A stretch of 64,000 nt of DNA, taken from positions 8,031 through 72,030 of the forward strand of contig CAKUTL010000003.1 of NCBI GenBank assembly GCA_934692295.1, given 5' to 3'. Shown piece by piece: positions 1-64,000 of this stretch; within the stretch, counting starts at the first letter, position 1; every line of letters begins with the position of its first letter. The notes below the pieces were generated by a model, which was not told where the DNA came from, made no database searches, and worked only from the letters and a program-made list of their open reading frames with translations. A program made the position numbers and the translations under genes. Source of the DNA: an uncultured Candidatus Melainabacteria bacterium. Lineage in GTDB: Bacteria; Cyanobacteriota; Vampirovibrionia; Gastranaerophilales; Gastranaerophilaceae.

Positions 1-1
1 C

Positions 2-322
2 GATATTTATCACGTCATTGATAACATGAATTATAGAGATTATGCCGAAAAATACCTACTCAGTTCCACGGATAAAAACAGTGATGATTTGAGTTATGAA
101 GTAAGTTTATATTCTATTTCAGATTATTTAGAACACGGGACAAATTATAAAATTTACCATTCTCTAAATGATTATTTAACGAATACAACTCAGCTTAAAA
201 AATTAAAAGAATATACTGGTGCAAATACTGTTTTGATCGACAATGGTTCTCATTTGGGATTTTTATACCGCCAAGAATTTATTAAGAATTTGAAAGACAC
301 AATTTCTTTGAAAAAAGAGTAG
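2..322 (+). CDS. hypothetical protein, C-terminal part only (reading frame open to the left window edge)
   Basis: The frame is open from nt 2 (DIYHVIDNM...) to the stop at 320-322. No diagnostic motif recognised. Confidence 0.35.
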   Translation, partial: DIYHVIDNMNYRDYAEKYLLSSTDKNSDDLSYEVSLYSISDYLEHGTNYKIYHSLNDYLTNTTQLKKLKEYTGANTVLIDNGSHLGFLYRQEFIKNLKDTISLKKE

Positions 323-388
323 GGAAATAAGTATCTTCTCCAAGAAAAATTGTTGAAAAGGTTGACAATTAAACAAAAGAACCGTCAA

Positions 389-1009
389 TCAGATTTTATT
401 TAAAATCAATCTTAAATCTTTTTCATCTATTATAATATTTGCAGCACTTTTGAGAATTGGTTTGGCACAAAACGCAACTCGAGTACCGGCATGTTTAAAC
501 ATACTCAAATCATTTGCACCATCGCCGATTGCAATGGTATTTTCCGGAGTTACGTGCGTTATTTTTTGTAAGTTTTGAAGCATTTCACCCTTACTTGTAT
601 TGAACATCATCTCTCCCCCGACAAGACCTGTTAAAACTCCGTCTTTAGAATGCAAGGTATTTGAGAAATCACCATCTAGTCCTAAGATAGGAGCAAAATA
701 ACTTGTTGCATTTTTAAATCCACCGGAAAAACAAACAACAGTATATCCAAGTTTTTTTAACTCTAAGATTGTTTCTTTTGCTCCGTTCATAATAGGTAAA
801 TTGTGACAAATTTTGTTAACTTTATCGACTTCAAGACCTTTCAGAAGGGAAACTCTTTGGGTTAAGCTTTCAAAAAAGTCTAATTCCCCTCTCATTGCAC
901 TATCTGTTATTTTTTTTATTTTTTCTCGAATTCCTAGTTCCTCTGCGAGAAATTCGATAGTTTCTCCGTCCATCAAAGTTGAATCAAAGTCGAATACTGC
1001 TAATTTCAA
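389..1009 (-). CDS. serB: phosphoserine phosphatase (HAD superfamily)
   Basis: 206 aa. HAD motif I DFDSTL near the N-terminus and motif III GDGANDL. Adjacent to serA. Confidence 0.85.
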   Translation of the reverse strand: MKLAVFDFDSTLMDGETIEFLAEELGIREKIKKITDSAMRGELDFFESLTQRVSLLKGLEVDKVNKICHNLPIMNGAKETILELKKLGYTVVCFSGGFKNATSYFAPILGLDGDFSNTLHSKDGVLTGLVGGEMMFNTSKGEMLQNLQKITHVTPENTIAIGDGANDLSMFKHAGTRVAFCAKPILKSAANIIIDEKDLRLILNKI

Positions 1010-1094
1010 ATTATTTGCTCCTTTTTATTATAATGAGTTCTAAATCAACTCCTCTCGCTTGGAGAGGAATTTTTATAGTTGGTACGTTTGGATA

Positions 1095-1121
1095 GAGATT
1101 CTTCGCTTCGCTCAGAATGAC
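1095..1121. repeat. dispersed repeat family A copy in the serA-serB spacer
   Basis: GAGATTCTTCGCTTCGCTCAGAATGAC is the reverse complement of GTCATTCTGAGCGAAGCGAAGAATCTC. Confidence 0.8.
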
Positions 1122-1178
1122 AATTTTCTATTCCCCACTGAAAGGGAAGGTCGGCGTTTTCACGCCGACACCACTAAA

Positions 1179-2777
1179 TTATTCTTCCGCATTGAGGCTG
1201 ACATATTTTGGATTATGAACACCATCAATTTTTTCAATTTCACAAAGCACATCATTTTGAACTTCTGTTCCTGTATTGATAACCATTATTGATTCTGTTT
1301 CATGTTTATCATTTTTTTGAACAACGTTCATTGAACCAATATTGATATTATTTTCACCAATTACCTGTGCAACTTTTGCAATCATAGACGGTTTATTTAC
1401 GTGAGGAACAATCAGCATATGTCTTTGCGGACGGATACTTGTTTCATAATCATTGATTTTAACAATTCTTGGAATGTCTTTTGCCACTAATGCTCCAGAA
1501 ACCGTTGTTGTTTCTTTATTTGTAACAAGTTTGATTGTGATAAGTCCTGCAAAATTACACTTTACATTAGACCTTGTTGAAATAATGTCAATTCCTCTTT
1601 TCTTTGCTAAAATAGGAGCGTTTACATAATTCACGCCTACAAGGATTGATGATAAAGCCCCTTTCAATACTGCAACTTCAAGAGGTTGAATATCGAGATT
1701 TGCTAAATCTCCTTGTGCTGTAATTTCAATTGATTTTATTGTACCTTCAGTAATTTGCATTGCAAGTTGTCCAGAATTTTCTGCAATTTGCATATAATCT
1801 TTTACTGGTTCAAGTTTGTCTGGACGTAAAGATGGAATGTTTACGGCTGAAGAAGCTGAACCTCCAGATAGAACTTGTTTAATTTGTTCTGCAACATCAA
1901 TCGCTACACTCATTTGGGCTTCTTTTGTACTTGCTCCAAGGTGAGGAGTTAGTACGATGTTTCCCTTGCAATGAATAAGTGGGCATTCTGTAATATTTGG
2001 TTCTTTTTCATAAACGTCAATTGCTGCGGATGCAACTTGTCCATTTTCTATTGCATCTTTCAAATCCGCTTCGTTAATAATTCCACCTCTTGCACAGTTA
2101 ACAAGTCTAACTCCTTGTTTCATTTTTGCAATAGTGTCTTTATTTATAAGATTTACGGTTTCTTTAGTTTTTGGAACGTGAACGGTAATATAATCACATT
2201 TTCCCCAGAAATCATCTAAATTTTCAATATATTCTCCGCCCATTTTTTCGACAACTTCTTTTGATGTGTATGGGTCAAAAACTACAATTTTCATCCCAAA
2301 TGCAAGTGCAACTTCTGCAACGTGAGAACCAATTTTTCCTAGACCAATAATACCAAGAGTTTTTTTGTATAATTCGCAACCTGTGAATTTACTTCTATCC
2401 CATTTGCCTTCTTTTGTTGAAGTTGCCGCAGGAACGATATTTCTAGACATCGCAAGCATCAAAGCTACAGTGTGTTCAGCAGCAGCCATTGTGTTTCCAT
2501 CTGGAGAGTTAACTACGATGATACCTTTTTGAGTTGCTGCTTCAACATCAATGTTGTCAACTCCAACTCCTGCTCTGCCGATTATTTTTAAATTTGTTCC
2601 TGCTTCAATAATTTTTGCTGTAACTTTGGTTTGGCTTCTTACCATCATTGCATCGTATTGAGAAATAATTTTTACAAGTTCTTCCTCAGTCATTGTCGGT
2701 AAAAAATCTACTTGTGCGGTTTGTTCAATAATTCTGCCCGCGGTTTCGTTTATTTTATCTGTTACTAAAACTTTCAT
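1179..2777 (-). CDS. serA: D-3-phosphoglycerate dehydrogenase with C-terminal regulatory (ACT-like) domain
   Basis: 532 aa. Rossmann motif [13 protein letters not shown], a 2-hydroxyacid dehydrogenase core and a long C-terminal extension typical of long-form SerA. Confidence 0.9.
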
Positions 2778-2792
2778 TTATTCAATCTTCCT

Positions 2793-3944
2793 TTATTTCC
2801 CTAGTTCTTCAATAAGTGTTTGAACCCCTTTGCCAAGTTCAAATTTGTGTCCCAATTTTTTCAAAACGGCTTCCAAAGCTCCTACGGATGCGATTAAATC
2901 TCTTTCGCATACAAAGCCAAGAGTTCCCATTCTGAAAATCTTATCTTTTAGTTGATTTTGACCGTTTGCAACAACAATATCAAAATCTTCCTTAAGATAT
3001 TTTCTAATATCAGGTACGGAAATTCCTTCTGGCGGAAGAATAGAAGTTATTGAATAACTTGCGTTTTCGTCATTTTTAACCAATAAATCTAAGTTTATTG
3101 CTCTTAAGGCTTTTCTTAAAGCAAGTGCGTATTTTTTGTGACGAGCATTTACGTTTTCAATTCCTTCATCTTTAATCATCCTCAATGCAGTGTTTAATCC
3201 TGTAATTAGGTTTACTGCAGGAGTGAATGGAGTAGAATTTGCACGGGTCGATTTTCTATAAGCACCCCAATCAAAGTAAAAACTTGGGTATTTGCATTCT
3301 TCGTAAACTTTCCATGCTCTTTCGTTTGCCGTAAGAAAAGCTAATCCTGGGGGAACCATAAATCCTTTTTGAGAACCAGAAACGAGAACATCTATTCCCC
3401 ATTCATCTGGTTTGCAAGGCATAGCACATACACTCGTAACTCCATCAACAACAGATAATGCTCCGTGTTCTCTAATGATTGAGCAAAGTGTTTTTACATC
3501 ATTTGCTGCACCAGTTGAAGTTTCGCTGTGTGTAAGAGTAACAAGTTTAATTTCCTTATTAACATCTTCTGCTAATTTTGCCTTCAACACTTCAGGGGCA
3601 ATAACTTGTCCGGCTTCAACCTCGATTTTCTCGACAATTGCACCACGAGATTGTGCAATTTTTGCCCAGCGATTTCCAAAGTTTCCAATAACTAAGCATA
3701 AAACTTTGTCACCTTGGTTTATTAGATTTTCTAGTGCTGCACACATTGCACCAGTTCCGCTTGCAGTATAAATAAATACGTCATTTTGTGTTTGAAATAC
3801 GTATTTTAAATTTGCATATACTTCTTCTAAGATGGAGGAGAATTCGGAGCTCCTATGACCTATTGGATGTCTTGCAATGTCTAGCATTACAGACTCTGGT
3901 ACAGGTGTAGGACCTGGAATCATTAAAAAAGTTTTGTCTTTCAT
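2793..3944 (-). CDS. class-V aminotransferase (AGXT/serine-pyruvate type), probably the phosphoserine aminotransferase of this operon
   Basis: 383 aa. PLP-lysine motif SGSQKGFMVPPG. Lies 15 nt upstream of serA on the same strand. AGGAGG SD before the ATG. Confidence 0.75.
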   Translation of the reverse strand: MKDKTFLMIPGPTPVPESVMLDIARHPIGHRSSEFSSILEEVYANLKYVFQTQNDVFIYTASGTGAMCAALENLINQGDKVLCLVIGNFGNRWAKIAQSRGAIVEKIEVEAGQVIAPEVLKAKLAEDVNKEIKLVTLTHSETSTGAANDVKTLCSIIREHGALSVVDGVTSVCAMPCKPDEWGIDVLVSGSQKGFMVPPGLAFLTANERAWKVYEECKYPSFYFDWGAYRKSTRANSTPFTPAVNLITGLNTALRMIKDEGIENVNARHKKYALALRKALRAINLDLLVKNDENASYSITSILPPEGISVPDIRKYLKEDFDIVVANGQNQLKDKIFRMGTLGFVCERDLIASVGALEAVLKKLGHKFELGKGVQTLIEELGK

Positions 3945-4056
3945 TCATTTCCTCCTTTTTATTTTCTAATATATTTTCATGCTCTCCTCCGGCATGAAAA
4001 GTTTTTCACAAAAGTATATGTATTTTCTGTAATAAATTAAAATTAAGCCTTTTACT

Positions 4057-4092
4057 AAAAAAGACCCCCAGCCATTCTGGGAGTCTTTTTTA
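4057..4092. terminator. bidirectional rho-independent terminator downstream of rpmE
   Basis: Hairpin GACCCCCAG-loop-CTGGGAGTC (4063-4085) with T/A runs on both sides. Confidence 0.6.
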
Positions 4093-4116
4093 ATCTCTTT
4101 TACATTGCGACAACGA

Positions 4117-4320
4117 TTAGTTTTTCTTTCCGTATCTTTTGTTGAATCTTTCAACTCTACCTTCTGAGTCAAGAATTTTCTGTTGTCCAGTGTAGAATGG
4201 GTGGCAATTGTTACAAATTTCAACTGTTAAACCTTCTACTACCGAGCCGGTTTCGATTTCGTTACCGCAAACACATTTGATTGTTGTTTTCTTATAATCT
4301 GGATGGATTCCGTTTTTCAT
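4117..4320 (-). CDS. rpmE: 50S ribosomal protein L31
   Basis: 67 aa. MKNGIHPDY start and the CxC...CxxCHPFYTG zinc motif. Confidence 0.95.
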
Positions 4321-4432
4321 TGTTACCTCTTTCCTTCAAGATTCCAAACTTGAATATTTATTTACATATCGACTATTGAAATTCTATAACACTAAATATC
4401 TAAAATCAAGTTATTTTTACAAATGTTTACCC

Positions 4433-4774
4433 CTACCATTTTTTGAAGATGAAAAACACAGCTAAAATAATGAAACAAAACCCAACCAAGTAATTCCATT
4501 TAAACTGTTCTTTCAAATAAAATACCGAAAAGAAACTAAAAACGATTAAAGTAATAACTTCTTGAATGGTTTTTAATTGAGCGGCATTATAAACACCGTA
4601 ACCAATTCTATTGGCGGGAACTTGGAAACAATATTCAAATAATGCGATACCCCAGCTTGCTAAAATTACTATCCAGAGAGCTGATGAACGAAATTTTAAA
4701 TGTCCATACCATGCGAAAGTCATAAAAATATTAGAAATAAGTAATAAAATTATAGGTGAAATTGCTCTAATCAT
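4433..4774 (-). CDS. DMT-superfamily small membrane protein (DUF486 family)
   Basis: 113 aa, four hydrophobic segments. The FMTFAWYGHLKF and QVPANRIGY...AQLKTIQEVITL motifs match my memory of DUF486. Confidence 0.7.
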   Translation of the reverse strand: MIRAISPIILLLISNIFMTFAWYGHLKFRSSALWIVILASWGIALFEYCFQVPANRIGYGVYNAAQLKTIQEVITLIVFSFFSVFYLKEQFKWNYLVGFCFIILAVFFIFKKW

Positions 4775-4837
4775 TAGTCTAAAATCCTTTTGTTATCTAT
4801 TTTCTGTCGATTTTTATTATAACTCAAAATAAACTGC

Positions 4838-4866
4838 TTGACAGTAAAATTTTTTTTGCATATAAT
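4838..4866 (+). promoter_or_regulatory. sigma-70 promoter of the tRNA operon
   Basis: Perfect TTGACA (4838-4843), 17-nt spacer, TATAAT (4861-4866), 17 nt before tRNA-Thr. Confidence 0.75.
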
Positions 4867-4883
4867 AGTTCACATAAGCACTT

Positions 4884-4956
4884 GCCGGTATAGCTCAATT
4901 GGCAGAGCAACGGTTTTGTAAACCGTAGGTTGTAGGTTCGAGTCCCATTACCGGCT
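4884..4956 (+). tRNA. tRNA-Thr (anticodon UGU)
   Basis: Hand-folded cloverleaf: acceptor GCCGGTA/TACCGGC, anticodon loop TTTGTAA, T-loop TTCGAGT. One A-C mismatch in the T stem. Confidence 0.85.
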
Positions 4957-5067
4957 TTTTTACTGAAAAAAGAGCGTATGCAAGTCTTGAAAAAGTAAAA
5001 CGGACTTTGTAAAAAGAAAGTTGAAAACCGAAAGGTACTTGCCAATGACTCTCAGTAAAAAACTCAA

Positions 5068-5139
<72 letters not shown>

Positions 5140-5177
5140 ATTTTAATGCCCAAGACAAGCAAAATAAAATTTAATAT

Positions 5178-5260
<83 letters not shown>

Positions 5261-5266
5261 AACTTT

Positions 5267-5294
5267 AATCCCTCTTTAGCCAGAGGGATTTTTA
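5267..5294 (+). terminator. rho-independent terminator of the tRNA operon
   Basis: AATCCCTCT-loop-AGAGGGATT followed by TTTT. Confidence 0.75.
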
Positions 5295-5475
5295 ATATGT
5301 TTTCTATTTTATACATGTACAATTATCACTAGCATTTATATTCTGTCTATGTCTTGATATATTATAAATCCAAATTTTTATAGGCATATACTCCGACAAA
5401 TCCCCATGTTGAAAATGAAATACATTTTTGGTATCATCAAGGCAGAAGAAAACAGATAAATTAAGAGGAATAAAT

Positions 5476-6225
5476 ATGTCAGGACACTCAAAATGGGCAA
5501 ATATTAAAAACAAAAAAGCCAAAACAGATTCACAAAAAGCCGTAGTATTTCAAAAATACTCAAGAGAACTTATCGTAGCAGCAAGACTTGGAGGTGCTGA
5601 TCCTGCTGGTAATTTCCGTCTAAGAACAGCCATTGAAAAAGCAAAAGCTGCTGGACTTCCAAACGATAATATCAAAAGAGCTATTGATAAAGGAGCTGGA
5701 GCTGGTGCTGCTGACAACTACGAAGAATTAACTTATGAAGGATACGCAGCTGGTGGAGTTGCAGTTGTTTTAGAAGCAATGACAGATAACAGAAACAGAA
5801 CAGCTGGAGATGTTAGAAGTATCTTTACAAAATTCAACGGAAACCTTGGTGAAACAAACTGCGTAAGCTGGATGTTTGATAGAAAAGGCAGCATTGAATT
5901 TGAAAATACTGTTGATTTTGACAAACTTTTTGAAGCTGCAATCAATCTTGATGCAGATGATGTTACCGAAGAAGAAGATTGTTACAAAGTTTTGACTTCT
6001 GTGGAAAATTTCCAAGCAGTAGTTGAAGGTCTTGAAGCTGAAGGATTTAAAAGCACAACCGCAGAATTGACTAGAATTCCGCAAAACACAATCGAAATTA
6101 CAGATGTTAAAACTGCAACTTCTGTAATGAGATTAATCGAAAGACTTGAAGAGTTGGACGATGTTCAAAATGTGTACGCAAATTGCGACATTCCGGATGA
6201 AATTGCTGATCAAGTTGAGGTTTAA
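5476..6225 (+). CDS. yebC: YebC/PmpR-family transcriptional regulator
   Basis: N-terminus MSGHSKWANIKNKK is diagnostic. Start moved from 5428 to ATG 5476, which follows an AAGAGGA SD. Confidence 0.9.
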   Translation: MSGHSKWANIKNKKAKTDSQKAVVFQKYSRELIVAARLGGADPAGNFRLRTAIEKAKAAGLPNDNIKRAIDKGAGAGAADNYEELTYEGYAAGGVAVVLEAMTDNRNRTAGDVRSIFTKFNGNLGETNCVSWMFDRKGSIEFENTVDFDKLFEAAINLDADDVTEEEDCYKVLTSVENFQAVVEGLEAEGFKSTTAELTRIPQNTIEITDVKTATSVMRLIERLEELDDVQNVYANCDIPDEIADQVEV

Positions 6226-6230
6226 TAAGT

Positions 6231-7460
6231 TTGCTAAGTAATATAGAAAAACTTTCAAAAGTTCTTAATGAAAGCTACAGCGAAAAAACGCTGAATGCAT
6301 CATTGGGAACTTTTTTTGCTCAAAACTTCGGGGTTAAAGGTTTTTCTATAAATACCGATAAAAATCCAACTGAATGCGAATTTGAATATCCTGTATTCAA
6401 GCATAAAAAATGTATCGGATATTTAGAATTTTCAAAAAAAACAGTTGAACTGGAAAAATTTCTTGATATTACTGCACCATTCATATCGCTGAAAATCCAA
6501 AACATTTTGCTTTCTGAAAAAATGCAAAAAGATATTGATTTTCACGACACAATGAAAAACATTGCGAAAATCATAGAAACTCAGTATGAATTGAACTATG
6601 TTATTCCAATTGTGGGAGAAATGTTAGACAAGTTCTTCACTGATTATCTGATTTACATTTTTATCAGAGATGAAAATGTTGGAGTAAACGCACTGGCTTG
6701 GCCTACCGCTTGCCACGATAGAAAAATTCTAGAAACTGTATCAAAAAACCATTCCAAAGAATTATCTGAAGACAAAAAGACATATTTAATTCCGCTAATG
6801 AGTGAATCAAAAAACGTAGGAACACTAGTTGCAAAAAGTACAAATGAAGAAATTACGCCAAAAGATAGAGAATATCTTCAACAACTTTCAAAACAAATCG
6901 CAACAACAATAAATAGAGCAAATGTTTATGCAGAAATATTAAAACACGCAACACTTGATGCTTTAACTGGTTTTTACAACCGCAGACAATTAGAAGAACG
7001 TTTGAAGCAAGAAGTATCAAATGCGAAACGTCAAAAAGCTCCTCTTTGCGGAATTATGACAGACATCGACTTTTTCAAAAAAGTTAACGACACATACGGA
7101 CACGCAGTCGGAGATTTAGTATTAAAGTCAATTGCAAAAATTATTAGAGGACAGTTAAGAGAATACGATATTGCGGGAAGATATGGTGGAGAAGAATTTT
7201 CAATCCTCCTCCCATTCACCAAAATTAATGAAGCTCAAATGGTTGCTGAACGTTTGAGAAAAACAATTGAAAACAAAGTTATTGATATTTCAAAAGTAAA
7301 TCCAGATAGCGAAACTAAAGAAATACAAGTTACATTAAGTCTTGGCATATACGAAATGCAAACTGGAGATAATGACGAAGATTTATTGAAAAAAGCGGAT
7401 AAAGCACTTTATCAGGCTAAAAATACCGGAAGGAATAAGGTTGTAGTAAACAATGACTAA
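6231..7460 (+). CDS. diguanylate cyclase (GGDEF domain with N-terminal sensory, GAF-like region)
   Basis: C-terminal GGDEF domain with intact RYGGEEF and an RxxD I-site (REYD) five residues upstream. TTG start. Confidence 0.85.
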   Translation: MLSNIEKLSKVLNESYSEKTLNASLGTFFAQNFGVKGFSINTDKNPTECEFEYPVFKHKKCIGYLEFSKKTVELEKFLDITAPFISLKIQNILLSEKMQKDIDFHDTMKNIAKIIETQYELNYVIPIVGEMLDKFFTDYLIYIFIRDENVGVNALAWPTACHDRKILETVSKNHSKELSEDKKTYLIPLMSESKNVGTLVAKSTNEEITPKDREYLQQLSKQIATTINRANVYAEILKHATLDALTGFYNRRQLEERLKQEVSNAKRQKAPLCGIMTDIDFFKKVNDTYGHAVGDLVLKSIAKIIRGQLREYDIAGRYGGEEFSILLPFTKINEAQMVAERLRKTIENKVIDISKVNPDSETKEIQVTLSLGIYEMQTGDNDEDLLKKADKALYQAKNTGRNKVVVNND

Positions 7461-7926
7461 AACATACGAAAAAATATGTAAAAATTTAGAAGATACAAAA
7501 GAATTAGCAAAAAAATTCGCAAAACTTGTCGAAGATAAAGGATGTTTTGTTAATTTATACGGAGAAATCGGAGCAGGCAAAACCGCATTCGTAAAAGAAG
7601 TTGCTAAAGAAATCGGAATAGAAGAAAAGGTAACAAGCCCTACATTCGTAATTCTAAACGAATACCACGGCGGAAAACTGCCAATGTATCATTTTGATTT
7701 GTACAGACTAGAAAACGAAGGCGTCAAAACAATCATGGATGAACTTCGAGAATACTCAGAAGGAAAGCAACTCACCTTTGTAGAATGGGCAGAATTCTCT
7801 CAAAATGAATTTCCATTCAACCACGTAAAAATAAATGTAACCTACGAAGATAATGATGATAGAAAATATACCTTTACAGGTTATGGAAAAGATTGTATTG
7901 AAATTATTAAAGGATTAGAAAAGTGA
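7453..7926 (+). CDS. tsaE: tRNA t6A37 biosynthesis ATPase TsaE
   Basis: 157 aa. P-loop GEIGAGKT. Overlaps neighbouring genes by 8 and 4 nt, and tsaB is immediately downstream. Confidence 0.85.
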   Translation: MTKTYEKICKNLEDTKELAKKFAKLVEDKGCFVNLYGEIGAGKTAFVKEVAKEIGIEEKVTSPTFVILNEYHGGKLPMYHFDLYRLENEGVKTIMDELREYSEGKQLTFVEWAEFSQNEFPFNHVKINVTYEDNDDRKYTFTGYGKDCIEIIKGLEK

Positions 7927-8540
7927 AGATTTTAGTTTTTGATACCTGCTTAGACAAAATGTACGTTACACTATCAGAAGATGACAAAATTTTATCATCT
8001 GAAATTGTGACAAATAAAGATAATAAATACCATTCAGCATTCTTAATTTCAACAATCAAGGATGTATTAAAAAAGAACAACTTATCACCTAAAGACATTG
8101 ATGCCATAGGTACAAATATCGGACCTGGAAGTTTTACAGGGATAAGAGCTTGTACAACTGTTGCAAGAATGATAGCACAACAATTGAACTTGCCAGCTGT
8201 CGGAGTTTCATCACTTGAAATCTTGTCAAAAATAAACCCAACTGACAAACCAACAATGGTTGCTCTTGATGCAAGAAAAAATAGTGCATATCTTTATTGT
8301 GATGAAGAAGTTAAAGGTGCAATCCAATTAGACGAGATTAAAAAGCAATTAGAAAAAGCTGATTATTATTTAATTACAGATGATAAAATGCAAAAAGAAC
8401 TTGGCGGAACATCTTACCAACAAGGAGAATATCCGCTTGGTGATATTTTGGCAAAACTTGCATATGAAAAGCTAAAAAGTTCATCTGCAAAATGGCAAGA
8501 ACTTAAACCTTTATACATTCAACCTCCACCAATGGGCTAA
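7923..8540 (+). CDS. tsaB: tRNA t6A37 biosynthesis protein TsaB (inactive M22 peptidase homologue)
   Basis: 205 aa. GPGSFTGIR motif. GTG start overlapping the tsaE stop. Confidence 0.85.
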   Translation: MKILVFDTCLDKMYVTLSEDDKILSSEIVTNKDNKYHSAFLISTIKDVLKKNNLSPKDIDAIGTNIGPGSFTGIRACTTVARMIAQQLNLPAVGVSSLEILSKINPTDKPTMVALDARKNSAYLYCDEEVKGAIQLDEIKKQLEKADYYLITDDKMQKELGGTSYQQGEYPLGDILAKLAYEKLKSSSAKWQELKPLYIQPPPMG

Positions 8541-8639
8541 AAAATAGCATAGGCACTTGCAAAAATCTGAAAATAGTGTACAATAAAGGGATGGTTGTAA
8601 ATAAAATATAGCCAGAAGTACACAATCAGGAGAAAAACA

Positions 8640-8927
8640 ATGTACGAAGATGAAAAATTAGTATGTGAAGACTGCGGAAAAGAATTTGTCTTTACAGCCG
8701 GCGAACAAGAATTTTATGCAGAAAAAGGTCTCGTTAACAAACCAAAAAGATGTCCGGAATGCAGATCAGCTCGCAGAAAAAACAACAGAAAAAACAGAAG
8801 AATGTATGATGCTGTTTGTTCAAAATGTGGAGCTCAAACTCAAGTTCCTTTCAAACCGGTTCCGGGAAGAGAAGTATTTTGTAAAGAATGTTTTCAAAAA
8901 CTTTCCTCTGAAAATCAGGAAGGTTAA
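8640..8927 (+). CDS. zinc-ribbon protein (two CxxC...CxxC units)
   Basis: 95 aa. CEDCGKEF...CPECR and CSKCG...CKEC units with a basic linker. Confidence 0.7.
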   Translation: MYEDEKLVCEDCGKEFVFTAGEQEFYAEKGLVNKPKRCPECRSARRKNNRKNRRMYDAVCSKCGAQTQVPFKPVPGREVFCKECFQKLSSENQEG

Positions 8928-8952
8928 TATATAAAAAGATTTTAACCACATC

Positions 8953-8983
8953 AACGGAAGAGCCAAACGCTCTTCCGTTTTTG
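8953..8983. terminator. rho-independent terminator between convergent genes
   Basis: AACGGAAGAGC-CAAAC-GCTCTTCCGTT followed by TTT. Confidence 0.75.
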
Positions 8984-8986
8984 CTA

Positions 8987-9295
8987 TCATATCATTATAC
9001 AATTATTCAAATATTCAATCGTACTGATTTTTTCATCATACAAATATTTAATGAAATTCAAATACGAACTATCACGAGAAGAAATAACCAGATTTATTTC
9101 AAACCCCTCGGTGCAAAACGGTTCGTAATCATAAACAACATAACTGTTATACTTACTTTTCCATTCCTTGCGTTCAATACGGCTGTTATTTTCTTCGATA
9201 ACATCTTCTAGCCACGCAAGTATATTCTGGTCAACATTTTTCATTTCCAAACGATTGTACCTACCGCAATCATTACAACTATTACCAATAAACAT
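8987..9295 (-). CDS. hypothetical protein
   Basis: 102-aa ORF with no recognised motif. Confidence 0.45.
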   Translation of the reverse strand: MFIGNSCNDCGRYNRLEMKNVDQNILAWLEDVIEENNSRIERKEWKSKYNSYVVYDYEPFCTEGFEINLVISSRDSSYLNFIKYLYDEKISTIEYLNNCIMI

Positions 9296-9441
9296 ACTAT
9301 TTTACTCCCTACAAATCTGTATATAGAAATTTTACTAACATTATCAAAAAATATAATCGCCAAAATGTATAAAAAATAATTAAACTAATTGCTTATTTAA
9401 AAAGTATATACTTAATATATCGTTACAATGAAAGAATTTTT

Positions 9442-9473
9442 GTCAATTTATGTTATAAAAAAAACTTTATATA
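9442..9473 (+). promoter_or_regulatory. copy 1 of upstream motif GTCAATT-N17-TTTATATA
   Basis: GTCAATT 9442-9448 and TTTATATA 9466-9473. Ends 28 nt before ATG 9502. Confidence 0.6.
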
Positions 9474-9501
9474 AATAAGAGTACTAACCTGAGAGGATTT
9501 T

Positions 9502-9900
9502 ATGAGCTTTGCAAGCACAATGAACATATTGAGCAACATCAATTGTTTCTTGAGTTCGGGAGTAACATACTTAGAACAACGGAGACATGGGGTCGATGCC
9601 GGAACAGCAACATTCGGGTTGTTTAACAATATTGGAAATGGAATGGCTAGAAATGCGATTGCTTATGATATGGCTAAATGCGGTAATCCTATTGGATATG
9701 ATATAAATTTAGCATACGGGTACGGAAACCCTGTCGCAAATACTTGTGCGACAATGGGTTTAATGACGGCTTGCTCACCTTGGATGTTCTTCAATTCTCC
9801 ATTTTGCGGAATAACTCCTTGTTATGGTATGGGAATGCCTTATGCAGGAGGGTTTAACATGGGATTTGGATACGGATACAACCCTGGATTTTTCTGTTAA
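9502..9900 (+). CDS. Gly/Cys/Met/aromatic-rich hypothetical protein
   Basis: 132 aa, 7 Cys, C-terminal GFNMGFGYGYNPGFFC low-complexity tail, no Sec signal. GAGAGGA SD before the ATG. Confidence 0.6.
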   Translation: MSFASTMNILSNINCFLSSGVTYLEQRRHGVDAGTATFGLFNNIGNGMARNAIAYDMAKCGNPIGYDINLAYGYGNPVANTCATMGLMTACSPWMFFNSPFCGITPCYGMGMPYAGGFNMGFGYGYNPGFFC

Positions 9901-11219
9901 GCCTTCACAGATTTATCATTCAGCACAGTAGAAATCACAGCAACATATGTCCAGAACATAAATTGCAATTGTGGTCTAAAGTAAATTGTATCAACTAAGC
10001 CGTGAAACATTACTGCCCATATAGAAATTATTGATGCGGAAATAAATATAACTTGTTCTCTGTTTTCAGATAACAAGATATATTTTACGGCATCTTTTGA
10101 CATTGTGATTAAAAATCCCAAGAATGCAATTAGAGCAAAAATACCACTTTCAACAGCAGTTTCAAGATAAATATTATAAGCACTCAAAGCATCAAAGCCT
10201 GTTTTCATATACAAGCCGTAAATTTCTCTAAAATTCTTATTTCCAACACCAATGCCCAATAACCAATTATCTTTGAACATTTGCAATGAAGAATGATAAA
10301 CATTAAATCTAAATGAGTTTGATGAATCATTACGCATCGCAAAAATTGACATAAAACGATGTCTTAAAGCACCTACAAAAGTCATCGCAAACACAAATAA
10401 CGCAAATGCTCCACCAATAATAGATAAATAGATTTTTTTATAAGTATTCCAAAAAAATTTTGCAGATAATAGAAATACACAACCAAATATCAACATCATT
10501 GACAAATATGCACCTCTACAACCAGTTTGCAAAATAGTATAAACCGTAAGCAATGCAAAAGCAACTGCACCAAGCATTAGCTTAAATTGTTTTTTATTTA
10601 AGAAATAGAATATTGAGCCAATTACAGAACCTAAGCCTGCAACTAAATACCCACCGTACAAGTTAGGATTTAATGGTTTCAATGTTCCATAAACACGAGA
10701 TAAAACATCTTCTGGATTCAAGTTTGAAGTATCTTGCCATGTTGAAATTTCATCTAAGTGTAAGAAACTTTGCAAAAATCCAACGATACTTTCACCGCAA
10801 ATACACAAAACCATTGTACCCATAACTACTGGGATTTTTGAGGTATTATTTTTCAAATACTGAGCAACAGAAAAATAAAAACCCAAGTAAACAAAAGTCT
10901 TAAAAAAGCCCTTCAAGCTCAATTCAAACAATGTTGAACCAAAAAGACTCACGACAACTAACATAAAATAAGCCACCAACCAAATTTCAAAATGCTTGAA
11001 GCTCAGTTTTTCATTTGGTTTTGTGAGCATTTTAACAATAGTCAAGAACATTGCAATCAAGGCAAAAAAGCCTATTGAATCCGAGTTCATAAATGTTGAT
11101 GATAAAAATGTTACCATTATAAACAACAAAATGAACTTGTCTATATGCTGTAAAAATAAGCTATTGTCGTATAAAAAACTTAATTTATCTTGTGAAAATT
11201 TAAAAATTTTATTGAACAT
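9897..11219 (-). CDS. O-antigen ligase/polymerase-like (Wzy_C family) membrane protein
   Basis: 440 aa, polytopic. The GCRGAYLSM segment before a large loop is typical of O-antigen ligase-like proteins. Confidence 0.65.
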   Translation of the reverse strand: MFNKIFKFSQDKLSFLYDNSLFLQHIDKFILLFIMVTFLSSTFMNSDSIGFFALIAMFLTIVKMLTKPNEKLSFKHFEIWLVAYFMLVVVSLFGSTLFELSLKGFFKTFVYLGFYFSVAQYLKNNTSKIPVVMGTMVLCICGESIVGFLQSFLHLDEISTWQDTSNLNPEDVLSRVYGTLKPLNPNLYGGYLVAGLGSVIGSIFYFLNKKQFKLMLGAVAFALLTVYTILQTGCRGAYLSMMLIFGCVFLLSAKFFWNTYKKIYLSIIGGAFALFVFAMTFVGALRHRFMSIFAMRNDSSNSFRFNVYHSSLQMFKDNWLLGIGVGNKNFREIYGLYMKTGFDALSAYNIYLETAVESGIFALIAFLGFLITMSKDAVKYILLSENREQVIFISASIISIWAVMFHGLVDTIYFRPQLQFMFWTYVAVISTVLNDKSVKA

Positions 11220-11778
11220 CGTCTGTAGTATTCATCTCTTTATTAACAACTTCATCATCAACGGCATCAATTACTTTAATATCTGAAACTGAACCGGTAA
11301 ATTTGTAATCAGCACCTTCCAAAGTGATAGGCAAACCTAATTTAACCTTGTTTCCACCTACAACGGCACCATCTTTTGTAATTTTTGCAGTATCAGTCAA
11401 TGTAACAACAACATCATACAAGTCAGGTTGAGATTCATCTTCAACAACAATTACAACCTTTTTAGAATTCAAAGATGGAAGAACAATTTTTCTTCTATCC
11501 GCTTTTACATCCACAATATCCAAATCAGAATAAGGAACATTTCTAATACTGATGAATGTTTTTTCACCTTTTTTGATAGGAATACTATCACCAGAGAAAG
11601 TTACCCCTCTCATATAAACTTTGAACACGATTTTAGAAGTAGCTTCAATTTGTTTATCCGCAGTTTGTCTGTATCCTTTGTAAGTACAAAAACCAACAGC
11701 CAAGGCAACAATAACAAATGCCACAATAATAAAATCAACAATTCTTACTTTTTTTATCAGTTCTTTTAATTTTTCCAT
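11209..11778 (-). CDS. DUF4330-like membrane-anchored protein
   Basis: 189 aa, N-terminal TM. ISIRNVPYSDLDIVDVK and KVKLGLPITLEGADYKFTGSVSDIKV resemble the cyanobacterial DUF4330 family as I recall it. Confidence 0.6.
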   Translation of the reverse strand: MEKLKELIKKVRIVDFIIVAFVIVALAVGFCTYKGYRQTADKQIEATSKIVFKVYMRGVTFSGDSIPIKKGEKTFISIRNVPYSDLDIVDVKADRRKIVLPSLNSKKVVIVVEDESQPDLYDVVVTLTDTAKITKDGAVVGGNKVKLGLPITLEGADYKFTGSVSDIKVIDAVDDEVVNKEMNTTDDVQ

Positions 11779-11856
11779 AAAAGTTCTCCTTCTTTAAGAA
11801 ATTCTCTTTATGCCGATTTTTGAAAGATTGATTATGAACAAAAACCGAACTCTTTT

Positions 11857-12861
11857 TTATAATTTTTCGACAGCAGCCAAAAGCTCGTCAACAGTAGTTG
11901 TTGCACAACCAAATTGTCTAACAACTAAACTTGCAGCAACATTACCGATAATTGCAGAATATACAGGGTCAATTCCTGCCGCCAAAGCCAAAGAATAAAC
12001 CGCAGTAACAGTATCACCTGCACCAGTAACATCAAACACTTCAGATTTATTGAAAACAGGAATCTTAGTGTAATCATCATTAGGCTTTGCAACAAACATT
12101 CCATCTGCACCACAAGTAATCAATACAGATTTCGCATTTGTTTCTTTTAACAACATTGAACCAGCACGTTTCAAATCTTCTTCTGATTCAATTTTAAACC
12201 CAACAGATTTTTCAGTATCAGGAAGGTTCGGAGTCATAGAAGAAACATTTTTATAATCTCCTAAATCTCTTTGAGCATCGACAACAACAACCTTACCCAA
12301 CTTATTAGCATAATCAGTTGTAAATTTGATAATCTTATCTGTTAATGAGCCAATATGATAATTTGACAAAATTACTGCATCATAATCCGGCAAAACTTTT
12401 TCTATATTTTTGATAACTTTTTCTTCTGTTTCCTCAGAAATTCTACCCTTTGACTGTCTATCAACACGAACTATTTGTTGAGTAATAGAAGTTGTAATAG
12501 AGCCAGAAATTCTTGTTTTTACGATAGTTTTACGAGATTTATCTTTAACAATTTTTGAACAATCAATATTAGCTTCGTCAAAAGTATCAAACAACAACTC
12601 TGAATAATAATCATCACCAGAAACACCAATAACACCAACTTTTCCAGCATTCAAAGTTGCCACGTTATGAGCTGCGTTAGAAGCTCCGCCTAAAATTAAC
12701 TTTGTTCTAGTATGTTGTAAAATCAAAACAGGTGCTTCACGAGAAATTCTTTCAGCATCACCATAAATCATTTCATCTAGAGCCAAATCGCCCACAACAA
12801 GAACTTTTGGTTCTGTAATCTTTTTTATACAAGATACTAATTTTTCTTTATCTATATTCAT
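11857..12861 (-). CDS. hldA: D-glycero-beta-D-manno-heptose-7-phosphate kinase (RfaE domain I, PfkB family)
   Basis: 334 aa. N-terminal VVGDLALDEMIYGDAERISREAPVLIL and C-terminal DVTGAGDT PfkB motif. Confidence 0.75.
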   Translation of the reverse strand: MNIDKEKLVSCIKKITEPKVLVVGDLALDEMIYGDAERISREAPVLILQHTRTKLILGGASNAAHNVATLNAGKVGVIGVSGDDYYSELLFDTFDEANIDCSKIVKDKSRKTIVKTRISGSITTSITQQIVRVDRQSKGRISEETEEKVIKNIEKVLPDYDAVILSNYHIGSLTDKIIKFTTDYANKLGKVVVVDAQRDLGDYKNVSSMTPNLPDTEKSVGFKIESEEDLKRAGSMLLKETNAKSVLITCGADGMFVAKPNDDYTKIPVFNKSEVFDVTGAGDTVTAVYSLALAAGIDPVYSAIIGNVAASLVVRQFGCATTTVDELLAAVEKL

Positions 12862-12924
12862 AATACCAACTCTTAAACTTTTACCTATGACAAAATTTTA
12901 TCACAAACAAAGTCTAAGAATACA

Positions 12925-12962
12925 GAATTAAAAAAGCTTGATTTTAACATCAAGCTTTTTTT
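12925..12962 (-). terminator. terminator overlapping the stop codon of the J-domain gene
   Basis: AAAAAGCTTGAT-TTTAAC-ATCAAGCTTTTT, a 12-bp stem with a T run on the minus strand. Confidence 0.65.
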
Positions 12963-13765
12963 GCCGTAGCATATAAATTACCAATCAATTCAAAGATATC
13001 ATGTGCCTCTGGATTATTTATATTTCTGTCAGGATGCCACTTTATAGCTAATTTTTTGTACAAACCTTTACTCATATGAGTTACCTCTTCAGGTTTACAG
13101 CCAATAACTTGTGCAAGTTTATTAATTTCATCAGTTGATAAATTTTTAAAAGCTGATTCAGAAATTTTAGAATGAATTGAACTGATAAATTCGGCATTTG
13201 ACATCTTCGATGCTTTGCCGGCAGTACTCAAGGCCTGTTCAAATGCTTTTTGTCCGGCACTCGGAGCATGAACAACACTCGGAAGAGTTGATGTTACCGC
13301 TCCTGTAGCAGAAGTCGCAGTCGCAGTTGCAGCAGCAGATGCAGTAGTTGTTGCAGATTCGACTGGTTTAGAGATTATAGCAGGAAGATTTGCTTTTGGA
13401 GCTTTTACTCCTTTGAAAACTTTTAATAAACCTTTTACGTGCTTACCCTTACAAAAAAGATAATCCGCTCCAATCAAAATTCCCGTAACAACAGCCGCAC
13501 GAACTCCGACTCTTACACCATTGGAATCTATACTTGAGCCATGATAAGATGCTTTGAAATCCGCAAATGATATAGTTGAAGAAGTTGCGGTTTCAGTTAC
13601 CGGCTTGTCTTTTTCATAAATTGAAGCCGCTGTAGATTGGCTTTGTGTAGAATCTGTTGTTTGTGCTTGTGATTGAGCTTGAGTATCAGCCACTTGTGAT
13701 TGAGTACCCGTTGCAGCATAAGTTTGACTTCCTTGCAATCTGGAAGAATCTAAATATTGTGTCAT
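12950..13765 (-). CDS. protein with Q/T/S-rich N-terminal region, one hydrophobic segment and a C-terminal J domain
   Basis: 271 aa. C-terminal LYKKLAIKWHPDRN (HPD motif). Hydrophobic VRAAVVTGILIGADYLF segment. Ala/Thr/Ser-rich linker. Confidence 0.75.
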   Translation of the reverse strand: MTQYLDSSRLQGSQTYAATGTQSQVADTQAQSQAQTTDSTQSQSTAASIYEKDKPVTETATSSTISFADFKASYHGSSIDSNGVRVGVRAAVVTGILIGADYLFCKGKHVKGLLKVFKGVKAPKANLPAIISKPVESATTTASAAATATATSATGAVTSTLPSVVHAPSAGQKAFEQALSTAGKASKMSNAEFISSIHSKISESAFKNLSTDEINKLAQVIGCKPEEVTHMSKGLYKKLAIKWHPDRNINNPEAHDIFELIGNLYATAKKA

Positions 13766-13792
13766 TATATCCTCTATTATTTTCCCCGTATA

Positions 13793-13824
13793 TATATAAA
13801 CGATATTTGCAGTAAAAAATTGCT
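13793..13824 (-). promoter_or_regulatory. copy 2 of upstream motif (AGCAATT-N17-TTTATATA, read on the minus strand)
   Basis: Plus strand reads TATATAAA 13793-13800 and AATTGCT 13818-13824. 28 nt upstream of ATG 13765. Confidence 0.6.
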
Positions 13825-13917
13825 ATTTATTTTAAATAAATATTATATATCTTAACGAGAAATCAATAAATACAACTATTTAGGCTTAAATAAGTCTGTT
13901 ACATTTCTTAATAATTA

Positions 13918-14649
13918 TTATTTTTTAATATCCATCCACCATTTTTTATCTTTATACAAACTTTTCCAGTACGGGATAGAGTTATCATATGGATTCATAT
14001 TTTTATGTGCAAATCTATAACACCCCATTGTAGCATAAGTATTTTGGACATATGGTCTGCATTGATTTACATAATAATTATCATTGGAAATATAGTAAAA
14101 CACATCATATCCCCATCTGTTTGGTCCTCTGCCAGGTCCATTAGTATCAACAAAAATCATCAACGAACTAGCATTTCCTGTTGAACCTTGATAATAAGGA
14201 AGAGTCAACAATGTTCCATTCCCAAGCATCAAAAAATCACCTGAAATAGCTTGCCAATAAGAGCGATCTCTTTTACCCGTAGTAAAAGAATTTATAGAAT
14301 AGTGGAAAAAACTTTTATAGTTATTTCTAAGAGGACTTTTTAAATAGTCAATCCTAGTAGCCCCAGCAAATTGAGAAGCAAAAACCTCTGCAATTTCCTG
14401 CACTTCATCCTTAGCCCCATCATATTTTATATTAAAAAGATTATCTAAAGAATCTAACTCCAATTCATTAGACGTCATTTTTAAAGCCTGTTGAATGAGA
14501 GAATCCGTTTTCTTAAATGAATTTTCTAATTCTTTAACCTTAAAATAATGAACTAAACTTGGAATAGTTAATGCAGACACAACTCCAATAATACCAAGCG
14601 TAATCAAAACTTCAGCAAGAGTAAAACCTGATTTAAACATTTTATTCAT
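13918..14649 (-). CDS. prepilin-type N-terminal cleavage/methylation domain protein (pilin/pseudopilin-like)
   Basis: Leader MNKMFKSG followed by FTLAEVLITLGIIGVV (Glu at +5). Start moved to ATG 14649. C-terminal DTNGPGRGPNRWGYDVFYY paralogue motif. Confidence 0.8.
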   Translation of the reverse strand: MNKMFKSGFTLAEVLITLGIIGVVSALTIPSLVHYFKVKELENSFKKTDSLIQQALKMTSNELELDSLDNLFNIKYDGAKDEVQEIAEVFASQFAGATRIDYLKSPLRNNYKSFFHYSINSFTTGKRDRSYWQAISGDFLMLGNGTLLTLPYYQGSTGNASSLMIFVDTNGPGRGPNRWGYDVFYYISNDNYYVNQCRPYVQNTYATMGCYRFAHKNMNPYDNSIPYWKSLYKDKKWWMDIKK

Positions 14650-14710
14650 TATACTTTTTGTTCTCTTTTGGACTACATACATTAGTAAGATAATACCATA
14701 AAATTAGATT

Positions 14711-14929
14711 GTGAACAATAAGACTACAAAATTATATACTTTGGGGAGAAATATATACACCAAAAGGCGAGAACTCAAAATGTCGCAAAACGAATTAGCT
14801 GAAAAATTAGACATTTCTCGAGAACACCTTGCAAAAATTGAAACAGCCAAAAGAACTGTTAGTCTTGATTTACTTATAAATATTGCAGAAGAATTAAAAA
14901 CCAAAGTCAAAGACTTAATTGATTTTTAA
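14711..14929 (+). CDS. XRE-family helix-turn-helix regulator
   Basis: 72 aa. LGRNIYTKRRELKMSQNELAEKLDISREHLAKIE is a typical HTH_3. GTG start. Divergent from the pilin-like gene. Confidence 0.75.
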   Translation: MNNKTTKLYTLGRNIYTKRRELKMSQNELAEKLDISREHLAKIETAKRTVSLDLLINIAEELKTKVKDLIDF

Positions 14930-14986
14930 TTGTTTAATAATTTACATCCCAAATATTAACTTTTGTAAACATTAAACATCAAATTT

Positions 14987-15018
14987 AGCAATTTTTCACT
15001 TTCAGAATACTTTATATA
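14987..15018 (+). promoter_or_regulatory. copy 3 of upstream motif (AGCAATT-N17-TTTATATA) with no downstream ORF
   Basis: AGCAATT 14987-14993 and TTTATATA 15011-15018. Confidence 0.55.
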
Positions 15019-15024
15019 AATATA

Positions 15025-15087
15025 TAAAGCTCTCTCTTCTTATTTAAACGGATAGGCCTTGATTACTAAAAACAAGGTCTTTTTTTT
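15025..15087 (+). ncRNA. candidate small RNA (about 60 nt) between motif copy 3 and a terminator
   Basis: No ATG or ORF. Contains the pyrimidine tract CTCTCTCTTCTT. Ends in hairpin 15055-15079 plus T8. Confidence 0.35.
15055..15087 (+). terminator. rho-independent terminator
   Basis: GGCCTTG-11 nt loop-CAAGGTC (one G-U pair) followed by eight T. Confidence 0.65.
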
Positions 15088-15100
15088 GCTAAAAATTTGA

Positions 15101-17476
15101 TTAAATGAACAATCGACCAATATGATAAACTGCAAATGCTGTAATCCAAGCAATTGAACACTGAATAAGGATTACAAGAAAAGCATAACGCTTGCCAAGT
15201 TCTCTTCTCACAGTTGCAACTGCCGCAACACAAGGAGTGTAAAGCAAACAGAATATCAAAAATACAAACGCGGTTAATTTAGAAAATAACACTGGAAGTT
15301 TTGTTACATCTCCGCCTAGCAATACAGTCAATGTACTTACGACACTTTCTTTTGCCATAAATCCAGTTATAAAAGCGGTAGATATACGCCAATCAGAAAT
15401 CCCCAAAGGTTTAAAGATTGGAACAATAAAATTACCCAAAACAGCCAACAAACTTTGAGAAGAATCCGTAACCAAATTCAACTTAGTATCAAAAGTTTGT
15501 AAAAACCAAATGACAATTGCAGCCCAGAATATTATGGTGAAAGCCTTTGTCATAAAGCCTTTTGCTTTATAATAAATCAATCTATAAACATTTTTTAGCC
15601 CTGGCATTCTATAATTAGGCAACTCCATTACAAAAGGAACTGTTTCACTTTTGAAAACAAATATTTTCATAAAGAACGCAAAAATTATCCCAACAACAAT
15701 TCCAGTCAAATACAAACCCAGCATAACCAAAACTTGATGAGATTTGAAAAATGCGGCAGTAAACATTGCATAAATCGGCAATTTCGCAGAACAACTCATA
15801 AACGGAATCAAGAAAATCGTCATTTTTCTATCACGTTCTGATGGCAATGTTCTAGTTGACATAATTGCAGGTACTGAACACCCAAAACCAATCAACATAG
15901 GAACGAAACTCCGCCCAGAAAGTCCGATTTTTCTAAGAATTTTATCCATTACAAAAGCAACTCTTGCCATATATCCAGAATCTTCCAAAATTGAAAGGAA
16001 GAAAAATAACACAACAATTACAGGCAAAAATCCTAAAACGCTACCCACTCCAGAAAATATCCCATCAATAATCAAGGAATGAACAACAGGATTTAATCCG
16101 TAAGAAGTTAAAACACCATCCACAAATCTAGTTATATGAAGAATAACAAATTCCATAATATTAGATAAAAATGTTCCAAACGGACCAAATGTCAAATAGA
16201 AAATCAATGACATAATTAGTAAAAACGACAAAATCGCAGTATATTTTCCAGTCAAAAACTTATCCACTTTTGCAGATAATCTATAAGCCGTTGTTTCTTG
16301 TGGCTTGAAAACAAATTCATCACACAACTTTTCAATAAAAGTAAATCTCATATCCGCAATTGCAGATTCGTGATCTAAGCCAGACTCTTTTTCCATCTGC
16401 TCTACAATACTTTTACAAGTTGAAATTTCATCATTATCAAGATTCAACTCTTTCAAAATTAAAGAATCACCGGCAGCAAGTTTTGAAGCCGCAAATCTTA
16501 CAGGGATATCCGCATCTTTTGCGTGGTCTTCAACAATGTGGACAAGAGCGTGAATACATCTGTGAACAGCACCTTCTTTGCCATCTCCCTCTTCGCAAAA
16601 ATCCAATCTCCCAGGATGTTCAGAGAATTTTGCAACATTTATTACGTGTTCAACAAGTTCATCTATCCCTTGATTTTTCAAAGCAGAAATAGGAACAACA
16701 GGAACGCCCAAAGCAGATTCTAAACCATTAATATCAATAGTTCCACCACTTTGAGTAACTTCATCCATCATGTTCAAAGCAATAACCATTGGAACATCAA
16801 GTTCAATAAGCTGAGTCGTCAACAACAAATTACGTTCAATGTTTGAAGCATCAACAATGTTAATTAACCCATCTGGTTTTTCACGTAAAATAAAATCTCT
16901 TGTTACAATTTCTTCACTACTGTATGGAGATAAAGAATAAATTCCAGGTAAATCAGTTATCGTAACATCTTTATATCCAATAATCGTACCATCTGTCCTA
17001 TCAACCGTAACCCCAGGGAAATTCCCAACGTGTTGATTAGAACCAGTCAACTGATTAAATAATGTCGTTTTTCCGCAATTTTGATTACCTGCAAGAGCAA
17101 GTTTCAATTTAGTTTTAACAGAACCCTTGTTCAACTTTCTTGTTTCATAAGTCTTTTCTTCACCTTTTTGAGAGTGTTCAAGAGTTATATTAAATTCAGA
17201 ATTTTTACGAGGACAATTATGAGCATCATGAATGTCCGAAATAATAATTTTTGATGCATCAGATTTCCGCAAAGTTAATTCATATCCACGAACTCTAATT
17301 TCCAAAGGATCTCCCATTGGAGCAGTTTTCACAAGAGTAACTTCAACCCCAGGAGTCAAACCCATATCGAGAATATGAGAACGAAGAGCTTTGTCATCAC
17401 ACTCAATCGCTTCTATAATTGCATCTTTTCCTATACCTAATTTATCTAAACTTCTTACTTTATTTCCTGAATTCAT
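15101..17476 (-). CDS. feoB: ferrous iron transporter, FeoA-FeoB fusion
   Basis: 791 aa. N-terminal FeoA-like domain (about 80 aa), G-domain P-loop GNQNCGKTTLFN, then a polytopic permease. Confidence 0.9.
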   Translation of the reverse strand: MNSGNKVRSLDKLGIGKDAIIEAIECDDKALRSHILDMGLTPGVEVTLVKTAPMGDPLEIRVRGYELTLRKSDASKIIISDIHDAHNCPRKNSEFNITLEHSQKGEEKTYETRKLNKGSVKTKLKLALAGNQNCGKTTLFNQLTGSNQHVGNFPGVTVDRTDGTIIGYKDVTITDLPGIYSLSPYSSEEIVTRDFILREKPDGLINIVDASNIERNLLLTTQLIELDVPMVIALNMMDEVTQSGGTIDINGLESALGVPVVPISALKNQGIDELVEHVINVAKFSEHPGRLDFCEEGDGKEGAVHRCIHALVHIVEDHAKDADIPVRFAASKLAAGDSLILKELNLDNDEISTCKSIVEQMEKESGLDHESAIADMRFTFIEKLCDEFVFKPQETTAYRLSAKVDKFLTGKYTAILSFLLIMSLIFYLTFGPFGTFLSNIMEFVILHITRFVDGVLTSYGLNPVVHSLIIDGIFSGVGSVLGFLPVIVVLFFFLSILEDSGYMARVAFVMDKILRKIGLSGRSFVPMLIGFGCSVPAIMSTRTLPSERDRKMTIFLIPFMSCSAKLPIYAMFTAAFFKSHQVLVMLGLYLTGIVVGIIFAFFMKIFVFKSETVPFVMELPNYRMPGLKNVYRLIYYKAKGFMTKAFTIIFWAAIVIWFLQTFDTKLNLVTDSSQSLLAVLGNFIVPIFKPLGISDWRISTAFITGFMAKESVVSTLTVLLGGDVTKLPVLFSKLTAFVFLIFCLLYTPCVAAVATVRRELGKRYAFLVILIQCSIAWITAFAVYHIGRLFI

Positions 17477-17525
17477 TAAATCTAGCCTCGTTGCAAAATT
17501 TATTATAGTATAAAAAAACAGAAAA

Positions 17526-17561
17526 GGAAGGCGGAAAAAGATATATCTTTTTCCGCCTTCC
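17526..17561. terminator. perfect 36-bp palindrome, terminator after the ycf23-like gene
   Basis: GGAAGGCGGAAAAAGATA/TATCTTTTTCCGCCTTCC with a T-rich tract on the minus strand. Confidence 0.7.
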
Positions 17562-17586
17562 TAAAGCCTTACTTAAATTTTAAGAA

Positions 17587-18345
17587 CTAAACTAATTCTC
17601 TAACTTTAATAGCATTTTTGTTAGCAATTTCAACAAGAGATGAAATTGTAGCAACCATAGCTAAGTCAGAAGTTAATTTGTTAACACAAGAACCGCAACC
17701 GATAGCAGAAGCACCTGCAGCAAATGCGAATGGAGCAGTTGTTGGGTTGATACCTGTAGCTGTCATAATTGGCATTTCAACATTTCTTGCAAGTTCAATT
17801 GTGTTAGAAATTGTTAATTCAGCTCTATCCATCAATGCTCTAGCACCTGACAATTCTACTTCAGATGTATAATGACCTTCAGTTTGAATTAAATCAATAC
17901 CCATAGCTTCTAATTTTTCAGCTAATTCGATTTGGTCAGAAGTAGAGATTTCACCTGGAATAGTAACTGAGAAGAATACTTCTCTATTTCCTAACATATC
18001 TTTTGTTTCTCTAGCTAATCTCAAAACATCTTGAGCAGAGAAAGAAGTACCTTTTTTGTAAAGGACATCAAAGTTACCTAATTCAATAGCATCTGCACCA
18101 AGTTCAACTGCTCTAACAAGTTCAGATGGAACAATTGAAGAAACGAACAATGGTAAATCTGTCATTGAACGAACTTCACGGATAATATCTTCTCTAGCAC
18201 AAATATCAACAGCACTAGCGTGAGATTTTTCAGCAGAAGATACTACTTTTTTAATATTTTCAATATCAAAGTTATCAATACCAGCGATAACTTTAACTGC
18301 TCTTTTTTCTTCTAAAGCGTGTTTAAATGAATCAATTCTTGCCAT
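17587..18345 (-). CDS. DUF561/Ycf23-like TIM-barrel protein
   Basis: 252 aa. N-terminal KVIAGIDNFD motif and overall pattern match my memory of cyanobacterial/plastid Ycf23. Confidence 0.6.
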   Translation of the reverse strand: MARIDSFKHALEEKRAVKVIAGIDNFDIENIKKVVSSAEKSHASAVDICAREDIIREVRSMTDLPLFVSSIVPSELVRAVELGADAIELGNFDVLYKKGTSFSAQDVLRLARETKDMLGNREVFFSVTIPGEISTSDQIELAEKLEAMGIDLIQTEGHYTSEVELSGARALMDRAELTISNTIELARNVEMPIMTATGINPTTAPFAFAAGASAIGCGSCVNKLTSDLAMVATISSLVEIANKNAIKVRELV

Positions 18346-18499
18346 AATTTTCTCCTTAATTAAAATATGTGGACTTATCGTCTTCTGAATTATACATTAA
18401 TATTTTAATATTTTCAAGAACTAACCTTAAAAAAGCAATAAAGAGAATACTTTTTTACCCGAAAGACCAAAATAATTTAGATAGAAAAAAGAGGTTGAT

Positions 18500-19162
18500 A
18501 TGAAAAAACAGCTAATTTTAATTTGCCTAATTACAATACTTGGAATCGGTTATACCCCAGCCCAAATAAGCTACGAGCCAGACGAAAGGATAAATATAAC
18601 CGTTTACGAAAAAATCAGCCCCGCAATTGTAGCGATTGATGCCCAAGTTCCAGATGGAGTTTCCGCAGGAACAGGGTGTATAGTAACCCCTGACGGCTTG
18701 ATTTTGACAGGTTTACACGTTGTAGAAAAAGCCACACAAATTGAAGTTACAACTGCAAACGGACAAACCTTTAAAGCAAAATTTATTGCTCAAATGGCAA
18801 AGAATAAAGACTTGGCACTTATTAAAATTGACTCCAAAAAGCCTCTTAAAACCGTTTCTTTTGGAGATTCAGAAGAAGTTAAAGTTGGGCAAAAAGTGCT
18901 AAGTATCGGAAACCCGTTTGGGTTTTCAAACACTCTAACACAAGGAATAATTTCACGAATTGACTATGTTAAAAACAGATTTCAAACAGACGCTGCAATT
19001 AATCCCGGCTGTTCCGGCGGACCACTTCTCAATTCGACCGGAGAAGTTATTGGGATTAGTCAATCAATTTACAATCCGGACCATAACATCTCAAATATAG
19101 GAATAGGCTTCGCCATTCCGTCTAACGAAGCAATAAAATTCATTGCTACAGTTAAGAAATAG
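18500..19162 (+). CDS. secreted trypsin-like serine protease (S1C, no PDZ domain)
   Basis: 220 aa with a signal peptide. Triad context TGLHVV, DLALIK and NPGCSGGPL. Confidence 0.8.
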   Translation: MKKQLILICLITILGIGYTPAQISYEPDERINITVYEKISPAIVAIDAQVPDGVSAGTGCIVTPDGLILTGLHVVEKATQIEVTTANGQTFKAKFIAQMAKNKDLALIKIDSKKPLKTVSFGDSEEVKVGQKVLSIGNPFGFSNTLTQGIISRIDYVKNRFQTDAAINPGCSGGPLLNSTGEVIGISQSIYNPDHNISNIGIGFAIPSNEAIKFIATVKK

Positions 19163-19300
19163 TGTATGAGGGAAAGAGAAATAGGGGAATAAGGAAATAA
19201 GTTCGTTAAAAAAAGGTACTGAGGCACTAAGGTCTTAGTGCCATATATCTTAATGCCTTCTGTAAGAACTTTCCCTATTTCCTTGTTCCTTTTCCTGCCC
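19163..19300. repeat. dispersed repeat family C, inverted pair of GGAACAGGGGAATAAGTTC-like units around a GGCACTAAGG hairpin
   Basis: AGGGGAATAAG 19183-19193, ATAAGTTCG 19197-19205, hairpin GGCACTAAGGTCTTAGTGCC 19223-19242, inverted unit 19265-19300. Confidence 0.7.
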
Positions 19301-19532
19301 CGCAAACCCTTACAGCCCAAGGATGTCAAGAGTCAAACTCCCCCAAGTGGCTAGTCGTATTTTTACCTACGTAAAAATACGGATGTTTACAAAATCTTAA
19401 ATCATATGGTATATTAGAAACATCGGTTAAGGCTCACACCCGAGAGAAATAAAAACTCTTAAAAGTCGTTGACTTTTCGATGGTAAAGCTGTTTGCTGAT
19501 AGTGTGGTCGTTTTTGCATCCTAAAATTTGGT

Positions 19533-20399
19533 TTGGCAAAAATATTTTTTACACGTTTTGTAAAAAGTATGCTCATCTCAAATTTTAGTAACTCGCAAAA
19601 TCTATCGTTCCAAGCTAATTTGAATTCAAAAAAATTGAATTTTAAAAATGCAGACTTCTGGGTTAATATCAGAGGTTATAGCAAAAACAGAATTTGGGCA
19701 CACAGTGTCAAAAACACTGCCGATACTGCAGTTAGCTTAATACGAAAAGATACATCTTGTGAAAACATCTTGCGTTTTATTACCGCAGGAATTACAAAAG
19801 CGAATAAGTTCACTTTAGACTTGACTAAACGGGAACACACCGGAATTTTGCGTGCCAGTCGTGAAGGCTGGAGAAGTGGTTCCGATTGGGACAAATATGA
19901 TATGCTTGCAACTGATTATTCCATAAAAAAATCCGCTTATAAGTCTTATGAATTAAGATTGGATAAATGTATAGATAAGCCCGTAGGCAATCCTTATCCA
20001 TATATAAGTCTTACAAGACCAGTCTGTGGCTCTGGCACGAATTTTCTCCGCCATGGAGATAAAAATGGTGTAAATGCCGCTCTTAATAAAGTTGACGAAT
20101 TGTATAAAAATCATATCGCCAAATATACTAAAATCGATGTTCAACCAGAACACTTAAAAGATATAAATGAAAATATTGCTGAAATTCGTTGGATTTTAGC
20201 TCATTCAACTCCTTGGGAGCGTGGAAGTGATTCGATTGCAAATGTCTTTATTCGTGCAATTTATAAAGCCCTTGGGATAAAAACATACCCATTAGCAAAA
20301 GGTGTTTCACTCGATTTAGAGGCTTATTGCACTGAGTTAGACAGGTATAAGAAAAAATTCCCTACCTATTTTGAAAAACCACCGGAAGTTATTTTATAA
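19533..20399 (+). CDS. hypothetical protein (orphan), start uncertain (TTG 19533 or ATG 19569)
   Basis: 288 aa, no signal peptide. C-terminal AHSTPWERGSDSIANVFIRAIYKALGIKTYP segment. The 3' end overlaps the pdxA 3' end by 6 nt. Confidence 0.55.
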   Translation: MAKIFFTRFVKSMLISNFSNSQNLSFQANLNSKKLNFKNADFWVNIRGYSKNRIWAHSVKNTADTAVSLIRKDTSCENILRFITAGITKANKFTLDLTKREHTGILRASREGWRSGSDWDKYDMLATDYSIKKSAYKSYELRLDKCIDKPVGNPYPYISLTRPVCGSGTNFLRHGDKNGVNAALNKVDELYKNHIAKYTKIDVQPEHLKDINENIAEIRWILAHSTPWERGSDSIANVFIRAIYKALGIKTYPLAKGVSLDLEAYCTELDRYKKKFPTYFEKPPEVIL

Positions 20400-21311
20400 A
20401 ACTTCTCGAATTGCTGCAATCATTCCATTAGGGTCTGCAATATTATTACCGGCAATGTCAAAAGCTGTACCATGTCCCGGAGAAGTTCTGATAATATCTA
20501 AACCAATAGTCATATTGACGGTTTTATCACCTGCAACAGTTTTTATCGGGATAAGCCCTTGATCATGATAATTGGCAATATAACAATCGTAATCATCTTT
20601 TTCGCCTTTGTAGTAATGAACTCCGGCTTTTACAAACAATGTATCCGCAGGTAGCGGCATTGAAATATCGATACCTTGAGCTTGCAATTCTTTAACGGCA
20701 GGGATTAGAATATCTATTTCTTCCCTTCCTAAAATTCCATCTTCTCCAGAGTGAGGATTAAAACCACATAGTGCAAACTTTGGATTTTCTATGCCAAAAT
20801 GAGATTCAAAAGTTTTTACCAAGTTTTGAACTTTCGTTATTACAATTTCTTTGGTTAAATTTATATCTTTCAACGCACAATGTCTGGTCAACAACAAAAC
20901 TCTAAAATTATCTGCAACAAAAAGCATTTCGGCAAGTTGTCCATCATGTGCAAGATATTTTTGCAAAACTTCTGTTTGACCGTTAAACTTATGTCCGGCA
21001 AGATACATTGCATTTTTGGCAACAGGAGCCGTTACAATCGCTTTGGGTTTAATTTCGCAAACTTTCAAAAGAGATTGGAAAGAAAATTCTCCGGCTTCTT
21101 TTGTAATTTTCCCAGCTTTTACGTCTTTTTTATCGAAAGGAATTTCAATTATGTCATACTTTTTATCAAGTTTTCCATAAAAATCCAAAACATCACGATT
21201 AGAAATAAGAATGATTTTATCTTGTGGTAAATCGAGTTCTTTTAGAGCTTTTATGGTAATTTCAGATCCAATTCCATTTGGATCTCCGGTTGTAATTGCG
21301 ATTTTATCCAT
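20394..21311 (-). CDS. pdxA: PdxA-family NAD-dependent 4-phospho-hydroxyacid dehydrogenase
   Basis: 305 aa. N-terminal ITTGDPNGIGSEI and C-terminal TSPGHGTAFDIAG. Confidence 0.85.
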   Translation of the reverse strand: MDKIAITTGDPNGIGSEITIKALKELDLPQDKIILISNRDVLDFYGKLDKKYDIIEIPFDKKDVKAGKITKEAGEFSFQSLLKVCEIKPKAIVTAPVAKNAMYLAGHKFNGQTEVLQKYLAHDGQLAEMLFVADNFRVLLLTRHCALKDINLTKEIVITKVQNLVKTFESHFGIENPKFALCGFNPHSGEDGILGREEIDILIPAVKELQAQGIDISMPLPADTLFVKAGVHYYKGEKDDYDCYIANYHDQGLIPIKTVAGDKTVNMTIGLDIIRTSPGHGTAFDIAGNNIADPNGMIAAIREVL

Positions 21312-21314
21312 AAT

Positions 21315-22634
21315 TTACTCTTCGTGTTTTTCAAAATATCTTAAAATTTCAATAAGAGTGTTAACTCCACCCAAATTTCCGGATTTTGTAACAATCCATT
21401 GGTCTGAATTTACACTTCTGCCAAGAGCAATTGCAGGCAAAACTTCATCAACAAGTTTTAGTTGATTAGCACCAATTGCGTTACAACATTTGTAAGACGT
21501 TTCACCACCAAGTGTAACAAGAATAGCCTTTTTCTTTTCCAAAACTTGTTTTGCTAAATCTGAAAGGAAATCAGTAATAACATTTGCAAGACCGGATTTT
21601 GTTAAATCGGCTTTGATTGTATCTTCCGAAAAGCCATCAAAATTTTTGAGTAATTTTGAAGTATGAACCAACACAATATTGTTACTTCCTAGATTTGAAA
21701 CAATTCTATCAACTAAACTCTCTTCAACTCCGGAAAGAACAGTGTTCATATTGAGTTCAATAATCAAACAGTTTTCTTCATAGTTTTCATTTTGTTCAAG
21801 TTTTTCGATTTGGTTTGCAGTAATGTGAGTTGCACTTCCGGAAACAATAAATTTTGGTAAGGTTGGAAGTTTTACAGGAAGAACTTCTTCTTCCTCATCT
21901 TGTGGAAACCATTCGTTACTTAGAACTTTTGCAGCTGCGGCTGTTCCAACAGGCAAAATTTTATAATTAGATTTTTGCATAGCAAGCACGATTTGTTCCA
22001 AATCGGTTGTAGAAGTAGAATCCGCGATAATAATTTTTTTACCTTTTGAAATTAAATCATTCAAAGTCATCAAAATTGGACCTGCACCGTCTAAAATGGT
22101 TTTCAATCCTATTTCTCCGACTAAATCTACCAAATTTTCTCCAAGTTGAGCCTTCAACATTGTTGGAAGGTGAGATTCAGTAATTGGCGAATGTGGATCT
22201 CTTGCCATTTCGGTTCTTTCAATTGGAACACCTTTTAACAAGTGGTATCCGCCAACAGTTATTCTTCCTTCTTGAGGAAAAGCAGGCATTACAATCGCAG
22301 CATCCCATTCCAAAACTTGAAGCAAAGACAAAACTTCAACCGCAATATTTCCTCTTACTGTTGAGTCGATTTTTTTATAGAAGAAATCCGGATTGATTTC
22401 ATTCACAAACAGTTGAGCGGCATTCTTAACTTTCTCAAATGCTTCTTGAGGTGAAACATTTCTTGACTCAGTCGAAATCGCCCATGCTTGAGATGGATTA
22501 GTTTGTGTCTTTTGAATTTCGTTATTCAGTAAAATGTTTGTATCAGCACCATTCAATTCAAACTGTAGAGCTGTATCGTTTGCCCCAGTCAAATCGTCCG
22601 CAATGATGCCGACAGTGTTAGAATTTATAATCAT
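21315..22634 (-). CDS. four-carbon acid sugar kinase (DUF1537 family)
   Basis: 439 aa. N-terminal IIADDLTGANDTALQF motif. Ends 3 nt upstream of pdxA. Confidence 0.8.
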   Translation of the reverse strand: MIINSNTVGIIADDLTGANDTALQFELNGADTNILLNNEIQKTQTNPSQAWAISTESRNVSPQEAFEKVKNAAQLFVNEINPDFFYKKIDSTVRGNIAVEVLSLLQVLEWDAAIVMPAFPQEGRITVGGYHLLKGVPIERTEMARDPHSPITESHLPTMLKAQLGENLVDLVGEIGLKTILDGAGPILMTLNDLISKGKKIIIADSTSTTDLEQIVLAMQKSNYKILPVGTAAAAKVLSNEWFPQDEEEEVLPVKLPTLPKFIVSGSATHITANQIEKLEQNENYEENCLIIELNMNTVLSGVEESLVDRIVSNLGSNNIVLVHTSKLLKNFDGFSEDTIKADLTKSGLANVITDFLSDLAKQVLEKKKAILVTLGGETSYKCCNAIGANQLKLVDEVLPAIALGRSVNSDQWIVTKSGNLGGVNTLIEILRYFEKHEE

Positions 22635-22987
22635 AATACAGCTTCTGTTTCAGCGTCCCTTTTTGAACCTAATAATCTAATGTTGTTTGCAATAACATAG
22701 AAAGATTCTCTTTCGTTGTTAGTTTGTTTATCAACCCAACGTCTGTTTGCAATTCTACCATCGATAGCAACAAGTCTTCCTTTTTTAATATATTCTGCTG
22801 CAAATTCAGCTTGTTTATCCCAAACTTCAATATTAAACCAATCAGTAACTTCTGATTTAGTTTTGGTATCCCATCTGTTTACTGCAACAGAAAAAGAAGC
22901 CTTTGTCTTGCCTGAATCGTAAGCATTAAAGTTTTCAGAAGCATCTCTTCCAACTCTGCCAACAACAACTACTGTATTCATATCCAT
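22631..22987 (-). CDS. ssb: single-stranded DNA-binding protein, short form without acidic C-terminal tip
   Basis: 118 aa. OB-fold pattern VVVVGRVGRD...TDWFNIEVWDKQAE...GRLVAIDGRI. Ends ...AETEAVL. Confidence 0.75.
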   Translation of the reverse strand: MDMNTVVVVGRVGRDASENFNAYDSGKTKASFSVAVNRWDTKTKSEVTDWFNIEVWDKQAEFAAEYIKKGRLVAIDGRIANRRWVDKQTNNERESFYVIANNIRLLGSKRDAETEAVL

Positions 22988-23075
22988 ATCCTTTCAGTTT
23001 TCAATTTTATACATGGCATTATATATCAAATGTCAAAATATAACAAATTTACTGTAACAAAATAATATATTGCAT

Positions 23076-23846
23076 TTAAGCGATATAAAAAAGCAAATTG
23101 ATTAAAAAATCTGCAACTAACATATAGATAGTTGAAAGGATTGCTGCTTGAGTTGTTGAAGTCCCGACTTCTTTTGCTCCGCCCCTTGTTTCATAACCTT
23201 TTGAGGCACAAACTAATGCAATTAGTCCGCCAAAAATACATGCCTTGAGCAAGCTGATATAAATATCTTTTGTTGCCATCCATGCCCAAGCAGATGCCAT
23301 ATATCTTGCTGGGTGAAGATTGATTGTTTCAAGAGAAACAAACATTCCGCCTAAAATCCCGACAAATTCAGCAATTAAAACAACCATTGGAACTGTAATT
23401 GCGGCTGATATAATTCTAGGGGCAAAATAATAACCGACAGGGCTGATTTTTAAAGTCTTGATTGCATCAACTTGTGATGTAACTTGCATATTAGCAATTT
23501 CAGCGGATATTGCAGTTCCCGCTCTGGCACCAATAGCCAAAGCAACAAATCCAGGAGCAATTTCACGAATCATAACAACGGCAATAGTACCGCCAATGTA
23601 CGCTTCTGCACCGGTCATCAAAAATTCTTTAGAAACTTGAATTGCAATAACAGCGGCTGAAATAAATGCAATAACTAAAGAGATTGGTAAAGAGTCATAA
23701 CTTATTGCTGCAGCTTGCGAAATAACTGTTCTAAGCCTTACATTCCCGCTAAAAATGTACGTAATACATTCTATTAAATTTTGGACACAAGCACCAAGAA
23801 ATCTAATCAAGTTCTTACCCTTTCTTTTATGAAAATATTGTATCAT
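23076..23846 (-). CDS. mlaE: MlaE-family ABC transporter permease
   Basis: 256 aa. IREIAPGFVALAIGARAGTAISAEIANMQVTSQVDAIKTL is typical of MlaE/Ttg2B. Confidence 0.85.
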   Translation of the reverse strand: MIQYFHKRKGKNLIRFLGACVQNLIECITYIFSGNVRLRTVISQAAAISYDSLPISLVIAFISAAVIAIQVSKEFLMTGAEAYIGGTIAVVMIREIAPGFVALAIGARAGTAISAEIANMQVTSQVDAIKTLKISPVGYYFAPRIISAAITVPMVVLIAEFVGILGGMFVSLETINLHPARYMASAWAWMATKDIYISLLKACIFGGLIALVCASKGYETRGGAKEVGTSTTQAAILSTIYMLVADFLINLLFYIA

Positions 23847-23867
23847 AAAAAGTTAAAAGTCTATAAG

Positions 23868-23941
23868 TTGATAAGTCTTACGGGATAAAGGCAATAAGGA
23901 ACAGGGGAATAAGTTCGAAATAGGCACTAAGGCACTAGGTC
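23868..23941. repeat. dispersed repeat family C, second locus
   Basis: ACAGGGGAATAAGTTCGAAATAGGCACTAAGGCACTAGGTC shares AGGGGAATAAG, ATAAGTTCG and GGCACTAAGG with 19183-19232. Confidence 0.7.
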
Positions 23942-23950
23942 TTTATGTTT

Positions 23951-23998
23951 GTCATTCTTGTATATGTCAAGTAATTCGTTGACATATACAAGAATGAC
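23951..23998. repeat. perfect 20-bp inverted repeat with an 8-nt loop
   Basis: GTCATTCTTGTATATGTCAA-GTAATTCG-TTGACATATACAAGAATGAC. The arms begin with the GTCATTCT core of repeat family A. Confidence 0.9.
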
Positions 23999-24035
23999 GT
24001 AAAATAAAAAGTGAACAACGGAATTTACAAAACCT

Positions 24036-24072
24036 AATTAAAAAATTCCCTCTCCATTTGTTGGAGAGGGAA
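24036..24072 (-). terminator. rho-independent terminator of the dnaJ-like gene
   Basis: TTCCCTCTCCA-TTTGT-TGGAGAGGGAA with a T6 run on the minus strand. Confidence 0.75.
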
Positions 24073-24080
24073 TAATAACA

Positions 24081-25160
24081 TTATCCTTGCAATTGTTTAT
24101 ACAAATCAATTTGCTTTTGGGTTAATTTTGCAGGTAATACGATTTTTATTTTTGCATTCAAATTACCGTATCCTCCGGCTTTTTTAGGTAATCCTAAGTT
24201 TTTAAGTCTTAGCATTTTCCCGCTTGAAGTCATTGGAGGTATTTTTATACCAATATTTCCGTGTAAGGTTTGGATTTCTTTTTGACAACCTAAAACGGCT
24301 TCCGGCGGAGTAATTTCGATTTCTTTAGTCAAATCAGAACCTTTAATTTCGTATTCAGAATCTTTTGGAGAAATTATCAAATACAAATCACCTTTTTGAC
24401 CATAAACATCTGCTTTGCCTTCGCCTTTAAGTCTTACTTTTTGCCCTTCTTTTATTTCTTTTGGAAGTCTTACTTTTATAGATTTTGTTTCATTAATAAT
24501 CCCTGTACTTCCGCAAGCAGAACAATAACCACCATTTGGAGGGCATTGAGTGCATTTTCTCATATCATTGAATTTTACGGTGATAGGTTCGGATGAGAAC
24601 AAATCCTTTGCGGTTACATTCAAAGTTTTTGTTATATCCAAGTCTTCTTTAGGTGTGCTTTGAGTTCTTGTTCTGGAACCTCTTGAGCCTGTACTTCCGT
24701 AACTTCTTCTTGTATAACCTTGTTGAGCTGCACCCAAGTCGCCAAAGTCAAAACCGGAGAATCCTCCTCTTGCACCTCCAGCAGCAGCACCACCCATCAT
24801 ATCGCCAAACAATGAGCTAAAAAAATCAGAGAATCCGCCCATATCTTGACCATTGAAGTTAAATTGTTGATAAGCTCCACCTTGACCACCGCCAAAGTTA
24901 AAGTTTTCAAATCCGGGAGGTGGAGTATAATCTGCTCCGCCTTGCCAATTTGCACCTAAGCTATCATATCTTTGACGTTTTTGTTTATCGCCAAGAACTT
25001 CATAGGCTTCGTTTATCTCTTTAAATTTTTCTTCTGCTTCTTTTGTTTTATTTACATCCGGGTGATATTTACGAGCAAGTTTTCTGTATGCAGATTTTAT
25101 TTCTGCTTCGGTAGCTTCTCTTTTTACTCCCAGAGTTTCGTAGTAATCTTTATATTTCAT
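24081..25160 (-). CDS. CbpA/DnaJ-like J-domain co-chaperone
   Basis: J domain DYYETLGV...KYHPDVN, a G/F-rich linker, one CxxC...CxxCxG unit and a C-terminal substrate-binding region. Start set to ATG 25160, 8 nt after AGGAG. Confidence 0.85.
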
Positions 25161-25164
25161 AATC

Positions 25165-25203
25165 AAATCTCCTATTATAATGATAATATAAAATAGGAGA
25201 TTT
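25165..25203 (-). promoter_or_regulatory. 12-bp hairpin that base-pairs the SD of the dnaJ-like gene
   Basis: mRNA AAAUCUCCUAUU-15 nt loop-AAUAGGAGAUUU-GAUU-AUG. The 3' arm contains the AGGAG SD. 9 A-U and 3 G-C pairs. Confidence 0.5.
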
Positions 25204-25236
25204 TTCGTTATTTTTAATTATTTTTTAATGATATTT

Positions 25237-25641
25237 TTATAATGATTTAAGTTTATCACTCATTTCTGAAATATCTTTTGACAAATTCTTTATGAAATTC
25301 TTATCTTCCAAGGCTTTCAATATTTCAGCTTTGTTACCCATTGCAATAGGTCTTTTGTTCTCAATCATCATAGCCGGATGAAGCATGGCAACTTCTAAAA
25401 GATGACTTGCTTTGTTCTTTTCGTCTTGGGAAATTGACAAAACTAAAGAACGGCAATATAAATTTTTATCTGTATTCTGCATAGGAACATTTATTTCCCG
25501 ATAATAAGAGTTATCAAGGATTTCTCTTCCTGCACGATCTTTAATTGTCTTGACCAAAATTTCTAACTTTTCTTGAAAATTCACTGGTTTAAGCCTTATT
25601 ATTTTTGCTTTATTTGTTTTTATATTCAGTAATTTTATCAT
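25237..25641 (-). CDS. hypothetical protein, 16 nt downstream of the RelA/SpoT-like gene
   Basis: 134-aa ORF with no recognised motif. Tight linkage suggests co-transcription. Confidence 0.55.
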   Translation of the reverse strand: MIKLLNIKTNKAKIIRLKPVNFQEKLEILVKTIKDRAGREILDNSYYREINVPMQNTDKNLYCRSLVLSISQDEKNKASHLLEVAMLHPAMMIENKRPIAMGNKAEILKALEDKNFIKNLSKDISEMSDKLKSL

Positions 25642-25657
25642 ATTTTTCCTTATTCGT

Positions 25658-27112
25658 CTATCCTACATATGCAATATTTAAAGGTTCTAAATGAGGTACA
25701 AAATTTACCATTTTTGCTTTTTGGTCTGCAACATCAGCTTCGTGGATTTCTCGCATATAATCTTTAGACAATTTTGGATTAAATCCATTTGGAAGTTTTG
25801 GTTGAGATGTTTTAACACCAAGTTCTCCATCTCGGTAGTAATCATAAACCTTTGAACCGTATTTGTCATATTGTTTTGCTTCTTCCGGAGCTAAACCTTT
25901 CAATGCGGATACGTATTCTTGGCTTGCGGGAGTTAGTGTTAATTTTTCTTGAAGTGCATCATATTTTACGTGTTCCCATTCTCCAAACGGACCAGTTCCA
26001 CGAACTTGAATTTCTCCATATGTACCGTCTTTAAATACAACATTAATTTGTCCCGTTGTATATCCCCCTGATTTGATTGCATCTTTAGCGGATTTTGGAA
26101 GATTTTCCAATCCGTATTTTGCAAGGTCTATATTTTCAGAACAACTGATTATATCAAATTTTTCACCTGTTGCAAGTTGAAATCTTTCAAACTGCCTAAT
26201 TTGATTATCTGAAAAATATGCAATACCGTCTTTACCCTTGTAATTGTTTACATCTCCAAGTCGTAGAGGTTCAATATTAGGATTATTTTTCAATTCGTCT
26301 ATCAAATCTTTTCTCATGCCTGATTTTTCAAGTTTTTCAATAGTTGTAACTTTTCTATCCAAAGCATCTTTCATGCCTGATAGAAGGAATTTATTAACAA
26401 CCGGATCAGATTGTTTTTCCGCTAAAGCACATTTGATTGCGTGTGAATATTTATCTGCAACAACTTGTTCTGTAGGAGATAGAGTTTCATTATTAAATAA
26501 TTTTTTAATAATAGATTTTTCCGATTTTGTTAAGGCTTTGCCTTCAAAAGTAAAGTTTTCAATAGTTTCAGCAACATCCTTTTTGGTCAAATTTGGAAGT
26601 TGAATTCTTCCGCCAATAGCATCTTGGATGTATTCTGCAGCTTGTTTATCTGTTGAAACATTTTGATTTAATTTTTTCATCCATTTGCAAACTTTTGAAT
26701 AAACAGAGTTTGCACCTTTTGGACGAACCCCGATTTCAATTCCGGAAAAGACTTTATCCAATTGAGCTTTTGCACTCGGAAGAGCTTTTTCGTAACTTTC
26801 ACTCAAACGGAGAGAAATATTACCAATTTCAGCCTGATGAGTAATATCTCCGGCTTTAATTGCATCTGAAGTAACTTCAAACGCAGGTCTATTTAGGGCT
26901 TGAGTTTGAACATTGACAGGAATTGTAATATCCGGTTTAACCCGATATTTTCTAATACCCGCTTCTGCTAATTTCTCTGCTGTATTTTCAGCTTGTGGTA
27001 ATGATAATAACTTTCCAACTTTTAAATTAGGCTTAGTTATCACTTCTGTAACAGGTTTACTTTCAACAATGGCTTTTGTTGCTCCTTGAAGCATTTTCGA
27101 CAAAATACGCAT
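25658..27112 (-). CDS. RelA/SpoT-homologue-like nucleotidyltransferase (divergent, with an insertion of about 175 aa)
   Basis: 484 aa. VRPKGANSVYSK (R130/K132/S136), DAIGGR (164-169), GGYTTGQ (349-355), GEIQVRG (366-372) and WEHVKYD (379-385) follow the RSH synthetase motif order. Confidence 0.6.
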   Translation of the reverse strand: MRILSKMLQGATKAIVESKPVTEVITKPNLKVGKLLSLPQAENTAEKLAEAGIRKYRVKPDITIPVNVQTQALNRPAFEVTSDAIKAGDITHQAEIGNISLRLSESYEKALPSAKAQLDKVFSGIEIGVRPKGANSVYSKVCKWMKKLNQNVSTDKQAAEYIQDAIGGRIQLPNLTKKDVAETIENFTFEGKALTKSEKSIIKKLFNNETLSPTEQVVADKYSHAIKCALAEKQSDPVVNKFLLSGMKDALDRKVTTIEKLEKSGMRKDLIDELKNNPNIEPLRLGDVNNYKGKDGIAYFSDNQIRQFERFQLATGEKFDIISCSENIDLAKYGLENLPKSAKDAIKSGGYTTGQINVVFKDGTYGEIQVRGTGPFGEWEHVKYDALQEKLTLTPASQEYVSALKGLAPEEAKQYDKYGSKVYDYYRDGELGVKTSQPKLPNGFNPKLSKDYMREIHEADVADQKAKMVNFVPHLEPLNIAYVG

Positions 27113-27143
27113 ATTAATTTCCCTTATTTTATCCCCTATATTG

Positions 27144-27175
27144 TATATAAAGTATTTTTGTTTTCGAAAATTGCC
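27144..27175 (-). promoter_or_regulatory. copy 4 of upstream motif (GGCAATT-N17-TTTATATA on the minus strand)
   Basis: Plus strand reads TATATAAA 27144-27151 and AATTGCC 27169-27175. 31 nt upstream of ATG 27112. Confidence 0.6.
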
Positions 27176-27190
27176 TAAATAAAAGAAAAA

Positions 27191-27211
27191 GGTATTACAA
27201 ATTGTAATACC
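27191..27211 (-). terminator. terminator of the wHTH gene
   Basis: GGTATTAC...GTAATACC palindrome followed on the minus strand by TTTTTCTTTT. Confidence 0.6.
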
Positions 27212-27246
27212 TCTTATATTATTCCATGTGTAAATGTGGTTAAAAA

Positions 27247-27471
27247 CTACTTAAGGCTAACTTTTACAGCAGGTCCTTTTTGAGCGATTTCAACTTTGTT
27301 TTCTCTAGCTAACCAGCCTAAACCTAAATCTGCAAAGTTTCCTTTTAAATCTAATTCTTTTTTCATTTTAGCAAAAGAAGTTGTTCCGTTTTGGTGTAAA
27401 TAGTTATAAATTTCTCCTGCTGAAAATCCGATTTGTTCTTCTAATGTTAAGTTAACTTTTTTTGATGCCAT
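27247..27471 (-). CDS. small winged-helix protein (DUF2582-like)
   Basis: 74 aa from ATG 27471 (AGGAGG SD 8 nt upstream). FSAGEIYNYLHQNG...LGLGWLARENKV pattern. Confidence 0.6.
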   Translation of the reverse strand: MASKKVNLTLEEQIGFSAGEIYNYLHQNGTTSFAKMKKELDLKGNFADLGLGWLARENKVEIAQKGPAVKVSLK

Positions 27472-27607
27472 GATTTCTTCCTCCTGATTTATTGTAGTCA
27501 TCACACTTTTTCGATACATTGATAATAGTTTATTTTAATATTTAAAACATCATTTCAATTACGTAGTTTGGCATATTATTTTATGGTAAAATACTACATA
27601 AGGAGTA

Positions 27608-30600
27608 TTGAATTTGATTATCGAGGGGAGTATAGAAACAAACAAAACAGACTTGCTGGTTGAGAAATATACCGGTCTGTTAAATAACGGAATTCCTGCT
27701 TCAGAAGTTTTGGTATTGGTTCAAAACTCCACTTTGAAAAACAACTTTATTGAAAAAACTTATTCAAAATTAACGATTGATTGTGTTGAAAAATTACAAG
27801 TTCATTCGTTCTTTTCTTTGGTTTACAACACTATAAACGACAATTGGGCATTTCTAGAAGACAGAAATATTTTTGACAACCCTGTTATACTTCCCAACCT
27901 TGCGGGGCTAGAAGTTTCGCAGTTCTTACTAAAAGATATTTTAAAAGAGGTTCAGTTTAGGGGGTACAATTCCCGAATGTCTTTATTGCAACAAATTTTT
28001 AGACGTTATTCCCTTATTGTGCAAAATAATCTTTCACAAAGCGAAATTGATAAAAGAGCCAAGATTTTGAAAGAAGGATTTTCGGATGAAGCCTCTCTTG
28101 CAATAAAAAAACTTTTGAAAAAAACACTTGAACTCCGAGATTTTGACTATTTGCGACAGTGTTTAATGTTCAATTTTGTATATAAAAATACTGATTACTT
28201 TAAAAATATTAAATATTTGATAGTTGATGATGCGGATGAATGCACACCTATTTGTATTGATTTTATTGAATATTTGTCTAAACAGTTGAAAGATTATTTT
28301 ATTACAATTGATCCCCTAGGGTCTTCTCGTTGCGGGTATTTGAGTGCAGACAAAAATAATTATAAAAAATTGAAGAGTATTTTTAACAATGACGTTATTG
28401 TAATTCCGTCAGACTCGAAAATGCTACAAGATTCTCAAACTCTTTACGAAAATATTTTTAGTGAAAAAGTTGATACTTTACACAATTTCACCTTTGAATC
28501 TCTTTCAAAGCGGTCAGAAATCATAGAAAGTGTAATCAAAAAAATTAAAACTCTTTTAGATAAAAAAGTTTCGCCTTCCGAAATCTCAATAATTACTCCA
28601 ATTGTTGATGAAATGTTGAAGTTTACCCTCAAAGAGGATTTGCCCAATAATATAAATTTGCGTTACCTTTCAGGTAGTGAAAAACTTATTCAAAATAGGC
28701 TTGTCCTTGCGGTAATTACCGTACTGAAACTAAACACAAATCTCAAAAAGACTTTATCGGAATTTGATATTCGAGTTATTTTATCAGAATTTTTGCATAT
28801 CCCGCTTAAATATTGCGAAGAAATTTTAGAAAACTTTCAAAATCAAAAAACTCTTATCCCGTTTGATTTTGGGGATGAAGATTACAACAAAAAATATAAT
28901 GAATTTTTGCATTTGATTAACGAATTGGCAAATAGTAACGAAAAACTAGCCGAACAAATTGTCAAAATATACAACCAGTTATTTTCTTTTGACTTCTGGA
29001 ATAAACACGAAATTAACAAATTTAACTTCTTCCTCAAACAAATTACAGATTTTGAAAATGTTTTGGGAAAAGGTTTCAATTCTAGAAAATCAGATATTAT
29101 TTTGCAGGTTGAAAACTCCATTATTTCTGAAAATCCGTATTCAGTTCTTGAAATTGGGAAAAATGACCTAATAATTTCAACACCTCAAAAGATTATTGAC
29201 AACCAAATAAAGACAAAATATCAAATATGGCTAGATATTTCAAATTCAGAATGGATTAAATCAGATACTGGGCCACTTTACAACGCTTGGGTTTTCCAAA
29301 AAGATTGGGACAAAGAAGAATATACAATTGATGATAATATAGAACTTTCAAAAGAAAAAAATGCTCGAGTTATGCGAAAACTTACACTATGTGCTAAGGA
29401 TAAAATATTCTGTTACTCTAGTTTGTTTGATTCAAACGGAATAGAAAACTATGGAGCATTAGAAGATTTTATTGTTGTTGAAAATCCTCAAGAGCAAGAA
29501 GAAACAGAGCAAAAGACATTTAAAATTATACCTCGAGAAGATCAAAAACCGGTTCTTGAATACAAATCAGGGAAAATGGGAATTTCTGCTGTTCCTGGAG
29601 CTGGGAAGACAACAATATTACTCGCTTTAATTATTAAACTATTAGAAAGAGGGATTAACCCAGAAAGAATTTTTGTCCTAACTTATATGGATTCAGCTGC
29701 AAGAAATTTTAGAGAGAGAATTAAAAATGTTCGCAAAAATTCTTCCAGACTACCAAATATAAGTACAATTCATGGTTTAGCTTTACGAATTTTGAAAGAG
29801 AATGGGAATTACGAAAAGCTAGGGTTATCATCTGATTTTGAAATCTGTGATGACTCACAAAGAAATAGAATGCTCCGAGAAATTTCATCTGTTATGAAAA
29901 TTGATACAAAAACAGCAGAAGAGTTTGATAGAGCCGTTTCTGTATTTAAAATGGGTTTAGGTAAATTTGAAACCCTTCCAACAGATGCGAAATTAAAAAA
30001 ATTCAGAACGTTTTTCAACCTGTATCAGTCAAACTTGAAAGAATTTAACCTTATTGATTACGATGATATGCTAACGGGTTCTGTAAAAATTCTAAGAGGA
30101 AATCCGGATATTTTATCACATTATCAAGAAATTTGCGAATATATTATAGAAGACGAAGCACAAGATTCTTCTTCTATTCAACAAGAATTGATTTCACTTC
30201 TTTCAGGCAAACATCAAAACATCATTCGATGCGGCGATGTGAACCAATCCATTACATCAACTTTTTCTAACGCTGATGTTGAAGGATTTAGAAAATTTAT
30301 TACAGAAAACAACAATGTTATGATGAACTGTTCTCAACGATGTACCAAAGGAGTTTGGGAAATAGCCAATAACGTAGTTGAAATGTTTAGTCAAAAACAA
30401 GACAGTAAAGATGCTTTTTTCAAAATGTTTATGCAACCAGTCAAAGGTAAAAATCCCCAAACAGAAAACGCTATCACAGGAGAAATTTTTGATTCCCCAG
30501 TTGATGAGAAAAATTACATTCTAAAAACAATAAAAGATACGTTGTCCAAAAATCCTAATTATACAGTTGGAATTTTATTAAGAAACAATTATCAAGTAGC

Positions 30601-31492
30601 CGCTTGGCAAGACTTGATTGAAAATAGTGGACTTAAAGCTATTACAAGAAACCAATGTTTAGAACAAAAAGCAATTTTCAAAGCAATTTTTGCAGTAATG
30701 AAAATAGTTTTGCATCCGTTTGATAACGAAAATCTTGGAGCAAATTACGATGTACTTGCCGATTTAGGATTGTACAAAAGAGGGTTAGGGAGTGAAATTT
30801 CAAAATACGAAAACCCATTTGTAAAACTAAACGGAGATAGCATCGAAGCTCAAAGCCTTGAACAATTTAATTATGATGTAAATTATTGGATGTCATTATG
30901 TTACTTACCGCCAAATGAATTAGCTTTAAAAGTCGGCGAACAATTTTTTAATAGCGAAATTGAAAAAGCTAATATTTACCTAATTTCAACTCTTATTAAA
31001 AGAATTTGTATTAAAAATAATTCTTTAGAATATGCGGTATCTCGACTAGCTGAACTTTCTAAAAAGCCAAATTTAAGTGGTTTTAAATTCTTCTCGGAAG
31101 AAGACGAAGACGACAAATCAGCTCTTTGTGGCAAGGTTCAAATAATGACAATGCACAAATCAAAAGGGGACGAATTCAACCTCGTATTTATCCCTGAACT
31201 ACAAGAAAAAAGTTTGCCACTATCAATCGGAAAAATAAATTTAAAATCCGCAGACTTTTTAGAAACCGTAAAATCCTTAAATCCAACATACAAGAAAAAA
31301 TCTGATTACGAGCTAAAACAAGAAATCTTAGCCGAAAACTTAAGACTCCTATATGTTGCAATCACGAGAGCAAAAAACAAACTCTACATAACCGCAAGCA
31401 GCAAAATTAAATCTTTCGGGAAAGAAAAAACATCTGAACCTAGTGTAATTTTTGAAGAGTTATTAGGAATTGAAGGAGGGCAAAATGATTAA
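27608..31492 (+). CDS. fused AddB-like (degenerate) / AddA-like (intact) UvrD-family helicase, no nuclease domain
   Basis: 1294 aa. The C-terminal half has AVPGAGKTT, DEAQDSS, MTMHKSKGDEF and YVAITRAKNKLY. The N-terminal half has only degenerate counterparts (EGSIETNKT, VDDADE). In-frame TTG 27614 has better SD spacing than 27608. Confidence 0.75.
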   Translation: MNLIIEGSIETNKTDLLVEKYTGLLNNGIPASEVLVLVQNSTLKNNFIEKTYSKLTIDCVEKLQVHSFFSLVYNTINDNWAFLEDRNIFDNPVILPNLAGLEVSQFLLKDILKEVQFRGYNSRMSLLQQIFRRYSLIVQNNLSQSEIDKRAKILKEGFSDEASLAIKKLLKKTLELRDFDYLRQCLMFNFVYKNTDYFKNIKYLIVDDADECTPICIDFIEYLSKQLKDYFITIDPLGSSRCGYLSADKNNYKKLKSIFNNDVIVIPSDSKMLQDSQTLYENIFSEKVDTLHNFTFESLSKRSEIIESVIKKIKTLLDKKVSPSEISIITPIVDEMLKFTLKEDLPNNINLRYLSGSEKLIQNRLVLAVITVLKLNTNLKKTLSEFDIRVILSEFLHIPLKYCEEILENFQNQKTLIPFDFGDEDYNKKYNEFLHLINELANSNEKLAEQIVKIYNQLFSFDFWNKHEINKFNFFLKQITDFENVLGKGFNSRKSDIILQVENSIISENPYSVLEIGKNDLIISTPQKIIDNQIKTKYQIWLDISNSEWIKSDTGPLYNAWVFQKDWDKEEYTIDDNIELSKEKNARVMRKLTLCAKDKIFCYSSLFDSNGIENYGALEDFIVVENPQEQEETEQKTFKIIPREDQKPVLEYKSGKMGISAVPGAGKTTILLALIIKLLERGINPERIFVLTYMDSAARNFRERIKNVRKNSSRLPNISTIHGLALRILKENGNYEKLGLSSDFEICDDSQRNRMLREISSVMKIDTKTAEEFDRAVSVFKMGLGKFETLPTDAKLKKFRTFFNLYQSNLKEFNLIDYDDMLTGSVKILRGNPDILSHYQEICEYIIEDEAQDSSSIQQELISLLSGKHQNIIRCGDVNQSITSTFSNADVEGFRKFITENNNVMMNCSQRCTKGVWEIANNVVEMFSQKQDSKDAFFKMFMQPVKGKNPQTENAITGEIFDSPVDEKNYILKTIKDTLSKNPNYTVGILLRNNYQVAAWQDLIENSGLKAITRNQCLEQKAIFKAIFAVMKIVLHPFDNENLGANYDVLADLGLYKRGLGSEISKYENPFVKLNGDSIEAQSLEQFNYDVNYWMSLCYLPPNELALKVGEQFFNSEIEKANIYLISTLIKRICIKNNSLEYAVSRLAELSKKPNLSGFKFFSEEDEDDKSALCGKVQIMTMHKSKGDEFNLVFIPELQEKSLPLSIGKINLKSADFLETVKSLNPTYKKKSDYELKQEILAENLRLLYVAITRAKNKLYITASSKIKSFGKEKTSEPSVIFEELLGIEGGQND

Positions 31493-32117
31493 AATATACT
31501 CTCCAAACATGTTGAAAACCTATGAAAAATGTCCAAGAAAATTTTATTTTCGATACATTGAAGGGGTAAATGTTCCACTTTCATTTTTACCTTTTGAAAA
31601 AGGGAAAAAAATTCACGCCTTAGCTAACTATTTTCTCCAAGAAATAAACATTTCGAGAATAGAAACAGCTTTAACAGAAGAAGAAAAAGCGATATGGATT
31701 TCATTATTAAATAACCCATTTTATAGAAAAAAATGCCTAAAATCTGAATTTTCAATCAGCACAAAAATTGGAGATTTTTGGGTTGGTGGACGTCTTGATG
31801 CTGTAGTTCATGATGAAAAAGAATATTATATTCTTGACTACAAAACCGGTTCAACTCCGAAAAATCCTGAGTTTGATTACCAAACAATGATTTATCTTTT
31901 GTGCATGGATAAATACCTAAAAAAATACGATAAATTATCTTTTGTTTATATAAATCTAAAAGACAAAAATAACTATGTCATTGATTTTAATGAAAAATTA
32001 AAACAAGAATACGAAAATAGATTGCTAAAAATATGCACAGCAATAACATCCGATTCGTGGTATCAAAAGAATTCAAAATCTTGTGCAAGATGTGAATATG
32101 AAAAAATTTGCAAGTAG
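31485..32117 (+). CDS. PD-(D/E)XK nuclease with Cas4/AddB-type four-Cys cluster
   Basis: 210 aa from ATG 31485 (GAAGGAGG SD), overlapping the helicase stop by 8 nt. N-terminal CPRKFYF, GRLDAV...ILDYKTG and C-terminal CARCEYEKIC. Confidence 0.75.
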   Translation: MIKIYSPNMLKTYEKCPRKFYFRYIEGVNVPLSFLPFEKGKKIHALANYFLQEINISRIETALTEEEKAIWISLLNNPFYRKKCLKSEFSISTKIGDFWVGGRLDAVVHDEKEYYILDYKTGSTPKNPEFDYQTMIYLLCMDKYLKKYDKLSFVYINLKDKNNYVIDFNEKLKQEYENRLLKICTAITSDSWYQKNSKSCARCEYEKICK

Positions 32118-32140
32118 TTGATTTTTGGAATAATTAAAAT

Positions 32141-32180
32141 ACATTCCCTCTCACGTGAAGAAGGGAATGTATAATTTTTT
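32141..32180. terminator. bidirectional terminator
   Basis: ACATTCCCT-12 nt loop-AGGGAATGT followed by T6. Confidence 0.65.
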
Positions 32181-32203
32181 ATGACTAGATATCTTTTTAC
32201 CTG

Positions 32204-32428
32204 TTATTTCATAAATAGAGATCCTGCAGAAGCCGATGCAACTCTCATAATTTTTTTCACTTTCGCTGCTTCATCTGCGGTAAAAGCTTGCTTAACACGA
32301 CCAGATGCTTTTTTTTCAGCACGTTTTGCTTTTCTTGCTTCTTTTTTTTCAGCCTTAGTTTTTTGAGCGGGTGTTTTAGATTTTACGTTATATTGAGAGT
32401 CTCCGGTACTAATTCCGTCTAATGCCAT
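32204..32428 (-). CDS. Lys-rich small hypothetical protein
   Basis: 74 aa from ATG 32428 (AAGGAG SD 8 nt upstream). KTKAEKKEARKAKRAEKK basic core. Confidence 0.55.
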   Translation of the reverse strand: MALDGISTGDSQYNVKSKTPAQKTKAEKKEARKAKRAEKKASGRVKQAFTADEAAKVKKIMRVASASAGSLFMK

Positions 32429-32479
32429 AATCAATTCTCCTTTCGTTAAAAATTTTCACATTTATGTATTATCCACGTA

Positions 32480-32511
32480 TATATAAAGTATTTATATTTT
32501 AAATAATTGCC
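32480..32511 (-). promoter_or_regulatory. copy 5 of upstream motif (GGCAATT-N17-TTTATATA on the minus strand)
   Basis: Plus strand reads TATATAAA 32480-32487 and AATTGCC 32505-32511. 51 nt upstream of ATG 32428. Confidence 0.6.
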
Positions 32512-32685
32512 TTAGAAAAATATTAAAATAATAAAAAACAAGTTATGATTGAATTTCAAGGAATAAAATACAGCTTTACATTATGTAATAAATTGAATAA
32601 TGTAGGTCGGTATTTTTGCCCCAACATTAAATTTATTTCCTAGCCATAAGGAAGAAAAAATTCTAATTAAAAACTCAAACAAACT

Positions 32686-32813
32686 CGTCATACTGAGCGA
32701 AGTATCGATAACGACAAGATTTGCTAACTTAATACTTTAAAACGCATACATCATTCTGAGGGATTTACATTTGAAATAAGAATAATAACCATACATATTT
32801 ACCCGAAGAATCT
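32686..32813. repeat. fragments of dispersed repeat family A
   Basis: CGTCATACTGAGCGAAGTATCG 32686-32707, CATCATTCTGAGGGATT 32749-32766 and TACCCGAAGAATCT 32800-32813 each have a counterpart in 61330-61517. Confidence 0.75.
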
Positions 32814-32837
32814 AAAATCTTAACTTGCGAAGATTAA

Positions 32838-32932
32838 CCCCTCACCCTTTCCCAAACCTCTCACAAAACAATTCACTGGATTGTTTTGCTCGGCAGAGTC
32901 CTAGGAGAGGGAAATAGGCTATCAATCCTCTC
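32838..32932. repeat. repeat family B, reverse-oriented copy of the tRNA-Met leader repeats
   Basis: CCTCTCACAAAAC...GTTTTGCTCGGCAGAGTCC hairpin (32857-32901) plus GGCTATCAATCCTCTC. It matches the reverse complement of 41950-42110 with compensatory changes in the inner stem. Confidence 0.65.
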
Positions 32933-33061
32933 TACCAAAATCAAAAAATTGTATCAACTTCTAAACCTATTAAATTGACATCTTTAAATTATCTACACAT
33001 GTTATTGACAAAAGAGTAATTAAGAAACACAATAAAGTTATAGTTTTGAGGGGGATTTTAG

Positions 33062-34162
33062 ATGGTAAAAGAAACATATTTACACGATAAACACGTTGCA
33101 CTTGGTGCAAAGATGGTTGATTTTGCAGGATGGCACATGCCTGTCCAATATTCATCAATCATTGAAGAACATAAAACAGTAAGAAATGCCGTTGGACTTT
33201 TCGACGTTTCTCACATGGGAGAAGTTTTTGTTTCTGGTAAAGATGCAACAGCATTTTTAAATAAAATCGTTCCTCAAGACATTGAAAAACTTGATTATGA
33301 AAAAGCCGTATATTGCCAATTACCGAACAAAAATGGCGGACTTATCGACGACTTAATTATCTATAAATTAGGGATTGAATATTATTTGGTAATCTGTAAC
33401 GCTTCAAGAATTGATGAAGATTTAAATTGGATTGTGAGAAATAAACGAGGAATGAAGGTAAAAATTGACAACCAATCTCACAACTACTCACTCCTTGCCG
33501 TTCAAGGACCAAAGGCAATTGATTTGGTAAGAAAAATGGGTTACAACCTTCAGAATCAAAAATCTTTCACAATTAAGCCTGCAATTATTGAAGGGATAAA
33601 ACTTCTAGCTTCCCGCACAGGATACACTGGGGAAGACGGTTTTGAACTCCTTGTAGAAAACGAATATTCAGAATTTTTATGGGATAAGATTTTAGAAGAA
33701 GGTAAAGAATACGGAATTAAGCCAATCGGTCTTGGTGCAAGAGATACTCTTAGACTTGAAGCGGCACTGCATTTATACGGAAATGATTTAGACGAAAACA
33801 CAACACCAATTGAAGCAGGTTTGTCTTGGTCTGTTCCTAAAGATAAACAAGCAGACTACAACGGCAAAGAGATTATTATGAGCCAAATTGCCAATGGAGT
33901 TTCTAAAAAGCTCGTTGGACTTGAAATGTTAGACAGAAACATTGCTCGACATGGGTATGAAATTTATTTCAATGGTGAAAAAGTCGGACATGTTACAAGC
34001 GGATGTGTTTCACCTAGCACAGGCAAAAATATCGCTCTTGGCTATGTAAAAAATATCAAAGAAATTTGCACCGATGCAACTGTTCAAGTTATGATTAGAG
34101 AAAAACTTCACGATGCAAAAATCGTAAAAAGACCTTTTATCCAAAAAAGAAATAAGGTATAA
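33062..34162 (+). CDS. gcvT: glycine cleavage system aminomethyltransferase (T protein)
   Basis: 366 aa. HVALGAKMVDFAGWHMPVQY and FDVSHMGE motifs. Followed by gcvH. Confidence 0.92.
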   Translation: MVKETYLHDKHVALGAKMVDFAGWHMPVQYSSIIEEHKTVRNAVGLFDVSHMGEVFVSGKDATAFLNKIVPQDIEKLDYEKAVYCQLPNKNGGLIDDLIIYKLGIEYYLVICNASRIDEDLNWIVRNKRGMKVKIDNQSHNYSLLAVQGPKAIDLVRKMGYNLQNQKSFTIKPAIIEGIKLLASRTGYTGEDGFELLVENEYSEFLWDKILEEGKEYGIKPIGLGARDTLRLEAALHLYGNDLDENTTPIEAGLSWSVPKDKQADYNGKEIIMSQIANGVSKKLVGLEMLDRNIARHGYEIYFNGEKVGHVTSGCVSPSTGKNIALGYVKNIKEICTDATVQVMIREKLHDAKIVKRPFIQKRNKV

Positions 34163-34204
34163 CTATTATAAACAATTAAAAGTATGAAAAAGGAGAAAAT
34201 ATAA

Positions 34205-34585
34205 ATGGGTTTTAAAGAAGAAATGTTATGTTCTAAATCGCACGAATACGTTATTAAACAAGATGACAAATATGTTATCGGACTTACAGATTATGCTATT
34301 GAACAACTTGGCGATATTGTATTTTTAGAATTGCCGGAAGTTGGAGATGAATTTGCTAAAGGTGATACTTTTGCAAACATTGAATCAGTAAAAGCTGCTT
34401 CTGAAATTTACATGCCAATCAGTGGTAAAATTGTTGAAATTAACGATGGATTAGTTGATGCTCCAGAACAATTGAACGAAGATTGTTACGAAGGCGGATG
34501 GCTTGTTAAAGTTGAATCAACAGCATCAGAAGATGAGTTCAAAGATTTAGTATCATACGCAGATTATAAAGAAGAATTGGAATAA
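34205..34585 (+). CDS. gcvH: glycine cleavage system H protein
   Basis: 126 aa. Lipoyl-lysine context ESVKAASEIY. Confidence 0.92.
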   Translation: MGFKEEMLCSKSHEYVIKQDDKYVIGLTDYAIEQLGDIVFLELPEVGDEFAKGDTFANIESVKAASEIYMPISGKIVEINDGLVDAPEQLNEDCYEGGWLVKVESTASEDEFKDLVSYADYKEELE

Positions 34586-34587
34586 TA

Positions 34588-35832
34588 ATGAAGAATTTTT
34601 TAGTACACAACGAAAAAACAACACAAGAAATGTGTAAAGCTATCAGAATTGATAAAGTTGAAGATTTATTCAAACAAATTCCTCAATCTGTAAGAATGCC
34701 AGAACTTGACCTTCCAGAAGGGTTGAGTGAAATGGAAACCCAAAGAAAAGTTAAAAATCTCGCAAAATCAAACAAATCGGATTTTATAAGCTTTCTTGGG
34801 GGCGGAATTTACAATAAATTTGTACCCGCTTGTATAAATCAAGTTGCAAGCAGATTTGAATTTAACACTGCTTACACTCCATACCAACCAGAAATTTCAC
34901 AAGGAACATTGCAAGTTATGTATGAATTTCAAACAATGATTTGTAGATTAACTGGTATGGATATTTCTAATGCCACAGTTTATGATGCTGGAACAGCTTG
35001 TGCCGAAGCAATATTAATGGCTTGCAGAATTTCTAAAAAATACAAAGTTTGTGTACTTAATTCTCTAAACCCAGAATACAAGAGGGTTATTGAAACTTAC
35101 ACTAATTCTCAAGGAATTGAAGTTGATTGGGTTGACGAAATACCACAAGCAACAAAAGATTATGCCGGAGTTCTCGTTCAAACTCCTAACTATTATGGAG
35201 AAATTATTCAACCAAAAGAAGTTGAATGCTTGTCTATAATTTGTTGCGACCCATCATCATTAGCAATATTGAAAACCCCAGCAGAAATGGGAGCAGATAT
35301 TGCAGTTGGGGATATTCAAACCCTAGGAATTCCAATGAATTTTGGCGGACCTAGTGCTGGATTCATTGCTTGTAGAGAAAAATTGATGCGTCAACTTCCT
35401 GGAAGACTAGCAGGAAGAACGGTTGATAAAGATGGTAAACAAGCATTTTGTCTAACTATTCAAACAAGAGAACAACATATCAAAAGAGAAAAAGCAACAA
35501 GTAATATTTGTTCTAATCAAGCTCTTATTGGACTTTGTGCAACTCTTTATCTATCAGTTATGGGAGATAAAGGATTCAGACAAGCCGGATATTTATCTAC
35601 AAAAAATGCCCACACTCTAGCAAATAAATTGCAAGAAAAAGGCTACAAAGTTCTAAATAAAAATTTCTTCAATGAATTTGTTTTAGAAGTTCCAAATGCA
35701 GATGAATTTCTTGCAAAACTGGAAGACAATAACATTTTAGGTGGAATTAAATTAGATGATAAAAAAATCCTAGTTGCGACAACCGAAATGAATTCAGAAG
35801 AAGACATCGATTTATATATCAAGACCGTCTAA
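34588..35832 (+). CDS. gcvPA: glycine dehydrogenase (decarboxylating) subunit 1
   Basis: 414 aa. YTPYQPEISQG motif. No gcvPB follows. Confidence 0.9.
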   Translation: MKNFLVHNEKTTQEMCKAIRIDKVEDLFKQIPQSVRMPELDLPEGLSEMETQRKVKNLAKSNKSDFISFLGGGIYNKFVPACINQVASRFEFNTAYTPYQPEISQGTLQVMYEFQTMICRLTGMDISNATVYDAGTACAEAILMACRISKKYKVCVLNSLNPEYKRVIETYTNSQGIEVDWVDEIPQATKDYAGVLVQTPNYYGEIIQPKEVECLSIICCDPSSLAILKTPAEMGADIAVGDIQTLGIPMNFGGPSAGFIACREKLMRQLPGRLAGRTVDKDGKQAFCLTIQTREQHIKREKATSNICSNQALIGLCATLYLSVMGDKGFRQAGYLSTKNAHTLANKLQEKGYKVLNKNFFNEFVLEVPNADEFLAKLEDNNILGGIKLDDKKILVATTEMNSEEDIDLYIKTV

Positions 35833-35856
35833 AAAAATTCAAAATAAAACTTTTCA

Positions 35857-35895
35857 AAACTCTCAATTGCAATTACACGATTGAGAGTTTTGTTG
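35857..35895. terminator. bidirectional terminator between gcvPA and the convergent TPR gene
   Basis: AAACTCTCAAT-12 nt loop-ATTGAGAGTTT followed by a T-rich tract. Overlaps the TPR stop codon. Confidence 0.6.
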
Positions 35896-36625
35896 TTTTA
35901 GTTTTTAGCGATCTTAATTTTTCCACTCTACGCATAATAAAATTCGCATTCTCAGAATCAGGTCTGCAAGCTAAGAATTTTCTATAATATCTTTTTGCGT
36001 CTGAGTGTTTGCCAAGTTTATCTAAACATAATCCAATATCTGAATAAACTTGGGTATAATTTGGATTTATTTTCAAAATTTCTTTATACAATGCAAGAGC
36101 CGGTCTGTATAATTCCATCTTCATCAAAAGTGAAGATTTTCTAACGTAGGCGTTGATATAATTTGGCGAATTTTCAATAAGTTTTTGATAAATCATCAAA
36201 GCCATATCTTCTTCTTCGCATTGTTCGTGAGCGATACCGAGTTGATAAATTGCATCCGGATTATCAGGTTCAATCTGAATAGCTTGAATAAAACACTTAA
36301 TCGCACAGCAAGGAGTTTCATCTTTCAAATGACAAAGCCCTAATTCATAAAAAGTATCAAATTTATTAGAATCAAGCAGTGCTGCTTTTTCTAAATTTTC
36401 AATAGCTTTTTTGATTTTGCCCATATTTTTATAACAAATTCCTAATCCTAAATAGGTATCAGGATTATTTCTATCTAAAAGGACAGAATTTAAGTATGCA
36501 GAAACAGCCTCTTTGAACGAACGTTTTGTTCTCAATAAATCCGCTTCAGATTGAATTTTATTAACTTTTTTTCTCCTAATAATAGGGGTGCTCATATATT
36601 GAGATTTTATATTCTCGTCGCTCAA
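35873..36625 (-). CDS. tetratricopeptide-repeat protein
   Basis: 250 aa with repeated 34-aa A/Y/L patterns (YLGLGICYKNMGKIKKAIENLEKAALLD and others). Confidence 0.75.
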   Translation of the reverse strand: MSDENIKSQYMSTPIIRRKKVNKIQSEADLLRTKRSFKEAVSAYLNSVLLDRNNPDTYLGLGICYKNMGKIKKAIENLEKAALLDSNKFDTFYELGLCHLKDETPCCAIKCFIQAIQIEPDNPDAIYQLGIAHEQCEEEDMALMIYQKLIENSPNYINAYVRKSSLLMKMELYRPALALYKEILKINPNYTQVYSDIGLCLDKLGKHSDAKRYYRKFLACRPDSENANFIMRRVEKLRSLKTKTTKLSIV

Positions 36626-36742
36626 CTCTTTTTCCTCTTACATTTCTATATTAGATTTTTTTTCGGAATAGAAGAACAATCAAGAGATTTAAAGATTAAT
36701 CAACCATTGGATTTATTATCGTTCTTGTGCTATAAATTTAGT

Positions 36743-37570
36743 ATGAGAAAGCTGGTAATTTTTTTAGGGATAATTAGTGTTATAACTCAACCCGCACTTG
36801 CAATTGATGATGGGGAAGTTCATTTAGGAACAGTGGAACAAACCAAAATTGAATTGCCTAAAGTTGATTACAAGGGAAAAGATTCTTTAGTCATTAGCGA
36901 ACAACAAATTATGGACGAAATTGTCAAACTCCAAAAAGAAAAAGATATGGAAGACATAGACAATTTGTGGAAAGGAACGGTTGAAAATAACCAAGTTATC
37001 GGCTTTGCACTAAAAAAATTAGCAACTCCGGAAAGTCAAAGGAGAATACATTCTTCTCTAATGGCTAAGACCCTTTCTGCAATTGTATCCGGAGCTTCTT
37101 TAGCACCGGCACTTGTCGGAGCAGATTATATGGTTCAATCAGGATCTTATGCAGCAGGAAGAATTGCTCAAAATCTTTTAAATAAAAAAAATATTCCTCA
37201 AGAAGTTCCACTTACAGATACCGAACTTATTGAGTTGGCAGGACTTGTAGAAAATTTGCAAGACAAAATTATTAACGCATACTACAATTACAAAGGGAGT
37301 TTATCACAATTAAAAGAAATCCGTTCAAGAGAACTTTTGTATAGTAGAAATTACGCAAAAGCAATGGATGAAGAAGACTTTTTAGAAATATCAATTTCAT
37401 CCGCTCTATATGACGATATGCAAATTGAAGAAGCTAAATATGTTCAAATGTCAAAAAAATATCACTTAGAACTCCAACGACTTGCAGGGAAAAAAGTTGT
37501 TGAAAATTTGAACTTATACCAATACAACTATGATTCAGCATTGATAGGAGGAAACAAAGATGCTAAATAA
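36743..37570 (+). CDS. secreted coiled-coil protein, paralogue 1
   Basis: 275 aa from ATG 36743. Signal peptide MRKLVIFLGIISVITQPALA. Shares blocks NLWKGT..IGFALKKLA and LVENLQDKIINAYYNYK with the next gene. The track start 36551 overlaps the TPR gene and is rejected. Confidence 0.65.
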   Translation: MRKLVIFLGIISVITQPALAIDDGEVHLGTVEQTKIELPKVDYKGKDSLVISEQQIMDEIVKLQKEKDMEDIDNLWKGTVENNQVIGFALKKLATPESQRRIHSSLMAKTLSAIVSGASLAPALVGADYMVQSGSYAAGRIAQNLLNKKNIPQEVPLTDTELIELAGLVENLQDKIINAYYNYKGSLSQLKEIRSRELLYSRNYAKAMDEEDFLEISISSALYDDMQIEEAKYVQMSKKYHLELQRLAGKKVVENLNLYQYNYDSALIGGNKDAK

Positions 37571-39416
37571 AAAATTCCTATTTTTAACAATTGCACTTTG
37601 CCTATCTGGTGTAAACTTTGCAAATGCAGAAAACTTAACCCTAAAAGATGTTGAATTTCCAAAACCTCCGGCATATAGAGTCGGGCTTTCAGAAGTTCCG
37701 GAAACTCAATTTGTTCAAGCAAAACAAGAAAAACCCCAAATAGAAAAGACATATGCACAAATTGGAGATAACAAAGACTCTGCAATTACCGATATGACTT
37801 ATGCAGATTTGAGCATCAGCAAATTATCTAAAGAAATCGGAAAAGAATTAGAGTATGAAGAAAATGATATGGTTTCTGATTTAACTCTTCTTTGGCAAGG
37901 AGCTGCAACCCAAAGCGATACAATCAACTTTGCATTATACAAATTAGCTAACCCCGATGCAGATAAACCTGACAGCAAATCAATCAAAAAAGTACTATCT
38001 ACTATCGCAAGTATGTCAACCCTAGTAGGAGCAAGTATGGCTAGTCCTGTATTTGCAGGTTCTTCTTTAATCGGTGGGAATATTTTGAACATAATGTCCC
38101 AAGATACAAAGGCTCTTAACTATAAATATACTAGAGTTAATGATGCCGATATGATTATCTTGATTAGAAAGATTGAAGACCTTCAACAAAATGCAGTTAA
38201 TCTTTACTACGATTATATGTCTGCCAAAAAACAACTTGAAATGACCACAAAACTTGTTGAAGAAAGACAAAGAAAATTTGAACTTGCACAAAAAAATAAC
38301 GCCCCGAGAGAGCTTATTGTAATTACCGATGCGTATTACAGAACTGCAATCGACAAACAAAGAACTGCAAAATCAGACTTTTTCTCTAAACGTGCTGCAC
38401 TTGAACAATTTGTAGGAAATGAAACATTTGTACAATTTGAAAAAGAATTAGAAGCTAGAGAAAACGGCGAAACGATTCAACAAAATCAAGAAGAAACAAC
38501 TTCTGATAACCAAGAATATAACGACACAATCAAAAATGTAGAAAATTATACTCAAAATATTCAGTCGGAAACAAAACCATCTTCACTACCATCAGTTGAA
38601 GAAGAAGCACAAAATTCTTACATTGACGAAAAACCTGATCCAAACTTAGACAAAATGCCTGATTTGCAACCTTTAAATATTAAAGAGAACAAAAAATCAG
38701 AGCTTAAACCTACAATTTCAGGAGCTGCACCAATAGATGAATCTTTTGAACTCGAAAAAATAGCTTTTGGCAAGAAAAAAACGGAAATTTTGACAAATGA
38801 TTCCGAAGAAGAAGAAGAAAGTGTTCAACCTTCTAAAAAACATAAAAAAACACCAAAAGTAAAAAAAGAGAAAAAACAAAAAATTAAACCTGAAAAAGTT
38901 AAGAAAACAAAAGAACATAAAGTAAAACCTAAAAAGGAAAAAGAAGTTACAACAACGACGAAAAAGAAAAGTAGCGCAAGAAAATCTACGGTAGAAGAGC
39001 TTGAACCTCAATTTGAGTTCAAAAAACACGATAAATATTCAACTAAAGGCTTTATCTTTTTACACGGGCAAGATAAAGAAACTGCAAAGCGACAATCTCC
39101 ACATTATGCTTTGCCAAATCCTGAAGCTCAACAAGCTCAACTTCAAACCCTATATCCAAATCTAACCCCAAATACTACGACGTCTAAAAAGAAAAACAAA
39201 CGTAATAAACAAGAACAACAAACTCAGGAGCAACCGGTACAAACAACACCAACAACAAATGAGAATGGATTGCTACCGCTTACACCAATCGTTCACCCAT
39301 CACAAGTTCAGGAAAATAACATAAAATATAACCTTCCTCCACTGGATGAAATCAAGGCACCTGCTCTTGACGGGCATGGATACTCAATCCACGACTACGG
39401 AGATATGGCATTTTAA
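37560..39416 (+). CDS. secreted coiled-coil protein, paralogue 2, with a long Lys/Glu/Pro-rich low-complexity tail
   Basis: 618 aa. Signal peptide ending FANA. Blocks LLWQGA..INFALYKLA and IEDLQQNAVNLYYDYM. KKHKKTPKVKKEKKQKIKPEKVKK tail. Start overlaps the upstream stop by 11 nt. Confidence 0.7.
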   Translation: MLNKKFLFLTIALCLSGVNFANAENLTLKDVEFPKPPAYRVGLSEVPETQFVQAKQEKPQIEKTYAQIGDNKDSAITDMTYADLSISKLSKEIGKELEYEENDMVSDLTLLWQGAATQSDTINFALYKLANPDADKPDSKSIKKVLSTIASMSTLVGASMASPVFAGSSLIGGNILNIMSQDTKALNYKYTRVNDADMIILIRKIEDLQQNAVNLYYDYMSAKKQLEMTTKLVEERQRKFELAQKNNAPRELIVITDAYYRTAIDKQRTAKSDFFSKRAALEQFVGNETFVQFEKELEARENGETIQQNQEETTSDNQEYNDTIKNVENYTQNIQSETKPSSLPSVEEEAQNSYIDEKPDPNLDKMPDLQPLNIKENKKSELKPTISGAAPIDESFELEKIAFGKKKTEILTNDSEEEEESVQPSKKHKKTPKVKKEKKQKIKPEKVKKTKEHKVKPKKEKEVTTTTKKKSSARKSTVEELEPQFEFKKHDKYSTKGFIFLHGQDKETAKRQSPHYALPNPEAQQAQLQTLYPNLTPNTTTSKKKNKRNKQEQQTQEQPVQTTPTTNENGLLPLTPIVHPSQVQENNIKYNLPPLDEIKAPALDGHGYSIHDYGDMAF

Positions 39417-39418
39417 TT

Positions 39419-40069
39419 ATGAAACTTATTCCATACGAAATTCGCAACGGCAAAGAAAATATGCAAATCGATAGCGACTTGCTGGATTTTGCAATAAAAA
39501 ATAATCTTCAAGAACCTATTTTCAGATTGTACGCTTGGAGTCCTGCCTGCGTTTCTCTTGGAAGAAACCAAAAAGATGATTTTCTTGACTACGAATTTCT
39601 CAAATCAAAAAATATCGATGTCGTAAGACGTTTAACCGGCGGAAGAGCGTTATTACACGACAACGAAATTACATACAGCTTTATCTGCCCTGAAACTTAT
39701 CTCAAAAATGGAAGCCATATTGTTTCATCTTACAAAGAAATTTCTCAAATCTTGATTGATAAATTTCACAAACTTGGAATTGATTTATCATTCGGAACTT
39801 CCAAACCAATAAAAACAGGCTTTGACTATTGTATGCTTATTTCAACAGGTGCAGACCTTTGCTACAATGGGAAAAAGTTAATTGGTTCGGCACAATGCAG
39901 AAGCCATAGATATATTCTACAGCACGGCTCTATCCTATACGATTACGACAAAAACCTTCTTGAAGAAATATTTAAAGAAAAAGTTTCAACAGAAGAAATA
40001 ATCTCAATAAAAGAAATTAATCCAAAGTTGTCAAAAAAAGAAATAATTGATATACTGAACAAGTGGTAA
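39419..40069 (+). CDS. lipoate-protein ligase / octanoyltransferase family protein (BPL_LplA_LipB domain only)
   Basis: 216 aa. RLYAWSPACVSLGRNQ and RRLTGGRALLHD motifs. Confidence 0.75.
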   Translation: MKLIPYEIRNGKENMQIDSDLLDFAIKNNLQEPIFRLYAWSPACVSLGRNQKDDFLDYEFLKSKNIDVVRRLTGGRALLHDNEITYSFICPETYLKNGSHIVSSYKEISQILIDKFHKLGIDLSFGTSKPIKTGFDYCMLISTGADLCYNGKKLIGSAQCRSHRYILQHGSILYDYDKNLLEEIFKEKVSTEEIISIKEINPKLSKKEIIDILNKW

Positions 40070-40091
40070 ATATTTGGAGTTTTTTGTAAAG

Positions 40092-40847
40092 ATGAGAAAT
40101 AAACGCAAAGGAAATATTACGTTATCTCAAACAGTTTTAATTGTAGGGATTGTTGCACTCTTATTATTTGTAATGATTTTAGTACCGTTTTACAAATCAT
40201 ATCAACAAAAATTAGCCATCGTAAAATATCAAAAAGCATACGCTTTACTCCAACAAGCAAACAGAATGTATTCTCTTGTGAGCGGAGAACCAATGAACAA
40301 ATACAATCCTTCTTTATCTGTTAATGTATTTGCCGAAACATATTTCACTCCATATTTACAAATTTCAGAATACTGTAAGGGAAAACAAGATAGTTGCTGG
40401 AATTCACCACAATACAAAGATTTAAAAAATCGTAAAAAATCAAACATGGCACTATACAGTATAATCCTTGATGATAATACAACCATTGGTTTCCATAAAA
40501 ACAAACAAGGTTTAATGTCAATTATTTTAGATACAAACGGAAAAACAGGTGAAAATACTTTAGGAAAAGATATTTTTGTCTTCTCTTTTTATGACAGCGA
40601 AAACCATCCAAAACTTTGCAATGAAAAACCATCGCAAAACATTCCAAATGGGATACACTTTGGCGGCTATGACAAATGCGGAATTCCGCAAGATACTTTA
40701 GAATATAATGACATAATTTCTAAAAAAGGATTTGACACCTGCAATAAAAACGCTGAAACAAATGAACTCGGACTGGGAGCAGGAACAGGTTGTGGTGCAT
40801 TGTTAAAAATAAACAATTGGTCAATGGACAAAAACTACCCTTGGTAG
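40092..40847 (+). CDS. pilin-like paralogue with degenerate prepilin signal
   Basis: MRNKRKGNITLSQTVLIVGIVALL has an extra residue after Gly and Gln in place of Glu+5. C-terminal LDTNGKTGENTLGKDIFVFSFY paralogue motif. Confidence 0.65.
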   Translation: MRNKRKGNITLSQTVLIVGIVALLLFVMILVPFYKSYQQKLAIVKYQKAYALLQQANRMYSLVSGEPMNKYNPSLSVNVFAETYFTPYLQISEYCKGKQDSCWNSPQYKDLKNRKKSNMALYSIILDDNTTIGFHKNKQGLMSIILDTNGKTGENTLGKDIFVFSFYDSENHPKLCNEKPSQNIPNGIHFGGYDKCGIPQDTLEYNDIISKKGFDTCNKNAETNELGLGAGTGCGALLKINNWSMDKNYPW

Positions 40848-40885
40848 TATCATAGACTTAGCATAGCAATTAAAAGGGATGTAGA

Positions 40886-41887
40886 ATGAGAAATAAAAAT
40901 ATAAAAGCAATGATTATGGCTGCAGGTATGGGTTCAAGATTAGAACCACTTACTCTCTTAATGCCAAAACCATTGATTCCGGTAATGAATATGCCGTTAA
41001 TGGATATTTTACTATCTCAACTTTCAGAACTCGGAGTAAAAGACGTTATTTCTAACACATATTATCTTGCTGACCAAATTATTGACCGATACAAAAAAAA
41101 TAATCTTGGAATAAATTTCAACTACATTAAAGAAACAAAACTATCCGGAACTGCCGGCGGCGTAAAGAAATGCCAACATTTCTTTGATGAAAGAGAAGAT
41201 TTTATAGTTATGTCTGGGGACGTTTTGACAAATGCAGACATAAAAAAAGGTATTGAAATTCACAAAAAATCAAATGCGATTGCAACAATCGGAATAAAAC
41301 AAATCCCACATGAACACGTTTCTCATTTCGGGGTAGTAGTTACAGATGAAAACGGATTTATTACAGAATTTCAAGAAAAACCACCTGTTGATGAGGCTAA
41401 AAGCAACTTTATCAATACAGGAATTTATATTTTTAACTACAAAATTTTTGACTATATTCCGGAAAACACCTTCTACGATTTTGCAAAAAATGTATTTCCT
41501 AAATTGTTAGAAGAAAAAGCAATTAACACATTTGAAGTATCTGAATATTGGAATGATGTAGGAACAATTTCACAATACAAACAATCAATTCAAGACGTAT
41601 TCAATGGCGTTTGTAAAATTAAACACCCACAAATTACAGAAACCAATCTTGGGACATATGTTTCAGGAAAAACCAAAATACCGGAAACAGTAAGATTTGT
41701 CGGAAATAATGTTGTAGGGAATAATTGCAAACTCGGAGAATACATCAAACTTGAAAACTGTATCGTTTTAGATAATGCAGAAATCAAAACAGGTTCAGAG
41801 TTGACGGATTGCATAATCCTTCCATCAGAAAAAACACTTGGGGCAAAGCAAACCAAGCAAGAACTAAAAACTGTAACAGTAAAATAA
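40886..41887 (+). CDS. sugar-1-phosphate nucleotidyltransferase with C-terminal left-handed beta-helix
   Basis: 333 aa. N-terminal MAAGMGSRLEPLTLLMPKPLIPV signature. Confidence 0.8.
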   Translation: MRNKNIKAMIMAAGMGSRLEPLTLLMPKPLIPVMNMPLMDILLSQLSELGVKDVISNTYYLADQIIDRYKKNNLGINFNYIKETKLSGTAGGVKKCQHFFDEREDFIVMSGDVLTNADIKKGIEIHKKSNAIATIGIKQIPHEHVSHFGVVVTDENGFITEFQEKPPVDEAKSNFINTGIYIFNYKIFDYIPENTFYDFAKNVFPKLLEEKAINTFEVSEYWNDVGTISQYKQSIQDVFNGVCKIKHPQITETNLGTYVSGKTKIPETVRFVGNNVVGNNCKLGEYIKLENCIVLDNAEIKTGSELTDCIILPSEKTLGAKQTKQELKTVTVK

Positions 41888-41936
41888 GCTCTTGATTTTT
41901 GAAGGATTTAATGATATTCTGATGAAGAACGAGAGT

Positions 41937-42025
41937 TACCGTGGGCGATGGCATTCTCCAAAAATTGACTAAATATTAAGTTCTATGAGAGGATAGATTG
42001 CTTAGCACCACAAAAAATTGAATAC
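41937..42025 (+). repeat. tRNA-Met leader repeat unit R1 (family B)
   Basis: Starts TACCGTGGGCGATGGCA, resembling the tRNA 5' junction TACCGTGGGACTATGGC at 42134. Confidence 0.75.
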
Positions 42026-42133
42026 TACCGTGAGCTATGGCACTCTGCCGAACAAAAGTTGACTAAATGTCAAGTTTTGTGAGAGGGAAGGTTGCGTAGC
42101 ACCGCAAGTAAACAATTAATCAAAACCGATAAC
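42026..42133 (+). repeat. tRNA-Met leader repeat unit R2 (family B)
   Basis: Starts TACCGTGAGCTATGGCA. Contains hairpin CAAAAGTTGAC-TAAAT-GTCAAGTTTTG bracketed by CTCTGCC...GAGAGGG. Confidence 0.75.
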
Positions 42134-42139
42134 TACCGT

Positions 42140-42214
<75 letters not shown>

Positions 42215-42224
42215 TTTAAAATCA

Positions 42225-42246
42225 AGAGCCGAAAGGCTCTTTTTTA
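42225..42246 (+). terminator. rho-independent terminator after tRNA-Met
   Basis: AGAGCC-GAAA-GGCTCT followed by TTTTT. Confidence 0.8.
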
Positions 42247-42302
42247 GTGGCTTTCTGCGTTCTAGCATATTTTGTCAAAATTCGCAAAAAATTACAAAAT
42301 CG

Positions 42303-42536
42303 CTATAACTCGTTGTCTGCTTGTATTTCAGAAGTTCGAACCTCTTTAGACGTCAGCTTTTTTCGTTCAAAAATAGCGTCAGCCAAGACTTTTCCAATAT
42401 TTTTCGGACAATATTTGTATTTTGCAACTTCACAAAGAAGTTCAAATAATTGTTGGTATAAAGAAGCACATTCTTCTTTTGAATATTCAACATCATCAAA
42501 TTTTATAATTAAGCCAACATCTTTTCTGATTTTCAT
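42303..42536 (-). CDS. small hypothetical protein
   Basis: 77-aa ORF with no clear SD. The overlapping plus-strand ORF looks less protein-like. Confidence 0.3.
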   Translation of the reverse strand: MKIRKDVGLIIKFDDVEYSKEECASLYQQLFELLCEVAKYKYCPKNIGKVLADAIFERKKLTSKEVRTSEIQADNEL

Positions 42537-42777
42537 AAAAAATTTTTAATGAGAAATTTTTCCAAGTCAAAAATTTATATTTCAGAAATTAATTTTTTAA
42601 TCTCAAATAAATTTTTTATAATTTCTAAAATTTCATATTGGCTAAAATTATTTACAAGAATTTTTATTTTGTCTAAAAAGTTCGAGTTTTGACTCTTAAT
42701 GTCCATTTTTTAAATTTTAAAGTAATCTTCCTTTTTGAGGAGGATTATTTTTTATGGGACAGGGGCAAATTACAATT

Positions 42778-43488
42778 CTAATTCCAAGCTTTTGACCAGT
42801 TTGGATATGAATTGTGTAAATAATCCATATTATGATATTTCAAAATCCATTCAGAACAACGATAACCATTCCTACCATTACCGGAATAATGCGTATTATC
42901 ACAAGATGCTGCATCTGCCATTCCTCTAGCCCGAACAACCCCGCTATCTGACACATAAAAGGCAAAAGCATCTCGTCCAACAATATTAGGTCCACTTTGA
43001 CCATTTATATCAATATTTAACGGCCAATTATCGCTATATGCCCAACCGCCATTAGGAAGTCCCAGTGTAAAAGTCATTCCATTATTAAGAACCCCTGACA
43101 TTTGATAACGACCTGCAAATTCTCCGGTTTTCGTTTTACCGTCAAGCGATTTATACTCAATATCTCCCAAACAAGCCGTATGTTCACCCGCCCTACAAGT
43201 TTGAAGAACATTCATATTTGCTTTCAACAATGGAGGCAGAGTATAATTCAAAACATCCATTAAATAATTACTATTACAGTTTGACAGCCCTTCACACTCC
43301 TGCGAAATCTTTGTAAATCCTTGAGAAAAAATTGAAACAGCCTCTAAAACTTGTGATACCGTTTGAATTTCTTTATATTTTTGCACCAATGCAGGAATAG
43401 TAATTGCAGAAATGACCCCAATAATTCCAACTGTTATTAATACTTCTGATAACGTAAAACCAACTTTTTTCATATCTAATATATTCAA
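42778..43488 (-). CDS. prepilin-type N-terminal cleavage/methylation domain protein (pilin-like)
   Basis: MNILDMKKVG followed by FTLSEVLITVGIIGVISA. C-terminal NIDINGQSGPNIVGRDAFAFYV motif. Confidence 0.8.
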   Translation of the reverse strand: MNILDMKKVGFTLSEVLITVGIIGVISAITIPALVQKYKEIQTVSQVLEAVSIFSQGFTKISQECEGLSNCNSNYLMDVLNYTLPPLLKANMNVLQTCRAGEHTACLGDIEYKSLDGKTKTGEFAGRYQMSGVLNNGMTFTLGLPNGGWAYSDNWPLNIDINGQSGPNIVGRDAFAFYVSDSGVVRARGMADAASCDNTHYSGNGRNGYRCSEWILKYHNMDYLHNSYPNWSKAWN

Positions 43489-43545
43489 TTTATAATTAAT
43501 ACCTTAAATTTTCTATATCTTTTTAACTTTCATGATTTATAATCT

Positions 43546-44316
43546 TTATTTTAAAAAACTATCCCAATAATTTTGGTCTTCATTATAAGGATTTATATTT
43601 TTTATTGCATAATAAGCACAAGCAGTTTGGGTTTCAAATGAACCATTAGGATTACAATACTCTTTGCCTGTACGAGAAAAATTATATTGCCAACGGGTAT
43701 CAGTAGTGTTGTTTTCATCTGGTTGCCCCATAGGAATTACTGTTCCTTTTGTTGTAAATATAAATATAAAAAAATCATATCCATACCTGTTTGGACCACC
43801 CAGACCATTGATATCTACACACACAATTGGACCATTTTCATTTGGATAAGGGGAATCATTAAAGATGTACATTCTACCAGAGGAATCTACTTTAAAACCA
43901 CTGTTATCGCAAACATTTGTAGTTATCTTTCCCGCCATTGTACGAATTGTATGTACCTTTTGAATTTCAAATTGGTTTGTTGTAACTTTTCCACTATTCG
44001 TTAAAGATGCCAAATATGTTGGAAAAATTTTATGTACAAAAGTACTCCAATTACCAGATAAAGAGGCAGTATAATTAGAATTTCGATCGGCTCTTTCAGT
44101 AAATTCAGAGATTGTAATTCCATAATCATTGTAAAATCTTTTTGAAATTTGATTTAAATCAGAATAAGTTTTTTTTAGTTGAACCCGAAGTTCGTATGTT
44201 TTAACTTTATGAATAAGTGTTGGAATTGTTATTGCAGCGACAACCCCAATAATTCCAACGGTTATTAATACTTCTGATAACGTAAAACCAAAATTTTTCA
44301 TACTTAATATATTCAA
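43546..44316 (-). CDS. prepilin-type N-terminal cleavage/methylation domain protein (pilin-like)
   Basis: MNILSMKNFG followed by FTLSEVLITVGIIGVVAA. C-terminal VDINGLGGPNRYGYDFFIFIF motif. Confidence 0.8.
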   Translation of the reverse strand: MNILSMKNFGFTLSEVLITVGIIGVVAAITIPTLIHKVKTYELRVQLKKTYSDLNQISKRFYNDYGITISEFTERADRNSNYTASLSGNWSTFVHKIFPTYLASLTNSGKVTTNQFEIQKVHTIRTMAGKITTNVCDNSGFKVDSSGRMYIFNDSPYPNENGPIVCVDINGLGGPNRYGYDFFIFIFTTKGTVIPMGQPDENNTTDTRWQYNFSRTGKEYCNPNGSFETQTACAYYAIKNINPYNEDQNYWDSFLK

Positions 44317-44379
44317 TTATATGTGAATATAATTATAAGTCAATACCCAAATATGTCCATAATATAAGATAATAAAATT

Positions 44380-44607
44380 ATGGATAAAAAAGATATACTA
44401 AAACAAATTGGGAAGAATATCCAAAGAATTCGCCAAGAAAAAGGCTATACTCAAGAAACATTTTCCGAACTCATGGGCTGTTCATGGAGTTACGTTGCAA
44501 AAATGGAATCTGGTATTTTGAATTTATCCATCGGTAAAATAACCGAAATCGCAAATTATCTGAATGTAGATATTAATTTAATTTTAGAAATAAAAAATAA
44601 ATCCTAA
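44380..44607 (+). CDS. XRE-family helix-turn-helix regulator
   Basis: 75 aa. IGKNIQRIRQEKGYTQETFSELMGCSWSYVAKMESG is an HTH_3. Divergent from the pilin-like gene pair. Confidence 0.75.
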   Translation: MDKKDILKQIGKNIQRIRQEKGYTQETFSELMGCSWSYVAKMESGILNLSIGKITEIANYLNVDINLILEIKNKS

Positions 44608-44625
44608 TAATTCAACTTTGAATTT
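44605..44625 (+). repeat. direct repeat DR-L flanking the toxin gene
   Basis: TAATAATTCAACTTTGAATTT. The first 16 nt are identical to 49071-49086. It begins with the XRE stop codon. Confidence 0.85.
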
Positions 44626-44668
44626 ATACTCCATTATTTTACAAATTGTAACTATTTTTGAATATTGC

Positions 44669-44696
44669 TAAAGGAAACCTGAAAACCTGCCGATAA
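44669..44696 (+). promoter_or_regulatory. sigma-28 (FliA)-like promoter
   Basis: TAAA (44669-44672), 16 nt, GCCGATAA (44689-44696), compared with the textbook TAAA-N15-GCCGATAA. Lies 35 nt before ATG 44731. AGGAG SD at 44717-44721. Confidence 0.5.
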
Positions 44697-44730
44697 GTAT
44701 ATAGAAAGTATCAAGCAGGAGTAGTCTGCC

Positions 44731-53604: not shown

Positions 53605-54729
53605 TTACGAAAAAAGCTCCGTATCAATAACTTTTGCAACCTCAAGAGCAGAATTTTTATCTGAAAGTTGTTCTTTAACACGACCCAAATCTTTAATCAT
53701 TTGCTCACGTCTTTCAGAATTATACAAAAGTTCTTCTATCTCATAAACAATATTCATCGGAGTTGCTTTATTTTGCAAAATTTCAGGAACTATATCTTTA
53801 TCTGCAATAATATTTGGAAGACATACTCTTTTAATACATCTTACAAGCAAATACAACCAATATAAAATTTGAGGTCCTTTATAAGCAATAATCATTGGAG
53901 TTTTGTACAAACAAGCTTCCAAAGCAACTGTTCCAGAAGCTAAAATCAAAGCATCAGAAACACTTAACAACGCTTGGTTTTCACCTTTGATAACTTTAAT
54001 ATCACAATCGCCAAGATATTTTTCATAAACTTCATCAGATAAATTTGGAGCATGAGATATGCAGAACTGCAAATCAGAATGTCTATCCCTCAATCTGCGA
54101 ACAGCTTCTTTAAATACTGGCATCAAGTTTTTTAGTTCAAACTCCCTTGAACCAGGGAAAACTGAAACAAGTCTTTTTTCAACATCAAGACCATGATTTC
54201 TAAAAAATTCTCTTCTTCCAGCAGCAGGAGGAAGCTGAGATACAAGCGGATGGCCACAATAATGAGTATCTATCCCATATTGAGCATAAAGAGGTTTTTC
54301 AAATGGAAAAATACACAAAACCTTATCAACAAACTTTTGGATAAATTTAATTCTATATTTCCTACTTGCCCAAACTTGTGGAGGAATATAATAGAAAACT
54401 TTTATTCCAGCGTCGTGCAAAAATTTAGCAACACACAAATTAAAAGCACCGTAATCAATCAGCAACACCAAATCCGGTTTGTAATCATTTTTCAAATAAT
54501 CAACAACAGCCCTACCGAGTTTGATATGATTTATCAAAATATTAGCAGAAATGCCCATCGCAGACATTTTATCTTGGTTAGTAAAAAGCTTAACTCCTTG
54601 AGATTCAAGATTAATTCCACCAATACCTTCAATTTGAACATCGGAATTCAATGCTCTCAATTCTTTAACAACATTGGAAGCGTGGATGTCGCCTGAATAT
54701 TCACCTGTGATAATAAAAATCTTTTTCAT
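53605..54729 (-). CDS. lpxB: lipid-A-disaccharide synthase
   Basis: 374 aa. N-terminal IITGEYSGDIHASNV and GT19-like layout. Adjacent to lpxI. Confidence 0.88.
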   Translation of the reverse strand: MKKIFIITGEYSGDIHASNVVKELRALNSDVQIEGIGGINLESQGVKLFTNQDKMSAMGISANILINHIKLGRAVVDYLKNDYKPDLVLLIDYGAFNLCVAKFLHDAGIKVFYYIPPQVWASRKYRIKFIQKFVDKVLCIFPFEKPLYAQYGIDTHYCGHPLVSQLPPAAGRREFFRNHGLDVEKRLVSVFPGSREFELKNLMPVFKEAVRRLRDRHSDLQFCISHAPNLSDEVYEKYLGDCDIKVIKGENQALLSVSDALILASGTVALEACLYKTPMIIAYKGPQILYWLYLLVRCIKRVCLPNIIADKDIVPEILQNKATPMNIVYEIEELLYNSERREQMIKDLGRVKEQLSDKNSALEVAKVIDTELFS

Positions 54730-55545
54730 CTATACTGCCATTATTACTATATTGTGCTTATCAGCGTACTTAACAACTTTTTCTTGATCAACAATAATTG
54801 TTTCATTTGCCTCAACGGCAATCAATGAAGCGTGGTAATGACGCATTGTTCTAAGAGTTCTCATTCCGATTGCAGGAATATCAAATCTCTTATCTTGTTT
54901 TGGTTTTGCAACTTTTACAATTACAGCACCTTCTTTTGCAAGTTTTGCACCACGTTTGATACAAACATCTGTACCTTCAATCGCTTCTACTGCCATAATC
55001 ATTTTATCTTTAATTACTACAGATTGACCAACATCAAGTTTACCCATTTCTTTTGCCAACCAAAAACCGTAATTTACATCTTCCATTTGAGCATCTGTCG
55101 GTTTGTGGCATCCCAAAACTCCCGCAGGAATCATTAGGTTTTTGATAAAAATTGTTTGATCCAAAACTTCAATACCAATTTTTGCAAGTTCAGATACAAT
55201 CATCAACATAACTTGATCATCATTTAATCTTGTTGCTTCCTTGATTAAATCAACGGCTCTTTTATCAAACTTATGAAGCTGCAAAAGAACTTTTTTATGA
55301 ACCTTACCCAAGAAAGTAAGTTGTTTAATACCTTCATCTTTCAAAATTGATTCAATCTTGTTAACTTCTCCAGGATGACAAGAATAAACTTTTGAACAAT
55401 ATTTTTTCAATTCTCTTTCATTGTCATTCGCAAGAGAAATACAAACAACTTCAAAGCCGTTTTCTTTTGCATATTGAGCCATTTTAACCGGTAAAATGCC
55501 ATCTCCTGCTATCAAACCTTGTTTATTATCTAATGTAATTGTCAC
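54730..55545 (-). CDS. lpxI: UDP-2,3-diacylglucosamine pyrophosphatase LpxI (DUF1009)
   Basis: 271 aa. GLIAGDGILP start, VGQSVVIKDKMIMAVEAIEGTD and KPKQDKRFDIPAIG. Confidence 0.8.
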   Translation of the reverse strand: MTITLDNKQGLIAGDGILPVKMAQYAKENGFEVVCISLANDNERELKKYCSKVYSCHPGEVNKIESILKDEGIKQLTFLGKVHKKVLLQLHKFDKRAVDLIKEATRLNDDQVMLMIVSELAKIGIEVLDQTIFIKNLMIPAGVLGCHKPTDAQMEDVNYGFWLAKEMGKLDVGQSVVIKDKMIMAVEAIEGTDVCIKRGAKLAKEGAVIVKVAKPKQDKRFDIPAIGMRTLRTMRHYHASLIAVEANETIIVDQEKVVKYADKHNIVIMAV

Positions 55546-55568
55546 GATAATTTTCCTCTTTTACTATT

Positions 55569-56186
55569 TTATCTTAATGAATAAATCTTTTTCACTTCTT
55601 CGCTCGGTAACATTTTAGCACCACCAAGAAGTTTTGAAAAGAGAACAGTCTGAGCATACGCTTCACACAATTCTAATTTCAAATAAGTATCTTTTACATC
55701 CTTCCCTCCGACAATAACGCCGTGGTTCGCCATCAATACAACATCAAAATCTTTGAAAAATTTAGAAGTTTTTTCAACCAATTCCTTTGAACCAGGAAGA
55801 GCATAATCAGCTAATGGAATGTAATCAAAACAATAAACAATTTCCGCCAAAATATGTTCATCCATTGGTTTTCCGGCAGCAGAAAAAGCTGTCAGATAAG
55901 GGGAATGAACATGAAAAATATAATTTATATCTTCACGTTGCCTATAAAATTCGACGTGAAGCATTTTTTCACTTGACGGTTTCTTTTCACCCTCAATTTT
56001 ATTACCTTCAAAATCAATCAATGTAAAATCATCTTCTGCTAAATAAGCATTTGCGGTACCTGTTGCGGTAATTAAAATCTTATCATCGCATCTGGCAGAT
56101 AAATTACCTGAAAATCCCGGGGTAAAATTTTTCACCCCTGCAAGTTTGCCATATTCAATTAATTCCTTTTTAATAGTTTCTATCAT
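55569..56186 (-). CDS. class II aldolase/adducin-family protein
   Basis: 205 aa from ATG 56186, one nt after the lptD stop. HVHSPY zinc-ligand region and MANHGVIVGG motif. Confidence 0.75.
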   Translation of the reverse strand: MIETIKKELIEYGKLAGVKNFTPGFSGNLSARCDDKILITATGTANAYLAEDDFTLIDFEGNKIEGEKKPSSEKMLHVEFYRQREDINYIFHVHSPYLTAFSAAGKPMDEHILAEIVYCFDYIPLADYALPGSKELVEKTSKFFKDFDVVLMANHGVIVGGKDVKDTYLKLELCEAYAQTVLFSKLLGGAKMLPSEEVKKIYSLR

Positions 56187-56187
56187 T

Positions 56188-58446
56188 TTACTGAATAGTT
56201 TCCTTATTCGGATCTTCAATATCGATAACCTGTGCATACTCTAGCACTTGAGGTTTTGTTTTTGCAGTTGATTTTGTCTTTTTGTTTGAAACAGAAACTT
56301 CTGAATCATCTTTCGCTGGAGAAAATGCTATTTTTCTCTTTTCTTCATCGTCTTTGTTTTGATTTTTGCCTAATCTTTCAGGATTTTTTATTTCCATTTT
56401 TTTATAAGTTACAGTTGTACCTTTTGTATCAAAAGCTACGTTAAAACCAAAGTATGTTGTCTGACGAACAAAGTCGTAACCTAATGTAATTTTCAAATCG
56501 TCAGGTCCGATTGAGAACAAGAAAGCATTTTCTTGGAACATTTTACCGTTCGGAGCATCATCTGAAAGGTTAATATTTCCTGCCCAACCTACAGACAAAT
56601 ATTTGCAAAGTCTAAACGCTTCTGACAAATAAACGCTCTGGTGTCCATATCTATATGTATCATATCTTGGTAGTGGAGTATGGTCAGAATATCCTGACAA
56701 GAAATATCCAACATCTTGCATCCAGTTTTTGTATTGCAAGTGCAATCTAGGACCAACTCTACCAATAAACTGAGTATCACCTGTACCATACACCGCAGCG
56801 GAACCTTGCATTACAATACCGAAGTTTGCGGCAATTCTTCTTTCTTCATCAGTATAGCCCCAAATATGTTGATTTAATTCTGCCATATATCTGAATCTTG
56901 TAGTAGAAATACCACCGGATCTTAGCCTTTCACCGTAGAAGTTTCTATCATTATCTTCCATCAAACCAACACCAAATCTGTGGCGGAAACCAAGATTCAT
57001 ACCTTTTGTTAAGAAATCTTTTGTAGTATAACCTCTGTCGTAGTAAACTTCTGCCATATACTTAGGCATTTGACGACCTAAAAACCATTCATCCATAAAT
57101 GAATTAGACGCATATTGCAAATACAAGTGATCATCTAATCTTTGAATACCTTTCAAGAAGAAAATATCCGCAGCAGAAGCATAACCTAACTCTGTTCTGT
57201 TGAAAGTATTAAAATACTTAACCGCACCACCAAAACCAAACTTGTGCTGATAGTTCAAAAATGGAATAGCTTTAATTACAGAGCCGCCAGGACCACCAAA
57301 TACGAACCCAGGACCTACAAACATACCTACTTTTCTTCTTGTTCCAAATTCAGGATAGTTTGCTTCAAAATAATCACGCTCTTTGTTTGTATAAGCAGTC
57401 AAACTCGGCCATCTAAATAAGTATTTACCGTCTTTATAAACTTTTATACCTTTAGCTTTAAATACATCATGATTTTTTCTTGCATCTACATAAATTGAAT
57501 CAATATCAAGTCTAACATTATTACCTGTTGGATCTCCGAAGAATAATGCTTGTGCTTCACGAGGAACAATCATATTTTGGAAACGAGGACCAACCATTCT
57601 TGACATCAAACGATAAACTTGAGATTCTTCAGAATGAAAATTACCATCATGAAGAACAATCAAACCATCTTTTTGAATACCTTTTTTAGCATCCATAATA
57701 GTTGTTTCAGAAATGGTTTCCATGTTATCCATAACCATTGTTTCTTCATTCATATCAACTTCAAGATAACTACCCTTAGTTGGCATTCCATCTTTAAACA
57801 CAATAACATTACCGATTCCTTTTAAAATATTAGAATCTTCATTGTATGTCATTTTATCTGCAATAATTTTTACATTTTGAGGAGGTAAAACAAGAATAGG
57901 TCTGCCTGTTGCAACCATATCCCCTGTTTCATCATCGTAATTTACATTCTCAGCATCTAAAATTAACTGTCTTTCTGTAACTTCCTCATTAACTCCGCCT
58001 TCCAAAGAAATAGCATCGTCAGAAATCTCTGAAGAAGTTTCTGATTGAATAGAATTAGTCAAATCAGATTCAGAAGGAAGAGTTTCTGTTTGTTCTTCTT
58101 GAACTTTTTGCTTTCCCCAGAATTTAAACTTGTTTTCAGAAGTCTTTTGGGTGGTCGAAGTTTTTTCTTGCATCAACTTGTTAGTAAGTTTTACACGCAT
58201 TTGTTTTACAAACGGCATATTACTACCTTCAAGTTCTTTTGTAGATAACCCCATTCCACTGCTATTGTAGTCAAAAGCATAATCGTAATCATCCGGAGTA
58301 CCCTGAACATCAGGAATCATATTTGACAAAGAAGAACGGAAAATTACATCCTGAACATTTGAAACAGGAGAATCTGCCAAATCCTCTGCATAAGAAGAAT
58401 TAGAAAAGGCTAATATTAAAACTGCTGCTAATAAATATTTTTTCAT
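56188..58446 (-). CDS. lptD: LPS-assembly outer-membrane protein LptD-like
   Basis: 752 aa with a signal peptide. OstA-like N-terminal region (ADKMTYNEDSNILKGIGNVIVFKDG). Aromatic-rich beta-barrel-like C-terminal two thirds. Confidence 0.7.
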   Translation of the reverse strand: MKKYLLAAVLILAFSNSSYAEDLADSPVSNVQDVIFRSSLSNMIPDVQGTPDDYDYAFDYNSSGMGLSTKELEGSNMPFVKQMRVKLTNKLMQEKTSTTQKTSENKFKFWGKQKVQEEQTETLPSESDLTNSIQSETSSEISDDAISLEGGVNEEVTERQLILDAENVNYDDETGDMVATGRPILVLPPQNVKIIADKMTYNEDSNILKGIGNVIVFKDGMPTKGSYLEVDMNEETMVMDNMETISETTIMDAKKGIQKDGLIVLHDGNFHSEESQVYRLMSRMVGPRFQNMIVPREAQALFFGDPTGNNVRLDIDSIYVDARKNHDVFKAKGIKVYKDGKYLFRWPSLTAYTNKERDYFEANYPEFGTRRKVGMFVGPGFVFGGPGGSVIKAIPFLNYQHKFGFGGAVKYFNTFNRTELGYASAADIFFLKGIQRLDDHLYLQYASNSFMDEWFLGRQMPKYMAEVYYDRGYTTKDFLTKGMNLGFRHRFGVGLMEDNDRNFYGERLRSGGISTTRFRYMAELNQHIWGYTDEERRIAANFGIVMQGSAAVYGTGDTQFIGRVGPRLHLQYKNWMQDVGYFLSGYSDHTPLPRYDTYRYGHQSVYLSEAFRLCKYLSVGWAGNINLSDDAPNGKMFQENAFLFSIGPDDLKITLGYDFVRQTTYFGFNVAFDTKGTTVTYKKMEIKNPERLGKNQNKDDEEKRKIAFSPAKDDSEVSVSNKKTKSTAKTKPQVLEYAQVIDIEDPNKETIQ

Positions 58447-58462
58447 CTAAATTCCTTCTTCT

Positions 58463-59623
58463 TTAAATATACCCGAACGGACTTACCGGTCTTCCGTTTT
58501 CTCTGACTTCAAAGTGGCAATGCGGACCTGTACTATATCCGGTTGAACCTTCTCGACCAATTGTTTGACCTTTTTTAACATTTTGACCATTACTTACAAG
58601 AACTGCTGACATATGACCATACAAAGTAGTAATAGGTTTTCCATTAATCACACCATGATCCAAAATTACAACCTTACCATAACCGCCATACCATCCGGCA
58701 TAAATAACTCTACCATCATTAGAAGCATGAATTGAACCACCGTTTGGACCGGCAATATCTATACCAGAGTGGAAAATTCTACTTTTGAAGATAGGGTGAA
58801 TTCTATATCCAAATGGAGATGTAATAGGACCATTAATCGGTTTGATAAATCCGGTTGAAGAAACTTTAACAGTAGATGTTCCGCCTTGTTTTCTAGTCAT
58901 ACTTGCAATCATATGTTCAATGCTTGCAGATTGTCTTGCCAATTCTCTTTCAGAACGTTCATAATAACTTTTATCTTTTTTCAAACGTTCAATCATAGAT
59001 TTATTTTCTGCAATTGAACTTTGAATCACTGCTCTTTGATTATTGATATCGCGAATTGAAGCTTCAACCATTCTTCTTTGAGCTTCAACTTGAACTTTTA
59101 ATCTTGCTATTTCATTTGCTTTTGCTTTTACCAACTGCATTCTACGATAATCATCTTTAATAACGATTTTTTCATAATAGAACATATCAAGCATAGAATT
59201 TACATCTTTAGCAGACAAAATAAGTTCAAACATACCGGATCTCTGATGTTTATAAACCTGACGAATTCTTGATTTCATCGCTGCATCAATACTTCGGAAT
59301 TCAGCAATTGCATTATTTAATTGACTTTCCATAGAAGACAAATTTGAAACCAAATTATTATAACGAACAGTTGTAGTTTGCAATTCTTGGTGAGCAACTT
59401 CTAAACGCTGTTGGTTATTACTCAGTTTGTCTTTTTCATTTTTCAATTTAATATCTGTTTGTTTTTTCTTTTGATGGAAATAATTTTTCTTAGCATTAGT
59501 TTGATTTAACTTTTGACGCAAAGTAGGAGCAGCACAAACCATTGAGGAAACACCACCTAATCCAAATGTTCCCAGAATAATCCAGCATATTAATATTTTT
59601 TTTAAGATATTTATTTTTCTCAT
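58463..59623 (-). CDS. M23 peptidoglycan metalloendopeptidase with N-terminal coiled coil (EnvC-like layout, catalytic residues present)
   Basis: 386 aa. HSGIDIAG, YGHMS and GPHCHFEV metal-ligand motifs. Confidence 0.85.
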   Translation of the reverse strand: MRKINILKKILICWIILGTFGLGGVSSMVCAAPTLRQKLNQTNAKKNYFHQKKKQTDIKLKNEKDKLSNNQQRLEVAHQELQTTTVRYNNLVSNLSSMESQLNNAIAEFRSIDAAMKSRIRQVYKHQRSGMFELILSAKDVNSMLDMFYYEKIVIKDDYRRMQLVKAKANEIARLKVQVEAQRRMVEASIRDINNQRAVIQSSIAENKSMIERLKKDKSYYERSERELARQSASIEHMIASMTRKQGGTSTVKVSSTGFIKPINGPITSPFGYRIHPIFKSRIFHSGIDIAGPNGGSIHASNDGRVIYAGWYGGYGKVVILDHGVINGKPITTLYGHMSAVLVSNGQNVKKGQTIGREGSTGYSTGPHCHFEVRENGRPVSPFGYI

Positions 59624-59630
59624 TTTTATA

Positions 59631-59735
59631 CTATTTTACAAGTAGTGGAAGTAACATCAAACCGAATGTCCACGCCAAAAACGTGAAACATATTATCCCT
59701 ATAATTATTTTTTGATGTTTTCTAAAAAATTCCAT
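59631..59735 (-). CDS. unannotated 34-aa small membrane protein ORF
   Basis: MEFFRKHQKIIIGIICFTFLAWTFGLMLLPLLVK. GGGGAG SD 5 nt upstream. Its stop lies 7 nt before the M23 gene start. Below the ORF-track length cut-off. Confidence 0.45.
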   Translation of the reverse strand: MEFFRKHQKIIIGIICFTFLAWTFGLMLLPLLVK

Positions 59736-59873
59736 AAGTTCTCCCCTTATACATCTGACATTTTACAATAAAAAAAAACTTTAGACAAGGAATTGAAACA
59801 TATTTTAACTTTAAAAATAGAAAAATGAACTTTTTTAGATTACAATCGTTTTATAAGTATAGAGGTTACAAAT

Positions 59874-60218
59874 ATGAAAGATAAATGTACTAAATACGAA
59901 GCACTTTTTACTTTTAGAACGGAAGAAGAATTGAATGGACACATTCAAGAATGCGAAGATTGCAGACTTGAACATGAAAAAATGCAAAAAGTTTCAGCTC
60001 TTCTTCAAGAAGTTAAGCCCTATTTTAAAGAACGCAGAAAAAATTTGGCTAAAATAAAAGTTGCTTGTGCTTTATTTATGCTTATGTTTAGCGGAACAAC
60101 TTTAGGAGTTCTGAACTTCAACACAGATGTTTCTGATACGTTGAAGTATGGGACAACACTATCTTCAGAAGATTTAGGTCTTCCTGTAGATTCGTATGGA
60201 CTTATAGCGGTTGAGTAG
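59874..60218 (+). CDS. anti-sigma factor (zf-HC2-like, single TM)
   Basis: 114 aa. Cys/His cluster C..H..C..C near the N-terminus, then a TM. Its stop abuts the sigma gene start. Confidence 0.6.
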   Translation: MKDKCTKYEALFTFRTEEELNGHIQECEDCRLEHEKMQKVSALLQEVKPYFKERRKNLAKIKVACALFMLMFSGTTLGVLNFNTDVSDTLKYGTTLSSEDLGLPVDSYGLIAVE

Positions 60219-60716
60219 ATGGATTTTAACAAAGTAATTACTGAAAACAAACAAAATATAAAAAATATAATTAGACTAATTACCAAAGAAGATAACGAAG
60301 ATTTGGAACAAGAAGTCTATGTAAAAATTTGGAAGAACGCTGAAAAATATGAGGAAAAAGGCTCTATTAAAAGCTGGATTTCTTGTATTACAAAAAACAC
60401 ATCATTGGACTATCTAAAATCTGCATATCACAGAGTGTTTTCTAGCTCAACATCTGACGATTTAGTTATGACAAACTTGAAAGACAAAAAGACTTCGCCA
60501 GAATCTAAAGTTGTAAGTTTAGAAAGACAAAAAGTTATTATAAAAGCAGTAAATAGCCTTAAACCAAAATTCAAAGAAGTAATTATGATTTGCGAAATCA
60601 ACGGTTATTCATATGAAGAATGTGCAAAAAAAATCAACTGTCCGGTAGGAACAGTAAAATCAAGATTATATAACGCAAAAAAAGAATTAGCAGAAAAACT
60701 AAAAGATTTGATGTAA
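60219..60716 (+). CDS. ECF-type RNA polymerase sigma factor
   Basis: 165 aa. Region 2 (DLEQEVYVKIWKN...SWISCITKN) and region 4 HTH (YSYEECAKKINCPVGTVKSRLYNAKKEL). Confidence 0.85.
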   Translation: MDFNKVITENKQNIKNIIRLITKEDNEDLEQEVYVKIWKNAEKYEEKGSIKSWISCITKNTSLDYLKSAYHRVFSSSTSDDLVMTNLKDKKTSPESKVVSLERQKVIIKAVNSLKPKFKEVIMICEINGYSYEECAKKINCPVGTVKSRLYNAKKELAEKLKDLM

Positions 60717-60736
60717 AAATATAAGGAAGGATAAAA

Positions 60737-61312
60737 ATGAAAAAAGTATTGACATACTTATTTGCAATGGGAATAATTTCCGCCGGATGTGGAATGAGTC
60801 CGACTTTAGCAAACACTCAAACTCAACCACCTGTAAACTTTGGGCAAAAACCGCCATCAAGAGAAATGATGCGTCAAAAATTTGAACAAAGATTAAATCT
60901 AACAGATAAACAAAAAGAACAAGCCAGAGCTATCCATAAAAAAGGTAGAGAACAAATGAAACCTATTATGGATCAAATTATTTATAAAAGACAAGAAATC
61001 GATGCTATTTCAAAAACTAAAATGCTTGAAAGAACAAAACAAGAGCAAATCGCTGAAATTACAACTCAAATAAGAGAACTTGAGAAAAAAGCAAACGAAA
61101 TCAGAAAAGCAAATAGCCAAGAATTTGAAAATATTTTAAATAAAAAACAAAAAAATGAACTTGCAAAAATGAAGGCTGAAGGACGTGCAGAATTTGAAAA
61201 AAATCATCCTGCAAGACCACCTTTCCAAGGACTTGGAAATCCTGGATTATTCATGCCAAACTTCGGGAAACCGCTATTTTCAAATCCAATGCCGAATTTT
61301 ACAAATAAATAG
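60737..61312 (+). CDS. Spy/CpxP-family periplasmic lipoprotein (LTxxQ motifs)
   Basis: 191 aa. Lipobox ISAGC. LNLTDKQKEQARAI and a second helical repeat. Confidence 0.65.
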   Translation: MKKVLTYLFAMGIISAGCGMSPTLANTQTQPPVNFGQKPPSREMMRQKFEQRLNLTDKQKEQARAIHKKGREQMKPIMDQIIYKRQEIDAISKTKMLERTKQEQIAEITTQIRELEKKANEIRKANSQEFENILNKKQKNELAKMKAEGRAEFEKNHPARPPFQGLGNPGLFMPNFGKPLFSNPMPNFTNK

Positions 61313-61329
61313 AATTGAAACATACAAAA

Positions 61330-61517
61330 GAAGAATCTCTAACAATGTGTACTGATAGAGATTCTTCGGGTAAATTTGCAAAATAATCATGTTAAATAAC
61401 AGTTTATCCCTCAGAATGACGACGAATATTGCCTACACCGAATTTCGTCATACTGAGCGAAGCGAAGTACCTCTATCCGAACATATAAGGATTCTTCGGT
61501 AAAGCCTCAGTATGACG
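61330..61517. repeat. cluster of dispersed repeat family A modules
   Basis: GAAGAATCTCT/AGAGATTCTTC inverted pair, TCCCTCAGAATGACG, CGTCATACTGAGCGAAGCGAAGTACCTC and GGATTCTTCGGTAAAGCCTCAGTATGACG. Related copies at 1095-1121 and 32686-32813. Confidence 0.8.
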
Positions 61518-61529
61518 TTTAGCAAAATA

Positions 61530-61856
61530 TTAATTTTCCATTTGTGTTTTGCGAACTTCTTCTTCTTTAATAAATTTGCAAAGTTCTTCTAGACGTTTGT
61601 CTTCCATTGCATCCATCAAATCTTGAATATCTTTAATTTTACCTAACGCAAATCCGGTTTCTGCAAGTAAAACGCAATCATTACACAATCTATAATCGCC
61701 ATACTGAATAGAACCGGCAAGGTTTTTATTTTGTCCGCAGCAATCACAGTCAAAAAAGTCATTCGCAATATCTGGATTTTCTTCCAAATCGTCAATAACC
61801 ATTTGTTGAACAACTTGTTGCATTTCATTTATTATTTCTTCATTTGATTTTGTCAT
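61530..61856 (-). CDS. hypothetical Cys-cluster protein
   Basis: 108 aa, acidic. CDCCGQ...CNDC putative zinc ribbon. Starts 5 nt downstream of pdxJ. Confidence 0.5.
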   Translation of the reverse strand: MTKSNEEIINEMQQVVQQMVIDDLEENPDIANDFFDCDCCGQNKNLAGSIQYGDYRLCNDCVLLAETGFALGKIKDIQDLMDAMEDKRLEELCKFIKEEEVRKTQMEN

Positions 61857-61861
61857 TTTTA

Positions 61862-62575
61862 TTAGTCCTTGATTAAGTTATTCATATCTTGTACAGCTTG
61901 AGCCAATCCGGTAAATATCGCACGAGAAATAATACTATGTCCGATATTTAGTTCATGCAAATCTTCAATTTGACGCATTCTTGAAACGTTTTCATAATTC
62001 AATCCATGACCTGCATTTACCTTCAAACCTAAAGCATGACCAAGTCTTGATGCTTCTCGAACTTTTTCAAACTCTTCTTGTTCATTAGGAGTTCCAAAAG
62101 CTAAAGAATATTGACCTGTGTGAAGTTCAACAAATTGAGCACCTGTTTTAGCGGCTGCATATATTTGTTCTTTTGAAGGATCGATAAATAAACTTACAAT
62201 TATACCGGCTTCAACAAGCGGTTGAACAAAGTTTGTAATTTTAGTTAATTGAGAAGCAACATCTAAACCGCCTTCTGTAGTTACTTCTTCTCTTTTTTCA
62301 GGAACCAAACAAACAGAATAAGGACGAACTTCCAACGCAATTTTTTGCATTTCATCAGTTACAGCCATTTCAAGATTCAACCTTGTTTTAATAACTTTTT
62401 TAATAGTCCTAACATCTTTATCTTTTATATGACGTCTATCTTCTCTTAAATGTGTCGTAATAGAAGTTGCACCATTAGATTCTGCAACCTCTGCAGCTTG
62501 AATTGGATCTGGTTCAACCCCTCCTCTTGCGTTTCTTAATGTTGCAACGTGATCTATATTTACACCTAAAAGCAT
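61862..62575 (-). CDS. pdxJ: pyridoxine 5'-phosphate synthase
   Basis: 237 aa. LGVNIDHVATLRNARG start and HLREDRRHI motif. Confidence 0.92.
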   Translation of the reverse strand: MLLGVNIDHVATLRNARGGVEPDPIQAAEVAESNGATSITTHLREDRRHIKDKDVRTIKKVIKTRLNLEMAVTDEMQKIALEVRPYSVCLVPEKREEVTTEGGLDVASQLTKITNFVQPLVEAGIIVSLFIDPSKEQIYAAAKTGAQFVELHTGQYSLAFGTPNEQEEFEKVREASRLGHALGLKVNAGHGLNYENVSRMRQIEDLHELNIGHSIISRAIFTGLAQAVQDMNNLIKD

Positions 62576-62587
62576 AATTCGTCCTTT

Positions 62588-64000: not shown

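Follow-up and report, generated by a model that had tools for sequence, protein, structure and literature searches.

A divergent RelA/SpoT-like protein of Gastranaerophilales with an obligate, co-evolving small partner: a possible toxin-neutraliser pair

RSH enzymes that act as toxins, including Tas1/Apk1, Apk2, the toxSAS and the exported alarmone synthetases (EAS), are the subject of a fast-growing field. In Tas1/Apk1-Tis1, a T6SS pair, and Apk2-IapK, a MuF prophage pair, a large protein carries the RSH domain at its C-terminal end and a small, non-enzymatic and fast-evolving partner is encoded immediately downstream (PMC11782079, PMC12226406). Immunity proteins of the Tis1/IapK type are cognate-specific and occlude the acceptor site (PMC11782079, PMC12226406); binding-type immunity proteins are fast-evolving as well as cognate-specific (PMC12226406), and RSH toxins are neutralised by site occlusion (PMC11782079). 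The toxSAS (FaRel, FaRel2, PhRel, PhRel2 and CapRel; Jimmy et al. 2020) combine a SAS with a small neighbour in a conserved bicistron, with partners that are non-homologous between subfamilies. The EAS (Ahmad et al. 2025, PMC12691689) present diverse RSH domains on varied modules, with Sec, T3SS (XopAD), T6SS, T7SS, eCIS and MuF carriers surveyed, and some of them make (p)ppGpp and yet are toxic; the main text of that survey mentions neither Melainabacteria, Gastranaerophilales nor cyanobacteria. Polymorphic toxin systems were found to be rare in cyanobacteria in a 2012 survey (PMC3482391).

Here we analyse a gene pair from Gastranaerophilales, uncultured cyanobacterial relatives that live in the human and animal gut. 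The window, that is, the whole 64-kb stretch of DNA analysed, contains the following elements around the pair:

25658..27112, minus strand: RSH484, a divergent RelA/SpoT-homologue (SYNTH-fold) pyrophosphokinase-like protein of 484 aa, assigned from its motifs, the PF04607 match of spliced cores, an AF2 model and Foldseek
25237..25641, minus strand: p134, a predicted neutralising or immunity-like cognate partner of 134 aa, an ORF with an AAGGA ribosome-binding site
24081..25166, minus strand: DnaJ-like J-protein gene, from Pfam DnaJ and DnaJ_C and from synteny
27247..27519, minus strand: DUF2582 winged-helix gene, a conserved neighbour upstream of RSH484 (Pfam, 61.5 bits)
27140..27167, minus strand: promoter-like site TCGAAA-16-TACAAT, 5' of RSH484, a consensus match only
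27187..27215, minus strand: terminator-like hairpin between the winged-helix gene and RSH484

The initial annotation had described two minus-strand ORFs of 484 and 134 aa, 16 nt apart, with a winged-helix gene upstream and a J-protein gene downstream, and we recover this layout in full, the flanking genes being identified by Pfam as given above. The J-protein gene adjoins p134 in 24 species and, as no terminator-like site lies between the two, is possibly co-transcribed with it; a putative hairpin would sequester the dnaJ Shine-Dalgarno sequence. The window holds neither a second copy of the pair nor a canonical Rel/SpoT gene, and an Rfam search around the locus returned nothing above noise.

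Searched as a single native sequence, RSH484 matched nothing in Pfam, NCBIfam or the PDB sequences, and family profiles, both full-length and spliced, retrieved nothing significant from the PDB sequences. The evidence that it is an RSH protein therefore comes from the broad Pfam HMM and from structural comparison. With its insertions spliced out, RSH484 scores 20.5 bits (E 6e-4) against PF04607 (RelA_SpoT), whose gathering score is 27 bits; the spliced cores of four of five family members exceed that score (29.5-34.7 bits), the compact relative P0232 does so in its native form (30.7 bits), and 23 of 48 family members match the profile weakly as native sequences. The AF2 model of RSH484 (pLDDT 88.3, pTM 0.84) was compared with known structures using Foldseek. 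Its five best PDB matches are SAS of the RelP/RelQ type (probability 0.85-0.98), while Tas1 ranks 22nd and FaRel2 and CapRel are absent from the best 50; BFVD returned RelA/SpoT proteins of phages as its best matches (probability 1.00, E 2e-3). The RSH484 insertions keep the E-values modest (2e-3 to 0.1), and the matches point to a SYNTH (pol-beta-like nucleotidyltransferase) fold for the modelled protein. Of the checks that the initial annotation had proposed, the profile search returns nothing for the native RSH484 sequence and passes the threshold for four of five spliced cores and for native P0232, and the fold search returns RSH proteins as the best neighbours. From these profiles and the model, RSH484 is best described as a very divergent relative of the (p)ppGpp-making enzymes.

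The five RSH motif strings that had been annotated are all present: the Syn1 string VRPKGANSVYSK at residues 129-140, DAIGGR at 164-169, GGYTTGQ at 349-355, GEIQVRG at 366-372 and WEHVKYD at 379-385. Among 48 homologues (alignment A1, 37-86% identity) R130, K132, S136, K140, D164, R169, K347, G350, Y351, Q355, E367, Q369, H381, Y384 and D385 are invariant, and G167 and R371 nearly so (at least 90%); in alignment A5 (6 sequences, 29-35% identity) all the named motif residues, including these last two, are invariant. At the level of sequence, such conservation is far beyond chance. RSH484 carries the ATP phosphate-binding Syn1 pattern R-x-K-x3-S-x3-K (R130/K132/S136/K140), the Syn2 pattern D-x2-G-x-R and the Syn4 pattern E-x-Q-x-R, the last two in both alignments, together with a Syn3 in which G350 and Y351 are invariant and T353 and Q355 are fixed variants of the Ser and His of G-Y-x-S-x-H. 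The motif YGRPKxxxSxxxK of P0232 aligns to R241/K243/S247/K251 of RelSeq, and the same relative aligns to RelSeq K304/Y308/H312/E323/Q325/R327, equivalences that reach RSH484 by transfer from P0232 through alignment A5. RelSeq K304, the equivalent of K347, presumably lies at the acceptor site. With residue roles assigned from FaRel2 (PMC11782079), Syn1 is predicted to form the ATP triphosphate site and Syn2 the Mg2+/adenine site, Y351 would be the Tyr that stacks on the acceptor base, and E367-x-Q369-x-R371 would be catalytic. We did not retain a prediction of the acceptor from the Syn motifs, which is unreliable, as swapped motifs left the specificity of Apk2 unchanged (PMC12226406).

Along the chain, RSH484 is organised as follows:

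Residues 1-44 (26981..27112, minus strand): basic (pI 10), predicted disordered N-terminus, with pLDDT of about 30 for residues 1-43
Residues 45-121 (26750..26980, minus strand): N-terminal beta-hairpin and long helix, from DSSP on the model
Residues 122-171 (26600..26749, minus strand): core part 1, with Syn1 (R130/K132/S136/K140) and Syn2 (D164/G167/R169)
Residues 172-283 (26264..26599, minus strand): insertion A, helical, about 110 aa, with DSSP helices in 177-276
Residues 284-300 (26213..26263, minus strand): conserved strand NNYxGxxGxxYF, with N290, Y291, G293, G296, Y299 and F300 invariant
Residues 301-345 (26078..26212, minus strand): insertion B, in the beta3-beta4 'G-loop' region (alignment A5)
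Residues 346-392 (25937..26077, minus strand): core part 2, with K347, G350-Y351, Q355, E367/Q369/R371 and H381/Y384
Residues 393-484 (25661..25936, minus strand): family-conserved C-terminal helical region (Y415, Y418, R427, E430, P438)

A single 175-aa insertion had been annotated between the second and third motifs. The large insertion is real (R169 and G350 are 180 aa apart, against about 38 in RelSeq), but it consists of two insertions, at about 172-283 and 301-345, split by the invariant strand. This strand probably corresponds to RSH beta3, the equivalent of the RelSeq 'KDYI', and when it is kept in the spliced construct, the match to PF04607 runs unbroken over positions 2-91. Insertion A is absent from P0232 and intermediate in L029 (alignment A5), and is thus specific to the RSH484 subfamily. 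Insertion B, by contrast with this restricted distribution, occurs in all the family members examined (45-75 aa) and falls in the G-loop, which forms the pyrophosphate-acceptor site as defined in PMC11782079. The region of residues 45-121 accompanies the domain in its nearest relatives among the giants, with a profile match that starts at position 34-42 in P0192 and P0194. On these alignments RSH484 belongs to an undescribed RSH subfamily, characterised by a family-wide G-loop insertion and by the second, helical insertion of its own branch.

Compared with its best structural neighbours, RelP/RelQ (SAS1/SAS2; PDB 6fgj, 6ex0, 5f2v and 2be3; TM about 0.5 on the target), RSH484 shares a single SYNTH domain with the same Syn1-Syn5 order and no hydrolase, TGS or ACT domain, none of which Pfam finds in it, as annotated. 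Unlike them, it is double the size, has an extra N-terminal domain and only about 11-13% identity, carries about 110 aa inserted after Syn2 and about 45 aa in the G-loop, reads GYTTxQ in place of GYxSxH, and is accompanied by an obligate small partner gene.

The partner, which had been annotated simply as a small downstream ORF, proved both obligate and co-evolving with the enzyme. A p134-like ORF lies directly downstream of the RSH gene in all 38 loci examined, with a gap of 10-35 nt in nearly all orthologues, the two-gene arrangement of a SAS and a small partner seen in TA systems. Distances in the RSH protein and in p134 are strongly correlated (r 0.94), also when both flanking genes are controlled for (partial r 0.887, with p 2e-4 by permutation). 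The two genes also share one clustering pattern, which the flanks do not follow; the small, immunity-like downstream gene thus covaries with the RSH gene. In 16 orthologues and paralogues of p134 only G102 is invariant, with no enzyme-like conservation of residues. Its AF2 model (pLDDT 87.7) found no match better than E 0.09 in a Foldseek search of the PDB, and among 73 family members no consistent Pfam family emerged. Such a protein, with G102 alone invariant and no structural or Pfam relative, is as expected for a binding-type immunity protein. The fold search, with a best E of 0.09, led us to reject a Tis1-like protein, a hydrolase and a type III chaperone as identities for p134, and DUF7879 was discarded as well, as it matches four of the 73 members, all below threshold. 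The family and fold of p134 are undescribed; unlike Tis1, its fold is unrelated to any PDB entry, the Tas1-Tis1 complex 6ox6 included. Non-homologous partners are a feature that the pair shares with the toxSAS.

An exhaustive search yielded 503 cluster representatives of the RSH484 family, traced only to Gastranaerophilales/Melainabacteria; the clusters checked bear no source name beyond 'hypothetical protein'. Most members are large proteins, reaching 7567 aa, with the RSH domain at the C-terminus, as in Tas1 and Apk2: in 55 of the 78 relatives above 600 aa that we examined it ends within 60 aa of the C-terminus, and in 16 it is internal. The occurrence of the domain at the C-terminus of giants whose genes all have a p134-like gene behind them lends substance to the cautious label of 'toxSAS-like or effector module' given in the initial annotation. 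Pfam and PHROGs searches of RSH484 and 10 giants revealed no delivery domain (PAAR/Rhs, LXG, MuF, XopAD, DUF4157 or signal peptide). Unlike the Tas1-Tis1 and Apk2-IapK pairs, the family showed no recognised carrier domain, whether PAAR/Rhs, MuF, LXG or another, and, although it resembles the EAS in its diversity of RSH-bearing architectures, none of the surveyed EAS carriers was found in it. The 10 giants do show Gly/Ala-rich hydrophobic segments, a sub-threshold SprT-like match, a borderline sub-threshold HD match and one J-domain. A J-domain occurs in one of 148 family representatives, and a functional link between J-domain and RSH domain was set aside as a low-probability idea. A phage origin was rejected, as viral contigs contain no relatives and PHROGs gave no match.

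RSH484-p134 itself is free-standing and, unlike the Tas1 and Apk2 pairs, fixed in the core genome: it occupies one syntenic position in 24 species, between housekeeping genes that are 70-99% conserved, and is inherited vertically rather than patchily. It is under purifying selection (omega 0.07-0.15) and its amino-acid distances imply a rate of evolution 2-4 times that of the flanks. The toxSAS, which it resembles as a conserved bicistron, differ in being mobile or patchy where this pair is lineage-restricted and syntenic; RSH484 is also much larger, with insertions, and has relatives fused to giants. The locus is not within a defence island, and a PADLOC search gave no match for RSH484, p134 or the winged-helix gene; one sub-threshold match to RSH484 was noted. 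The resemblance of a neighbouring 1294-aa gene to GajB is confined to a generic UvrD-helicase core; given also its 70-96% conservation, we treat it as housekeeping. RSH484 has no signal peptide or other export signal and no hydrophobic segment.

We propose that the locus encodes an active RSH pyrophosphokinase toxin domain and its cognate neutralising protein p134, present here as a free-standing, chromosomally fixed pair, and we consider the chances of this proposal to be about even. Mechanistically, RSH484 would bind ATP through R130/K132/S136/K140, hold Mg2+ at D164 and E367, and move the beta,gamma-pyrophosphate onto the 3'-OH of an acceptor that stacks on Y351. With a purine nucleotide as acceptor the product would be (p)ppGpp or (p)ppApp; the alternative acceptor would be the CCA end of tRNA. 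As a putative non-enzymatic partner, p134 would most likely bind RSH484 and block a substrate site, by analogy with Tis1, IapK and ATfaRel2 acting on other toxic RSH enzymes. The pair would then be the free-standing form of the cassette that related genomes carry at the C-terminal end of giants.

Several observations count against a toxin. The fixed core-genome position and the purifying selection are atypical of TA or polymorphic-toxin loci, which are typically mobile; no delivery domain, PADLOC match or viral relative was found; the domain is internal in some of the large relatives (the 16 of 78 above); and the nearest solved structures, RelP/RelQ, are non-toxic (p)ppGpp synthetases. The same synteny, selection and structural neighbours, and the lack of delivery domains and defence-system matches, would suit a housekeeping or regulatory small alarmone synthetase that makes physiological (p)ppGpp, with p134 as its regulatory subunit (inhibitor or activator) and the J-protein gene as part of a stress operon, for which the promoter-like site 5' of RSH484 and the missing terminator-like site before the DnaJ-like gene also speak. 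We regard this as the chief competitor of our proposal, possible if doubtful. A housekeeping SAS is stand-alone, of about 200-250 aa and without a partner gene, a description that RSH484 does not fit, and we know of no such enzyme with an obligate small partner. The recurrence of domain and partner as a module on giant multi-domain proteins, mostly C-terminal, argues against it too, as does the faster divergence of the pair relative to its flanks; moreover, conserved bicistronic SAS arrangements have indicated toxicity before (PMC7229694).

An intracellular toxSAS-type TA or abortive-infection system follows the same toxin-neutraliser logic as our proposal and differs only in the site of enzyme action: RSH484 would pyrophosphorylate tRNA CCA ends or drain ATP once p134 has been displaced or broken down, as might happen on phage infection. 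The order of toxin and closely spaced small partner and the lack of an export signal agree with it, and the extra N-terminal domain and acceptor-site insertions could bind a macromolecular substrate, as the N-terminus of FaRel2 illustrates (PMC11782079). We nevertheless judge it unlikely, given the position outside defence islands, the lack of a PADLOC match, the vertical inheritance, the absence of tRNA-targeting toxSAS structures among the best 50 fold matches, and the invariant K347, which leans towards a nucleotide acceptor. More improbable by a little is a tripartite toxin-antitoxin-chaperone-like switch, RSH484-p134-DnaJ361, in which the J-protein (with DnaK) would govern how stable p134 is or how it binds, with the result that proteotoxic stress frees the RSH enzyme; the product of the enzyme could be novel, other than (p)ppGpp, (p)ppApp or tRNA-PP, since the acceptor (G-) loop would be reshaped by insertion B, which is common to the family. 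If true, the switch would represent a toxin module that has been domesticated to link nucleotide signalling to chaperone load. A catalytically dead RSH-fold domain with only a structural or binding role would be in keeping with the sub-threshold Pfam score of native RSH484 and with a fold interrupted by large insertions, and yet is very improbable: pseudo-enzymes usually lose their catalytic residues, whereas here the donor-site, metal-binding and acceptor-stacking residues are all invariant or nearly so, both in the 48 sequences and in the relatives of 29-35% identity.

With RSH484, the RSH field gains a clade of about 500 cluster representatives with unusual traits: an acceptor loop enlarged by an insertion, a new immunity-like partner family whose fold has no detectable relative, giant carriers that lack any known delivery domain, and one copy fixed across 24 species. 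If RSH484 is toxic, the pair would be a new toxin-immunity pair and would hint at an undescribed delivery route; a non-toxic RSH484 would instead be a new kind of alarmone synthetase, regulated by a partner protein. As a minor feature of the locus, an AT-rich 58-nt element at 27144-27201 has a 74% copy at 32480-32537 and is the sole repeat found there.

The gene pair lies on the minus strand of the window, with a gap of 16 nt between the two ORFs and a ribosome-binding site for each. ORF calls and Pfam confirmed the layout given in the initial annotation, namely the 484-aa and 134-aa ORFs, the gap and both neighbours:

25658..27112, minus strand: ORF of RSH484, the RelA/SpoT-homologue (RSH)-like protein, 484 aa
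25237..25641, minus strand: ORF of its partner p134, 134 aa
Upstream neighbour: DUF2582 winged-helix (wHTH) protein (Pfam)
Downstream neighbour: DnaJ-like gene with DnaJ and DnaJ_C domains (Pfam)

The five RSH motif strings quoted there were likewise found in RSH484 at the residues named. Across 48 homologues (37-86% identity to RSH484), residues R130, K132, S136, K140, D164, R169, G350, Y351, T353, Q355, E367, Q369, G372, H381, Y384 and D385 are invariant, and G167 and R371 show at least 90% conservation; with relatives at only 29-35% identity added, all motif residues, including G167 and R371, are still invariant. The single 175-aa insertion proposed initially is actually two insertions flanking an invariant strand, NNYxGxxGxxYF (residues 284-300), which we infer to be the counterpart of the KDYI strand of the reference enzyme RelSeq:

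Residues 45-121: N-terminal hairpin-plus-helix domain
Residues ~172-283: insertion A, helical, ~110 aa in the window's branch
Residues ~301-345: insertion B, found in every family member examined
Residues 393-468: C-terminal helical region

Insertion A is absent from the distant relative P0232 and intermediate in the L029 type. Insertion B sits between beta3 and beta4, within the G-loop (six-sequence alignment of RSH484 and the 29-35% relatives; G-loop as defined in PMC11782079), which forms the acceptor site (PMC11782079).

The identity of RSH484 as an RSH protein rests on weak native matches in the family, on spliced cores, on P0232 and on the AlphaFold2 model with its structural neighbours. 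A search with PF04607 (RelA_SpoT), suggested by the initial annotation, gave a divided answer: native RSH484 matched nothing in Pfam, nor in NCBIfam or PDB sequences (the family profile also found no PDB sequence), whereas 23 of the 48 family members matched PF04607 natively, if weakly (best E 6e-6), and four of five spliced cores, at 29.5-34.7 bits (E 1e-6 to 2e-8), cleared its 27-bit gathering score. In these cores the two inserted segments were cut out, retaining residues 88-188, 281-300 and 344-400; that of RSH484 itself matched profile positions 2-91 of 113 with 20.5 bits (E 6e-4). P0232, which lacks the first insertion, passes the threshold natively (30.7 bits), and its top sequence match in the PDB is RelSeq (1vj7), the two aligning at YGRPKxxxSxxxK and KAxGYxxxx...EIQIR. 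The structure search, also suggested initially, bore the assignment out. The model, computed from the alignment of 48 sequences, has high confidence (pLDDT 88.3, pTM 0.84, residues 1-43 alone disordered). The five PDB structures closest to it are without exception small alarmone synthetases RelP/RelQ (probability 0.85-0.98, target-normalised TM ~0.5), and the viral models closest to it carry the annotation RelA/SpoT (probability 1.00, E 2e-3).

Carrying the P0232/RelSeq alignment over to RSH484 via the six-sequence alignment gave these residue equivalences:

RSH484 R130, K132, S136, K140: RelSeq R241, K243, S247, K251
RSH484 K347, Y351, Q355: RelSeq K304, Y308, H312
RSH484 E367, Q369, R371: RelSeq E323, Q325, R327

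The invariant K347 aligns with RelSeq K304, a residue at the acceptor site, and so leans toward a nucleotide acceptor. In FaRel2, R/K/S/K hold the ATP triphosphate and an Asp the Mg2+, a Gln contacts the donor adenine together with DxxGxR (through its G and R), and the acceptor base is stacked against the Tyr of the G-loop (PMC11782079). Since all these functional residues are conserved in RSH484, the enzyme should be catalytically active; a dead enzyme is very unlikely. Its acceptor is not predictable from sequence, because swapping motifs in Apk2 did not alter specificity (PMC12226406).

In 38 of 38 loci examined, the RSH-domain gene is immediately followed by a p134-like ORF: the window and 24 syntenic loci, L037, L038, the giants (large family proteins, domain mostly C-terminal) of L025-L030, and L031-L036, reached by starting from distant p134 relatives. 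G102 is the sole invariant residue of p134 (16 orthologues and paralogues). Its confident AlphaFold model (pLDDT 87.7) comprises a helix, four antiparallel strands and two helices. Nothing in the PDB resembles it at better than E 0.09, and Pfam gives no consistent match for the family.

In 24 species a helicase gene on the divergent strand is followed by wHTH, RSH484, p134 and the DnaJ-like gene, and identity to the window is 70-99% for the flanks, 33-96% for RSH484 and 33-98% for p134. Mean pairwise amino-acid distances over 18 complete loci are 0.25 (helicase), 0.14 (DnaJ-like), 0.48 (RSH484) and 0.59 (p134). Pairwise divergences of RSH484 and p134 correlate at r 0.94 (partial r 0.887 with both flanking genes regressed out; permutation p 2e-4), and the two cluster alike, while the flanking genes cluster differently. 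This is the pattern that a binding partner tracking its cognate enzyme would show, and we predict such binding; the same behaviour is published for binding-type immunities such as IapK (PMC12226406). Both genes are under purifying selection (omega 0.07-0.15). In three of four comparisons their omega is roughly 2-3 times that of the flanks (0.04-0.06); in the fourth, the closest pair, the levels are similar.

When prokaryotic genomes were scanned, one per species, relatives of RSH484 were confined to Gastranaerophilales/Melainabacteria and to unclassified MAGs labelled 'uncultured bacterium', with one exception, the contig L010 (CAVAPR010000022.1), whose MAG is labelled 'Candidatus Methanomethylophilaceae archaeon'. 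This contig bears the Gastranaerophilales block (helicase, wHTH, RSH, p134, DnaJ, SSB), with amino-acid sequences 83-99% identical to those of the window, and its archaeal assignment most likely reflects contamination during binning. A profile search run exhaustively across 1.84 billion cluster representatives brought up 503 relatives, 393 of them at E <= 1e-10. The viral contigs searched held no relative; the family clusters checked are named only 'hypothetical protein' in every source. Among 148 of these representatives the median length is 670 aa, with 47 above 1000 aa and 11 above 2000 aa. Of the 78 among these 148 that are longer than 600 aa, 55 have the domain within 60 aa of the C-terminus, and more than 300 aa follow it in 16. 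P0192 (1124 aa) and P0194 (7567 aa, from L037) each have the complete 45-480 module with insertion A at the C-terminal end. Pfam and PHROGs recognised no delivery domain in the giants. Many of the giants have hydrophobic segments rich in Gly/Ala, 300-600 aa in from the N-terminus; RSH484 has no hydrophobic segment or signal peptide. In the giants of L025 (1884 aa) and L027 (2336 aa) the RSH-like domain is internal, and these may be multi-effector proteins: one has a SprT-like zincin match with HExxH (24.5 bits), the other a borderline HD phosphohydrolase match (21.9 bits), both just under threshold. P0194 also contains a genuine J-domain (residues 1365-1416; 45.6 bits against a gathering score of 27.8), which recalls the conserved J-protein gene beside the window pair and occurs in just 1 of the 148 representatives.

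We read RSH484-p134, at about even confidence, as a predicted free-standing form of an RSH-type toxin-neutraliser cassette, with a logic like that of Tas1-Tis1, Apk2-IapK and the toxSAS antitoxins. The interpretation of the initial annotation, a possible toxSAS-like or effector module, is supported, with the caveats that the insertions are two, that native RSH484 lacks a direct Pfam match and that toxicity is a prediction. The main rival, a non-toxic alarmone synthetase regulated by its partner, strikes us as less probable; in its favour are the fixed place of the pair in the core genome, the purifying selection, the RelP/RelQ structural neighbours and a possible co-transcription with the J-protein gene. 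Three features point to this possible co-transcription: a promoter-like site upstream of RSH484, a terminator-like hairpin behind the wHTH gene, and no further terminator-like site until after dnaJ. The hairpin reads as terminator-like on both strands:

27187-27215, minus strand: terminator-like hairpin between the wHTH gene and RSH484, AT-rich, 13 pairs
27190-27212, plus strand: shorter form of this hairpin, terminator-like, 10 pairs

An intracellular toxin-antitoxin or abortive-infection variant, which would retain the toxin-neutraliser logic and differ in the site of enzyme action alone, appears unlikely. RSH toxin domains paired with a small cognate partner are already known as a kind: RelA/SpoT toxin domains in polymorphic toxins have been noted since 2012 (PMC3482391) and ~600 exported alarmone synthetases are described (PMC12691689). 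What is new is a clade traced so far to Melainabacteria only, the G-loop insertion, the p134 partner family, giant carriers without known delivery domain, and a pair that is fixed at a single chromosomal site in 24 species.

Downstream of the pair, a perfect 12-bp inverted repeat, AAATCTCCTATT-N15-AATAGGAGATTT (25165-25203, minus strand), holds the Shine-Dalgarno of the DnaJ-like gene in its 3' arm; the true start of this gene is probably the ATG at 25160. As RNA the repeat folds at -13.7 kcal/mol (z -2.67), and the hairpin is kept in ~17 of 22 orthologous loci, where some C->U changes in the arms preserve G.U pairs. It has no Rfam match, and looks like an RNA-thermometer-type element that would hide the ribosome-binding site.

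The remaining window genes are housekeeping (FeoAB, SerA, MurT, MlaE, SSB and an O-antigen ligase-like gene). Four large ORFs have no Pfam match at E <= 1e-5, and none contains an RSH-like or p134-like domain:

44731-49065, plus strand: 1444 aa
56188-58446, minus strand: 752 aa
37560-39416, plus strand: 618 aa
51777-53537, minus strand: 586 aa

An AT-rich 58-nt direct repeat (27144-27201 and 32480-32537, 74% identity) shares sequence with the promoter-like region in front of RSH484. The 5' part of the repeat, TATATAAAGTATTT-N3-TTTT, occurs four times in the window at no more than two mismatches, against 0.11 expected by chance, and may be the 'motif' of the initial annotation. A 119-nt direct repeat (43372-43490, 44200-44318 and 14539-14657; 83% and 62% identity) falls within ORFs of ~236-256 aa, which are probably paralogous genes.
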